A DNA stretch of 64,000 nt from Lingula anatina (GCA_051362555.1 CM120641.1:15500001-15564000), one strand, 5' to 3'; counted from the first letter of the stretch, positions 1 to 64,000 are shown. Made by a program: numbers and translations. The notes: generated by a model from the sequence alone, not told the origin.

Positions 1-1461
1 ACACTCGATGTTTTGAAACCTAAAATCCCAATGAAATCTGGAAGATGAAGGTTCTCCCGCAATAAATCGACTATGTAAGATAAACGATAAATTTAGGAGA
101 CGGTTGGTTACAACACCTTTGTTTACTGCTGTTTCATGGCATTTCCATGATATTTATCATTGATGAATCCTGTTGGGAATTACAAAAAGCTGTTTTGGCG
201 AAGTTTCTATGAAAACAGTGCCATAGTTTCATTATTATTTCATTAATTCCTTATACTTTTAAAGGTAATTGCGGTCACTATAGACTAAACTGTAATGCCT
301 TCATACATATTGCATGTGTGTTCTAACTACAAATAAAAAAAACACGTGTGATTGTCTTTGTATAAGAACATTAAAAATCAATTATTCAGGTAGTATACAT
401 ATAGAATGATTATGCAGCGCCTTAATTATAGTGAGATCAGGGTGTTATAATTCTTTTGAAATAATCGAGACGAAAAGACAAAAGTCATGATTTGAACAAA
501 TGCGTTATTATAAGGAACGGTTACGGGGCAGTGGGCTACAAGCCCAATGTTCAAAATTACAATAAAGTAGATGTCAATGTATTACTGAAAAATCAGCAAC
601 AATTATGAAGTGTGAAGGACAGATTGAGGTCGGAAATTATAGATAGCGGGTTTGTTTGCACACCGTAGCTGACTGTAAACGTTTATTTCAAAAAGTAAAT
701 TCAAATCAATGACAGTTTCCTTTTCTTTCGAGATATTTGGATGATGATAATGTGGGTCTGCTGTTGTATCATCTTTGTTTAAATCTCTAATTGAACTGGG
801 GTGAAAAATATTTGCACTGAGAACCAATGCAATGGCTATTTTGGTAGAGCTACAAGCATGGAACAAATTGGAATTGTCGATTTAAGTATTATGACATTAC
901 TTATTCGAATTAAGTGCATCGTAATTGCTCAGTTTGGTTTAGTGAAAAGGTATATTGATGCAAAGTGTTGAAAACCGCTCACTTGTACACAGAGTAACAG
1001 AAACACGTGGATATTATCACATAGTCCTTCATTCTGGTCTAAAGAAAAAAATTCTCATCCCCCAAAATGAAACAATTGAATGACGGAAGGTAAAGAAAGA
1101 AGCGACCCTTCACCCGTGATATGCAGACTATGAATTCCAATATCGGTGTTTATATTACCTTGCTTTATGTACTCAATTAGTATCATTCTCTGTCAATCAA
1201 GAGATTCCAATTTTATCCGAAACATTAATAAAAATACGATATAAAATGGTATTTGGTCATCGTTTTATCATAAAATTTTCTGTTTATAAAATATAATGCC
1301 TGACATACATGTATGTAATAAAAAAAGACGTATTGTGTACTCTGTGGCATATAATGTACCAAAACGTACGTAATGAAACCCGTTCCCAACACAGAATAAT
1401 AAGTAAAATCCATACGTAGATGGCCATCACGCCAATGTAATGCACGATTGTTGTTTTACAG

Positions 1462-2033
1462 CGTCAGCAGGCACCAACTGGGAATACGCCCTTAAAACTC
1501 ACTTACTAAACGTGAGCAGATACGACCCCGGAGTCCGACCGGTGTCTGATTACTTCTCTCCCGTCAACGTGTTCCTCAATGTGGCTTTGAATCAAATATT
1601 AAACCTGGTAAGTATAGGCTTTATTAATGCCATGTTTGTTATCATGGCTTCATTGGCTTTCATCGTGTTAATGGCTTTCAGTACTGGCATTCACCGAAAT
1701 AGGTGAATTGACAGATCAGTCTGGTAAACTCCATTAATGTAGTAATCGCAGATTCTATAGTTGTGAGTAGCGCCGAGCATACATGTAACAAAGTAGAAAT
1801 TTGATCTCAAATCTGAAGACAAAAAAATGTTATCTGCTTTGATCCAGGGTAATTAAATGGGGATATATTACATATTAAACTAGGGAATAAAAAAAGACGC
1901 ACGATGAACGTTAGATATTTATATTATTTATATAACAAAAATAGAATTTGCCCAAAGAATTCAGCAGTTTTCTCCTTATCACCGATGTATATCTGTGTGC
2001 GAGACATGGGCGTTGACAGTAAGGTGCACATTG

Positions 2034-2072
<39 letters not shown>

Positions 2073-5000
2073 ACGCTCTTCTCACAGAAGTATGGAAAAG
2101 AATTAGGCTTCCATGGTACGGACACGTAAAAAGATGATCCAATACACAGTTCTTCCACCTATGTAGGACCTGTTTTTAATACAATGTTTCATTTTTTAAA
2201 TATATGTCTTAATCATTGGGGAAAAGCAGATTGAAATTGTGGTCTAAATCTTAAACATATTCGACTAGTTCCTTTTTGAGGCTATGGTTTTCAGTTTCCA
2301 GGACTCCTGAGATTCCAAACTCTCCTTTCGAGAGTTGTTTTTGAGCTTTGGAATCCAATAAAATCTTCATGTGTATCTTTGACTTTCCTTCAGAATAACA
2401 GTTTTCAGTTGTTAATCCATGAATGTTAACTTTTCTTTGTAGGATGGACGATTACAGATTCTTCATTGCAGTCTTTACATGCGTTTGGTAAGTTATTTAT
2501 ATTATTTATGTGCATGTCGTTCATGTAACCACAAAAAGAGAATTCTAAGCTACAAATAAGAATAATCCAATACTACAAAGACGTTAGACTACTCCCGCTA
2601 TCTGTTTATTTAGTGGAATCAAGCTGAAAGAAAGAATGTGCATGCAGCTTACTATTCCACGCTGAATGAAGTGATCGCTTCGACTGTTTTCAAGGGCTGG
2701 CGTGTGGAAGAGAATCACCTGGGACTTGACTGATTGATGTAATACATGTGGTGAAGGTTTACGTATGAATTTTTTTTAGATCAAATGTATCAACTGTCAT
2801 TTTGACTGTTCATCTAACCTCTTCTTCTCTTTAGGGATATGTTTAAAGAAATTATTCATTGATTTCTAATTATGTATTTATCAATTTATTTGTTTTGCTA
2901 GAAATGGAAGGACAATGGTTTAAGGTGGAATGCGTCCGAGTTTGGCGGTGTTGATACAATTCGCCTTCCTTCAGTAGCCGTATGGGTTCCTGATATAACT
3001 TTATATACGGAGTAAGTATACGTACACATCTCAGATACAGGGCATTTCGTTTCAGAACTAGAATAAAAAATAAGACCCCTATGCTGTTGAAAAAACTTAC
3101 GAATTAACTTTTAAAATCCATTGCTGTAGAGGGACAGTTCATCCTTCATTATGTAATCACTTGAACTTAATTTTGAGGAATAACTTGCAGCTTCTGCACG
3201 ACTACATAAATAGACCACGTTTCCATTTCCAGCGTACGGCAAGACCACCATGACGTAAAGCGCTACAACGCCATCGTCTCCAGTGACGGCAGCGTGGCAT
3301 GGAACTACCCCTTTATAGTGAGAAGCTCTTGCAATCTCAACGTAGAAAAATTCCCCTTTGACGAAGAGAAATGCATCTTAAAGTTCGGCTCATGGACATA
3401 TGACGGGCATCAGGTGAACGTCACAAACACGTACCCCAGTGGGGATATATCGGGGGTGGTATCAAATGGCGAGTTCGATCTTCTGTCCATGCCTGCCACG
3501 AGGAACGTTCTGTACTATAATTGCTGCGATGCTCCTTACCCTGACGTTACATTCACCATTCATATGCAGAGGCGTTCTATGTATTATATGATCAACTTAG
3601 TTGTACCGTGTATGCTGATAGTGTTTGTGACGTCACTGAGTTTTTATCTCCCGCCTGAATCCGGTGAAAAGGTGTCATTGGGGGTAACAGTACTGCTCAC
3701 ACTGACAGTTTTTCTACTGCTGGTCGCTGAAAACACTCCCCCGCAATCAGAAGTGGTTCCATTAATAAGTGAGTGGTTTTTTCCATTATTCGCTAACCTT
3801 TCTATACTTATCATTGAACAAAGACTATAACACAATAAAGTCGATTCCAAAGCAGTTATGCAATCATTCCGCGATAAGTAATGTAGAAGCAAAATCTTCT
3901 CACCAAACACTTTTCACAAAGGAAAAATGCACAGCATTCATTTTATTCGTTTACCTTTCTTTGCATATATCATCGAACCAAGACTACAAACACAATTAAG
4001 TCAATGCCAAAATAGTCGTGCAATCATTTCACGATAACTAAGAAATGAAGAAGCAAAATCACCTCTACTAAACACTTTTCACAAAGAAAAAGTGCTTATA
4101 GAAACTAATTCCTATTTTTTTCTACAATCCAAGGTCAGTATTTTCTGTTGGCCATCATTCTTGTCAGTTTGTCCACTGCGGCCACCGTTCTGGTGGTGAA
4201 CCTGCACCATAAAGGTCTCCACGGAGAGAAGGTCCCTCTGTGGGTCAGAAAGGTTGTCCTAAACGGAATTGGTCGACTGATCTGCAAGAAGAAGTTGGTG
4301 ATGGAGTACAGCAAGATGGCCAACTGTATGGACAAAGCACAGGTAGATCTATGCGTTGTTAAGGCTTATAGCGTGTGTGTATTTTTTACAACGTCTAAAG
4401 GTACACTCCATGGGCTTGTAGATTCCCCAAATACTTATTTTTGCCACCCACCTTCTTATAAAACCTAACACACATTACTAACGATTTAACCCATTAAATA
4501 TTTTTCTGGAGCCTTCTTGGTGTTGATATTTTTAAATATTAAAATAGGAAGATGGTCGCTGGTTATAATGAGTGGCCAGTCATTTTAAACTAAATTGACC
4601 TTTATATATTTAATTAAGGATAGAATGTCAAGTGCAGAGGGGAATAAATAAATGAATCGTGAATACGAGAAAATTGTTTATTTTTGAATATTAAAATAGG
4701 AAGATGGTCGCTAAATTGACCTTTATATATTTAATTAAGGATAGAATGTCAAGTGCAGAGGGGAATAAATAAATGAATCGTGAATACGAGAAAATTGTTT
4801 ATTTTCCAGGAAAAACCATTTTGGGGCGAAAACCCCATAGAGTTGTCCTTTAATCAAATTTGTTCATAAAATTTTGATTTGTCTTTTTAAAATTTCAACT
4901 TGAAAGTTTGGACTCGGTAGTCTTACATACCATGGTCTCTTGGATGGTAGCCTACTCCAGTGTGTCAAATTAAATTTTAGTGACTGCCCAGACTGGTAAA

Positions 5001-5697
5001 TGACTTTTAGAGACAACAAGTGAAACTACGAAACTCAAAAGTCACTGCATTTTGGAACACGAATGAACCACGGTGAAAATATCAACCCAACTCTAAATTA
5101 ATTTCTTAACAGGAACGGCATTATAAAGTAATTAGATTTTTTTAAATAAAAATTCTATGAGCATATTCAACCAAGGCATTTTTTTTTTTTTTTTTTTTTT
5201 TTGTTATCCTTTATATTTATAGAAAAAGTCGTATAGAATAGAAGGCTGGATTACATATAAGTATTCGTATAAGTTGGCGTAACTGAATGTCTCTTTGTGT
5301 CTTTTTTTAGTATCTAAACGGAAGTTACATTGAAAATGAAGACGGGGCACCAAGTTTGAAGCGGATAAGAACAAGAATAAATACAGTAAAAAGCGGTATC
5401 ATTCTTGCCGCCCAAAATGGTTCTCTTATCACCCCCAAGTTTTCCGAACTTGCATGCAATCACGACAAAACACACGAGGACTCTTTACTGGACAAAACAT
5501 TAGTGGAAATTATGAACGTTTTGCGTGGAATAGAACAAAGGATTATAGACGAACAGAAAAGAGAAGAGGACCGCGGAGAATGGCGCCTGGTTGCACTTGT
5601 GATTGACCGATTTTTCTTGTATTTATTCATGGTGGCCACGGTTGCCGTGACTCTGTGGATAGTGATCTGTGTGCCTTGTATTTTTCCGTCAGCTTAA
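1462..5697 (+). CDS. Nicotinic acetylcholine receptor alpha subunit (alpha7/9/10-like Cys-loop ligand-gated cation channel), gene 1; 5'-partial, signal-peptide exon not found
   Basis: GT-AG exons at 1462-1607, 2443-2487 (45 bp), 2902-3011 (110 bp), 3233-3768, 4134-4342 and 5311-5697 join in one frame. Motifs: YDPGVRP, WVPDITLY (loop A), Cys-loop CNLNVEKFPFDEEKC, FGSWTYDG (loop B), YYNCCDAPYPD (loop C vicinal Cys), M1-M3 with [16 protein letters not shown], and M4 EWRLVALVIDRFFLYLF. Confidence 0.95.
2036..2070. repeat. (CA)n microsatellite
   Basis: Directly visible. Confidence 0.95.
4530..4805. repeat. Intronic tandem duplication (~150 bp + ~120 bp; second copy has a ~30-bp deletion)
   Basis: AATATTAAAATAGGAAGATGGTCGCT...GAGAAAATTGTTTATTTT occurs twice. 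Confidence 0.85.
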
Positions 5698-6933
5698 AGT
5701 ACACGTAACTCTATATCACCAATACTATCTACATTTTCAGAAATCTAAAGTACCATTATGTTAACGATAACTTTACCTTCACGACGTGCCACTGAGTATA
5801 AAGGAAGTTATTTTATAATCAGCATGGATTATGATTTTATGTCTGGGAATGTGAGGTCTGATAAAACATATTATTGTCCAATGACGTCATCTCCCAAAAT
5901 ATTATTGACCGATGGCGTAATTGCTAATCTTTGTAAGCAATCAGAGAATAGGACACATATTATCAAACAGCCGACATCAATGTTGGATGTCAAGGATATT
6001 GCAACATCTGATATTATCTTGGAGGGCATTGGCATTCAGGTATCAAATTATATAATTAAACAATTATTATCTTTGGCTGAGGTCAATATGTTGTTTTACC
6101 GACCTCAGAAAAGTGATATCGACCGAGATGTAGGGAGCATTCCCACAGATATTTGGATCGATCTATCGCCATGGGGAGTCTCACTAAATTGCTATCTGCT
6201 ATCGGCGAGGCCGAGCGTGCAAGAAATTTAATTACCACCTAACTGATTAGGTAGGCGTGACAGAATTTAAAGCCTCTTTAGCTCATAGCAATTTAGCGTG
6301 AACCAACAGGGAGTTAGGTCGATCCAGATGGATCGATCTAGGCATGGGAACCCAGTCGTAGAGAAAGAGGCACGACCAAGATTGCAGTCACTTTATCTGT
6401 TCGCACCTTGTAACTTTAAAAAAGCATCATTTCTTGTAATTTTCCATTATTTCCATTATATAAAATTTGTAATTAAAAAGATTATCATTTGTACTAAGAA
6501 CTGCCTTCAGATGTTATAGTTGTAGAATGCTCAAATGGATATGAACAGCCAATATATTGTAAAATTTCAAAAGGAAAATTTCTACATTTAAACGTCAGTT
6601 TACATATGTCACGTCTTAAGGGGGTTCGATGCACTGGGATTCATTTCCTTATCCGCTTATATAATACGGAAATAAAATTGTCATATTATGAGATAATCCT
6701 GTCACATAAAGAATAAGGGTGAATTTGCTTATTTGAGCTGATGACGTAACAACAGCGTTTTGGGTGGTAAAAATGTAATGTCGATTTCAAACAGAACTTC
6801 CTCATCTGAACAGCTATCAACACCGTTTGAACGACTATTTAATTACAACGATAAGTAGTACAATCCGGTGCCAGGAGTTCTCTTGAAAGGCTTACTTCTG
6901 ATTTTATCAGTAGAAGCGAAATAATGGCTTTGT

Positions 6934-7284
6934 TTAAAGGATAACAACTCTCCATATTAGATTTAGAATTCCACAATGAATACACTGTAAAAAATCTTAA
7001 AATATGATAAATTCCATTTTACCACCAAAAAGGTGGTTATTGCAATTGTTATGAAATCTGTGCTTGCCGTCGGTCCATTTGGACCTTCATCGATGGCTAC
7101 TCTCCTTAATAATCTCTTTATTCTAGCTGTGTGCAAATAAATTATCTTCAGAGATTATTGCAAAAATATACCTTAAAAAAGGAATTGACTAATTTTGAAT
7201 GTCGGAATGGATTTGTTAACCATTGGTAAGTATGAGAACATCGTCATATACCGTATACCCAATGAAGCGTTGTTATCCCTTTAA
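6934..7284. mobile_element. ~350-bp MITE with TTAA flanks (Kolobok-like), copy 1
   Basis: TTAA-AGGATAACAAC...GTTGTTATCCCT-TTAA; interior homologous to 25913-26257. Confidence 0.7.
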
Positions 7285-8397
7285 TGGAACATCGTAATTA
7301 GGTCCTCATATCTCTTAAATAAAGAATGAAAAATCAAACACTGGTATCGGATTGTAATTCACGTCTTAGTCGGTATAAATACCGAAAATGAGATAGGCAG
7401 CCTTTAATAGTCGGTTGGCATTTATTGTAGTTAGCTAACCCGTCTGATGCACACCAAAATCGGGGCATTAGTAAGCTCAACACCTGTGCCATATCTTATA
7501 GGCATATCTGCAATGTAATGACTCCGTGCACGTATGATTTGAAGTGTACTGTGTGCAAACAAATGCCTTAATTATCTCTCTACTCAACATACTTTGGGCT
7601 TGGGAGTTCAACCCTCTTGTGCATGAGACAGATGTAAATCTGCATTACAGTAATGAATTCCACCTCACTTAACTGGTCAATTTGGCACAGCTGTATGCAA
7701 GTAGAATAAGATTAAATATCAAAAGATGAAAACGCCTGTTGTTCGCAAACGTTGCACCGCATTATCTAGTATACGCATTATCGCATGATCAAGCATTTGA
7801 GCAACATGGAGGACGTTTATCCTCGTATGAGGGTATCATTAGCCTGATGTGAGAACAATATTAAGGCGGACGAGAACAGTTCACATATGAACGAAATATG
7901 AACTAAAAAGTAGTTAATTGGAAGCAAATACTTTTCAGCTTACCCGGCGGCTTGTGATGTAAAATTACAAACTGTGATAAGCAAAATTCAAAATGCGACC
8001 CGAAATTACATCTCATTGGCGACTGCAAATTATCAGATGAAAATGACTTTAATAATGATAGTGGAAAGGAAATCTCTCGAACTACAGAAGCTTATATGTA
8101 GATTGATAATTGTTATAGAAAAGTTTTTGTATAGCATTTTATGTGGCATTGAGTTGTGAAACAATTATATTTAAATAATGATTTTTTATCGATGGCTTCC
8201 CGCCAATGCATTAACCTCATCATTAATTTTCTAATACATTGCTCCTCTATCATTTGCCATGTTCAACATATTGTTTAATATATAGTATACAATCCATCAA
8301 AAATTGCCGACCATAGAAATAATGACAGGTATCAAAGTAATGCTAATCCTTACAAACTGTCAACAAACATGTATGTCCCTGTCATCAATCATAACAC

Positions 8398-8445
<48 letters not shown>

Positions 8446-11400
8446 ACAAAATGGTTTTCTTAGCTCGTGATAATACGATTGTTTTCGCTTTTCTCATATT
8501 TTGCAAGCATTTTTTTATCATCAGAGTTCTTATCATCTTGAATTATACACATACAAAACCAGTATGTGGACCAAAATGAACTACCAGTTGTTAACAAACT
8601 GCATTCGATAACCCGTTTTTCATGTCGCTAGGGACAGAACATCGATACGTTATTACAGACACAAAGACACGGTTTTAGCGCACGTCATAAATGCATCTCC
8701 TGCTACCATCCAGTTTGCCTAAAAGGTGTTCAATTATTATTAATACAATACAGTATCTGATCTTGCTTCAAGAAAGACAAACAAAAAGTCGTACTGCTCA
8801 GTAGAAACCTATAAACATATTTACAGAAAATCCCGTTTTTGTGACAAATGTTTCCAGATATTGTACAGGGAGACATTTATAGCGTTTCATTTCCGGCAAT
8901 GGATAGATCTTGGAAATGGAAGTATCGACTGTCGCTGTGTTTGGCACTTGGAATTAAATGGTCACAAAACTGGCCCATGTCCGTTTCTTGTCGCATTGAT
9001 TCCATCAAGCGTAACCTTGAATGCCTTGAATTAAAATAGCATTTTATATATTCATGGGAAATGTTTTCCACTAGAAATAAATACCATTCTCAAAGGGACA
9101 TCCCTTGGCATTTTTGCATTCCTCTAATAAGAAGGAAAGCAGAGTGATGCCAAAGATGACAACACTACATTTGAACTATTGACCTTCACAATTAACCAAA
9201 AACAGTTTGGCCATGACTCAACCGGTGTGTTGTAGTTTCCTTGACGTTCTTAAATTCATCATCATATTTTGGAATTTAAAGAAAACGTTCACAACAAGCG
9301 AAGAATGCAGTATTATCTGAATTTATAGAATTGCCCGAAAAAACTAATCTTTACCCCATCTGAGCCGTACCATGTAGGAAAAGAGGTTTTCAATAATCCT
9401 TTCCGTAGCTAACAACTTAATGTGATTTGCCATCAGACTTTAAGTCTTTAGGCAGTTTTATCCATTAAAAAAAGCATTGATGTTATAAAGCTATATCCAA
9501 AGATATACATGTATGTACATTGCAGGAGACATCCATAGGTTGTGGTTTATGTAGAAATAATGGCCCCTCCTGATGCAACTTACTTAGAGGTCGTCTGGAA
9601 AAATGCAACTTCACTCAAGATAATTGGACTAAAAGAAGACATACAAATGTTCTTATGTCCATGCGTGTGATTCTCCATCTTTTAAGTGGTTGCACCAATT
9701 TTCAGTGTTTTTCTCTTACTATAAGAACCTACAGACGTTTATCATAAACGATTCTAAACGCTTTCACAAATTCTAATGTGAACCACGTGTCTATTTTGAA
9801 TTGCTATTTGAAAAGTCTATTTGAAACTTCCCTCTAATTGAACTGCCTATTATATATATCCATAACCTTTTTAGAGTTCAGATAACTATTTAGTATAGAT
9901 AGCCTGTAAATGTACCTAGTTCTCAATAAACCAATCATTATCATATCCAAAACTCAATACTGAAACTGTGACATGGCGCACCGGATATGTATTTGCTCAT
10001 ATTTAGCTTATACTTGCAACTTAACGAGTTCATTTTTTCAGCAATGATAGAATAAGTATAAACAGGCTGGCGGTTTACAATATTTATTACGAAATACGAA
10101 AGAGTTACTGTACATCTATGATATTAAATAGGAACTTGTGTTCAACATATTTAAAATACATGAGTAAATAAAGAAAGTGAAATTCTGTCATGGTAAAAAT
10201 TGACCAAAACAAGTTCTTATAAGCATAACAGAATTTGTTACGAAGGCAATAGGCCTACTGTATGATAGCACACATTTTCCTTTTGGAAATATGGAGGGGG
10301 GGGGGGCGTAAAAAAACTCCCAGTGGAATGAATAATGGAAAAGGAGCGGGGAAAGTGGTATAGGATAGTTAAAAGGTGGCAATAAAAAAGTGCTGAGATA
10401 CAGAGTAATTAAAGCATCCCATGGACACAATGTCAGGGTAACTCCATCAACACAATAGAAGGAATGAATCATACAACGCAAACAAAACTTGGTGAGCTAA
10501 TCTCTCAACATACACGTGCGTACTCCAGTGAGAGATTATAAGACTCTTGAAAGCTTTATATGCCATTGAATGATAAAAAAATCTCGTCTTTTTAGAGCAT
10601 CTTGTTTCCGTGACTAATCAATATAGTGTCAACATACATGAGAGGGTTTATACACCTCTGTTTGATGTTATGTATTTGATTTAGGTTTCACGGAATCGAG
10701 TATATATTTGTATAGTAATAAAGTTACAGTCAAGCTGACGTCTTCCTTTGAATACAACTTGCAAATAAAAAACACTGAAAATTTGTTTCCGTGCACTTTC
10801 ACCCTATTTATTTATGGTATCTTAATTATCTACGCTGGGGATATCGAAGAATTAAAATGTTTTTAATCCAACGTTTAAGGCGATGTTTGGACACACCCGT
10901 CAATATTAACAGTGAAAGGATCTTTTATGAACTCTACGTGTCTGATTAGCACACCGAGATTGGTTGCAATTTTCACCTTCCAGATGGGCGTTTTTGAACA
11001 GTAAAACTGTGTGTTTCAATCATTAATACTCAATTCACATGCAGAGGCATACATACATACATGTAGTTGACATGTTAATGTATGTAACCATCTCTTTATA
11101 TTTCACCCAGGTTGCTGATTTACTTCGCTTCTCATGTGTTTTTTACAGTGCAATAAATACATCTATTTGAAATACAATGCTGATTGATCAAGCAATAAAT
11201 AAATCATGATTGAAATGTAGATCCATTCAGCTTCAGAATTAATGCGTTAATTACATTAGCTTTATAAGGGTAGATGCGACTGGTAAAATATTTATTTTCA
11301 ATTCACTGCTTTTGTATTCAGAATTTGCTATTTACTGCATGTAAAGGTCTATTTGGCATCGTGTTTTAAAAGCCTGCGGAGCGTTTGAGAGCAAATCACA

Positions 11401-12171
11401 CTGGGATTTTATCATATTGACAAACGGACTGTGGGTTTCCGCCCATGAAAACTGAAGGAGGAGGTGGCTTCCTCCTGGCAACGAAACCATGGAATTGATC
11501 GATCTAAACGATGTTTTTAAAACGTCTTTGACAGTTGTCAGAAATAAATGACCCCCTTTTTGCGTCGGTGTCTTCGTCTATATAGACTGAATTAAGCGAG
11601 AAAAGTAACTGCTGTGATGTACTGGTTTGACTTAGTAAGGTCAAAGAGTAATTAGTTCACTTAAAATGAACTTAATGTTTTTCCCGGGGAATATACGGGG
11701 TGGTTAGATCAACAGATAAAAGCTTTTCGTGATCATGGTTATTTGTACATGTAAATTTCCCTTTACCGGTATTGATATCTCTTTCAAGTCCCAGGGTCAT
11801 GAAGGGCAGATTTATTTTAGTATTTACGTCATCTGCAATAGTTCCTAGCTCACCCACGCTACATGAAAACACTGTATGGTCATTTTCATTAATTCGCAAA
11901 GACGTGGACTGGGCTTGTAAACCTTAAGTGTTAATAGTAACAAATTGTCACGACACTTTTAACGTCCTTGCGGAGGTGGATGGAGTAGTTATTCTTTATC
12001 TTCATCGTGTTCTCTAACTTGCAAGAAAATAAGTTTTCAAAGTTCTAAAACTTTTGTTTAATTATACATTGCTGACACTATTTTTTTTGACGTAATACCC
12101 CTCCTTATCCTTAAAGAAAATTGTTTCTTTACGTTAGTTTGTATAATTATATTATTAAACAATATACCTCA

Positions 12172-12216
<45 letters not shown>

Positions 12217-12781
12217 ATGTGTGCATGTGTGTTGTCAATATTTTGATGAAAACGTTCTTTTAGTTTATATATGGTCATAGCCTTGGGGTCCACTTCATTT
12301 AACCAAATATAACAAAAGTCTCATTAAAATTCGAGTATAGCATACATATTTACCTTACATTATTCAGCCCACAGTGAATAATCATCTAATTTTCCTGTAA
12401 TTCTCTTGTAAAGTTACGCACATGAAAGTGTTTATCACACGCTAGTTTGGACATCAGTCAAACGTATTATTTTTTAATGACCAGTATGTTGTTATAACTT
12501 GTTACATGCATTCTAAAATTTATGAGGTAAATGTTGCACTGATTGAATCACCGGTTTTCCTTGTTTGTATTCTATTTAAATGCTTCATAACACAATATGC
12601 ACCGTATTTTGAAAGTTCATTAATTGGACGTTTCAAAGAAGATCTAATTGTTCAATCTCTTTATTTCCCGACTTTTAATTTAGGTTAACAGAAGGTTTAT
12701 AGAAGCGAAATAATGTTGTGTCACGGGTTTAAGATGAGTCACTACTCAACGAAAAATGGCTACTGCAACCTAAAATTGAAT

Positions 12782-12784
<3 letters not shown>

Positions 12785-12834
<50 letters not shown>
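12785..12834. repeat. (TA)n microsatellite
   Basis: Directly visible. Confidence 0.95.
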
Positions 12835-12839
<5 letters not shown>

Positions 12840-15800
12840 GATATGAAATTCAAATCATTTTAAACAATGCCTTTTGTAGTTAAATTTAAAATAAAAAAAT
12901 ATTTAAGTGAAAACTACTTAACTACTAGCCATAACAGAAACCAGAGCTATCGATTAACTTTAGTCATAACAAAATGTAGTTTATAATTGTACTATTATTA
13001 ACTATATAATCTATTGATAAAACATAGAATTACACACAAACACACCCATCAGGCCCTAATCTATTTTATTTAGTGGTTGGCTGACTGAGTTTGATGCTGT
13101 ACAATTTTTAATTTGATTTTGGATTTTCTACTTTCAAATATTGTTTCATCTGTCGAAATTCTGTAGATTCCCAGATCAAGATATTGGCAGGTTATCAATT
13201 TAATTCCTCAAACGTGAAAAAAGGAGAAATTGCACAAAATAATTGATTCTTTGCATACTTCTATTTTAGGAAATTCCCTGTATCAAAGGTCGCAAAGTGT
13301 GCTATCATCTGTCCGATAGATGTCTCAAGAACGTTTAATGTCAGGGGCTATGAAACAAGTTAATTGCGTTCCCTTAACAAAGAAAAGTATGTGTTTTCAT
13401 ATAGATTTTCCATTTATACACAGCTGCGACTCAATTACTGGTCAATTCATACATACATTGTAGAAACGTGCGTTTTTTCTACTACACAACACAAAATTAT
13501 TTATTTTTGGTGTAAGATTTATTGTTTAAAATAAAGGACACGTAAAATGTTTCATAGCAAAATTACACGGCAAAAATCCCCATAAAGGATTCTCGTAACA
13601 TCTTCAACATGCCTTAAAACAATATCAGAGGCACCACCACAAGAGGTAAGGATAGTTAATGTGCGGAGAAAACAATTGGGTGGTGAAATAAGTAGTTTTA
13701 ATTTTTATCAGTGTTTATGGTAATGTTGTAGGAAAGGCGTGCGCTCGAGCGTTCTGACAGTGCACTTTGTTGTCATGACTAAATTCCATTTAACGAACAC
13801 GTCAGAGACGTGTCCCCGCAACAAGAGGAAGAGATTGCATAAGACAGACGACCGACTCGTATCTAGTCAATAAAACGGGTTACGCTAGTCAATGACCTTT
13901 CTAGATCATTGCGCTTATTGCGGTCAGTACGCCAGTGTTAAATCCAAGAAGGCTAATTGTATTCTTTTTCATGTCCACCGTGTTAGCCAATCGAATAACA
14001 CCACAAAGAAAAGTGCTCTCTTTGATTTAACAGTATTATTTCCCCGGACTCAAAACACAAGACAGCCAAGTTAAAAAGGAATTTTTGTCTTTCCCATACC
14101 CCAGAATAGTAGTTTTCTCAGAGAACTGCATCTAAAATGTTTTGTTGTAATGTTTTAAATACGTGCATCTTTATTTGTGTTGATCAGTAATTTCTGGTGA
14201 AACATATTTAGTGCCCTAAAATGAATATATTTTTATCACAATTGAACATATCTGCAATCCGAATTAAAGCACGGAGGCATATTATGGCAAGAGATAATCC
14301 CGAACAAAACTTGAAAGAGTAAAAAAGATTGGAAAGCGTGTTTGGGTGCTTTCTTTATATCTTAAAAATGAATAGTGCACGTATTTAGTTGAAATGGACC
14401 ACAGCAGTTGTCTTTCAAAAACGTGCACGTGATCAAAATGTTTTAATGGACTAACACGCGCCAATTATTTAATTGTCGTGTCTTTAAGCTGAGAAGTGCA
14501 AGATAAGTTAATGTATCATTTTTGCTACAGAGGCTAACTCCATCGATTAGTTTCCCGCTATAATCGTGTTATCAATGCATACCTTTACTTAAACCAATTC
14601 AAGGTATAGTGTATTGGCAAACATTGTCAAGTTTAGGCACAAAGCTGATATTGACTGACTGACGCTTTCTCAAGCGTCTAACCATTAGAGACAATATAAA
14701 CGGACTATCAAGGGAATCATAATGGCAGGTGTCCGTATGGCGTGAATGGCAAGCATTTGTTCTGTCACGGTGGAAAATCGATGCAAACAGTAGTAAAATA
14801 GTCAAACTTTGCAGAGGATCATCGGTCTGTCTGAATGTCCAACAGTTTGTCTGCTGTCCGTTTGGTAAACTCATGGGTGAAAGTTGTAAAAAATGAAAAA
14901 TCGCGAAAACGTAGCTTGCAATTTCGTGATGACCAAAATGAAGACTGAAAATCTTAAAATGAGGCATACTCCTGAAAACTTTTACCCATGTAAACTGCTT
15001 TTGTGGCTGTCTGATACATTTTTTCTGTGTTTGCTTGGTTTACTATGTGTGTGTGTGTGTGTGTTGGGGGGTGGGGGGGGGTATGTGTGTGTAACAACAT
15101 TTTTGTGTGATTTCTTAGATGATTTTACTGTGAGCTTGAAAGTCTTCTGACGTGATCGCTTGCTTGGACACCTGTTGTGTTGCTTTCTGCTTGACCGACT
15201 TGGTCATCACCTGCTGGAATATCTAGTTTCACTGATGGCCCATCTGTATGTCTGATGACTTAACCCATTATTCAGCCTGCTTTCTGCTTTTTTTTTCGTT
15301 TAGTGTACTTACATTGGCATTTTTTGGAGGCAATGGATTAGAGAAGTTTGGATTGATATGGACATACATGAATTAATGGACATTAATCTTGATTGATGAA
15401 TATGCGTTAAAACAAACGCAAATGGTGTTTATGTTACGACAATACTGTTTGGAAGAATATGAATTTATAAACAGAGCTGAACAGATATCAACTGTCGCTG
15501 GTATATTTATTTTGAAGCAGTCCTGCTCTCTAATTAAGTTCTTTTTTTAGTTATTTTCAATTGATATAAATCGTACTTTTTACGTTTGTATAAAAATGAA
15601 TGCAAATGGACTAATGGATCCTATTTTAGACTTGTGTCATACAATAAGATATAATAAATCTATTAATCGATCCATGAATATTCTAGCAGTGGGTAGTTAC
15701 AAACTACCCTATGGTTAGAGTGCATCGATTACATTGTTATTGGATAGAAATAAGCACGAAACAGGACGTCAATGCATTAGTAATGCCTCTTAATGATTTT

Positions 15801-18800
15801 ATTCTACGTATAAACAATGGCTCCAATTAAAGTAATGACCAAGCAAGCATCAATTGCAGTAAGCGTCCGTTTATTGTTTTTATCAAAATCCCCCATGAAG
15901 ACTAGCATATGAAGAACTAACACAATGTTCGCGAATTCTTCTGTAGCGGCTTAGAATGAATTGTTAATATAACACTCATGAATCCTGCTCGGAAGATACC
16001 TTTGATTCGCTTAAATAGAATATGCATGTGATAAGCCTAAATCGAAGATACATTTGATTAGCTTAAACCGACGGACTCCCCCCCCCCCCCTCCCCCCCCC
16101 CTCCCCACCAACCCACTATTGCGGCGGGTATCAAAATAATTTACGCTACCTTCACGTGTGGTTTACCACGTTTCAGACTTTTTTTTTTTTTGCAGCTTAG
16201 TTCATCCCACACCTTTCTCTTTTTCTAGATATCAAAACAATAATAATCTTTCATTTTAAATTTCAGCCTTGCATATCTTCACGTCTTTTTATTCAATGCC
16301 AGGTGGAATGTATTCTATATTCATATGACATAAAACGCGAATTCCTATTTGATGTGGTGTCGCAACTGGCGTAGAGATACATCTGTAACAATATAAATGC
16401 AAATGTGAAACAAAATCGAACCTTTGGTAAAGTTTATCATGCACAAAGCATAATAACTTAGTTAATTATAATCAAAGGCCACATCAAAAGCATTTTCTTA
16501 AATTATTATAGGGGAATCTATTTTACTATAAAAATGAAAAGTGCCAACATCTCGCCAGTACATCAGGCCCGAACGTCCGTTTCATTGTGCTACAAATAGT
16601 TTAGAAATTATGAATTAAATTCATGGTATCCTTTTAAATTAACAATTATTGGATGTAACCACTGAAAGGGACACAAGACACGGGCTATTTACTATGTAGG
16701 AAATAAGCGCCTTAAATAAACTTTGAAATTATGAATGAAGGTGCCTCAAACGGGCTAATAAACCCAAACAAAAGACCTGTTTCTTATTTCTTACAGTTAC
16801 GTTCGTTGCCTTTGGAGATCTTTTTCAACCGAAAATATATAGCTTTTGGCGGTTGTTTGTTTAATTGACCTGAGCAACAAATTACAGCCAAAGAATACGG
16901 ATATCACACCTCGTACTTTTGTTTTATTTTTAGTTAAGTTTGTGTGAGCACCAATGAACAAACAGCTTCTACTGTCCTTGGGTGACAGATGACGTGTAGC
17001 AGTAATGTCCAAATATTTAATGAATCGATCATTGCCAACAAATTACGGAAATCACTCTTCCTTATGTTTTAACTTGATGCCAAGGTCGACTGCTAGTGAC
17101 CTAAATGAATCACATTGCAGTCCAGCAGATGCGTAATTTACAGTATAACCTTATATAAAAAACATGCTGAAGTTAAAGGCATTTGTTACCTTTTCTTCAC
17201 AAAGGTACTATATACTGAATTTTTACAACTCCCCCCCTCCAAAAAGAAACCCTGCTACAACGTCAATGAGCACATTTGCCCTTTTGTATTTTTAATGTGA
17301 TATTATCTCATTACATGACAAAGTTTATTTCCTCATTATCTAAGCGCATGCGGAATAATCCTAACGTACCCAACAAATTAACTTAAAACGAATAAATTCT
17401 TGAATTCTAGCGCTCAAATACGACATTTTAATTTAAAGAAATGATCAGTACGTGTAAACAAATTATCATTAAACTGACTGAAAATAATATCATATTGTAT
17501 AGTGGTATTATCTGTAAAAAAAAAAAGATTTTTTGGTAAAATTGCTGTCATGATTGTGACGGTTGCCAACTGAATGCATCCAAGCTTAATACATCCAATA
17601 TAATATCCGTTGACCGCATGATGCGTTTAATGGAAAGAATGTCAACCACACTGATCAAAGGAGTAATTTTCTTTCTGATTGACCCATGTGTAGAGTGTGG
17701 CGGATTATCAATCTGCATGTCAGGTGCAAAAACCAATTACATGGTTAGTGTTTTAAATGTTAATTTATTCCCGGGGATGTACCTCTGCTGGGGTACATAG
17801 AGTCTTATATCACATTTTACTAAAACGATAAGTGAAAGTAGCGTAAGGAAGTTGCAACTATAGCAGTAGCAGTTGAATGTGAAGTCAGCAGAATGTGATG
17901 TCAGCGGAATCTGGTTAACACATGGGGCTTTTCCCGTATCTTCTTTGTGGCCGGTGGATTGTAGAAGTGCGCAATGCGGAGTAGTGCAGGAATTATATAC
18001 TATAGCCTGCCGGAAGACTGCCAACAGGTAAAACTATTCACCATTATTTACAGGTAACACTCAGTTGAACACTACTCACAACACCAAACCAGCAGACAGT
18101 ACACTACAACATGTACATGTATAAGGGCCGCTGTAGACTCAAGTCACCATTGCTATTTAATGATAATAAGAATGATCATGCAAACTAGAATTTCAAATTA
18201 TGTAAGCATAGTTGAATTGCGGCAAATAATAAATCATTTCAACTATAGCAACTGTTGTTAAGTTTACATTGTGTGATCAATCACAGACATTATAGTTAAG
18301 GTAGAAAAAACTACATCACTCCTGTGTTGGCAGTTTGTGAGCTTGATCAGATATTCAAAATGAGTTTTATATTCGCATTTTCAGTAGTTTTGTCACCAAG
18401 CTTGTAATTTCTGTTATTATTATTATTATTGTTATTATTATCATTATTGTTTTTAGGTGCCAACTTGAGATTTTAATGATAGTCCTCTATAATATTTCAT
18501 AATAACAGCGTTCAAAATGTAATATGTATTATATCGACCCTTTGATAAACGTGTAATTATATCACGAGTCACACACGTGAAATTATCATGAACCTGGGGT
18601 GAAATTAAGTCATGACTGGATATTACACCAAAGGCAGGTCGTAGTATCTATAGACATATGTCTGTGCGTGCGTTTCTACATCGGGACCACGTGACTCCAA
18701 ATGTGGCAACGCGGTCACACCGTACCAACAATTGATTTGACAAAATCCATTGCGAATAATGAAATGCTTTGTGAACTGTAAGTGCCCGCTTAGTCTAACG

Positions 18801-21800
18801 TTTGAGATCTTGGATAAGTGCGATGTTTCTCTAACGCGCTTACATTAAGTATTAGGAAAAAGCAAAATATTTTCACGAGGAATAACTTTTAGCATGCTCA
18901 AAATATTTAAGATATTATTCCTTGTGGAATTCTGACAACATCAAACATCCAACAAGAGTGCAGTATACAATGTTCTTAACCATCATTTTACATTAAAGGT
19001 GAACTTAGGTGTTCGAAATTGATTGACACGCTGAGTGGAGCTACGGATAAATTACAATACACCCCAGAGACTGCGCGCCATCCGCACTGACTGTGTCGTA
19101 CTACAGTGTAACATCCGCAAGAAGGACGAAGTACGTGACTGATCGAGGACATCGTGTAACAGAAAAGGTGAGCAGCGAGGACCATTTGCTTAAAAAGACA
19201 TTGTGATTAACGTACGGTCAGGTATTAGATTTTGTGGTGTAGTGAAATAACTTATTGTATCAAATCAAAATACCTTAAACAATTTTTTTCTATCGTACTT
19301 TCTCATTACATCGCTGTGAGAATCATCAGCGAAGTTCTAGGTAAAGTAAATGGTCGACTATTGGCTTTCGCGATGTTCATTTGAAATAGTGAAATTACCA
19401 GTATTTATCCTGTGTAATATTATAGAGCATTTAACGAGAAATATGACACCCTATTAGATGTGGCAATGGACAAAACATGTATCAACAAAACAGAGCACTC
19501 TCATCATCGGAAAACGTTTGGCTCTCCGGGTTTGGTTCGATATCACTTTAGAAATATGACAAGGGCAGGGGGAAATTTCACAAAAAAGGTATTGTTTTAA
19601 GGCAACCACCTCAAGATGCCCTTTTATTATCTTAGTAATTTATATGTTTAACAATTTTTATTCAAAGAAAAAGAAAGCGAGGCAATTCCATTTCGCATTT
19701 TATGCTCTCCCTAAGAAAAACACCTATTCAAAAGAGGGCAAGTGGTTTGAGTAAAGCAGCAGTACAGATTAGCCGGAGGTAATGAAATGGTGACAGGCTA
19801 TACATGTAGGTCCTTGGTAATGATATTATGGAGTTAGAGGTTGAATCCAAACCCAGATCCATTTTTCATTAGCCATTAAGATTTGTGCTCACGAAGAAAC
19901 AGTGAAAGCTTGGCGCTTGCGTGAGGAATAAGGTCTTAACATCAAACAATGTTTCTTCAGTTATCTTTCTGAAGTAAATGAAAAATTTTCTTGGCTTCTT
20001 TTAATTCTGTGGCTGGGATTTTAATCTTAAAAGAGCATTTCTGCATTCAGGTTATTATTATTATTTTCTTAGAAAAAAAATTTAAAAAAGATACTCGACA
20101 GCGATCTTGTTGAGGAAGACAGCCGATCACAAGAAGAAAAACGTAGTAAAAAAAATTATATGTGATGGTTTTTGGGTATATTGTGGTGACAATGCAAGTG
20201 TAATGAAGATAAAGATCAAAGCCCCTGGAATTAAGTCAGGTACGATTTGAACAGTGGAGAATGAACAGGGAAATATCGAAGAACGAATGATGGTTTAACC
20301 ATAATTTTAATGTTTTTGTCAATATAGTGCACAGAGAAACATTACACCAAGAAACAGCAAATACATATCATCACAAAGCAAGCAAACTGCTTATATTTGC
20401 GTTTCCTATGTGAAGAATATTAGTTTTAAAACTTCATATTATCTAGACAGGAAAAGGTGGCGCTGCAAAATATTTAGCATAAATCTTGAAGCTTGGTTCT
20501 TAGACGTTTATTCCGAAAATCACAAAAGGATGGATGGAAATCGTAAATGTGTAAGTTCTGGTCGAATATGCAGTCTGAAAAATAATTTCCTGAATTTAAA
20601 TACTTCATGAGTGCATAAGTACACTTGTCGACAACATAACAGCATATCTCGGAGATATCTTTTTTGCTCTGCCCCATTGTTATCTACGTCATAACATAAT
20701 ATCGGTATTTGATTATCCCATTTTAATACAAACAATCTCATAAATATTTGATGCACAAAACGACTCAGTTATTCAATCAATAGATTTTCCATATGGTCTG
20801 ATCTTGATAAATAAAATTCGAACCTCTTAAATATAAATAAAATAGTTCACAGGATCTTCAACAATATTAAGGAATTTTTTTCATGGTAATTAGAATCAAG
20901 CAACCTCTTGAAACAACTATTGAAAGTTTCAATCTCAATGTATAAATTGGATAGAAAGGCTAATAAATGGACGTATATATAAATAAGAATTAAATGGATG
21001 AAATATGATAGACAAATGAAATAGGCAAGGGGGTAAACAGGTAATAAAGATCTGGTAAGTTGACATATATATTTTTTAATCTGAAAGAAAATGCACTCAT
21101 CACACAAATGTCACCATGACTTTCTTATCTAGCACTTTAACTCTATCGCCATGCCGAGAAGCACTAATCATAAACATTTGGCCGATCATTTCATGTGCTC
21201 ATTGATTATTACAGGATTTCTTATAACCCGTGTCAAGCTTCAGGCAGATTCTCGATATATTGATACATGTAAATACCGCCGTGATACATAGACCTCTAAT
21301 GCAGCGGCAAAATTTACCACCTGAAATTGATTACCAATAAATTGAGCAAAGTGTGTCTACTTTACTTCTTTCATGTTTTCTGAATCTGGAACATTGTTAT
21401 TGCCATTAACGCATGGAAGAATTGCCTAATGTTAACTGCAAAATACCGATTCACTGGACAACGAAATCTTTTTTCACATTCACTAGTCTAATATAACATT
21501 AACACTGTTTAATGATACCATGACATGATATGGGTTATAACGTGAATTGGTTTTATCATAATAACATAATTCACTATGAAACAGTTGAAGCGAGGTTTGC
21601 TGTTACCACTTTATGTCCGTCTTCCCTAGGGACTACATATACAACAGATACGTGCGTATACATGAAATATGCATCATAATCGCATATCTAGCCATAAGTA
21701 CTGTCATGTCAGGTGCAGTTCACAGAACTGTTTACTTTTATTGCGCACAAACATGAAGGATTGATGAGCAATGAGATTATTGCGCTATTCGAGAGCCGCA

Positions 21801-21960
21801 GAGGAAACGTCCTGAAGTAAGTTATCGTATACGGTGCGGTGTAGGCCTACATTTTTACTGAGTAAGGTGCAACACCAAATAGCATGTCTCTGGTACATTT
21901 CAGTTTCGTAATTTTATCGTGATATATTCTGCATGGAAGGGAGACTTTTGAGATGACAGC

Positions 21961-22092
21961 CAGGGCCCCGAAAGCATCGCGATATCACCTAGAGGCTACA
22001 GTGTATTATACGGGGCGAGTATAGGCGAGTTATGGAATCGAGACGCTTGCGCTCGGTCGCAATGCGCGATGCTTTCGAGTTACAGGGCCCAG
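21961..22092. mobile_element. Short palindromic MITE-like element
   Basis: CAGGGCCC...GGGCCCAG ends plus a 13-bp inverted pair CGAAAGCATCGCG / CGCGATGCTTTCG. Confidence 0.5.
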
Positions 22093-22882
22093 GTGGAAAG
22101 TTCCACGGCTATCAATTCATTGATTGTGTCATTATCAATTCATTCAAACCTGGCGTAGATAACCACTCCCTTATATAACATGTTCTCTGCCACAATGGGC
22201 GGATTTCATTGGCTGTAAGGAAATACGTCCCGATGACATATATACTGGTTAAATTACTTTTGAGAATTATCCTGGACTTGTATCGAAAAACAGCGCAAAT
22301 ATATCTCGCAAAAACTTCATTGCGTAGGGTATTTGTAAAATGTTGGCCACGTCATTGAATACTTATTAATATTTCGTTCTGGCCAAATATCGTCCAACCT
22401 ATGTAATGAATATATATTATTCATCACGTTAATGAACCCCACAATACCCGGTAAGAAGATTTGCCTATATAATTGCAGTGGTGTGAAACCGTTCGCCGTA
22501 CGATGAAACAACATGAAGTTTTTTAAAAAGAAGATGGTGGTTCTATAGGCCCTATTGCTATTTTGAAACGGCGTATTGCTTACGTTTTCGGAAATTAAAT
22601 ACAAATTTACAGAATGTTTTATATCGGTAATGTTGCTCCAAGAAGTGCACGGATTCCCACGCTAAGGATTAAGCTCTAAACACTGCAGTCTTAATGGATC
22701 TTCAAATTCAGAAGTGTTCTTAGTATTGGATTTCCTTAAAAATTTGTTGGCACTTCGATTATAATCATTGAAACTGTATCCTGCACTCAGTAATATGATC
22801 AATACCCTGTCCTTTGATTGCAGCTTTTACACAAATCCACTAATTGCGGAAATTCATGTTGTCCACCACCGGATTGAGGAAA

Positions 22883-25800
22883 ATGAAGATTTGGACCATA
22901 TTTCTCGTCTTCATAGGTGAGTGTCCTCCAAATGAAGATGCCTATGAAATGATGTAATAATCCATTGTTATTTCTTAAAGGTACACCGATAGTCCGAGAC
23001 ATACCATATACTCGTTAATAATGGAATACCATACCGATCTTAATTCTTAATCGAGTTCATAAGGTGCTAAAAAGTTGCAACAACAGACACACAGGCGTTG
23101 GCAGGGCAACTAGCCGTAACAGATGAATACACATTTAAATGGCGCGCCAATTACAAATACTAGTATAACAGATAACAGTAACCAAGGAGCTGTAAGCAAT
23201 GTAAATATAAGTGGGTATAAGTTTTTTCACTATAAAATACATAGAGCAAAAAGGCACATAATTTTGTTTGTCTCTGATGTGCTTTCGTCATATTTAATTT
23301 CGATGTAGATACCTTTTGACCGACGTTTTTTACTGAAGACGGAATATTAAGAAAAATTGTAATGGCTCCATCTTGTTAGGATTTGGTCAACATGTCTTGT
23401 ACTTCTAGAGTAATAACTATTGATCATGCGACGAAAAAGTGCCTTTGAAGGCCCCAAGCATGTGTGGCTAAGTCATTTGGAATGGCGGTATGTTAGTGAG
23501 ATAAGGACACATGTTTAAAGTTGTCTTTTTTTTCCTTATAGGTTTGACCACAAAGGGTAATTGATATATCATTTGCTTTTTTCTAGCGGACACCTTTCAT
23601 TCTTGACCTAAAATAGTTAATGTTTTTACCCCTGCTCAAGCTCCCCTGTATTATAGGCTTAATAGGGTTATGTATTTTAACGGATATTCTCGAGTTTACA
23701 TGAAAACTTTGGTATAGGGTTTGCATGTGGGTTTGCTTTGTAGGAATAGACTTTCGCAAAGATTGTTTCGAGTGACAGCGTTGCTCTATAGGAAATCCAA
23801 CAGTGAACTCCACGATGAACCACATTGCATTTATTTAACAAAATAATTAATGTGCCTCCAAAAGTACGCACTTCCCCTATTGTTTTGCAGCATCTGTTTT
23901 CTCTATTGTGTTCATCGATAATTCAGTCGGACATCGACAATCTGTTGCATGTTTCACTGCTTATTCATATTCTGTTTGTGGTTCTTTCATTTGTTATTAA
24001 TTTATTAAAACCTGTGATTCTGGTTTTTGTTTTGCTTCTTGTCTTTAACATGCAGTGCCTTAATGTTTACACTTTTCATCTTATCATTTGGTTTTTAGTG
24101 CTGAATTTTTTCATTACTTGTAAGTTGACATTGCATAAGCATTTTACATTTTGATTGATACTCTAATTTCAATATCCACCTATCTATCCTTATGGTATAA
24201 GCATTATTATTTAGTATTCCATCCTATGAGTACAGGTCTTAATCAATTTGATATAAGCTTACCTGCATTGCAGAAAATTTACGTTGTAACACATCACAAC
24301 GTACAAATGTGTTTTGTTTTGTGCTTCTAACGTCTAAAACAGTGAAAATTAAACACACTGCACATAATTTTAATGTCATTTTAACAGGAAGAATAAAAAG
24401 AAATTTAACTATTCAATTTTTGCTTAGTTGCCCCTTTTTTTACAGCATTCCCTGGCTTCTGTTTCCCTGCAGACATTGAGAGACAACTAGTTCAATCTCT
24501 GATGGTCAACTATGACGTGGACGTTCGACCAGTGGAGAACACGTCCGTGCCCATTGTGGTCAAGTTAGGCATGGCACTTAACCAAATTATTGATGTGGTA
24601 GGTGATGTGTACAGAACACCCTCCGGTATCATAAAACCGTTAATAGCTTGTACTTGGTGCCACTGATACAAAGAAATAGAGCTAATATATCAGACGGCAT
24701 CTTGACTTAAGAGAACTTTTAGGAAGAACTTTTGGGATGCCTATATGGTTATCTCAACTATTTGAAATCCTTTTCATTCAAGATGAATAAAAAAGCTCAG
24801 CTGTGGTCTGAAACACTTTCTGTCCGAGAGAGAGTCCTGCTTGTATACGAAGCATAAGGATGATATACATTTTACATTTGTATTAGTACTGTAATTAAGG
24901 ATAAGAAGTGAAGAAAAATTCGCCTGAAGCAGAGCAGCCTGCACTGTTTATGTACATGGTGCTTATAGAATCACTTAGCCAAATTGAATATAAATTTATG
25001 TATAATAATTTATTTGCGGGACGCCGATGTTTGCTTACTGAAAAATTCAGTAGTGCTTTAATTCTTGAGACATCAGAGGGTCCATCCAAAAAATGCCTGT
25101 ATAATGTTTTTCAGCAGGGGGTCGACAATTAGGGGCTAGTACAAACAGCTAAATATATTCTAAATAGAAATTGCTATTTCGAAGTATTTTAAGGTATGCT
25201 CAAAAATAAAGTAAAATAGCAAGACTATTCTGCAGAATGATTTATTCTAACTTAATAAAATATTTTAGGACGAGGTGAACCAAATCATCGTATCCAGCGT
25301 CTGGTTCAGACTGGTGAGTACAGATTGATTTAAATATTTAACCTGGGCGTTACCCCTTCCCCCTACTCACCAATCAGCCCAATTCACACACACACACCAG
25401 AAAGGTGTAAACTATATAAAGATTAGTTTTGACAATGATATCATTGATAAGAGTATCTGGATTTAAAATTAAGGACTGTGCTATTTGGCGGTTTAAGTTA
25501 TCGTTGATAGTGATTAAAACTATAATAACTGGGGGTTTCCCCTTTGTTTTGTCCTTTTCAAAGTGGCAGCAAGGGGACAACAAGTACCTTTTTATATATG
25601 GGCCTTTTGTGTGACAATGTTGCAGGGGTTGATCCCATTTCATTAATTGAATTCGAAGTTTCTTTTTTTAGCCACTTTCAAAAAGAATTTAACTCGAGAC
25701 AGCTATTATTAGAATCGAAAATCTCGAAAACAAGTTTAAAAACGGTTATTTTCTCAAATAAGTTACACATTGGTCACAAAAGGCAAATTGCTGAAAAAAG

Positions 25801-27308
25801 AAAAAATCATCACTTGCTGTAGCATGCAGCATGAAACTCTTTTTAGGACTAGACATAACTCCTTGGCGAAATGATGTATGTCATACCTAGCCACACACCA
25901 CCTAACTTTGATTTAAAGGGATAACAACTGTTCGAAAGATATCCATATTTCACAACATATACATTGTAAACAACTCATAGAAATATAATTTATTGTATTT
26001 TACTGCCAAAACGGCAGTTAACACAATTATTCTGGAATTTGTGCTTGCCATCACATCAACTGACCTCCATAGATGGCTATACTCTGTAATAATCTCTTAA
26101 CAGAATATTGACAGTGAAAAAAACCTTTTAGGAAAAAACTCGGGACTAACTCTGAATGTGGGAATGGTTTCACTTACCATTGGTAAAATTGTCCTTTACC
26201 CCTGGAAAATCCATTTTTTTTTTTTTTGGTCGACATGAACAGTTGTTATCTTTTTAACATCTGCCATCGCTTGTTCCCATTCATTTATCAACACGGGCAC
26301 TAATTCTCCTTGCATCAGAATCACACCTTACGTACATACTCATGGGGAAAGGAAATATTATACGCTACCTTTTTTTGTAATAAATGTTTCAGCAGTTATG
26401 ACTTTGTCGCGGTCTCTTGTGTGTAATCAACCGGCGACTGCTCTAATTGCACGGTGATAATCATAGAATTGTGACATCAACCACTAATCGATTCATTACC
26501 TTAATAGCATATTAAATATGAAAATTAGAATAACTTTTACAAAAGATTAATGATATAGATAAGTGAAACGAACTAAAAACTGCCAAACCGAATTAACTTA
26601 ATAAATTCGGTTGGGCAATTTTAAGTTCGTTTCACTTATCTTAACACAAAATATCAAAGTTTCTCTCCAGGTCTTTCGTTTCTAATATAGTATTTGCTCG
26701 TTTTTTAAACAAATGTTAAATAAGTGGGTCGTTTGCGTTTTGAGAAAATTGTGGACATATCAAATTTACAGAAAAGCTTAATGTTTTAGTGGAAAATGCA
26801 ATAATCCGATCAGACAACTGCAATAAGATCCAAAAGCTTTGGTTTTTCTTAAAATGTTAGGATTCTTTCATTTAAGAGATGGAACGACTTCAAACTGCGA
26901 TGGAATAGCAGCAGCTATGGTGGTCTTTCTAGTATCCGGATCTCATCTGGCAGAATATGGCGACCCGATTTAACTCTTTATACAGAGTAAGTAGTCTCAA
27001 TGAAAAGTTCCCATTTTTACAGAAGAAACTTGTGCACCGCTTTAGCCTTAAACTTGGTATCAACATATAGACCAAAAGTTTGATCTACTGAAGTTCAAAA
27101 GATTATTCAATTATTAAAATCAGTCTGAAATATTATCCATGTTTTACTTGTTATAAGAACAGACGCAATGTTTCATTTTATTGGACGGCATTTTTGGCCA
27201 AAGTAGACTACAATTTTAATCAGTTTAGATAAATTTTTGGGCTTATGTACTTTTGTGAAACAGGGTCCCTGGAGCTTCTTGACGATGCTGCACTGGATAA
27301 AGTGCCGT

Positions 27309-27354
<46 letters not shown>

Positions 27355-29297
27355 TAAGTATTATATATTGTATTTTTCCTTCCAGCGTGAAAGAATCTGC
27401 GTCTACTTTCACACACTACAACGCTATTGTATCTGCAGACGGTAGCATCAGTTGGAATTTCCCCGCCATAGTTCGCAGCACGTGTAGTTTGAATGTTCGC
27501 TATTTTCCTTACGATGAACAGAGATGCCCTCTCAAATTTGGATCATGGACGTTTGATGGACTTCAGTTAGACTTAAAAAATCTGTCGATGTCAGGAGATT
27601 CGTCCACTTATGTCACAAACGGGGAGTGGGAATTGAAAGATATCCCTGTGGTCCGCAATGAGTTGTATTACAATTGTTGTCCGGAGCCCTACCCTGATGT
27701 CACATTCACAATCATAATCAGACGACAGTCACTCTTCTACCTTTTCAACTTGGTTCTACCTTGTGCACTGATTGTTGCAATAACGATCCTTGTTTTCTAC
27801 CTTCCCCCAGAGTCTGGAGAGAAGGTATCACTTAGTGTGACAGTGCTGTTGGCACTAACAGTTTTTCTGCAGATTGTGGCACAAACCATGCCAGCACAGT
27901 CGGAGGTAGTACCGTTGATTGGTAAGTACTAACGTATTTAAATACCTCAATTGAACCTGATTGTGTTTGATGAGAGCTGGACAATGCCAAAAGCTGTTTA
28001 TTCCCCAGATTGTGTTTAAACGCCAGTTGTGCTCAAATACTATATCGCGTTTGCAGTTAAATTTCAGACAGAGCTTCCGTATCATGTGGTCGACCGTGTG
28101 GTCTTAGTATACCATGTATATATATGTAGTTCTTATGTTTAGATACATATTTGTTCTTTACTGTTTACAGTTCCATCTAACCTTTACTAAATCTGATGCA
28201 CCTTAACATTTCAACAGTGACATATAAATGAATGGCTCTGATCCAAGAAACGTATCTGCAGTATATAAATGATCTGAATTAAATATCTAAAGAAAATTAT
28301 TAAGAAATTGTTAACCTAACTAAGACTCTTCAGTATGTTTTCAATTATCGATCTCGTCTTATCACATGCTAACCATCATTTATCAATATTAACAAATTTA
28401 ATTCAATGCAGTTTTGTTTAACAATTAAATTTTAACCCCCTAGGTGAGTATTTTGGCGCGGCAATAGCCTTGCTCTCCGTCTCCACAGCCCTGACTGTGA
28501 TTGTATTGAACCTACACTTTCGTGGCTCCCACAACAACGAAGTCCCTTACTGGATGAGGAAAGTCGTGCTAGAGTACATGGCTAAGCTACTTTTTATGAC
28601 GGAGACAGTGAAAAGGAATGTATCAAGTCCCAAAAAGGTATGCTCACTGGTTTGAATAATGATTAACATGGCCGATACAGAAAGAGGACGCGTGGGGAAT
28701 ATTCGTTAATTTTATCTGTATATAAAATCAAAATAAAATCTTATCGTCATTTTAAAATTCTTTTCTTTTTTACGGATTTATTTATTCGGTCATCATAATT
28801 TGTTTCAAGAACATATGTAACTTAAAAGAAAGATAGATGTAGCCTACCTTAAAACAAAAATAATGAGGTCATATATTTATATTATAATATTTATATCATA
28901 TTATATTATATTATATTATATTATATTATATTATATTATTACGAAATGTTTTCGGTTTTAGGAGGAGACCCGCGTATATCCCTCCCATATACCACACCTG
29001 GCAAATGGCAAGAAAACTCCACACTATCCTAATACTTCAGTCAGAGATCTTCGTAAAGAACCCCTCGCCATCTTAGACTTGGAACCCCAGAACGACACCA
29101 ATAGTCTGCTCCTCTCAATAAGCAAAACATTAGACAAATTTGAGGTGTATCTGGAGGAGAAAGAAGTCCAGGAGCAATGTGAGACAGATTGGCAGCTAGT
29201 GGCGAGAGTTGTGGACAGGTTTCTCTTAGTCGTGTTTTCTCTCATCACCCTGATCGTGTCTGTCACCATTTTTTCAAACCGACCAACTTACGACTAA
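22883..29297 (+). CDS. Nicotinic acetylcholine receptor alpha subunit (alpha7/9/10-like), gene 2, ~468 aa
   Basis: Exons 22883-22916 (signal peptide [11 protein letters not shown], donor G|GTGAGT; least certain exon), 24446-24597, 25269-25313 (45 bp), 26877-26986 (110 bp), 27386-27921, 28444-28637 and 28962-29297 total 1407 nt in frame. Motifs: [79 protein letters not shown]. Confidence 0.95.
25913..26257. mobile_element. ~345-bp MITE with TTAA flanks (Kolobok-like), copy 2, intronic in nAChR gene 2
   Basis: TTAA-AGGGATAACAACT...AGTTGTTATCTTT-TTAA; shares internal blocks (GTGCTTGCC, GATGGCTA, GGAATGG, ACCATTGGTAA) with copy 1. Confidence 0.7.
26557..26641. other. 85-nt near-perfect hairpin in an intron of nAChR gene 2
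   Basis: 38-bp arms AGATAAGTGAAACGAACT...CCGAATT / AATTCGG...AGTTCGTTTCACTTATCT, 3 mismatches, 9-nt loop. Confidence 0.85.
27310..27351. repeat. (CT)n microsatellite just upstream of the nAChR gene 2 large-exon acceptor
   Basis: Directly visible. Confidence 0.95.
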
Positions 29298-30019
29298 GTG
29301 CGGTTTGGCCGTCCCGCTTTTTTAAGCTAAAACTTGGCCCGTATACAAATCATGAATATACGTGAAATGGTTCTTATTTACTCTTACGCCAGGTAGTACC
29401 CTATAAAAACATTACGGGAAGCATATCATAGCAATATGGACTTATGGAAATGAATTTTAAAAAAGACCTATTAAAGAAGAAAAAATCTAATACTAGTACA
29501 TTTGTGAACATTGAACATTATGTATATGTAAAGCAGTCTGAAACTTTACAGGCTTTATATTAGCAGGCTATGTTTCACCTGTACAATTTTTGTCTGTTTT
29601 TACGCCTATATCATGGCCATCGCGGTGTGTTAATCGTGCAGATACCATAATATTTGGAATTAGAGGGCATATACGTATAATTATTTTTTAGAGAACAAGT
29701 AGACTTAACTGTATCCATGGCGTCACCCACACTTACGTCCATTGCTTTTAGTAAAAAATCATGAAACAATTTTCAAACATAAAAAAATGCAATCGTTTTT
29801 ACTTGCAGGTGGAATTTATTCGTTTTATAAGCATTTTGTTTATTGATACGTTTTTCATTATTAATCAAGTCCAGCATTTAGTTTAGAATCGTTCATCAAT
29901 TTTTGCAGCACAAAGGGAAAACGTTACGGAATTACAATGTACTTATATACATATACTATATGCATATATATAAATGCACGTGCACGATACTGGCATTGAT
30001 ATAAATACATTGACTGGCA

Positions 30020-31336
30020 CTCAAGGTATTTCTCAAAAAGTATACATCTTACGTTTGGCCAGTATCTGTTAATTTTATTATTGTTTAAACAACGCTTTTA
30101 ACAGTGCTTTTACTATTGCTGATTTGAGGCATATTGGAAAATAAAGTGCGCATGTAGAATGATGAGTTCAACAGTTTCGCAAAAAAAGATGTCGGACATG
30201 TAGCAAGCAAAGTACTGTAGGTAGGGGACAAAAAACTGACTTGTTAAAAAATAAAGAAAATTTATTTTATTTATTTATTTATTGCTAAATAAATCGAGGG
30301 GGAAATTACGTCAAAATTTTATTATCTGAATTAAATTGAAAGATAATACAATAACTTGAAAGATAAAATAATGTTCATTTTTTATCATTGCTTGAATAAA
30401 TTTCACCCATAAATTTCATCCTTTCCTTTCATTGTCGGTAAAATGTCTTTTCTATTGCCATTTATTTGTTTTTTCCACGATCAATTTAAAAAAAAATTTC
30501 ATTTAAACACAATTAATTTAACATACTCGGATACTGATTATGCTATTTTAGCAGTAACGCCATGATTTTTCTTTCTTTGATATAAATATCATTACTTTAT
30601 TATTTCTTTTATGCATCTCGATGGCCAATCGAGATCATTGGCCATTTTCAGTCATGCACGATGTTTGCTGTATCTGACCTTGAATTTTATGGGTTTTTAC
30701 AAATGTATGCCCTTTCGTTATGCTATATTTACTCAAACTCGCTGTATTAAAGTTTACAGTAAAATATTTCTAATTGAAATACGACTGGAGCGATAACACT
30801 AAAACTGAATAAATTCGTAAATCGTTTTTTTTAAATCTAGAATAAATAACAAATACAGTAGATATACACAATGAAACAAAAAAATTTAACTCCTGATCAT
30901 TTGCATGACAAAAACTCGTGGTTACAGAAAAATGTTTCCTTAATCACTTAAGTGGCAATAATGTGCGACAGAGTTACATTACTATGCCTAAATTTAATTT
31001 GCTTGAGATATTAACCTACTTTATATTGCGAATTTAAAAAGCCATTATCGACGTTCACCAGTTTTGAGGCATGTTTTACTTTAAGTAATGGAATTACTCT
31101 TGAAAATGATGTACACACTTTGGTTTTAAGTGAAAATTCCAGGATATTAGCATGAATCTGTCTCGATAATGTATTAAGACATTTTTATTCAATCTAATTG
31201 TATTCTGTGAAGTTACTAATTTTCTTGAGGAATAGAATTTTGAGGTTTACCACATTTTATCCACATTATCTGCACTAAATGCCTATTCAATTACAAATAA
31301 AAACGTCCACAACATATATAGTCTTGGATCTTATTA

Positions 31337-31369
<33 letters not shown>

Positions 31370-32295
31370 AAAGCTTCATACCACCAGCTATTAGTCAGGT
31401 CCTACTGTGTCTTAATATGTTGGGCAAGCATTAAAACATCACGGAAACATGTGACGAATATTAGATTTCAGAGCAACTATCCCTATAGAAACATTTATGT
31501 CCAGATGACTCAACCTATGTACCTAATTTTTGGCGCCAAAGGTTTTGCACAACACTTTGAAACATCGTTGCAATTAAGATCTCTCTCTCTCTCTCTCTCT
31601 CTTATTCACCCACAGATACAAACAAGCACGCGGTTTAAGCATGACACTAAAAACAATCGGCAATGAATGATCCATCCCTCTTAAACGACCTTCTAGCGTG
31701 AATCCTGTGCACGGATTCAAGTATAGGCCTATCTTGAGTAACAAATTGAAAACACATATTCTTGAATTTTAGTGTGATGTTAATGCACGGAGTTCTGCAT
31801 CTTATTTTGGTATTAAAGCTTACTTGCTAGCCGTACTAGTTTTGCTTGCAGAAAGTTTAAGGAGAATTATATTCTTATCTTCAATATTTGTGGAATGCAC
31901 ATCAGAGGGCTATTTTTCCTACGTTCTGTCCTTCCACCGTTGGGAGAGCTCATTGATGTTTAACTTTACAGTTCAATCTCATACGTATGATAGAATCCTT
32001 GATATCTATCGTTTCCTCTACCTTGCCAGTAAGGTTGGTACAAAAACTGGCCTTAAGATTCTGTTAGTGTAGCCAAATCAGATGGTCTTGGCGACTTGAA
32101 GTCTTGGCGAAGTCGGAAGAAAAGAATCCCATTTAATATCAAAGAGCATCCGAACAGAGCCCAGCCTGCAAACTGAAACATTATATTGTACAGTTATGTT
32201 TATCTAAATATGTTTTATTGTTTATACATGTTTGTAATTGTGACGCAATTCAAGAATATAGACAGTTTCCTATATTCTGGTGTGTGTGTGTGTGT

Positions 32296-32332
<37 letters not shown>

Positions 32333-35300
32333 GGAGAGAGAGAGAGAGATACCTGGGCGAAGTTCGTTATGTCATAGAAATAAGATCCATCCACGTTAAG
32401 CCATTTGATATTCGTTTGAGTGCCGCGGCACCTGAAATTGAATAAAAAGGTTGACAATTTAAAAAAAAGCTTGACAACTGAAAACACTGACAACAAAATC
32501 GGCCATGGGATGTTTACTATTAAATGCAAAGTTAAGGAGGGACAAACAGATTCATCAATAAAAGGACTCGTATATTGTTTGATTAATGGACGCCCGTGTA
32601 TGAAAATTACGAAATAATTGGGGGGGGGGGGGGGGGGGGGGTAAAAGGGCCAATATGTAAAATAACGATTTTCAGAAAAAGAAAAGGGGTCTTTAAATCT
32701 GAAGGTATCAGAGGTACATGTACTTCTAGGGCCTACTCACGTCGGAGCGATGTTCCGTTTGGAGGTGATCTGTTTACAGAATGCAGCCAGTCCTGCGCTG
32801 ATAACTATTGCACATGCCAATAGCAGTATAGTTTTTAAAACGCTCAACACAGCTGGTATCATGGTCACAATGTCCTGCCTAAAGTATTTTAAAAGTTCTG
32901 TAGACTTTTGCAACGGGTAGATTTACTTACAGAGTTAATACTTTTTGTTTTTATCAAAAATAGACATTTTATATATAACATAATATTCAAATAAAATACT
33001 AGCTGCGTCGTACAATATTGGGGATCCTCTTAGATCAGATTTGACATATAATACAACTAAGGTGCCGTGTATAAGATTTTCACTCACCCTTGTCTGCTCC
33101 TCGCTAGCACGGTATACATGCAATAGATAAACATGAACATTGCATTGACGGCGTTCAAGGCGGATATTATGGAGACAAAACTGCACGGTGTGTGAGTAGA
33201 TGTCTTGGACACAAATCTAAACATCCACATATTATCTTCGTAACCCCACTTTCCAGAGGCAAACAGCAAACATTAGCCATTCCATTTTATCTGTATGATC
33301 CCTATTGAAAGGGAAACACTGGCGCTTCCTATGAAGACAAGGAAGTAAGTAACTGTAAGTAATATAAGCGTCACCCTAACCGCCATTTTGGCAGTTTTTC
33401 CGGGAGTATCTGTTCTTGTTGGATATATGGACCAATCATCGACTGACGAATGTAGTTCAGTGAGAGAAATTTATTGCTCTTTCCATTTTTCCTGGCATTT
33501 CTTGTGTGTTGCTAGGGTTAATTTTGGTGTCAACTAGCAGGCTAGGGTGTAAACTAAGTAAATGTTAATGTACCAGGTAGGTTATTCCATTTTCAGCTTT
33601 GGCCGCAACAATATTTATTTATTGCAGTAGCGGAGATTGTTAGGGAGAGAACATGGATGTGTAATGTTGTTCAGAATGTTCAATTGCGGATTAGTACTAG
33701 TTACAACACAGGTCGCCCAAGGTATTTCTCAAGAAATGGACATCTTAAGATTGGCCAGTAACTTTTAATTTTATTATTGTTTAAACCACGCTTTTAACAG
33801 TGCTTTTACTATTGTTGATTTGAGGCATATTGGAAAATAAAGTGCCCATGTTGAATGATGAGTTCAACAGTTTCGAAAAAAAAAGATGTCTGACATGTAG
33901 CAAGCGAAGTAGGTAGGGGACCAAAAACTGACTTTTTAAAAAATAAAGAAATACGTCAAATTTTTATTTTCTCAATTAACCTTGAAAGAGAAAATAATGT
34001 TCATTTTTTATCATTGCTTGAATAAATTTCACCCACTCATCCTTTCCTTTCATTGTCAATAAAATGTCTTTTCTATTGCCCACTATTTGTTTTTTCCACG
34101 ATCAATTTTAAACAATTTTTCATTAAAACACAATTCATTTAACATGCTCGGATATTAATATGCTATTTTAGCAGTAATGGCATGTTTTTTTTTTCTTTGA
34201 TATAAGTATTATTATTTCTTTTATGCATCTCGATGGCCAATCGAGATCATTGGCCATTTTCAGTCATGCACTATGTTTGCTGTATCTGATCTTGAATTTT
34301 ATGGGTTTTTACAAATGTATGCCTTTTTGTTACGCTATTTTTTCTCAAACGCGCTGTATTAAAGTTTACAGTAAAATATTTCTAATAGAAATACGACTGG
34401 AGCGATAACACTAAAACTGAATAAATTCGTTAATCTTTTTTTTAATCTAGAATAAATAAAAATTACAGTAGATATACACAATGAAACAAAAAAATTAATT
34501 TGAACTCTTGATCATCCCCATGACAAAAGCCAGTGGTTACAGAAAAAAATGTTTCCTTAATCACTTAAGTGGCAATAATGTGCGGCAGAGCTACTATGCC
34601 TAAATTCAATTGCTTGAGATATTAACCTACTTTATATTGCGAATTTAAAAAGCAATTATCGACGTTCTTCAGTTTTAAGGCATGTTTTAAGTAATGGAAT
34701 TACTCTTGAAAATGATGTACACACTTTAGTTTTAAGTGAAAATGCCAGGATATTAAGCATGAATCTGTCGTATTCTGTGAAGTTACTGATTTTCTTGAGG
34801 AATAGAATTTTGAAGTTTACATGTACCACATTTCATTCACTCACATATAAAAACGTCCACAACATAGTCTTGGACCCTATTGCATAGGATACATAAAAAT
34901 ACATGAATCAAGCTTCATACCACCAGCTATTAGTCTGGTCCCACTGTGTCTTAATATGTTGGGCAAACATTAAAACATCACGGAAACATGTGACGAATAT
35001 AAGATTCCAGAGCAACTATCCCTAGCAACGTAGGCCTACATGTATATGTCCAGATTTCTTTACCTATTTATAGAAAATTTTGGCGCCAAAAGTTATGCAC
35101 AACCTATAGAAACATCGTTGCAATTAAAATCTCTCTCTTTGTCTCTCTTTTATCTCATTCATCCACAATACACACACGCGGTTTAAGCATGTGATACTAA
35201 AATTCAACTGGCGATGCATGACCCAGCCCCTTTAAACATGACCTTCTAGCGTGAAGCCTGTGCACGGATATATAAGTATCTTGGATAACAAATTGTAAAC

Positions 35301-35821
35301 ACATAGTCTTGAATATCTATGTGATGTAAATGTACGGAGTCCTGCATCTTATTTTGATAGCTTTCTTGCTAGCCGTACTAGTTTTGCTCGAGGAAAGTTT
35401 AAGGAGAATTTTATTCTTATCTTCAATATTTGTGGCATGCACAGAGGTCTATTCTTCCTATGTTCTGTCCTTCCACCGTTGGAAGAGATTGATGTGTAAC
35501 TCGACCTGCCCTAGAATTCACAATTCAATCTCATACTTATGAATGAATCCTTGATATCTTTCCTGCTACCTCGCCAGTTACGTCGGTATCAAAGCCGGTC
35601 TTCAGATTCAGTAAGCGTAGCCAAATCTTACTGTCTTGACGACTTGAGGTCTTGGCGAAGTCGGAAGAAAAGAATCCCATTTAATATCAAAGAGCATCCG
35701 AGCAGAGCCCAGCCTGCCCACTGAAATATTATATTGTACAGCTATGATAATATGTATAATTGTTTATATGTAATTGAAACGCTTAGCAATTTACAAGAAT
35801 ATAGACGATTTCTTAGGTTCT

Positions 35822-35859
<38 letters not shown>

Positions 35860-35866
35860 GGTGTGT

Positions 35867-35904
<38 letters not shown>

Positions 35905-36050
35905 GGCGAAGTTCATTATATCATAGAAATTAGACCCATCCACGTCAATCCATTTGATATGTGTTTGAGCATCACGGCACCTGAAATTCAAATTTTAAAA
36001 AGAATATAAGAGACATATAAATAAGACCTTCAGTGCAAAGGTTGACATGA
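30020..36050. repeat. Older tandem duplication: ~30020-32460 vs ~33715-36050 (3' parts and flanks of copies A and B)
   Basis: Collinear, moderately diverged blocks, for example ORF pair 30611/34223 and shared (GT)n(GA)n in intron 3. Confidence 0.85.
32053..33386 (-). pseudogene. TMEM179: TMEM179-like copy A, nonsense pseudogene
   Basis: Exons 33386-33088, 32878-32741, 32431-32353 and 32172-32053 are homologous to copies B-E. An in-frame TAA at 33275-33273 (codon 38) gives WNG*CLLF instead of WNGRCLLF, and GSAC has become GSAS. Confidence 0.8.
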
Positions 36051-36834
36051 AAACACACCACGACTCAATCACGTTGAGCCTCAGCACTAATTGTGAAATA
36101 ACATAATAAAAAAGAAAATAATTGTCAAAATTTTAAATTACGATAAAAAGGAAAAAAAAGGTTTTCGTAACCTCTGATAAGTTATCAGGTAGGATTACTT
36201 ACGTCGGATAGACGTTCCCTTTGGAGGTGATGTCTTCACAGAACACAGCTAGTCCTGCGCTGATCACAATCGCACAAGCTAACATCAGTGTTGTTGAAAA
36301 TATGCTAAACACAGCCGGTGCCAGGTTCAAGATGTCCTTCCTACAACATTTAAATTATTTAGACGATGTTTTTGTAATGGATTCGCAAAGAGTCCATACA
36401 TTGTACATTATATTTTCATCAAAATTGCATGCATGAAAATCTAGATTTTCCATAAATAAATAAATAAAGTAGCTCGATGTACACTAGTGCTAATTATAGC
36501 TCATTAAATTTGCATGCAGTTATTATTGTGGCTATTTTTTTACTCACCCCTGTCTGCTTTTGGCCCGCAACGTATACATGCAATAGATAAACATTATCAA
36601 CGCATGGAAAGAGGTCAGGGCGCACGCAATGGAGACAAAATTACAAGGCATGTGTGCGTACGTTTCGGAGGTGAATCCAAATACTGAACCTGTCCACTCC
36701 CCAGAGGCAAATAGAATGCATCTACCATTCCATATTATCTGTATGGTCCCTACAGAGACTGAAACACACGCGCTCCCTATGAATATGAGGAAATAAATAA
36801 CTGTCAGTAATATAAGTGCCACTCTAACCGCCAT
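35628..36834 (-). CDS. TMEM179: TMEM179-like four-TM protein, copy B (subtype 2), ~198 aa
   Basis: Exons 36834-36548, 36340-36203 (138 bp), 35980-35902 (79 bp) and 35720-35628. Family-like motifs GRCILFASGEW, PCNF, SAGLAVFCE.IT, C..AQ, NFYD...AQ, AGW. An early TAA shortens the tail, and the exon-3 donor is weak (GTCTCT). Confidence 0.75.
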
Positions 36835-38139
36835 TTTGTCTGTCTGTATTTTTTTAAATTTTTTTTTGGGGGGGGGGTGCATGTTTACGGTAATGACTCT
36901 TTTCAATGGGGGAAATTACCAATGCCTTAAATACATAATTTTGGAATCATAAAAAATGTGCCTTTATATTAAGCATTTCTAGTGTTTTTACTGTAGAACT
37001 ATAGGGTGACCTGCTATCGCTCAGTTGAAATGTTCTAAATTTAAGAATTTATGGCTTAAAAGTTACAGTAGGTTCATATGTAAAATTCACAAATTTTACA
37101 TTAGAAATGATCGACTCATTACCGTTTTAGTTGGTCGGTGCAGTCACATTACAGAAATGTTCCACACCTAACACAACTCTCAGTAGACAGTTGGACGATG
37201 TCGGAATTTATCTTATTTATTTTAACTTATTTATTTGTTGGTACTGCATGTAAGGATTTTTAACACATTTAAATCTTACATTTTAATAAGTGCGACGCGT
37301 GGTGACATAAATTTAATATGCCTATGTGCGTAGATAGATTCGATGGTTTATAGGGAAAAAGTGAAATGAAAATAAAAAATAACTGATAGGTTAAATCAGT
37401 AGTTAACTGAGCATACTATATTTCAGATGGGACCTGCGTAATCGACCAGAGAAACGTCACCTTTTTTTATTTTAGGTCATACTTGATTAATAATAATAAT
37501 CTTTATTGAAATATGGCAATTCAAAGGTTGAAGTTATACATTAATATATATATTTTATTTATTCTTTTTAAATCAAATTTATTTAAGTCGAAGAAGCCTG
37601 GTCATTTTTTGGCCCTGTTGCACACTATAGGATGTCGCTCTCGCCTCCCTGGGGAGGATACAAATTAAACTGGCCTTCAATGCAGAACATCTTTTTTCTC
37701 TGAGAAATTACTTGACCAACTTTCTAAGGTCCACAAATAACAAGCACAACCATGCAATATAAGTGGAGTTTAAGTCTTGTTGGAAGCATTTTCTAAAGTC
37801 AAAAGAGCACATACTGTATACATGTATGTAGCTTTGTATTTTTGTTTGCTTAATTGGCGAATTCAATTAATGAACTGGTGTCACAATGACATCAAAGACA
37901 TTATCAAAAGTTATTAAAACACGACTTCATTCCTTAGTTTGATTGATTAGTCATCAAAATAGGAAAAAAGTTATAAAAAAATGATTTGGGAAAATATTCC
38001 ATATTAAATGTCAAGTCTGTATTTTCCAGGAACGCTGATGGTTTCTAGCTTATTGCAGAAAAAGACGAAGCTGTTAAGTTGTTCACAAAGGCTTCGATCC
38101 TGAGAGGTCTCCCGGTATAGTTGCTAAAACCAAATTGGT

Positions 38140-39040
38140 GGTCACAAGGATGCTTTTAGGGGGCAATCTGCCCCTCATTTTTGAGGGTACGGGTTGTCGT
38201 TGTTTTTCTGTTTCGGCATAACCGTAAAAGCAATTGGCCCATCTCCTGGTGATTGGCTTTGGATGCCCCGGGCGTGGCCTTCCGTGCGGATTCCTTGAAG
38301 ATCGATTCGTTGTCTGTGTAGATCCCTACGGATTTTTGGCACCCATGTGGTCAGAATGAGGAAAGACACAAATTCAAATTCGTGCAAATGAGTCACCCTA
38401 AGTTTTGAACATCTTCACTATTGCCATGCCTCCTAAAACTACCAAAGGTGGAAGGAAAAGAGACCAACAAAAGTTCACCGAACAATTCCCGAACGGGAAA
38501 TGCACGATGCCACCTATGATAATGCTACGGCCTACGGGCTTACGATTTTCAAAATATGTCAATGGTTTTAGCTTGACAGAACCATAGAGGCAACGGAGGA
38601 TGTAAATCCGTACGATTCCGTATGATTTCTCACGGCCACCGTCTGCCTGCGCTCAGACGCTACACGAAAAGAGTTTTAAGGACATCGCATGGCAAATGTA
38701 ACCTACGCTCTGGTTAATCTCGGACCAACCCAAACAGAACTACCCAATGAAATAAGTACATATAACGTACAAAATGTATTCACGATCAAGGCAAAAGAAA
38801 AATGCTCCGACATAAAGGGAAAAACCTCTCTACCTAAGGCCTCTGATAAGAGTAGAATGTAGGTTTCATGTTTCATAATTTTCACAATCTGAGAGACAGG
38901 CCTACCCAACTACCAGACTCGGCACCTACGGATCCAGAATAAACCGGTATATCAGACCACACCACCCGTTTTCAAGGTGTGTGTCAGATCGCATTACAGA
39001 GTATCATACCCCATCACAAATGCGCTACGAGGTTAATACG
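38140..39040. repeat. GC-richer interspersed-repeat-like segment, possibly a non-autonomous DNA transposon remnant; duplicated at ~58085-58985
   Basis: Compositional contrast with the flanks and recurrent CCGTA/TACGG motifs; no termini defined. Confidence 0.3.
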
Positions 39041-40668
39041 TTCAAGCATGTCAAAAAGTAAAAACATGCAAACTTCGTGCTTTTATTTACTATTAATTAC
39101 ACTATTATTTTACGCTTTACCACCCCACTAAAGTTGTAGACTTGGGTTTGTCTCCGTGCTAACATACACTTGATCCTTATTGTGCTTGTTGAGAACAGCC
39201 CTTGCCAGGTGCCACCTATCCCCAATTTATGTTCACACGCCCGTTGTTCTAAAATACTATTTGTATTTGCAGTTCAATTCAAGACAATGCTTACATGTAC
39301 ATAAACTTTGCCATACGGCCGACCATACGGTGTTAGTAATACAATAAACAGAATATAGCAAATATAAATATATGTAGCTCTTATGATAAGATACACCTGT
39401 ACATATTTGTTCTTCACTACTGACAGTTCTAGAGAAATCTTCAATTCTGGTTCTTCGGTAACTACTATTTCGGCCAGATATGCCTACAGGTAGAGATATC
39501 TACACCGACATTTTCTTGACACCCCCTAAAGAGTATGTGTAGGACGCTTATCGGTAAATCCAGATTGCAATATTTACAAATTATGCTTCATATTTACATA
39601 CCCGTTAGTAATCACACGATAAAAATAAGCACAGTTTTTCCGTGTAACACTGTTAGTAAACACCACTGACTACCAGTAGGTTCAACCAGCCTATTATTCA
39701 AAATGATATATATTATTAAGATACACTGTAGCACTGATTGGGGTACCTGTCTGGTCTCTTTTATAATAATCGGTATAATTCAGTCGGTATTTAATGAGGT
39801 GTATGAGACCTTCCTTGGTGATATATGTAGGCCTAGTCTAAGGTAACCTTCCACTTCTTCCCGGATATGCAGCATTTCATGCTGGCTCTGGTAAACCAAA
39901 ACAAACGATTTCAAAGTTCGTGAAAATGATTTAGATTCTAGATCTCTCAATCACCTCTACTAGTACATACTTGGTAAATCCAAACTTCATGCACCATATA
40001 ACAGTCAAAAGTATGAAGTTACAATATACGTAAGCCTCATCATTGACCTTGTAGTTGCTCAATGAACTTAGGATTTCGTCGTTCCGCAAAGATGCAGTCC
40101 AGTACATGTGTATTGATACCAACATGTCTACATACTAATGACATGACACAGTTTCATGTTTTTCAAATTTCAAATAAATCTGTTTGTATTTACATAAGGT
40201 CCTGAATACCCACTACTAAACGCCTCGTTGACTTGTGTTTTCTTCGTTGTGTTGACCTTGATGACCCATTTATCACAAAAATAAGTCTTACTTAGCACAT
40301 TCAAATGCTTGTGCAGGTGGACATCAGTATCAGATATATCAATAACGTTTTCTGCATAGAATAATTCCAGTAAAATTTGCAGTATGGTAATAAATATATC
40401 TCATGCCATACCACATGCTTTACATGTAGATAATTTGCCGTGTGCATTACTTAACTGTTTCAAAAACACTGGTACATAATGGAAACCAATGAACTAACAT
40501 GCATCGATTGTCTGTACTGGTCCTATAGTGCACTCTAAAACAGGAAACCGAATAAAAAACTGTACATGGCAATGATGAATGTAGAACATTATGTTCCAGT
40601 GGAAATACTGAAAAAAGTGAGAGATACGTTTTCTAGGCATTCCCGCTGTCTTGCCAGTTAGGTCTGCA

Positions 40669-42539
40669 TTAAAGCCCATGACGTTCGTCAGATTCTGTGA
40701 GTGTAGCCAAATCGGACGGTTTTGGCGACTTCAAATCTTGGCGAAGTCGAAAGAAGAGTATCCCATTTAATATCAATGAGCATCCAAACAGAGCCCAGCC
40801 TGCCAACTGAAATATAATATTATATGAATGTTATAAATTAATCTAAATACACGTCTTTTGTGTAAGTTAGTTAGTTAGTTTTTTTTTTAACTGGGTGAGA
40901 CAAATTAAAGAGAGAGAGAGATTTATACCTGAGCGAAGTTCGTTATATCATAGAAATTAGATCCATCAACAGTATGCCAGTTGATATTTGTTTGAGCATC
41001 ACGGCACCTGGAAGTAAAATTCAAGACAAAAGACATACATGTATAAATAAGACATTCAATGCAAAGGTTGACAAATGGAAACACATTCCGACTCTATCCC
41101 TTCTGAATGTATCTATCAATCATCGGGTAAAGCCCATCCTCAACATACTCAAAATCTAACCTCTTCCAGGGCCACAGATTGATTTTTCACTAGATATTAA
41201 CAGATATGTCTCTGGTTTAATAGATGGTTTATCTCAGCAAATATGTCCACAATAATGACTGCGGCCCTGGTAAAGGGTACTCAAAATCTCATTTTATAAA
41301 GATAGATGACCACATTTTTCAGTCACTTTAAGGTTTTAGTGTTTATAACATGTACAACACGATTCTTCAGCTCTGTGCGGCATTCAATCTTGAGCGTAGT
41401 TTTATCGAGGCGCAGCTCTTGTATGTCGCATACAGTGGATGATGTGTCTTTTTTAACCGACTTACACCACGCCTGGTGCTTCGTACAATAGGATGAACGC
41501 ACCGAAGAGTATGAAAATACTGGTACAGGCAAGCCTGTATGCAAAATACAAGTCCAATTATCCTATTGTTTAAAAAAAAAACAGCCGTGGTAGGCCTATA
41601 AGGAAAGACAACAAAAACGGTTATTTGATCTGTACCTGCCACAGAGATCAGGAAGTTTAACAGTAAAATATAGGCCAAAGGAGGGACAAAAGAGTCAAAT
41701 TTAAAATTATCATAACATTAACAAAGAAAAAATAGACCATAATTTTTGAGTAACTCACGTTGGAGCGATGTTCCGGTTGGAGGTGATAGCTTCACAGAAT
41801 ACAGCCAGTCCTGCGCTGATAACTATCGCACATGCCAACAGCAGTATAGTTTTTAAAACGCTAAACACAGCTGGTATCAAGGTCACAATGTCCTGCCTAA
41901 AATATTTCAACAATTTTGATTTTTTGTCGTAGGGTATATGTATATGCAGAAACGCTAATACATGTACTCTGAACACTTTATTTATCAAAGATAGATACTA
42001 AACACAGCTGGTATCAAGGTCACAATGTCCTGCCTAAAATATTTCAACAATTTTGATTTTTTGTCGTAGGGTATATGTATATGCAGAAACGCTAATAGAT
42101 GTACTCTGAACACTTTATTTATCAAAGATAGATACTCCTGTTTCACATGTGGTTATTCAAATAAAGTAACACATGGATCATCGTGGTTAAGATTTCACAC
42201 AGTTACGGTGACGAGTTAAATAGGCCTATATCAATTCACTCACCCTTGTCTACTCTTCGATAGTAAAGTATACATGCAGTAGATTAACATGAGCATTGCA
42301 TTGACAGCGCTCAAGGCGGATGTAATGGAGACAAAACTACACGGTGTGTGTGTAGACGTTTGGGAGACCCATCTAAATATCCAATGACCTTCGTGATACC
42401 ACTTTCCAGAGGCAAACAGCAAACAACGCCCATTCCATTTTATCTGTGTGATCCCTATAGAAAGGGAAACACAGGCGCTTCCTGTGAAGACAAGGAAGTA
42501 AGTGACTGCAAGTAATATAAGTGTCACCCTAACCGCCAT
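40669..42539 (-). CDS. TMEM179: TMEM179-like four-TM protein, copy C (subtype 1), ~216 aa
   Basis: Exons 42539-42244, 41896-41759, 41007-40929 and 40806-40669 are in frame: MAVRVTLILL...GRCLLFASGKW...PCSF...GLAVFCEAIT...TCRDAQ...NFYDITNFAQLAGW. The Cys pattern and hydrophobic segments resemble TMEM179/179B. Confidence 0.82.
41157..41279. mobile_element. ~125-bp MITE-like inverted-repeat element in intron 2 of copy C (also ~61112-61234 in copy E)
   Basis: Inverted ends ACCTCTTCCAGGGCCACAG...CTGCGGCCCTGGTAAAGGGT. Confidence 0.5.
41861..42134. repeat. 137-bp tandem duplication spanning the exon-2 acceptor of copy C
   Basis: 41861-41997 is repeated at 41998-42134 (one mismatch seen); single copy in E. 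Confidence 0.9.
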
Positions 42540-43728
42540 TTCGGGTGTTTTTCTGGGGGCGTCTGTTCTTGTTGGATATACTAACAAAGTAAATGTTAAT
42601 GTAGGTCAATCCATATTCAGCTAGGGTCGCAACTCTATTTATTGCAGTAGCGGAGATTGTTAGTGAGAGAACATGGATGTGTAATGTTGTTCAGAATGTT
42701 CAGTTGCGGGTAACGATTAGTATTAATTACAATAAGAGTCGTCCATTGTATACGATATACAAGAGTATAATTATCGAGGCGCAGCCGAGATATTTGCACT
42801 CTTGTATGTCGCATAGACAAGTAGCATAGACAAGTAGTTGTAACTGCCTTGTCAAGCTTTGGCCAGCCCACAGGAGCAGTAGCCTACCCAATTAAACCAC
42901 TACATACATGTATAACACATTGCAGCAGTGCAACGTGGTAGTCAGGTAACTAGTAGCGACACACCTGACCACACACTTCTCCATTTATATATTTTATATG
43001 AGATCTGAGTTTTTTTGGGGGGAAAAAAAGCATTTTTACCTAGGCGTACCATTGAAACTGAAATATTCCATATTAAATGTCAAGTCTGTATATTTACTCG
43101 AAAAATGAAATGTTCAATAACTTTTATATCTCTTTTTATTTATTGCTTTAATGAATTTCACTCACTCATTCTTCCCTTTCATTATCAGTAAAAAGTCATT
43201 TTGCCTACTATTTGATTTTTTTCTTTTTTCTTTGATAGATTTTTACAAAAAAATTTATTTAACACAACTAATATGAAATATTTGGTATTGATAGGATGCT
43301 ATTTTATCAGAAATGACATATATTTATATTTCTTTGTTATTATTATTATTTTCCACGCATTTTTGTGACGAAATTGGGGATAATGTCGCATCCCAAGCGT
43401 CCGCCAATTAGTGCTTATGATTTTTTCACTGCCTCCACCTAGATCTTTAGAGGAAAATGAAATTATATGGATTGATTGGCCTATCATTATAGGATTGTTC
43501 ATAGACACTTTGGAACTTTGGTGTGTCTGAGCCTAGGACTGTTCCTTGTTTGGGTGATTCCATTGTTATCCACATTGAAATTTTGCACTATCTTCCGAGA
43601 CATTTGGCTTCATTGAGTGAAGAACTTAAACTTAACTAAAAAATTTCGAGATTGATAGAGTTGTACATGGGTTCTTCTGAATTTTAGTGACGTAGGGGTT
43701 TAGCTCTCCCTGGAGGAGTAACTGATCC

Positions 43729-43761
<33 letters not shown>

Positions 43762-44695
43762 TAATTTCTGATCTCATCTTAGAACGATAACAATAAAACC
43801 TGAAAATTTCGTAAAGCATTTTAATTCAATCTCGAATAAATGAATAAATGTTACAGTAGACATACAGAATTAACAAACAAACAAACAAACAAACGAACCG
43901 TAAAAGAGATTAACATACTATCAAGCCCTTGGATACAAAATGGGAATTCATCTTTAATCATTAAAATCGAATGTGCGAGAGAGATACATTACTTCAACTG
44001 CTTGAGCTGTTTTAATCTTCTTTATAATGCAAATTTTTCGGCCGAGGTCTATCTATATGTATCTATAAAGCCATTACCGACGTTCTTCAGTTCTTCCGCA
44101 TGTGTAAAGTAATGGAATAGCTATTGCAAATGACGTACACGTATAGAAAATGAAAAAGCAAGGATTTTGGCATGTAACCGTCAGTGCTTCGCTTCAGCCA
44201 CATGTAATTATCGTCTCGATAATGTATCAATGCATTTGTACTAAATGTAATCTTATTCCTTTAAAATTCTAACTGTTTGAAAAATAGAAATTTGAACTTT
44301 TGGGCACTTTTATACACCTTACATGCATTAAATACCCATTTATTTACGTATAAAAACATCCAAAACAAAGTTTTTGGACCAAAACAAAGTTTTGGATCCT
44401 AATCTAATGCACAATCTACATGAAAGCCACACAACTCAAGCTTTATACTATCAGCTAGTGTAAAGGTCTGGTCATGGGCCTTCTGGGTCTATTGGGTCTT
44501 TTAAAAATATGTTGGGTAATAATCATATAGTGGTAAACATCACGGAAACACGTGAAACGGAACCTAAGGAAGCATCTCCTCTCAGACGCGAAAACTTCCT
44601 CTTCCACGATAGTTGGACCTAAAGGAACACATTATAACAAGTATCCTACATTGTCTTCAATATTGGTTGAAGTCATATTTCAGCCCCTTAAACAT

Positions 44696-47600
44696 CTATG
44701 AAGCCTGGGGTTTATACCATTCCCTCTCCTTTGGTGGCCTTTGGATTATGTAAGACGATCTTCTCGACTTGTGCTCTTGGTGAAGTCGGAATATAAGCAC
44801 TCCACTTAATGCCAAAGAGCATACAAACAGAGCCCAGCTTGCGCACTGAAAATAATTTGTATTAAGTTATATCAATAAATTCAAATGTGTCATTTTAATT
44901 GTTGTGACACAGGAATTATTTTAATAATAAACACTTCTGCATCAATGAAAATAATAAATGCGACTTTTTACCGTGTAGATGCGCCCTTAAAAAATGGGGT
45001 CATGTCGATACTCCCCCGCGCCGATACTCCCCCTCACCAATAATCTCCCTTACTAAATTTTTGTATGTTATGCGCTACGAAACGACCCCACAACGATAGA
45101 TCCCCGCATCGATACAGCCCCGGTAAAATTGCCGATGTAGGCGCACCGTTACTCCCCCACACCGATACTCCCCCACATCATTGCTTCCCCTCATCGATGG
45201 TGCGGCAGCCCGGGAGCCACCGGTCTGCCGCTAGGTGGCTTTTAACCAAACCGGAAGTTCTAGAATTTGAATTGCGTGCATTTTTTTTAGATTTATAGGG
45301 TGTCAGAAACGGTAGAATATCTCGACTACTAAGGGTATGAGAGTTTTGTTATGTATACTGTCATCTTTAGAAATAAATTTCAAATGATGTGAGATGTTCC
45401 TCGAGTTGATCTAAACCCTATTTTGTGTTCAAAAGTGAATTTGAAATCGAAGTTTTACCAAAGCTGTAACGGGAGTTCAACTTTACCTCTAATGCTTGCA
45501 TTTTTAGAGAACAGGTTCCAACTTCAAATTATCAGTAAGTTGTGGCAAATTTATTCAGCTTTCTGTCAATGTAAGCATGTAAGGAACTTTACCGTTATCC
45601 AGGAATGGCACAAATCAATTCACACCCGTGTATGTAAAAAAAATCGTACTTGCAACAACCGTAAGGCAGCCTCGTTTTGACTTAGTACATTCTAGTTGTA
45701 ATCTAACCTCGTTTTGAATTCCCCACCCGCACAATATTGTCTATATAGAGAAGAGAAGCTTGCACAGGAAGAATGGAGGAAATATGAAAATACAAACATT
45801 TCTTTTTTATTTTGTAAATAAACATTTATCTATTACATGAGGCCACCCGCTGCCAGTTTCTTTTTATTGAAATAATAATAAAAACAAAACAAACAAGACT
45901 TTTTTATCAATTTAATTTGCTTTTTTTTGTTACATATGAACCACTATAAAACATTTAAAACATAATATCATCAACAAAAATATCAATATTGTGAAAGCCA
46001 ACATGGATTAAAGCTGATGCAAATATACATGTATATTTGTGGCAAAAATTATTTTTTACTTTATTAATTTACCTGGGATCAGAAATTTATTTCACTGATA
46101 CCAGTTAGTCCTGTACCAGTCTATATTTTCATTTGAATTTATTTCTGTAAGTGTCATAGTGGTGATTTCACAGCCAAACTTCATTTAAAAACTTTCACAT
46201 TTAATGATGTTACATGAATCTGTTAATGTATTTTATTCATTAGAAAGAACTGTAACCAAGTTTTAAAAGAATGTTTTCAGTTTTAAAAGGATTAAATAGC
46301 TTTATTTATGGCTTCATGATAGCTGCTTGAGCTTCTGTCATAATTGCCAAGGAATGGCAAAATGATTAATCCTGGTCCCTTTCATGTTCTTCAAGCCTAG
46401 AAAAATATTAGATTAAAACATTTAAAATATTTAAAAACTAACATTCAAAAACACTTTTCTAACTGCATATATCTTTACACACACACAACAACAACAACAC
46501 ACACTAAAATCAGTATAAATAATAAACCACAATCTTGATAATAGGGAAGCTGGTATCAATCGAATTATCTAAAACAGTACTCTAAAAGTGTATCAATATT
46601 GATCAATGAGCTCATCATCAAGAGCTGAGCAGTGGCAAACATGCTAATCTTCAAATCAATAAAATTCCCATTTAAATGAAGCTCTGAAGTCTACAAACTA
46701 CAGTGTTCACAACTATAATACACTAATTATTGTACTGGTACACAATATTTATAAGTTAAAACAAAGGAGGAATTTTGTTAATATAATGTTCTTTTTTTCA
46801 TGAAACATTTTTCCCTCACATACTTATAACCTATGTGTTTGTGTGTGTGGGAGATTTTAAACAAAAATAAACTGTTCCTTCGAACAAAAATTTGCCTATG
46901 ATGGCTATCACAATTTGAAAACATATACACAATGTTATAGCACTTGGCATTTTATGATGCACAGTATGCACATATGTATTGCAAATGGTCAACAAATGGG
47001 GGTAAAAAATGTAATAAAACTTATTTTGACTAACAAGTTTTCCCCCATATTGATATCGTACATTTGTACCCTGCCAAAGGGGCAAACATGTTAAAAGTCA
47101 AAATTTGTTATTCATATTTTTAAAAGATGCTTGTGGTTGGTTTTCAATTTTGTATCTTTCACAACTATAATTTACAAGCATGTGTGGCCCCACACTCATA
47201 CCATGCACACACATGCAGGGCAGATAACACTGCTTTTCACTGACATCAACATCCAACAACTATAAATCGACTTTCCCACACCTTGGACAGGGATCACAAG
47301 GAAAACACATGGGTAAATGTCCTAGCTAAGCTTTCTCTTGGGCATGATATATTATTCACTTTATGATAAAATAAAAAAATATGTTCAAGTGATATATACC
47401 AACAAATTGATATGAAAAGCTACTCACTACTTGGCAATGTACATGTATATTCAGCTTTGTAACACTGACATCTTAATTGTTATAATTGTTTTTTGGGCAC
47501 TCTTGTACATGATAATAATAAATAACTGATAAATATTTTTTATCAGTTTATACAAGTTTCACTCCTTTTTCATGGAAATTTCAAAATATTACTTTATTTT

Positions 47601-50062
47601 TGTTTTTTTTTTTTTTTGTTTTTTTCATCTTACTTAAATCAAAATGCAAAGAAATAGCATGAAAAGGAATATGCAGAATATCTAAAAAATGGCTTTCATA
47701 TCCTCAAAAGTGACCTATCCCCCTCTCATTATATATCTATCTATACAGAATCAAGTATACTACATGTCATTTTGCAAGCCATTTCTATTAATAAACAAAC
47801 AAGCACAAAAAAAAGCATAAGAAGGCAAATACTCAATATTTTATTGTGACATTCATACAAGACATGAGGCAAGACTGCCCCCACATTCACTCTACTGTGA
47901 TCGCCCCAACCACACACACTGTCATTTCATGAAGTATTTAATCTAGTTAACTTCAAAACACAAAAAAATTGCATGAAAATGCAAAAATTCAATATTTAAC
48001 TACGACATTCATTCAAGATGTAACACAAGACTGCCCATGTAGTTACACTGAACATTGCAAAATATACTACCTGTCGGAAATGTAGAAAATCAATAAGTTA
48101 CAGGTTAGGTTCCTACCTAAATTTTTTACCTGTTCAAAATCAAATGTCAAACTATTAAAAAAACTGAACAGATAAAGAAAAATCACTGTTATCTGCATTT
48201 GGCACAATTCAAAAGAACGTGTTTACATTTGGGTTCTGTGTGCCGCCATTTTGGAACACGACAGTAACTTGTCAGAAGATTCAGTGAAACCGATACTTAA
48301 ACACTACTTTGGTATATAAAACATAGCTTGAGAATATACTTTATCGTTCTGTCAAGTGCATTAGTAAAATTATCAACATGTCAGCGTATAAACGTCTGTA
48401 CATCTTACCTGTCTCTATGCCTGCTTCTCCCGCCAAATCTGTGTAGGCCGCCGCTTCAGGTTTTGAAAACGAGGCCAAATCTAAAGTTCTCCAAAATAAC
48501 CGTCATATGAGCCGGTGGCTCCCGGGCTGCGGGGGAGTATCGGTGCGGGAAGTATTGGTGCGGGGATGTACCGGTGCAGGGGAGTATCGGCGTATAGGGA
48601 TGTTGCAATTGGTCACAGCTTGCATCGCATGCATACACATAGTCAGAAAGTAACAAAATTTGTTTATACATACAATAACATAACATTGTAGCGATGTAAA
48701 CCTTTGTAAATAAAGGTTGGACCAATTGCAAGTCTTAAAATTGTATCGAAAAAGTATCAAAGAGTCAAATGCCACATTCTTAGTTTATTTCTGGGAAATA
48801 TAAGGCTGCAGCCAGTGTACTGTGTAGGGGGGACATGTCTTATATAGAAGAAGTAATATGTTATATGACTGTAAAATAAATTTGATATACATATCCCGTG
48901 TTTGCAGACACTGTCATATATGGTTAATATACATGCAAGGTTAAGAGCTTCTTTTTCTTAAATAGCCAAAATTTTCTTTCAGCCTTTTCTACTGAGAGAG
49001 AAAGAGATACCTGGGCGAAGTTCGTTATATCATAGAAATTAGACCCATCCATGCCAATCCATTTGATATGTGTTTGAGCATCACGGCACCTGAAATTCAA
49101 ATAAATATATATATATATATTCCACTCCCCAGAGGCAAATAGAATGCATCTACCATTCCATTTTATCTGTATGGCCCCTACAGAGATTGAAACACACGCG
49201 CTCCCTATGAATATGAGGAAATAAATAACTGTCAGTAATATAAGCGTCACTATATATATATAACAGGCATATAACATGAAAACAAACCACGACTCCATCA
49301 CATGTAATGCCTTAGGCCAAATTGTGAAATAACATGGTAAAAATACAGAATAATTGTCAAATTCTTAAATTACGATAAAAAGGAAAGAAAGGTTTTCGTA
49401 ACCTCTGATAAGGATTACTTACGTCGGATAGACGTTCCCTTTGGAGGTGATGTCTTCACAGAACACAGCTAGTCCTGCGCTGATAACAATCGCACAAGCT
49501 AACATCAGTGTTGTTGAAGATGTGCTACACACAGTCGGTGCCAGGTTCGTGATGTCCTTCCTACAACATTTAAATTATTTTGATGATTTTTGTAATACGC
49601 GGCGAGTTCATACATTGTGCAGTTTATTTTCATCAAAATTACATGCATGTTAATCTAGATTTTATGTATATAGGGCCTAAATAAATAAAGTAGTGCGACG
49701 TACAAAAGTGCTCATCATTATAGCTCATTAAATTTTACATGCAGTTATTATTGTGACTAGGTTTTTACTCACCCTTGTCTGCTTTTGGCCCGCAACGTAT
49801 ACATGCAATAGATAAACATGATCAACGCATGGAAAGAGGTCAGGGCGCACGCAATGGAGACAAAATTACACAGAGGCGTGTGTGCGTACGTTTCGGAGGT
49901 GAATCCAAATACTGAACCTGTCCACTCCCCAGAGGCAAATAGAATGCATCTACCATTCCATATTATCTGTATGGTCCCTACAGAGACTGAAACACACGCG
50001 CTCCCTATGAATATGAGGAAATAAATAACTGTCAGTAATATAAGTGCCACTCTAACCGCCAT
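44696..50062 (-). CDS. TMEM179: TMEM179-like four-TM protein, copy D (subtype 2), ~218 aa; last intron expanded to ~4.2 kb
   Basis: Exons 50062-49773, 49560-49423, 49089-49011 and a diverged last exon 44845-44696 (CASWALFVCSLALSGVLIFRLHQE...). Phases 2/2/0 match the other copies. Confidence 0.72.
44996..48600. mobile_element. Probable ~3.6-kb non-autonomous DNA transposon (foldback-like ends) in the last intron of copy D; ends approximate
   Basis: Perfect 19-bp inverted pair GCAGCCCGGGAGCCACCGG (45205-45223 and 48512-48530), each with outward arrays of ~17-bp CCGATACTCCCC-type units in inverted orientation. AT-rich interior with no long ORF. The homologous intron in the other copies is under 200 bp. 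Confidence 0.65.
49121..49250 (-). pseudogene. 130-bp TMEM179-like exon-1 fragment inserted in a (TA)n tract of copy D intron 2
   Basis: Encodes VTLILLTVIYFLIFIGSACVSISVGAIQIKWNGRCILFASGEW; flanked on both sides by TATATA; absent from copy B intron 2. Confidence 0.85.
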
Positions 50063-50674
50063 TTTGTCTGTCTGTATTTTTTTTTTTAATTTTTTTTTTT
50101 TTTTTTTTTTGGGGGGGGGGGGTGCATGTTTACGGTAATGACTCATTTCAATGGGGGAAATTACCAATGCCTTAAATACATAATTTTCGAATCATAAAAA
50201 ATCTGCCTTTATATTAAGCATTTCTAGTGTTTTTACTGTAGAACTACAGGGTAACCTGCTATCGCTCAGTTGAAATGTTCTAAATTTAATTAAGAATTTA
50301 TGGCTTAAAAGTTACAGTATAGGTTCATATGTAAAATTCACAAATTTTACATTCGAAATGATCGATTTATTACCGTTTTAGTTGGTCGGTGCAGTCACAT
50401 GCAGAAATGTTCCACACCTAACACAAGTCTCAGTAGACAGTTGGACGATGTCGGAATTTATCTTATTTATTTTAACTTATTTATTTGTTGGTACTGCATG
50501 TAAGGATTTTAAACACATTTAAATCTTACATTTTTAATAAGTGTGACGCGTGGTGACATAAATTTAATATGCCTATGTGCGTAGATAGATTCGATGGTTT
50601 ATAGGGAAAAAGTGAAATGAAAATAAAAAATAACTGATAGGTTAAATCAGTAGTTAACTGAGCATAATTTATTT

Positions 50675-50955
50675 TATGTAGCCAAATGTTAACAAGCACA
50701 ACGAAGCTCTGTTTTTGCTCCAAAGTAAATAAGAAAAGTCCATATGATTGATAATTGTCATTTATTAATGACGAAGCTAATAAAATACGTAGTTACAAAA
50801 CTGGGGAGATAATATAACATCTCCCCAACTATATAAGTGCCATAATATAAAATTAATAAAGTGTAATAAGTGTAACCAAATTAATGAAGAAAATTATAAG
50901 TAATAACAACAGCTTAAGGAGCAAAAAGTTGGCACAAATAAAAATAAAAAGGCCA
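50675..50955 (-). repeat. Split direct repeat B2 (281 bp), 3' end of the Ngaro element
   Basis: No differences seen by eye versus 51481-51761. Confidence 0.93.
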
Positions 50956-51032
50956 AATTATAAGAAATAACAACAGCTGTAAGAGCCAAAGGCTGGCATA
51001 AATGAAAATCAAAGGCTTCAACAAATGCAAAA

Positions 51033-51076
<44 letters not shown>

Positions 51077-51111
51077 ACAACACAAGGCAGGTGACAGGGG
51101 ATGGCGGAGGG

Positions 51112-51480
51112 TGTAAAATTAAAATAAAGAAACGCAAGAAATTATAATACTCTGAAGCTGCTGAAATTGCGTGTACATATCATCGCAGCTAAAAGGCTGA
51201 ATGACTTCTCGCTGATGCAGCTCGCAAGAAGTAGTTTCCTAAAACTCATATAAAATTAACTGTGTGCCTGGATACACAGCAGCTAAGACAATTTGACCCT
51301 GGACATCTGTTATCACCTTGCCTTGGTCAACTACTTAAGATCAAAATGTGCAGACACAAGACCTAAACCCAGACTACTTCCTATAAACAAAGCGTAGATG
51401 GATTACCAACAAAGCTATTACCACCACTAAAAACAAACCATTTCCTACATAAATACAATTAATTATCTTAATTGTAGTTT
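51112..51480 (-). repeat. Split direct repeat A2 (369 bp)
   Basis: Copy of 56924-57292; directly abuts B1. Confidence 0.93.
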
Positions 51481-51761
51481 TATGTAGCCAAATGTTAACA
51501 AGCACAACGAAGCTCTGTTTTTGCTCCAAAGTAAATAAGAAAAGTCCATATGATTGATAATTGTCATTTATTAATGACGAAGCTAATAAAATACGTAGTT
51601 ACAAAACTGGGGAGATAATATAACATCTCCCCAACTATATAAGTGCCATAATATAAAATTAATAAAGTGTAATAAGTGTAACCAAATTAATGAAGAAAAT
51701 TATAAGTAATAACAACAGCTTAAGGAGCAAAAAGTTGGCACAAATAAAAATAAAAAGGCCA
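51481..51761 (-). repeat. Split direct repeat B1 (281 bp)
   Basis: Copy of 50675-50955. Confidence 0.93.
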
Positions 51762-52015
51762 TAAGATGTGAGAGAAGCTCACATCCCCGCCAACCGAGGA
51801 GTGCTTGTTAAAGATTGGAATGATAAACCACATTCGATCTGACATCTGAACTATGTGCTACTAAATAAAAATTTAGTGTGTAACTGCAAATCCACATCCT
51901 AGAAAGAAAAGGTACAGTTGATTGGGGGGAAGGAATAGAAACTGGCAACCATGAATAAAAATAGGGGAACCCAATAGGGTAAAAGGTAATAAAATGGTGA
52001 CCCATCCCGTTAACA

Positions 52016-52046
<31 letters not shown>

Positions 52047-52165
52047 ATAAAATACAAAAAAATTATGAAAAACAAGACCGTCTATATCTCTAAAGGAGAA
52101 ACTACATGTCCAGGTGTAAATAAGCGGACACACATACATAGATAAATACATATAGATATATATGC

Positions 52166-53074
52166 TTACAGGTTAAAAGAATTAATGCGGATATATTTTT
52201 GCATGGCGTTGGAATGCCAACGACCAAGTGTTTGAATAAGGGATTCGGAATATCCCAATTGGGCAGCATACGTGGCTGCCCCAATCCGAAAGCTATGGCC
52301 TTTATAACGGCTGATATCCAATCCCGCAAAAGCAAGGGCTTTAGATAATTCTGAGGTAACGTATGAATAAGTGACCGGCGCTCCATCAATAAACTGAAAG
52401 AAAGGACCAAAAGTATGCGTAAACATTTTTTGATAATGTATCAAGGCTTGAACCGGGCAAAGTACAGGGTGAGATGTACCTGTCAGAATGATAGTTAAGG
52501 GTTCATTTCCCTTCTGAGTTTTATGATGCCGGAAGGTTAAATGGGCTTTTGGGGGATCTGTGACTAAATGAAAGGATACGTCTTGAACTTGGAGCACCTG
52601 TGACGATTCATTGCGTGTTTTAACTGTGATTTCTCCCAAGCGAAGAAAGGCATGAAAACTGACTAAAAAAATAGCTTTCAATAGTATTCGATTGATGGCC
52701 GAAGGCACCGTTTTTTCCATAGAAAAGACGATTTTTAATAAAATATCTCTAGTAATGGGTAAGCGGGCGTCCTTGGAAGGGAGCACTTTGTGACACCCCT
52801 GTAACAATTTCCGCACTAGAAACAATTGAGTAGGGTCAAACACATTCATTAATTTGTGTAGGTAGCTAATAGCTGAAATGTGAGATACAATAGAGCTAGC
52901 ACTATATTGTTGTTCGTAAAGAAACCCAATAAAATTACAAATGTCTTGTAGAGTCAATGGCAAAGTAGAGGAGGTAGGGTTATTGTAAAGGAAAAGCCTC
53001 CAGGAACGCTTGTAAGCTGTTCGTGTACCCTCTGACAATGAAGCTTGCAAAAGTAGTTGAGTGGTGGGAGTCAA
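52166..53074 (-). CDS. Ngaro tyrosine recombinase (phage-integrase family); no in-frame AUG at its 5' end
   Basis: N-terminal core-binding-like region (T..AY.R.W..F) and catalytic R-K-H-R-W-Y set: FLRLGE, HHKT, CPV, GHSFRIGAAT, LGRWHS, KYIR. Confidence 0.95.
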   Translation of the reverse strand: MTPTTQLLLQASLSEGTRTAYKRSWRLFLYNNPTSSTLPLTLQDICNFIGFLYEQQYSASSIVSHISAISYLHKLMNVFDPTQLFLVRKLLQGCHKVLPSKDARLPITRDILLKIVFSMEKTVPSAINRILLKAIFLVSFHAFLRLGEITVKTRNESSQVLQVQDVSFHLVTDPPKAHLTFRHHKTQKGNEPLTIILTGTSHPVLCPVQALIHYQKMFTHTFGPFFQFIDGAPVTYSYVTSELSKALAFAGLDISRYKGHSFRIGAATYAAQLGYSESLIQTLGRWHSNAMQKYIRINSFNL

Positions 53075-54822
53075 AGCCGCAACAAGTGATGGGGAATGGG
53101 AGTCGGTTCTAGGTCCAAAAGTGGGAATGTGACCCTCGCCTCCTGAAATTGAGAGCGGGAAAGTTTGTCTGCAACAACGTTACATTTACCAGGAATGTGT
53201 TTGGCTTTAAAGAGAATATTATGCGTTAAACATACCAAAACTAAACGCCGAATCAAACACATAACTAACTTATCTTTACTAGACTGTTTGTTGATAATAT
53301 GTACAACAGCCAGGTTGTCTGAAAGGAAAAGAATCTTCTTATTGATCAGCTGAGATTTCCAAATTTCCAAAGCAATAACAATAGGAAACAGTTCTTTGAC
53401 TGTGATATGCCAAAGTGCAGCTACTTCATCCCATTCATTAAAGAACCAATGACAGCCAAAGACCGCCGCATAACCTATCGACCCCGAGGCATCTGTGAAC
53501 AAGTGTAAGGTATCAGACGATTGCCAAGACGATGGTAGCAAGACTGATTTTCCATTAAAGTGACGTAAAAAATGAAGCCACATGCCTAGGTCCGCTCGTG
53601 CTTCACTATTGAGTCGAATATAATGACGCGGGCGCCTAACACCCAGAGTTAAATCAATTAAGCGGCGTAAGAAAGCTCTGCCCGGTACTACAACTGAGCA
53701 GGCAAAGTTTAAAAGACCGATAAGAGATTGTAATTCTTTCAATTGTACCTTTCTTCTGGAAGAAAGCTGGGAAACTAAAACACAACACTTGTTCAATTTG
53801 TCCTGTGGCAAACGACTTACCATTTGCAGTGAATCTATTTCGATGCCGTAAATAGTTAAACAAGTGGTTGGAGTAAATGTTTTCTTTGCATTAATGGGAA
53901 CGTTAATCCGTTTGCATAAGGCAAGAAAATTTTGTAAATCAACCTGACACTTATTGGACATGGGTGGTCCAATGAAACAGAAATCATCCAGTATATGGGA
54001 CATGGCCGAGGCATGAAATTTTTCCAACATAATCCATTGTAGAGCTGTACTCAGTGATTCAAATATTTGGCACGAACAGCTGGCACCCATGGGCAAACAT
54101 TTCTCATAATAAAATAAACCATTCCAAGAGAAACCCAGCAAATGATAATCCAACGGGCTAATAGGTAAAATGCGGAAAGCATCTAGAATGTCAGACTTAG
54201 CTAAAAGAGCACCTTGGCCGAAATGTTGGACATGGGCGATGACAGTATCAATTGAGTCGTACTGAACTGCAGAAAATTCTCTGGGAATATTAGAATTAAC
54301 CGAGTCCAGGTGGGGATAGGAAAGGTCGTGAATAACACGGAATTTTTGAGGCTCAGATTTAGGAATAACGTGTAATGGTGAACATTTAAAATCTGTAAGA
54401 GGGGGAGTAAAAAATGGGCCAGCAATCCGCCCAGAAGATAAACCCGATTCAATGTAATCCAAAATCGCACCAGGATGAGCACGTGCTGATAAATGATTAT
54501 GAGGAGTGTGAATACTAGGAGTCGCGGTGCAATGTAGGCGGAAACCCTTGGAAATACCATTGATGAGAAAAATAACCTTATGAGGATCATAACCTTGAAG
54601 TTCCAGCTGTAACTGGGTATGGTTTATTGGAGTTGGGAGACAATTTTGTGGGCGGAGACTGCAACTGGGCAGGGTGGGTGCGGCATTTGATTCTAGGATG
54701 CGATCCCTGGCAGTGCTGGCAACAGTGCTTATATTTGCATGGACTAGTGACACATTTTTCCCCCCGATTAAAGGCAAAACAGACGCCTTGACGAAATGGA
54801 CGTAGAAAAGGGGGAGAAACAT
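53071..54822 (-). CDS. pol: Ngaro Pol: reverse transcriptase + RNase H (583 aa)
   Basis: RT motifs KFRVIHDLS, KSDILDAFR, CLPMGASCS, HILDDF, YGIEIDS, LQSLIGLLNF. RNase H motifs FTDASG, ITVKELFPI, SDN, HIPGKCNVVADKLSR. Confidence 0.95.
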   Translation of the reverse strand: MFLPLFYVHFVKASVLPLIGGKNVSLVHANISTVASTARDRILESNAAPTLPSCSLRPQNCLPTPINHTQLQLELQGYDPHKVIFLINGISKGFRLHCTATPSIHTPHNHLSARAHPGAILDYIESGLSSGRIAGPFFTPPLTDFKCSPLHVIPKSEPQKFRVIHDLSYPHLDSVNSNIPREFSAVQYDSIDTVIAHVQHFGQGALLAKSDILDAFRILPISPLDYHLLGFSWNGLFYYEKCLPMGASCSCQIFESLSTALQWIMLEKFHASAMSHILDDFCFIGPPMSNKCQVDLQNFLALCKRINVPINAKKTFTPTTCLTIYGIEIDSLQMVSRLPQDKLNKCCVLVSQLSSRRKVQLKELQSLIGLLNFACSVVVPGRAFLRRLIDLTLGVRRPRHYIRLNSEARADLGMWLHFLRHFNGKSVLLPSSWQSSDTLHLFTDASGSIGYAAVFGCHWFFNEWDEVAALWHITVKELFPIVIALEIWKSQLINKKILFLSDNLAVVHIINKQSSKDKLVMCLIRRLVLVCLTHNILFKAKHIPGKCNVVADKLSRSQFQEARVTFPLLDLEPTPIPHHLLRL

Positions 54823-55610
54823 TCATGGTTGCCACTTTTAACCGTAACTCGGGGATAACTTTTTTCCCACGGGACCAGTGATGTTGCTCGTAATTTGCGA
54901 AAGGCGTCATCATAAATACGCCAAGCATTAGCATTGGGAAGCTTACTTAATTCTCTAATAGTTGAACCGTACTTAAGTAACTTCACAGACTCGTTTGGAA
55001 ATTTTTGTAAGAAAATCGCTGAAAAGACAAAAAAGGCATCCGTCCATTGGTAAAGCGTAATCGGCGATTTCTGCGAGGGCATATGGATCACTTCAAATTT
55101 CATTGGCTGGACCTTGATAGCGAAATCATCATTATGGTTGGAGGGAAGAAGGAGCCGGAAATCTATAAACTCATTGTTCCAAATCTTTTGCTTCAATTTG
55201 GGTGGAATTAAAGCTCCTAAAGGAATGCCATCAGTTAAATCTACAGGTAGAGCTGAAGTGGCATGACTCTCACCTGTGAAAACATTGTCGATCAGACCAC
55301 TGATACTGTGTATCTGCTGTTGAACATGAGCCTCTTGAAGGGAGGGGTCGGAAGAAGAAGCGCTCGACATCTCTGTGTTTGATGCAGTTTGGTGAGCAAT
55401 AATACGCTGTGCCAACAAATCATAGTCGATAACAGGTGTAGTAGAGGTCGATTCCGTCTCTGAAGTAGGTGCGGCGGTGGGTCTCGGCCTCTTGCTTCTA
55501 GTAGCAGTTGATGCCGCAGCCGGTCGTCGTTTGCTGGAAACTGAGCGCGCATTGGAGACACCCGACATCCTCGGCCGCCTACTCCTCCCGGGAGTGGCCT
55601 TGGGAGACAT
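54587..55610 (-). CDS. gag: Ngaro Gag-like ORF with C-terminal Cys/His finger; interrupted by a 1-nt frameshift at ~54860-54865
   Basis: ATG at 55610 (MSPKATPGRSRR..., basic and low-complexity N-terminus), core LKQKIWNNEFIDF...WTDAF..F...LLKY...W..YD..FR..RA....PW. It continues in the +1 frame as VIPELRL...CFAFNRGEKCVTSPCKYKHCCQHCQGSHPRIKC up to the stop at 54587. Confidence 0.82.
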
Positions 55611-55944
55611 AGTAACTAAAGACAAAGGAAACTAATAAGGTCACACTAAGGCAACTGAATGTACATATGACATAATCAAAAAGAAAATTCTTCGGGCCAG
55701 GTAAATAAAGTAAACGGCATCTACCCACAAATAGCCTGAGTAGATATGCCATAAGCCATAGTTTTATTAAAAGTGTAACAAAAAAAAAATATATATATTA
55801 TATTTCCTAGTCCGCCGCCAGAGCCTATCCAAGCAGGCAACAGCCTCAGCTCAGCCTTGCATTTGAAAACAGGGATATCCGGTAAAAATTGACTAGACAA
55901 ACACACAAACAGCTGGGTGACTCCCCAAAAACCAGGAGTATAAC

Positions 55945-56112
55945 CAGTAGCGGATCCAGAGATATTTTCTGACAGTCTTCCAAATTATCTTTGTTGCGCC
56001 ATCCCCCATTTTTGACCGTCTTCCGACAGAAAAATTTAGATACCCGTCAATGTAAACTTAAACATCTGACCGTCTTCCGGAAGACCCAGAAGACGGCCTA
56101 AATCCGCCCCTG
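55945..56112. mobile_element. 168-bp MITE nested in the Ngaro leader
   Basis: Imperfect TIRs CAGTAGCGGATCCA...TAAATCCGCCCCTG, flanked by the direct repeat ATAAC (55940-55944 and 56113-56117); internal GACCGTCTTCC motifs. Confidence 0.65.
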
Positions 56113-56135
56113 ATAACAACTCCCCAAAATAAAAA

Positions 56136-56358
56136 CCTAGTATACCAGATACCACACAGGGCTCTCACTACTAGGCAATCAATTAAACACCTGGGAAATA
56201 CTCCCAGAGCCTAGTATACCAGATACCACACAGGGCTCTCACTACTAGGCAAACAATTAAACACCTGGGAAAAACTCCCAGAACCTAGTATACCAGATAC
56301 CACACAGGGCTCTCACTACTAGGCAAACAATTAAACACCTGGGAAATGCACCCAGAAC
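56136..56358. repeat. 3 x 74-bp tandem repeat in the Ngaro 5' leader
   Basis: Unit CCTAGTATACCAGATACCACACAGGGCTCTCACTACTAGG... starts at 56136, 56210 and 56284. Confidence 0.9.
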
Positions 56359-56923
56359 AAGTAAACAACGGGGAAGTACACCCAAAACAAAGAGCATAAC
56401 AACTCCAAAAATGCATGTAGCCTAGTCGACCAGAAACCCATAAAAACACGGCACCTGGTAATGCGGACACGGAAACAATATGAAGACAGAAACGTACAGA
56501 TTACGGCATGTCAACGACAGCCGAAAATGTAAAAACAGCGGAATTCCTGGCCCGGTAAAAATATCAATATGAATAAAATAGCTACACACAAAGAGGAAAA
56601 CAAAAATTGAAGAATAACACGATAAAGTGACATCTAAACAAATTAATTAACAACTGCAGCACATGACAGACTATAAATCTGATTATTAGAACACGTGAAT
56701 AAGGGGGAAATGAAGATAATATAAAATTACTGGCCTGTGTATGATCCAAGAACTTGAAGTTGAAGTCTCCCAAATAAAAGGAAACAGCCGTCGCCGAAAC
56801 TTGATAACAAAACTGGTGGCTTGGAAAAACAGAATAATATCCGAAGCAAATACAGTCACCAAGTATCAAGAAACTGGCCGTCCCCAAATCTTGAAATCAC
56901 AAAAGTTGATGGCTGGTAACCAA

Positions 56924-57292
56924 TGTAAAATTAAAATAAAGAAACGCAAGAAATTATAATACTCTGAAGCTGCTGAAATTGCGTGTACATATCATCGCAG
57001 CTAAAAGGCTGAATGACTTCTCGCTGATGCAGCTCGCAAGAAGTAGTTTCCTAAAACTCATATAAAATTAACTGTGTGCCTGGATACACAGCAGCTAAGA
57101 CAATTTGACCCTGGACATCTGTTATCACCTTGCCTTGGTCAACTACTTAAGATCAAAATGTGCAGACACAAGACCTAAACCCAGACTACTTCCTATAAAC
57201 AAAGCGTAGATGGATTACCAACAAAGCTATTACCACCACTAAAAACAAACCATTTCCTACATAAATACAATTAATTATCTTAATTGTAGTTT
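56924..57292 (-). repeat. Split direct repeat A1 (369 bp), 5' end of the Ngaro element
   Basis: No differences seen by eye versus 51112-51480. Confidence 0.93.
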
Positions 57293-57404
57293 CAGATGGG
57301 ACCTGCGTAATCGACCAGAGAAACGTCACCTTTTTTATTTTAGGTCATACTTAATTAATAATAATAATAATCTTTATTGAAATATGGCAATCCAAAGGTT
57401 GAAG

Positions 57405-57405
<1 letters not shown>

Positions 57406-57499
<94 letters not shown>

Positions 57500-57500
57500 T
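57406..57500. repeat. (TA)n + poly-T tract, expanded relative to the paralogous site at ~37535-37570
   Basis: Directly visible. Confidence 0.9.
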
Positions 57501-60500
57501 AATTTATTTTTTTAATCAAATTTATTTAAGTCGAAGAAGCCTGGTCATTTTTTGGCCCTGTTGCACACTATAGGATGTCGCTCTCGCCTCCCTGGGGAGG
57601 ATAAAAATTAAACTGGCCTTCAATGCAGAACATCTTTTTTTTTCTCTGAGAAATTACTTGACCAACTTTCTAAGGTCCACAAATAACAAGCACAACCATG
57701 CAATATAAGTGGAGTTTAAGTCTTGTTGGAAGCATTTTCTAAAGTCAAAAGAGCACATACTAAATACATGTATGTAGCTTTGTATTTTTGTTTGCTTAAT
57801 TGGCGAATTCAATTAATGAACTGGTGTCACAATGACATCAAAGACATTATCAAAAGTTATTAAAACACGACTTCAATCCTTAGTTTGATTGATTAGTCAT
57901 CAAAATAGGAAAAAAGTTATAAAAAATGATTTGGAAAAATATTCCATATTAAATGTCAAGTCTGTATTTTCCAGGAACGCTGATGGTTTTTAGCTTATTG
58001 CAGAAAAAGACGAAGCTGTTAAGTTGTTCACAAAGGCTTCGATCCTGAGAGGTCTCCCGGTATAGTTGCTAAAACCAAATTGGTGGTCACAAAGATGCTT
58101 TTAGGGGGCAATCTGCCCCTCATTTTTGAGGGTACGGGTTGTCGTTGTTTTTCTGTTTCGACATAACCGTAAAAGCAATAGGCCCATCTCCTGGTGATTG
58201 GCTTTGGATGCCCTGGGCGTGGCCTTCCGTGCGGATTCCTTGAAGATCGATTCGTTGTCTGTGTAGATCCCTACGGATTTTTGGCACCCATGTGGTCAGA
58301 ATGAGGAAAGACACAAATTCAAATTCGTGCAAATGAGTCACCCTAAGTTTTGAACATCTTCACTATTGCCATGCCTCCTAAAACTACCAAAGGTGGAAGG
58401 AAAAGAGACCAACAAAAGTTCACCGAACAATTCCCGAACGGAAATGCACGATGCCACCTATGATAATGCTACGGCCTACGGGCTTACGATTTTCAAAACA
58501 TGGCAATGGTTTTAGCTTGACAGAACCATAGAGGCAACGGAGGATGTAAATCCGTACGATTCCGTATGATTTCTCACGGCCACCGTCTGTCTCCGCTCAG
58601 ACGCTACACGAAAAGAGTTTTAAGGACATCGCATGGCATATGTAACCTACGCTCTGGTTAATCTCGGACCAACCCAAACAGAACTACCCAATGAAATAAG
58701 TACATATAACGTACAAAATGTATTCACGATCAAGGCAAAAGAAAAATGCTCCGACATAAAGGGAAAAACCTCTCTACCTAAGGCCTCTGATAAGAGTAGA
58801 ATGTAGGTTTCATGTTTCATAATTTTCACAATCTGAGAGACAGGCCTACCCAACTACCAGACTCGGCACCTACGGATCCAGAATAAACCGGTATATCAGA
58901 CCACACCACCCGTTTTCAAGGTGTGTGTCAGATCGCATTACAGAGTATCATACCCCATCACAAATGCGCTACGAGGTTAATACGTTCAAGCATGTCAAAA
59001 AGTAAAAACATGCAAACTTCGTGCTTTTATTTACTATTAATTACACTATTATTTTACGTTTTACCACCCCACTAAAGTTGTAGACTTGGGTTTGTCTCCG
59101 TGCTAACATCAACTTGATCCTTATTGTGCTTGTTGAGAACAGCCCTTGCCAGGTGCCACCTATCCCCAATTTTATGTTCACACGCCCGTTGTTCTAAAAT
59201 ACTATTTGTATTTGCAGTTCAATTCAAGACAATGCTTACATGTACATAAACTTTGCCATACGGCCGACCATACGGTGTTAGTAATATAATAAACAGAATA
59301 TAGCAAATATAAATATATGTAGCTCTTATGATAAGATACACCTGTACATATTTGTTCTTCACTACTGACAGTTCTAGAGAAATCTTCAATTCTGGTTCTT
59401 CGGTAACTACTATTTCGGCCAGATATGCCTACAGGTAGAGATATCTACACCGACATTTTCTTGACACACCCTAAAGAGTATGTGTAGGACGCTTATCGGT
59501 AAATCCAGATTGCAATATTTACAAATTATGCTTCATATTTACATACCCGTTAGTAATCACACGATAAAAATAAGTACAGTTTTTCCGTGTAACACTGTTA
59601 GTAAACACCACTGACTACCAGTAGGTTCAACCAGCCTATTATTCAAAATGATATATATTATTAAGATACACTGTAGCACTGATTGGGGTACCTGTCTGGT
59701 CTCTTTTATAATAATCGGTATAATTCAGTCGGTATTTAATGAGGTGTATGAGACCTTCCTTGGTGATATATGTAGGCCTAGTCTAAGGTAACCTTCCACT
59801 TCTTCCCGGATATGCAGCATTTGATGCTGGCTCTGGTAAACCAAAACAAACGATTTCAAAGTTCGTGAAAATGATTTAGATTCTAGATCTCTCAATCACC
59901 TCTACTAGTACATACTTGGTAAATCCAAACTTCATGCACCATATAACAGTCAAAAGTATGAAGTTACAATATAAGTAAGCCTCATCATTGACCTTGTAGT
60001 TGCTCAATGAACTTAGGATTTCGTCGTTCCGCAAAGATGCAGTCCAGTACATGTGTATTGATACCAACATGTCTACATACTAATGACATGACACAGTTTC
60101 ATGTTTTTCAAATTTCAAATAAATCTGTTTGTATTTACATAAAGGTCCTGAATACCCACTACTAAACGCCTCGTTGACTTGTGTTTTCTTCGTTGTGTTG
60201 ACCTTGATGACCCATTTATCACAAAAATAAGTCTTACTTAGCACATTCAAATGCTTGTGCAGGTGGACATCAGTATCAGATATATCAATAACGTTTTCTG
60301 CATAGAATAATTCCAGTAAAATTTGCAGTATGATAATAAATATATCTCACGCCATACCACATGCTTTACATGTAGATAATTTGCCGTGTGCATCACTTAA
60401 CTGTTTAAAAAACACTGGTACATAATGGAAACCAATGAACTAACAATGCATCGATTGTCTGTACTGGTCCTATAGTGCACTCTAAAACAGGAAACCGAAT

Positions 60501-60618
60501 AAAAAACTGTACATGGCAATGATGAATGTAGAACATAATGTTCCAGTGGAAATACTGAAAAAAAAAGTGAGAGATACGTTTTCTAGGCATTCCCGCTGTC
60601 TTGCCAGTTAGGTCTGCA

Positions 60619-61877
60619 TTAAAGCCCATGACGTTCGTCGGATTCTGTGAGTGTTGCCAAATCGGACGGTCTTGGCGACTTCAAATCTTGGCGAAGTCGA
60701 AAAAAGAGTATCCCATTTAATATCAATGAGCATCCAAACAGAGCCCAGCCTGCCAACTGAAATATAATATTATATGAATGTAATAAATTAATCTAAATAC
60801 ATGTCTTTTGTGTAAATTAATTATTTTTTAACTGGATGAGACAAATTAAAAAAAGAGAGAGAGAGAAAGAGAGAGATTTATACCTGAGCGAAGTTCGTTA
60901 TATCATAGAAATTAGATCCATCAACAGTATGCCAGTTGATATTTGTTTGAGCATCACGGCACCTGGAAGTAAAATTCAAGACAAAAGACATACATGTATA
61001 AATAAGACATTCAATGCAAAGGTTGACAAATGGAAACACATTCCGACTCTATCCCTTCTGAATGTATCTATCAATCATCGGGTAAAGCCCATCCTCAACA
61101 TACTCAAAATCTAACCTCTTCCAGGGCCACAGATTGATTTTTCACTAGATATTAACAGATATGTCTCTAGTTAAATAGATGGCTTATCTCAGCAAATATG
61201 TCCACAATAATGACTGCGGCCCTGGTAAAGGGTACTCAAAATCTCATTTTATAAAGATAGATGACCACATTTTTCAGTCACTTTAAGGTTTTAGTGTTTA
61301 TAACATGTACAACACGATTCTTCAGCTCTGTGCGGCATGCAATCTTGAGCGTAGTTTTATCGAGGCGCAGCTCTTGTATGTCACATACAGTGGATGATGT
61401 GTCTTTTTTAACCGACTTACACCACGCCTGGTGCTTCGTACAATAGGATGAACGCACCGAAGATTATGAAAATACTGGTACAGGCAAGCCTGTATGCAAA
61501 ATACAAGTCCAATTATCCTATTGTTAAAAAAAAAAAAAAAAAAAAAAACAGGCGTGGTAGGCCTATAAGGAAAGACAACAAAAACGGTTGTTTGATCTGT
61601 ACCTGTCACAGAGATCAGGAAGTTTAACAGTAAAATATAGGCCAAAGGAGGGACAAAAGAGTCAAATTTTAAATTACCATAACAAAGAAAAAATATACCA
61701 TAACTTTTGAGTAACTCACGTTGGAGCGATGTTCCGGTTGGAGGTGATAGCTTCACAGAATACAGCCAGTCCTGCGCTGATAACTATCGCACATGCCAAC
61801 AGTAGTATAGTTTTTAAAACGCTCAACACAGCTGGTATCAAGGTCACAATGTCCTGCCTAAAATATTTCATCAATTT

Positions 61878-61916
<39 letters not shown>

Positions 61917-62381
61917 TTTTTGTCGTAGGGTATATGTATATACAGATACGCTCATACATGTACTCTGAACACTTTATTTATCAAAAATAGATACTCCTGT
62001 GGTTATTCAAATAAAGTAACGCATGGATCATCGTGGTTAGGATTTCACATACAGTTACGGTGACGAGTTAAATATATTCACTCACCCTTGTCTACTCTTC
62101 GATAGTAAAGTATACATGCAGTAGATAAACATGAGCATTGCATTGACAGCGCTCAAGGCGGATGTAATGGAGACAAAACTACACGGTGTGTGTGTAGACG
62201 TTTGGGAGACCCATCTAAATATCCAATGACCTTCGTGATACCACTTTCCAGAGGCAAACAGCAAACAACGCCCATTCCATTTTATCTGTGTGATCCCTAT
62301 AGAAAGGGAAACACAGGCGCTTCCTATGAAGACAAGGAAGTAAGTGACTACAAGTAATATAAGTGTCACCCTAACCGCCAT
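60619..62381 (-). CDS. TMEM179: TMEM179-like four-TM protein, copy E (subtype 1, near-identical to C), ~216 aa
   Basis: Exons 62381-62086, 61857-61720, 60962-60884 and 60756-60619 have intact frame and GT-AG sites. Confidence 0.85.
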
Positions 62382-64000
62382 TTCGGGTGTTTTTCTGGGG
62401 GCGTCTGTTCTTGATGGATATACTAACAAAGTAAATGTTAATATAGGTCAATCCACATTCAGCTAGGGTCGCAACTCTATTTATTGCAGTAGCGGAGATT
62501 GTTAGTGAGAGAACATGGATGTGTAATGTTGTTCAGAATGTTCAATTGCGGGTAATAACGATTAGTATTAATTACAATAAGAGTCGTCCATTGTATACGA
62601 CATACAAGAGTATAATTATCGAGGCGCAGCCGAGATATTTGCACTCTTGTATGTCGCATAGACAAGTAGTTGTAACTGCCTTGTCAAGCTTTGGCCAGCC
62701 CACAGGAGCAGTAGCCTACCCAATTAAACCACTACATACATGTATAACACATTGCAGCAGTGCAACGTGGTAGTCAGGTAACTAGTAGCGACACACCTGA
62801 CTACACACTTCTCCATTTATATATTTTATATGAGATCTGAGTTTTTTTGGGGTAAAAAAAGCATTTTTACCTAGGCGTACCATTGAAACTGAAATATTCC
62901 ATATTAAATGTCAAGTCTGTATATTTACTCGAAAATTGAAATGTTCAATAACTTTTATATCTCTTTTTATTTATTGCTTTAATGATTTTCACTCACTCAT
63001 TCTTCCCTTTCATTATCAGTAAAAAGTCATTTTGCCTACTATTTGATTTTTTTCTTTTTTCTTTGATAGATTTTTACAAAAAAATTTATTTAACACAACT
63101 AATATGAAATATTTGGTATTGATAGGATGTTATTTTATCAGTAATGACATATATTTATATTTCTTTGTTATTATTATTATTTTCCACGCATTTTTGTGAC
63201 TAAATTGGGGATAATGTCGCATCCCAAGCGTCCGCCAATGTAGTGCTTATGATTTTTTCACTGCCTCCACCTAGATCTTTAGAGGAAAATGAAATTATAT
63301 GGATTGATTGGCCTATCATTATAGGATTGTTCATAGGCACTTTGGAACTTTGGTGTGTCTGAGCCTAGGACTGTTCCTTGTTTGGGTGATTCCATTGTTA
63401 TCCGCATTGAAATTTTGCACTATCTTCCGAGACATTTGGCTTCATTGAGTGAAGAACTTAAACTTAACTAAAAAATTTCGAGATTGATAGAGTTGTACAT
63501 GGGTTCTTCTGAATTTTAGTGACGTAGGGGTTTAGCTCTCCCTGGAGGAGTAACTGATCCTATTTTTTTTTTTTTTTTTTTTTGTAATTTCTGGTCTCAT
63601 CTTAGAACGATAACAATAAAACCTGAAAATTTCGTAAAGCATTTTAATTCAATCTCGAATAAATGAATAAATGTTACAGTAGACATACAGAATTAACAAA
63701 CAAACAAACAAACGAACGAACAAACAAACGAACCGTAAAAGAGATTAACATACTATCAAGCCCTTGGATACAAAATAGGAATTCATCTTTAATCATTAAA
63801 ATCAAATGTGCGAGAGAGATACATTACTTCAACTGCTGGAGCTGTTTTAATCTTCTTTATAATGCAAATTTTTCGGCCGAGGTCTATCTATATGTATCTA
63901 TAAAGCCATTACCGACGTTCTTCAGTTCTTCCGCATGTGTAAAGTAATGGAATAGCTATTGCAAATGACGTAGGCCTTCACGTATTGAAAATGAAAAAGC

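Follow-up and report, generated by a model that had tools for sequence, protein, structure and literature searches.

A predicted splice joins the Gag N-terminus to the start-less tyrosine recombinase of a Ngaro retrotransposon in Lingula anatina

We analysed a 64,000-nucleotide stretch of Lingula anatina DNA, hereafter the window, in which a retrotransposon lies on the minus strand from 57292 to 50672 and carries its open reading frames in the order gag, RT/RNase H (pol) and tyrosine recombinase (YR). The frames are set among split direct repeats laid out as A1-[ORFs]-B1A2B2, with a spacer of 157 nt from A2 to B2.

56924..57292, minus strand: A1 split direct repeat, 5' end of the element, 100% identical to A2 over 369 nt; begins with the AAA target trinucleotide
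54587..55631, minus strand: gag, split in the window copy over two frames (54768-55631 and 54587-54946)
53071..54822, minus strand: pol, RT plus RNase H, 583 codons, from reading frames and Pfam
51478..51761, minus strand: B1 split direct repeat, 99.3% identical to B2; at its seam with A2 the end of B is followed by AAA and then by the start of A
51112..51480, minus strand: A2 split direct repeat, 100% identical to A1 over 369 nt
50672..50955, minus strand: B2 split direct repeat, 3' end of the element, 99.3% identical to B1; terminates in AAA
37421..37423, no strand: empty paralogous target site with one AAA, where the window carries a further copy of the host repeat

AAA thus occurs at each end of the element and at the seam between B1 and A2, and the empty paralogous site has it a single time. 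The near-identity of A1 with A2 and of B1 with B2 (99.3% over 293 nt), together with the empty site, indicates that the insertion is young. YR overlaps the end of RT/RNase H in the -1 frame and retains its R, HxxR and Y catalytic motifs; pol stops 27 codons past the DxLSR motif of RNase H, with no Pfam match to a methyltransferase domain after RNase H, and no SGNH hydrolase frame follows YR in the window copy. The parts of PMC8547959 and PMC9210276 that we consulted describe the same layout for Ngaro elements, namely A1-ORFs-B1A2B2 with gag and an RT/RNase H lacking the methyltransferase. With the Ngaro superfamily (order DIRS) the element shares gag, the methyltransferase-less RT/RNase H, the -1 overlap of YR and the repeat arrangement, and it is an ordinary Ngaro retrotransposon, young, whose gag frame is interrupted. 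A search of IMG/VR returned no relatives, and a search of Rfam gave no match.

The YR frame is 337 codons long and is shut upstream by a TAA. Its first methionine is codon 111 (52849), within the SAM-like domain or immediately beyond it, a domain which Pfam (PF02899) places at YR-frame residues 41-109, so that an AUG start there would lose this domain. We consider it very probable that YR is instead made from a spliced mRNA, in which the first 112 codons of gag are joined to an acceptor just after RNase H to give a Gag-leader-YR protein of 437 aa. The parts of the predicted splice in the window copy are given below, where a slash marks an exon boundary.

55274..55610, minus strand: coding part of exon 1, the Gag leader, 112 codons plus 1 nt, with basic clusters, an IDY helix and an LxDNVF helix, motifs that are kept in fusion proteins
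55268..55276, minus strand: predicted donor CAG/GTGAGA, phase 1 (p_syn 0.022; RefSeq isoform pairs, and locus L095 compared with protein P0304, show the same boundary)
53143..55273, minus strand: predicted intron, 2131 nt, with the core of gag and RT-RNase H inside it; computed from the two sites, with no junction in RNA reads
53143..53162, minus strand: predicted acceptor, pyrimidine tract plus CAG, directly past the DxLSR motif of RNase H, from scoring and family comparison
52166..53142, minus strand: exon 2, linker and whole tyrosine recombinase, with FLRLGE, HSFR, GRWH and YIR motifs intact, from translation and Pfam
53180..53182, minus strand: TAA that shuts the YR frame upstream, from translation

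The gag ATG lies at 55610 on the minus strand and exon 1 ends at 55274, 337 nt from the ATG and in phase 1. The acceptor reads CTCTCAATTTCAG followed by GAG, that is, it ends TTTCAG/GAG, and the exon begins at 53142, which is phase 1 in the YR frame and phase 0 in the pol frame. The spliced frame is therefore 337 + 977 (exon 2) = 1314 nt, or 437 codons plus the stop. We verified these coordinates by arithmetic and by separate translation of every piece, and all those proposed in a sequence-only reading of this DNA (ATG, donor, acceptor, phases, intron of 2131 nt, product of 437 aa, and TAA at ~53180) proved exact to the base. Of the two GTRAG sites that the gag frame contains, the donor is the first, and it exceeded shuffles of synonymous codons (p=0.022). 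The acceptor of the window by itself was not significant in such shuffles (p=0.16), so its weight rests on conservation in the family.

The frame switch in gag of the window copy falls near 54830-54865, as located by tblastn with the intact Gags P0121 and P0122. This lies within the predicted intron, so the YR fusion is unaffected and the intron length takes the form 3n+1; where relatives lack breaks of this kind, their gag and YR lie in one frame. The split of gag over two frames had not been mentioned in the sequence-only reading.

For the family comparison, a metagenome scan gave 80 loci, or 81 sequences with the window. The DxLSR motif followed by YR in the -1 frame was present in 68 of the 81, the motif being absent from the contig in 11 and the frame broken in 2. 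These 68 sequences formed 37 families at 75% YR identity, falling into two clades; a quick tree, used solely for this clade split, was built from 36 of the 37 families and from fetched loci only, and L048, omitted from it for its short YR match, was assigned to a clade by its motif. Acceptors were scored, by means of an approximate weight matrix, over a fixed stretch of 90 nt round DxLSR. In 35/37 families the top-scoring acceptor coincided with a boundary between pol codons (phase 1 for YR), compared with 43/246 other pol windows taken as the null, and each of the two out-of-phase families has a CAG in phase at +12. In the clade of the window (clade A), the glutamine codon after LSR is CAG in all 22 families having glutamine there, while elsewhere in pol CAA and CAG occur 95 : 79; the 23rd clade-A family has TAG at this position, which stops pol and yet is still an acceptor. 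The arginine of LSR is never AGA or AGG (0/23, compared with 92/285 in the background). Shuffles of synonymous codons gave a combined p of ~2e-7 for the acceptor in each of the two clades, a value that overstates independence because the families are related. Moreover, a second, held-out scan gave 44 new loci, of which 21 met the same criteria, and the best acceptor was in the YR-fusing phase in 21/21 of these, two duplicate pairs included.

The start-less YR has been explained otherwise in print. Poulter and Butler (2015), as quoted in the portion of PMC13003380 available to us, hold that YR is probably produced by programmed frameshifting, that is, as a Pol-YR fusion made by -1 ribosomal slippage in the overlap. 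The position of YR in the -1 frame, overlapping the end of pol in 68/81 sequences, agrees with this proposal, but a -1 overlap is equally explained by splicing, and the signals that frameshifting uses are scarce: a canonical slippery heptamer occurs in just 2/37 families and is absent from the window, a stable downstream structure (z below -2) was found in 0/37, and in the window z was +1.4 to +1.8. Moreover, the YR frame of L053 opens one base ahead of the acceptor. On these sequence-based tests we regard frameshifting as the source of YR as highly improbable. YR might also be translated by termination and reinitiation, or from a near-cognate start overlapping the pol stop, since in the window copy a TTG overlaps the TGA of pol (TTGA) immediately before the YR core, and at that site 3/37 families have ATG and 12/37 have TTG, CTG or GTG. 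However, the middle T is imposed by the stop codon of pol, 22/37 families have NTA there, and in the clade of the window the YR frame is open ~25-30 codons farther upstream, to the acceptor, for which a stop-start mechanism has no need; we give this route hardly any credence. Both routes had been named beforehand as those that could displace the splice, and the signals of neither are conserved, whether the heptamer (2/37), the structure (0/37) or the ATG (3/37). Hence, compared with the frameshifting proposed in print for the superfamily, the evidence here favours a spliced Gag-leader-YR fusion.

Donors were compared in the 12 clade-A families with a gag core anchor, by taking the best GT within 43 codons ahead of the anchor. 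The best donor was in phase 1 in 10/12 families (null 8/28; combined p 1e-4, in which kinship overstates independence); L028 and L033 have no good phase-1 donor, and the donors of L007, L029 and L032 are weak. At 7 further loci the top donor was in phase 1 in 7/7, with scores below zero at two. The sequence-only reading had regarded the GE and FQ dipeptides at the two sites as by-products of splice signals. GE turned out not to be universal, as the residue past the donor glycine varies between E, M, T, K and N, and what is kept is the G/GT boundary. Its expectation that donor and acceptor would be conserved in related elements, synonymous positions included, was borne out for both (donor in phase 1 in 10/12 families; CAG in 22/22 and phase in 35/37 families plus 21/21 held-out loci), and the third comparison, that of the phase, was equally favourable, an in-frame YR fusion being predicted nearly always (35/37 and 21/21) and not without exception. 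Among 19 families examined, no conserved acceptor was found that would join exon 1 to pol; because pol is in the +1 frame relative to gag and the exon-1 donor has no such partner, Pol is probably made by a route other than the exon-1 splice.

Proteins that correspond to the predicted product are already present in databases. In oysters, scallops and corals, database proteins are fusions of a Gag leader with YR that switch at the predicted codon. The closest YR relatives among the matches listed are from oysters, at 55-59% identity. Nineteen of the best 120 YR matches are at least 400 aa long; 12 of these 19 have N-terminal similarity to Gag, 15 carry the leader motif I[DN]Y, and none has N-terminal similarity to pol, in searches limited by length such that a full Pol-YR fusion could not appear among the matches. 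Of 18 aligned proteins that cross the join, 17 have, at the spacing of the window, a junction residue of G, E, V or D, each of which a codon opening with the G of the donor (G+NN) can encode; the 18th has 12 extra residues. RefSeq fusion entries are gene models, and proteins derived from contigs may come from RNA or DNA alike. The Ostrea edulis model P0004 equals the Logan Gag P0121 at 126/132 residues and departs from it at LLDNVFTG. At two Saccostrea loci, RefSeq isoform pairs are identical up to VFAG, after which one isoform continues into YR and the other into Gag; the tail of the Gag isoform corresponds at 24/24 codons to the same acceptor exon read in the pol frame, which indicates that both isoforms use that acceptor. 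In corals, the DNA sites of L016 predict the junction SLS-G-GYIQAFG, and this sequence is present in P0170, P0291 and P0292, which come from ENA, Logan and JGI contigs. Between P0304 and the gag of L095, 165/166 residues agree, and the GCAG/GTGAGC of L095 sits where P0304 turns to YR. An exception is the coral RefSeq protein P0201 (one of six long proteins in the coral search), in which a piece of RT, not Gag, is fused to YR.

Five proteins (P0226, P0300, P0303, P0250 and P0304) are unbroken fusions on ENA contigs of 0.1-1.2 Mb, and if the genes of these contigs were called without introns, they are likely to come from intron-less genomic Gag-YR copies. No intron-less Gag-YR copy was recognised among the 124 loci. 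L022, considered as a copy lacking pol, is a truncated YR beside an unrelated gene, and the deletion in L095 spans from the gag core to the middle of YR with ends that are not at splice sites.

RNA from the same species was examined in 4 of 9 listed runs, using 6-26% of each. Depth was 0-0.4 over YR and 0-3.6 over gag/pol, a coverage too thin to serve as a test, and the joint of 55274 to 53142 was not listed. What few reads X7 and X8 contain come more from gag/pol than from YR, which does not point to abundant spliced RNA in those samples. The very low coverage of YR and the lack of a junction in these thin reads would also fit a splice that is real and yet minor or regulatory, limiting the full-length RNA or making non-autonomous copies, with working YR supplied mainly by other means. 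Such a role would accommodate the second RefSeq isoform, in which another gag donor used with the same acceptor yields no YR, and it has a parallel in murine leukaemia virus (MLV), where the comparable splice from a donor in gag carries just part of the integrase (PMC1936429, in the portion seen). A regulatory splice, however, needs no single phase, while the Gag-YR phase is kept in 35/37 families and 21/21 held-out loci; moreover, in 26/37 families the YR core is not preceded by any ATG, and no alternative route to YR is conserved. We therefore think a minor or regulatory role highly improbable. The splice as the source of YR is strongly supported for the family by these comparisons of genomic and protein sequences, the window copy itself being without a junction read.

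In the mechanism that we propose, unspliced RNA would provide Gag, Pol and the genome, and spliced RNA would be translated into the 437-aa Gag-leader-YR. The spliceosome of Lingula anatina would use the predicted donor and acceptor, and splicing would be the main source of YR. The leader would give YR its AUG and a basic patch resembling a nuclear localisation signal, and its two short helices may allow YR to join Gag particles. Basic clusters occur in the leaders of fusion proteins, and from this motif we infer that the patch may act in nuclear targeting. The predicted structure of the relative P0006 has a disordered leader with two short helices, followed by a confident recombinase fold.

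Control of one protein by splicing of the full-length RNA is familiar from retroviruses, in which env is expressed from a spliced subgenomic mRNA; unlike the YR of Ngaro elements, env has its own AUG. Another likeness is the SD' RNA of MLV, for which a donor within gag is paired with an acceptor close to where pol ends; this RNA enters particles and, after reverse transcription, becomes integrated as SDARE (PMC1936429, PMC2925334). There too the product consists of the Gag N-terminus and integrase sequence, but, according to the same papers, the p50/p60 proteins of MLV are accessory and contain no more of a DDE integrase than its last 116 aa, whereas here the whole recombinase would depend on the splice; MLV is, moreover, a retrovirus, which the Ngaro element is not. 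In Ty1/copia a spliced short RNA encodes Gag, and there too the output of one protein is governed by how the full-length RNA is spliced (PMC5580714); that splice gives Gag alone, whereas the Ngaro splice would give the integration enzyme its start codon and a leader. Thus the Ngaro element is ordinary and the novel part is the route of expression, which would work like the SD' splice of MLV except that the whole enzyme would depend on it. A spliced Gag-YR or a splice model for YR was not found in our literature search, whose coverage stopped short of Goodwin and Poulter (2004), Poulter and Butler (2015), Repbase reports and supplements (those of PMC9210276 hold ORF tables and ESTs); such a model is absent from the examined parts of PMC7192593, PMC6681497, PMC4157794, PMC9341512, PMC9210276, PMC8547959, PMC3783388, PMC3266345, PMC12477816 and PMC9940879.

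A broader proposal, to which we give about even chances, is that the YR of animal Ngaro elements is always a spliced Gag-leader fusion, that the spliced RNA is reverse transcribed and re-inserted as intron-less Gag-YR copies supplying recombinase in trans, as a retrotransposon counterpart of the SDARE of MLV, and that in the second clade one first exon is alternatively spliced to the gag core or to YR.

The translation of a start-less YR has been left in print at probable frameshifting (the 2015 review, as quoted in 2026 in the accessible part of PMC13003380), and the splice described here supplies an exact junction that can be checked in existing RNA data of oysters and corals. The annotated YR protein would gain 110-170 residues with a basic patch, which is relevant to the biochemistry of the recombinase. 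Many RefSeq genes of bivalves and corals named 'uncharacterized' or 'xerD homolog' would be explained as Ngaro transcripts, and splicing would be a point at which the host may control integration.

The 5' leader of the Ngaro element, from the A1 repeat to gag, contains 21 upstream ATGs, and an AG with a pyrimidine-rich tract is present at 55615, only 5 nt upstream of the gag ATG. Together, these sequence features suggest that the leader has a 5' UTR intron or an internal start site. The same leader holds a high-copy repeat of roughly 160 nt (window 55950-56113), which is probably a MITE, and three tandem 74-nt units of ∼96% identity (56134-56356). RNA depth over the high-copy repeat was 80-320 in same-species RNA runs, and the reads on it continued at both ends into unrelated flanks. 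The host repeat in which the Ngaro element is inserted has a second copy at 36772-38554, which is 92-98% identical and lacks the element.

Among the related loci, animal Ngaro elements were found on many GTDB contigs assigned to 'bacterial' MAGs (L081-L116), and these contigs are therefore likely to be host DNA contamination. Variants were also seen at the predicted splice sites. In locus L038 the acceptor is TAG, compared with CAG in the others; this TAG ends pol just after the DxLSR motif, and the splice site is retained. Two RefSeq isoforms of Saccostrea loci (P0124 and P0125) use a second, phase-0 gag donor paired with the same acceptor as the YR fusion, and their product is a truncated Gag joined to the pol tail. 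In loci of the second clade (L039, L045, L060, L068 and L073), a phase-1 acceptor (scores 3.2-7.5) is located at the opening of the gag core frame, as if a single upstream exon would be spliced either to gag or to YR.
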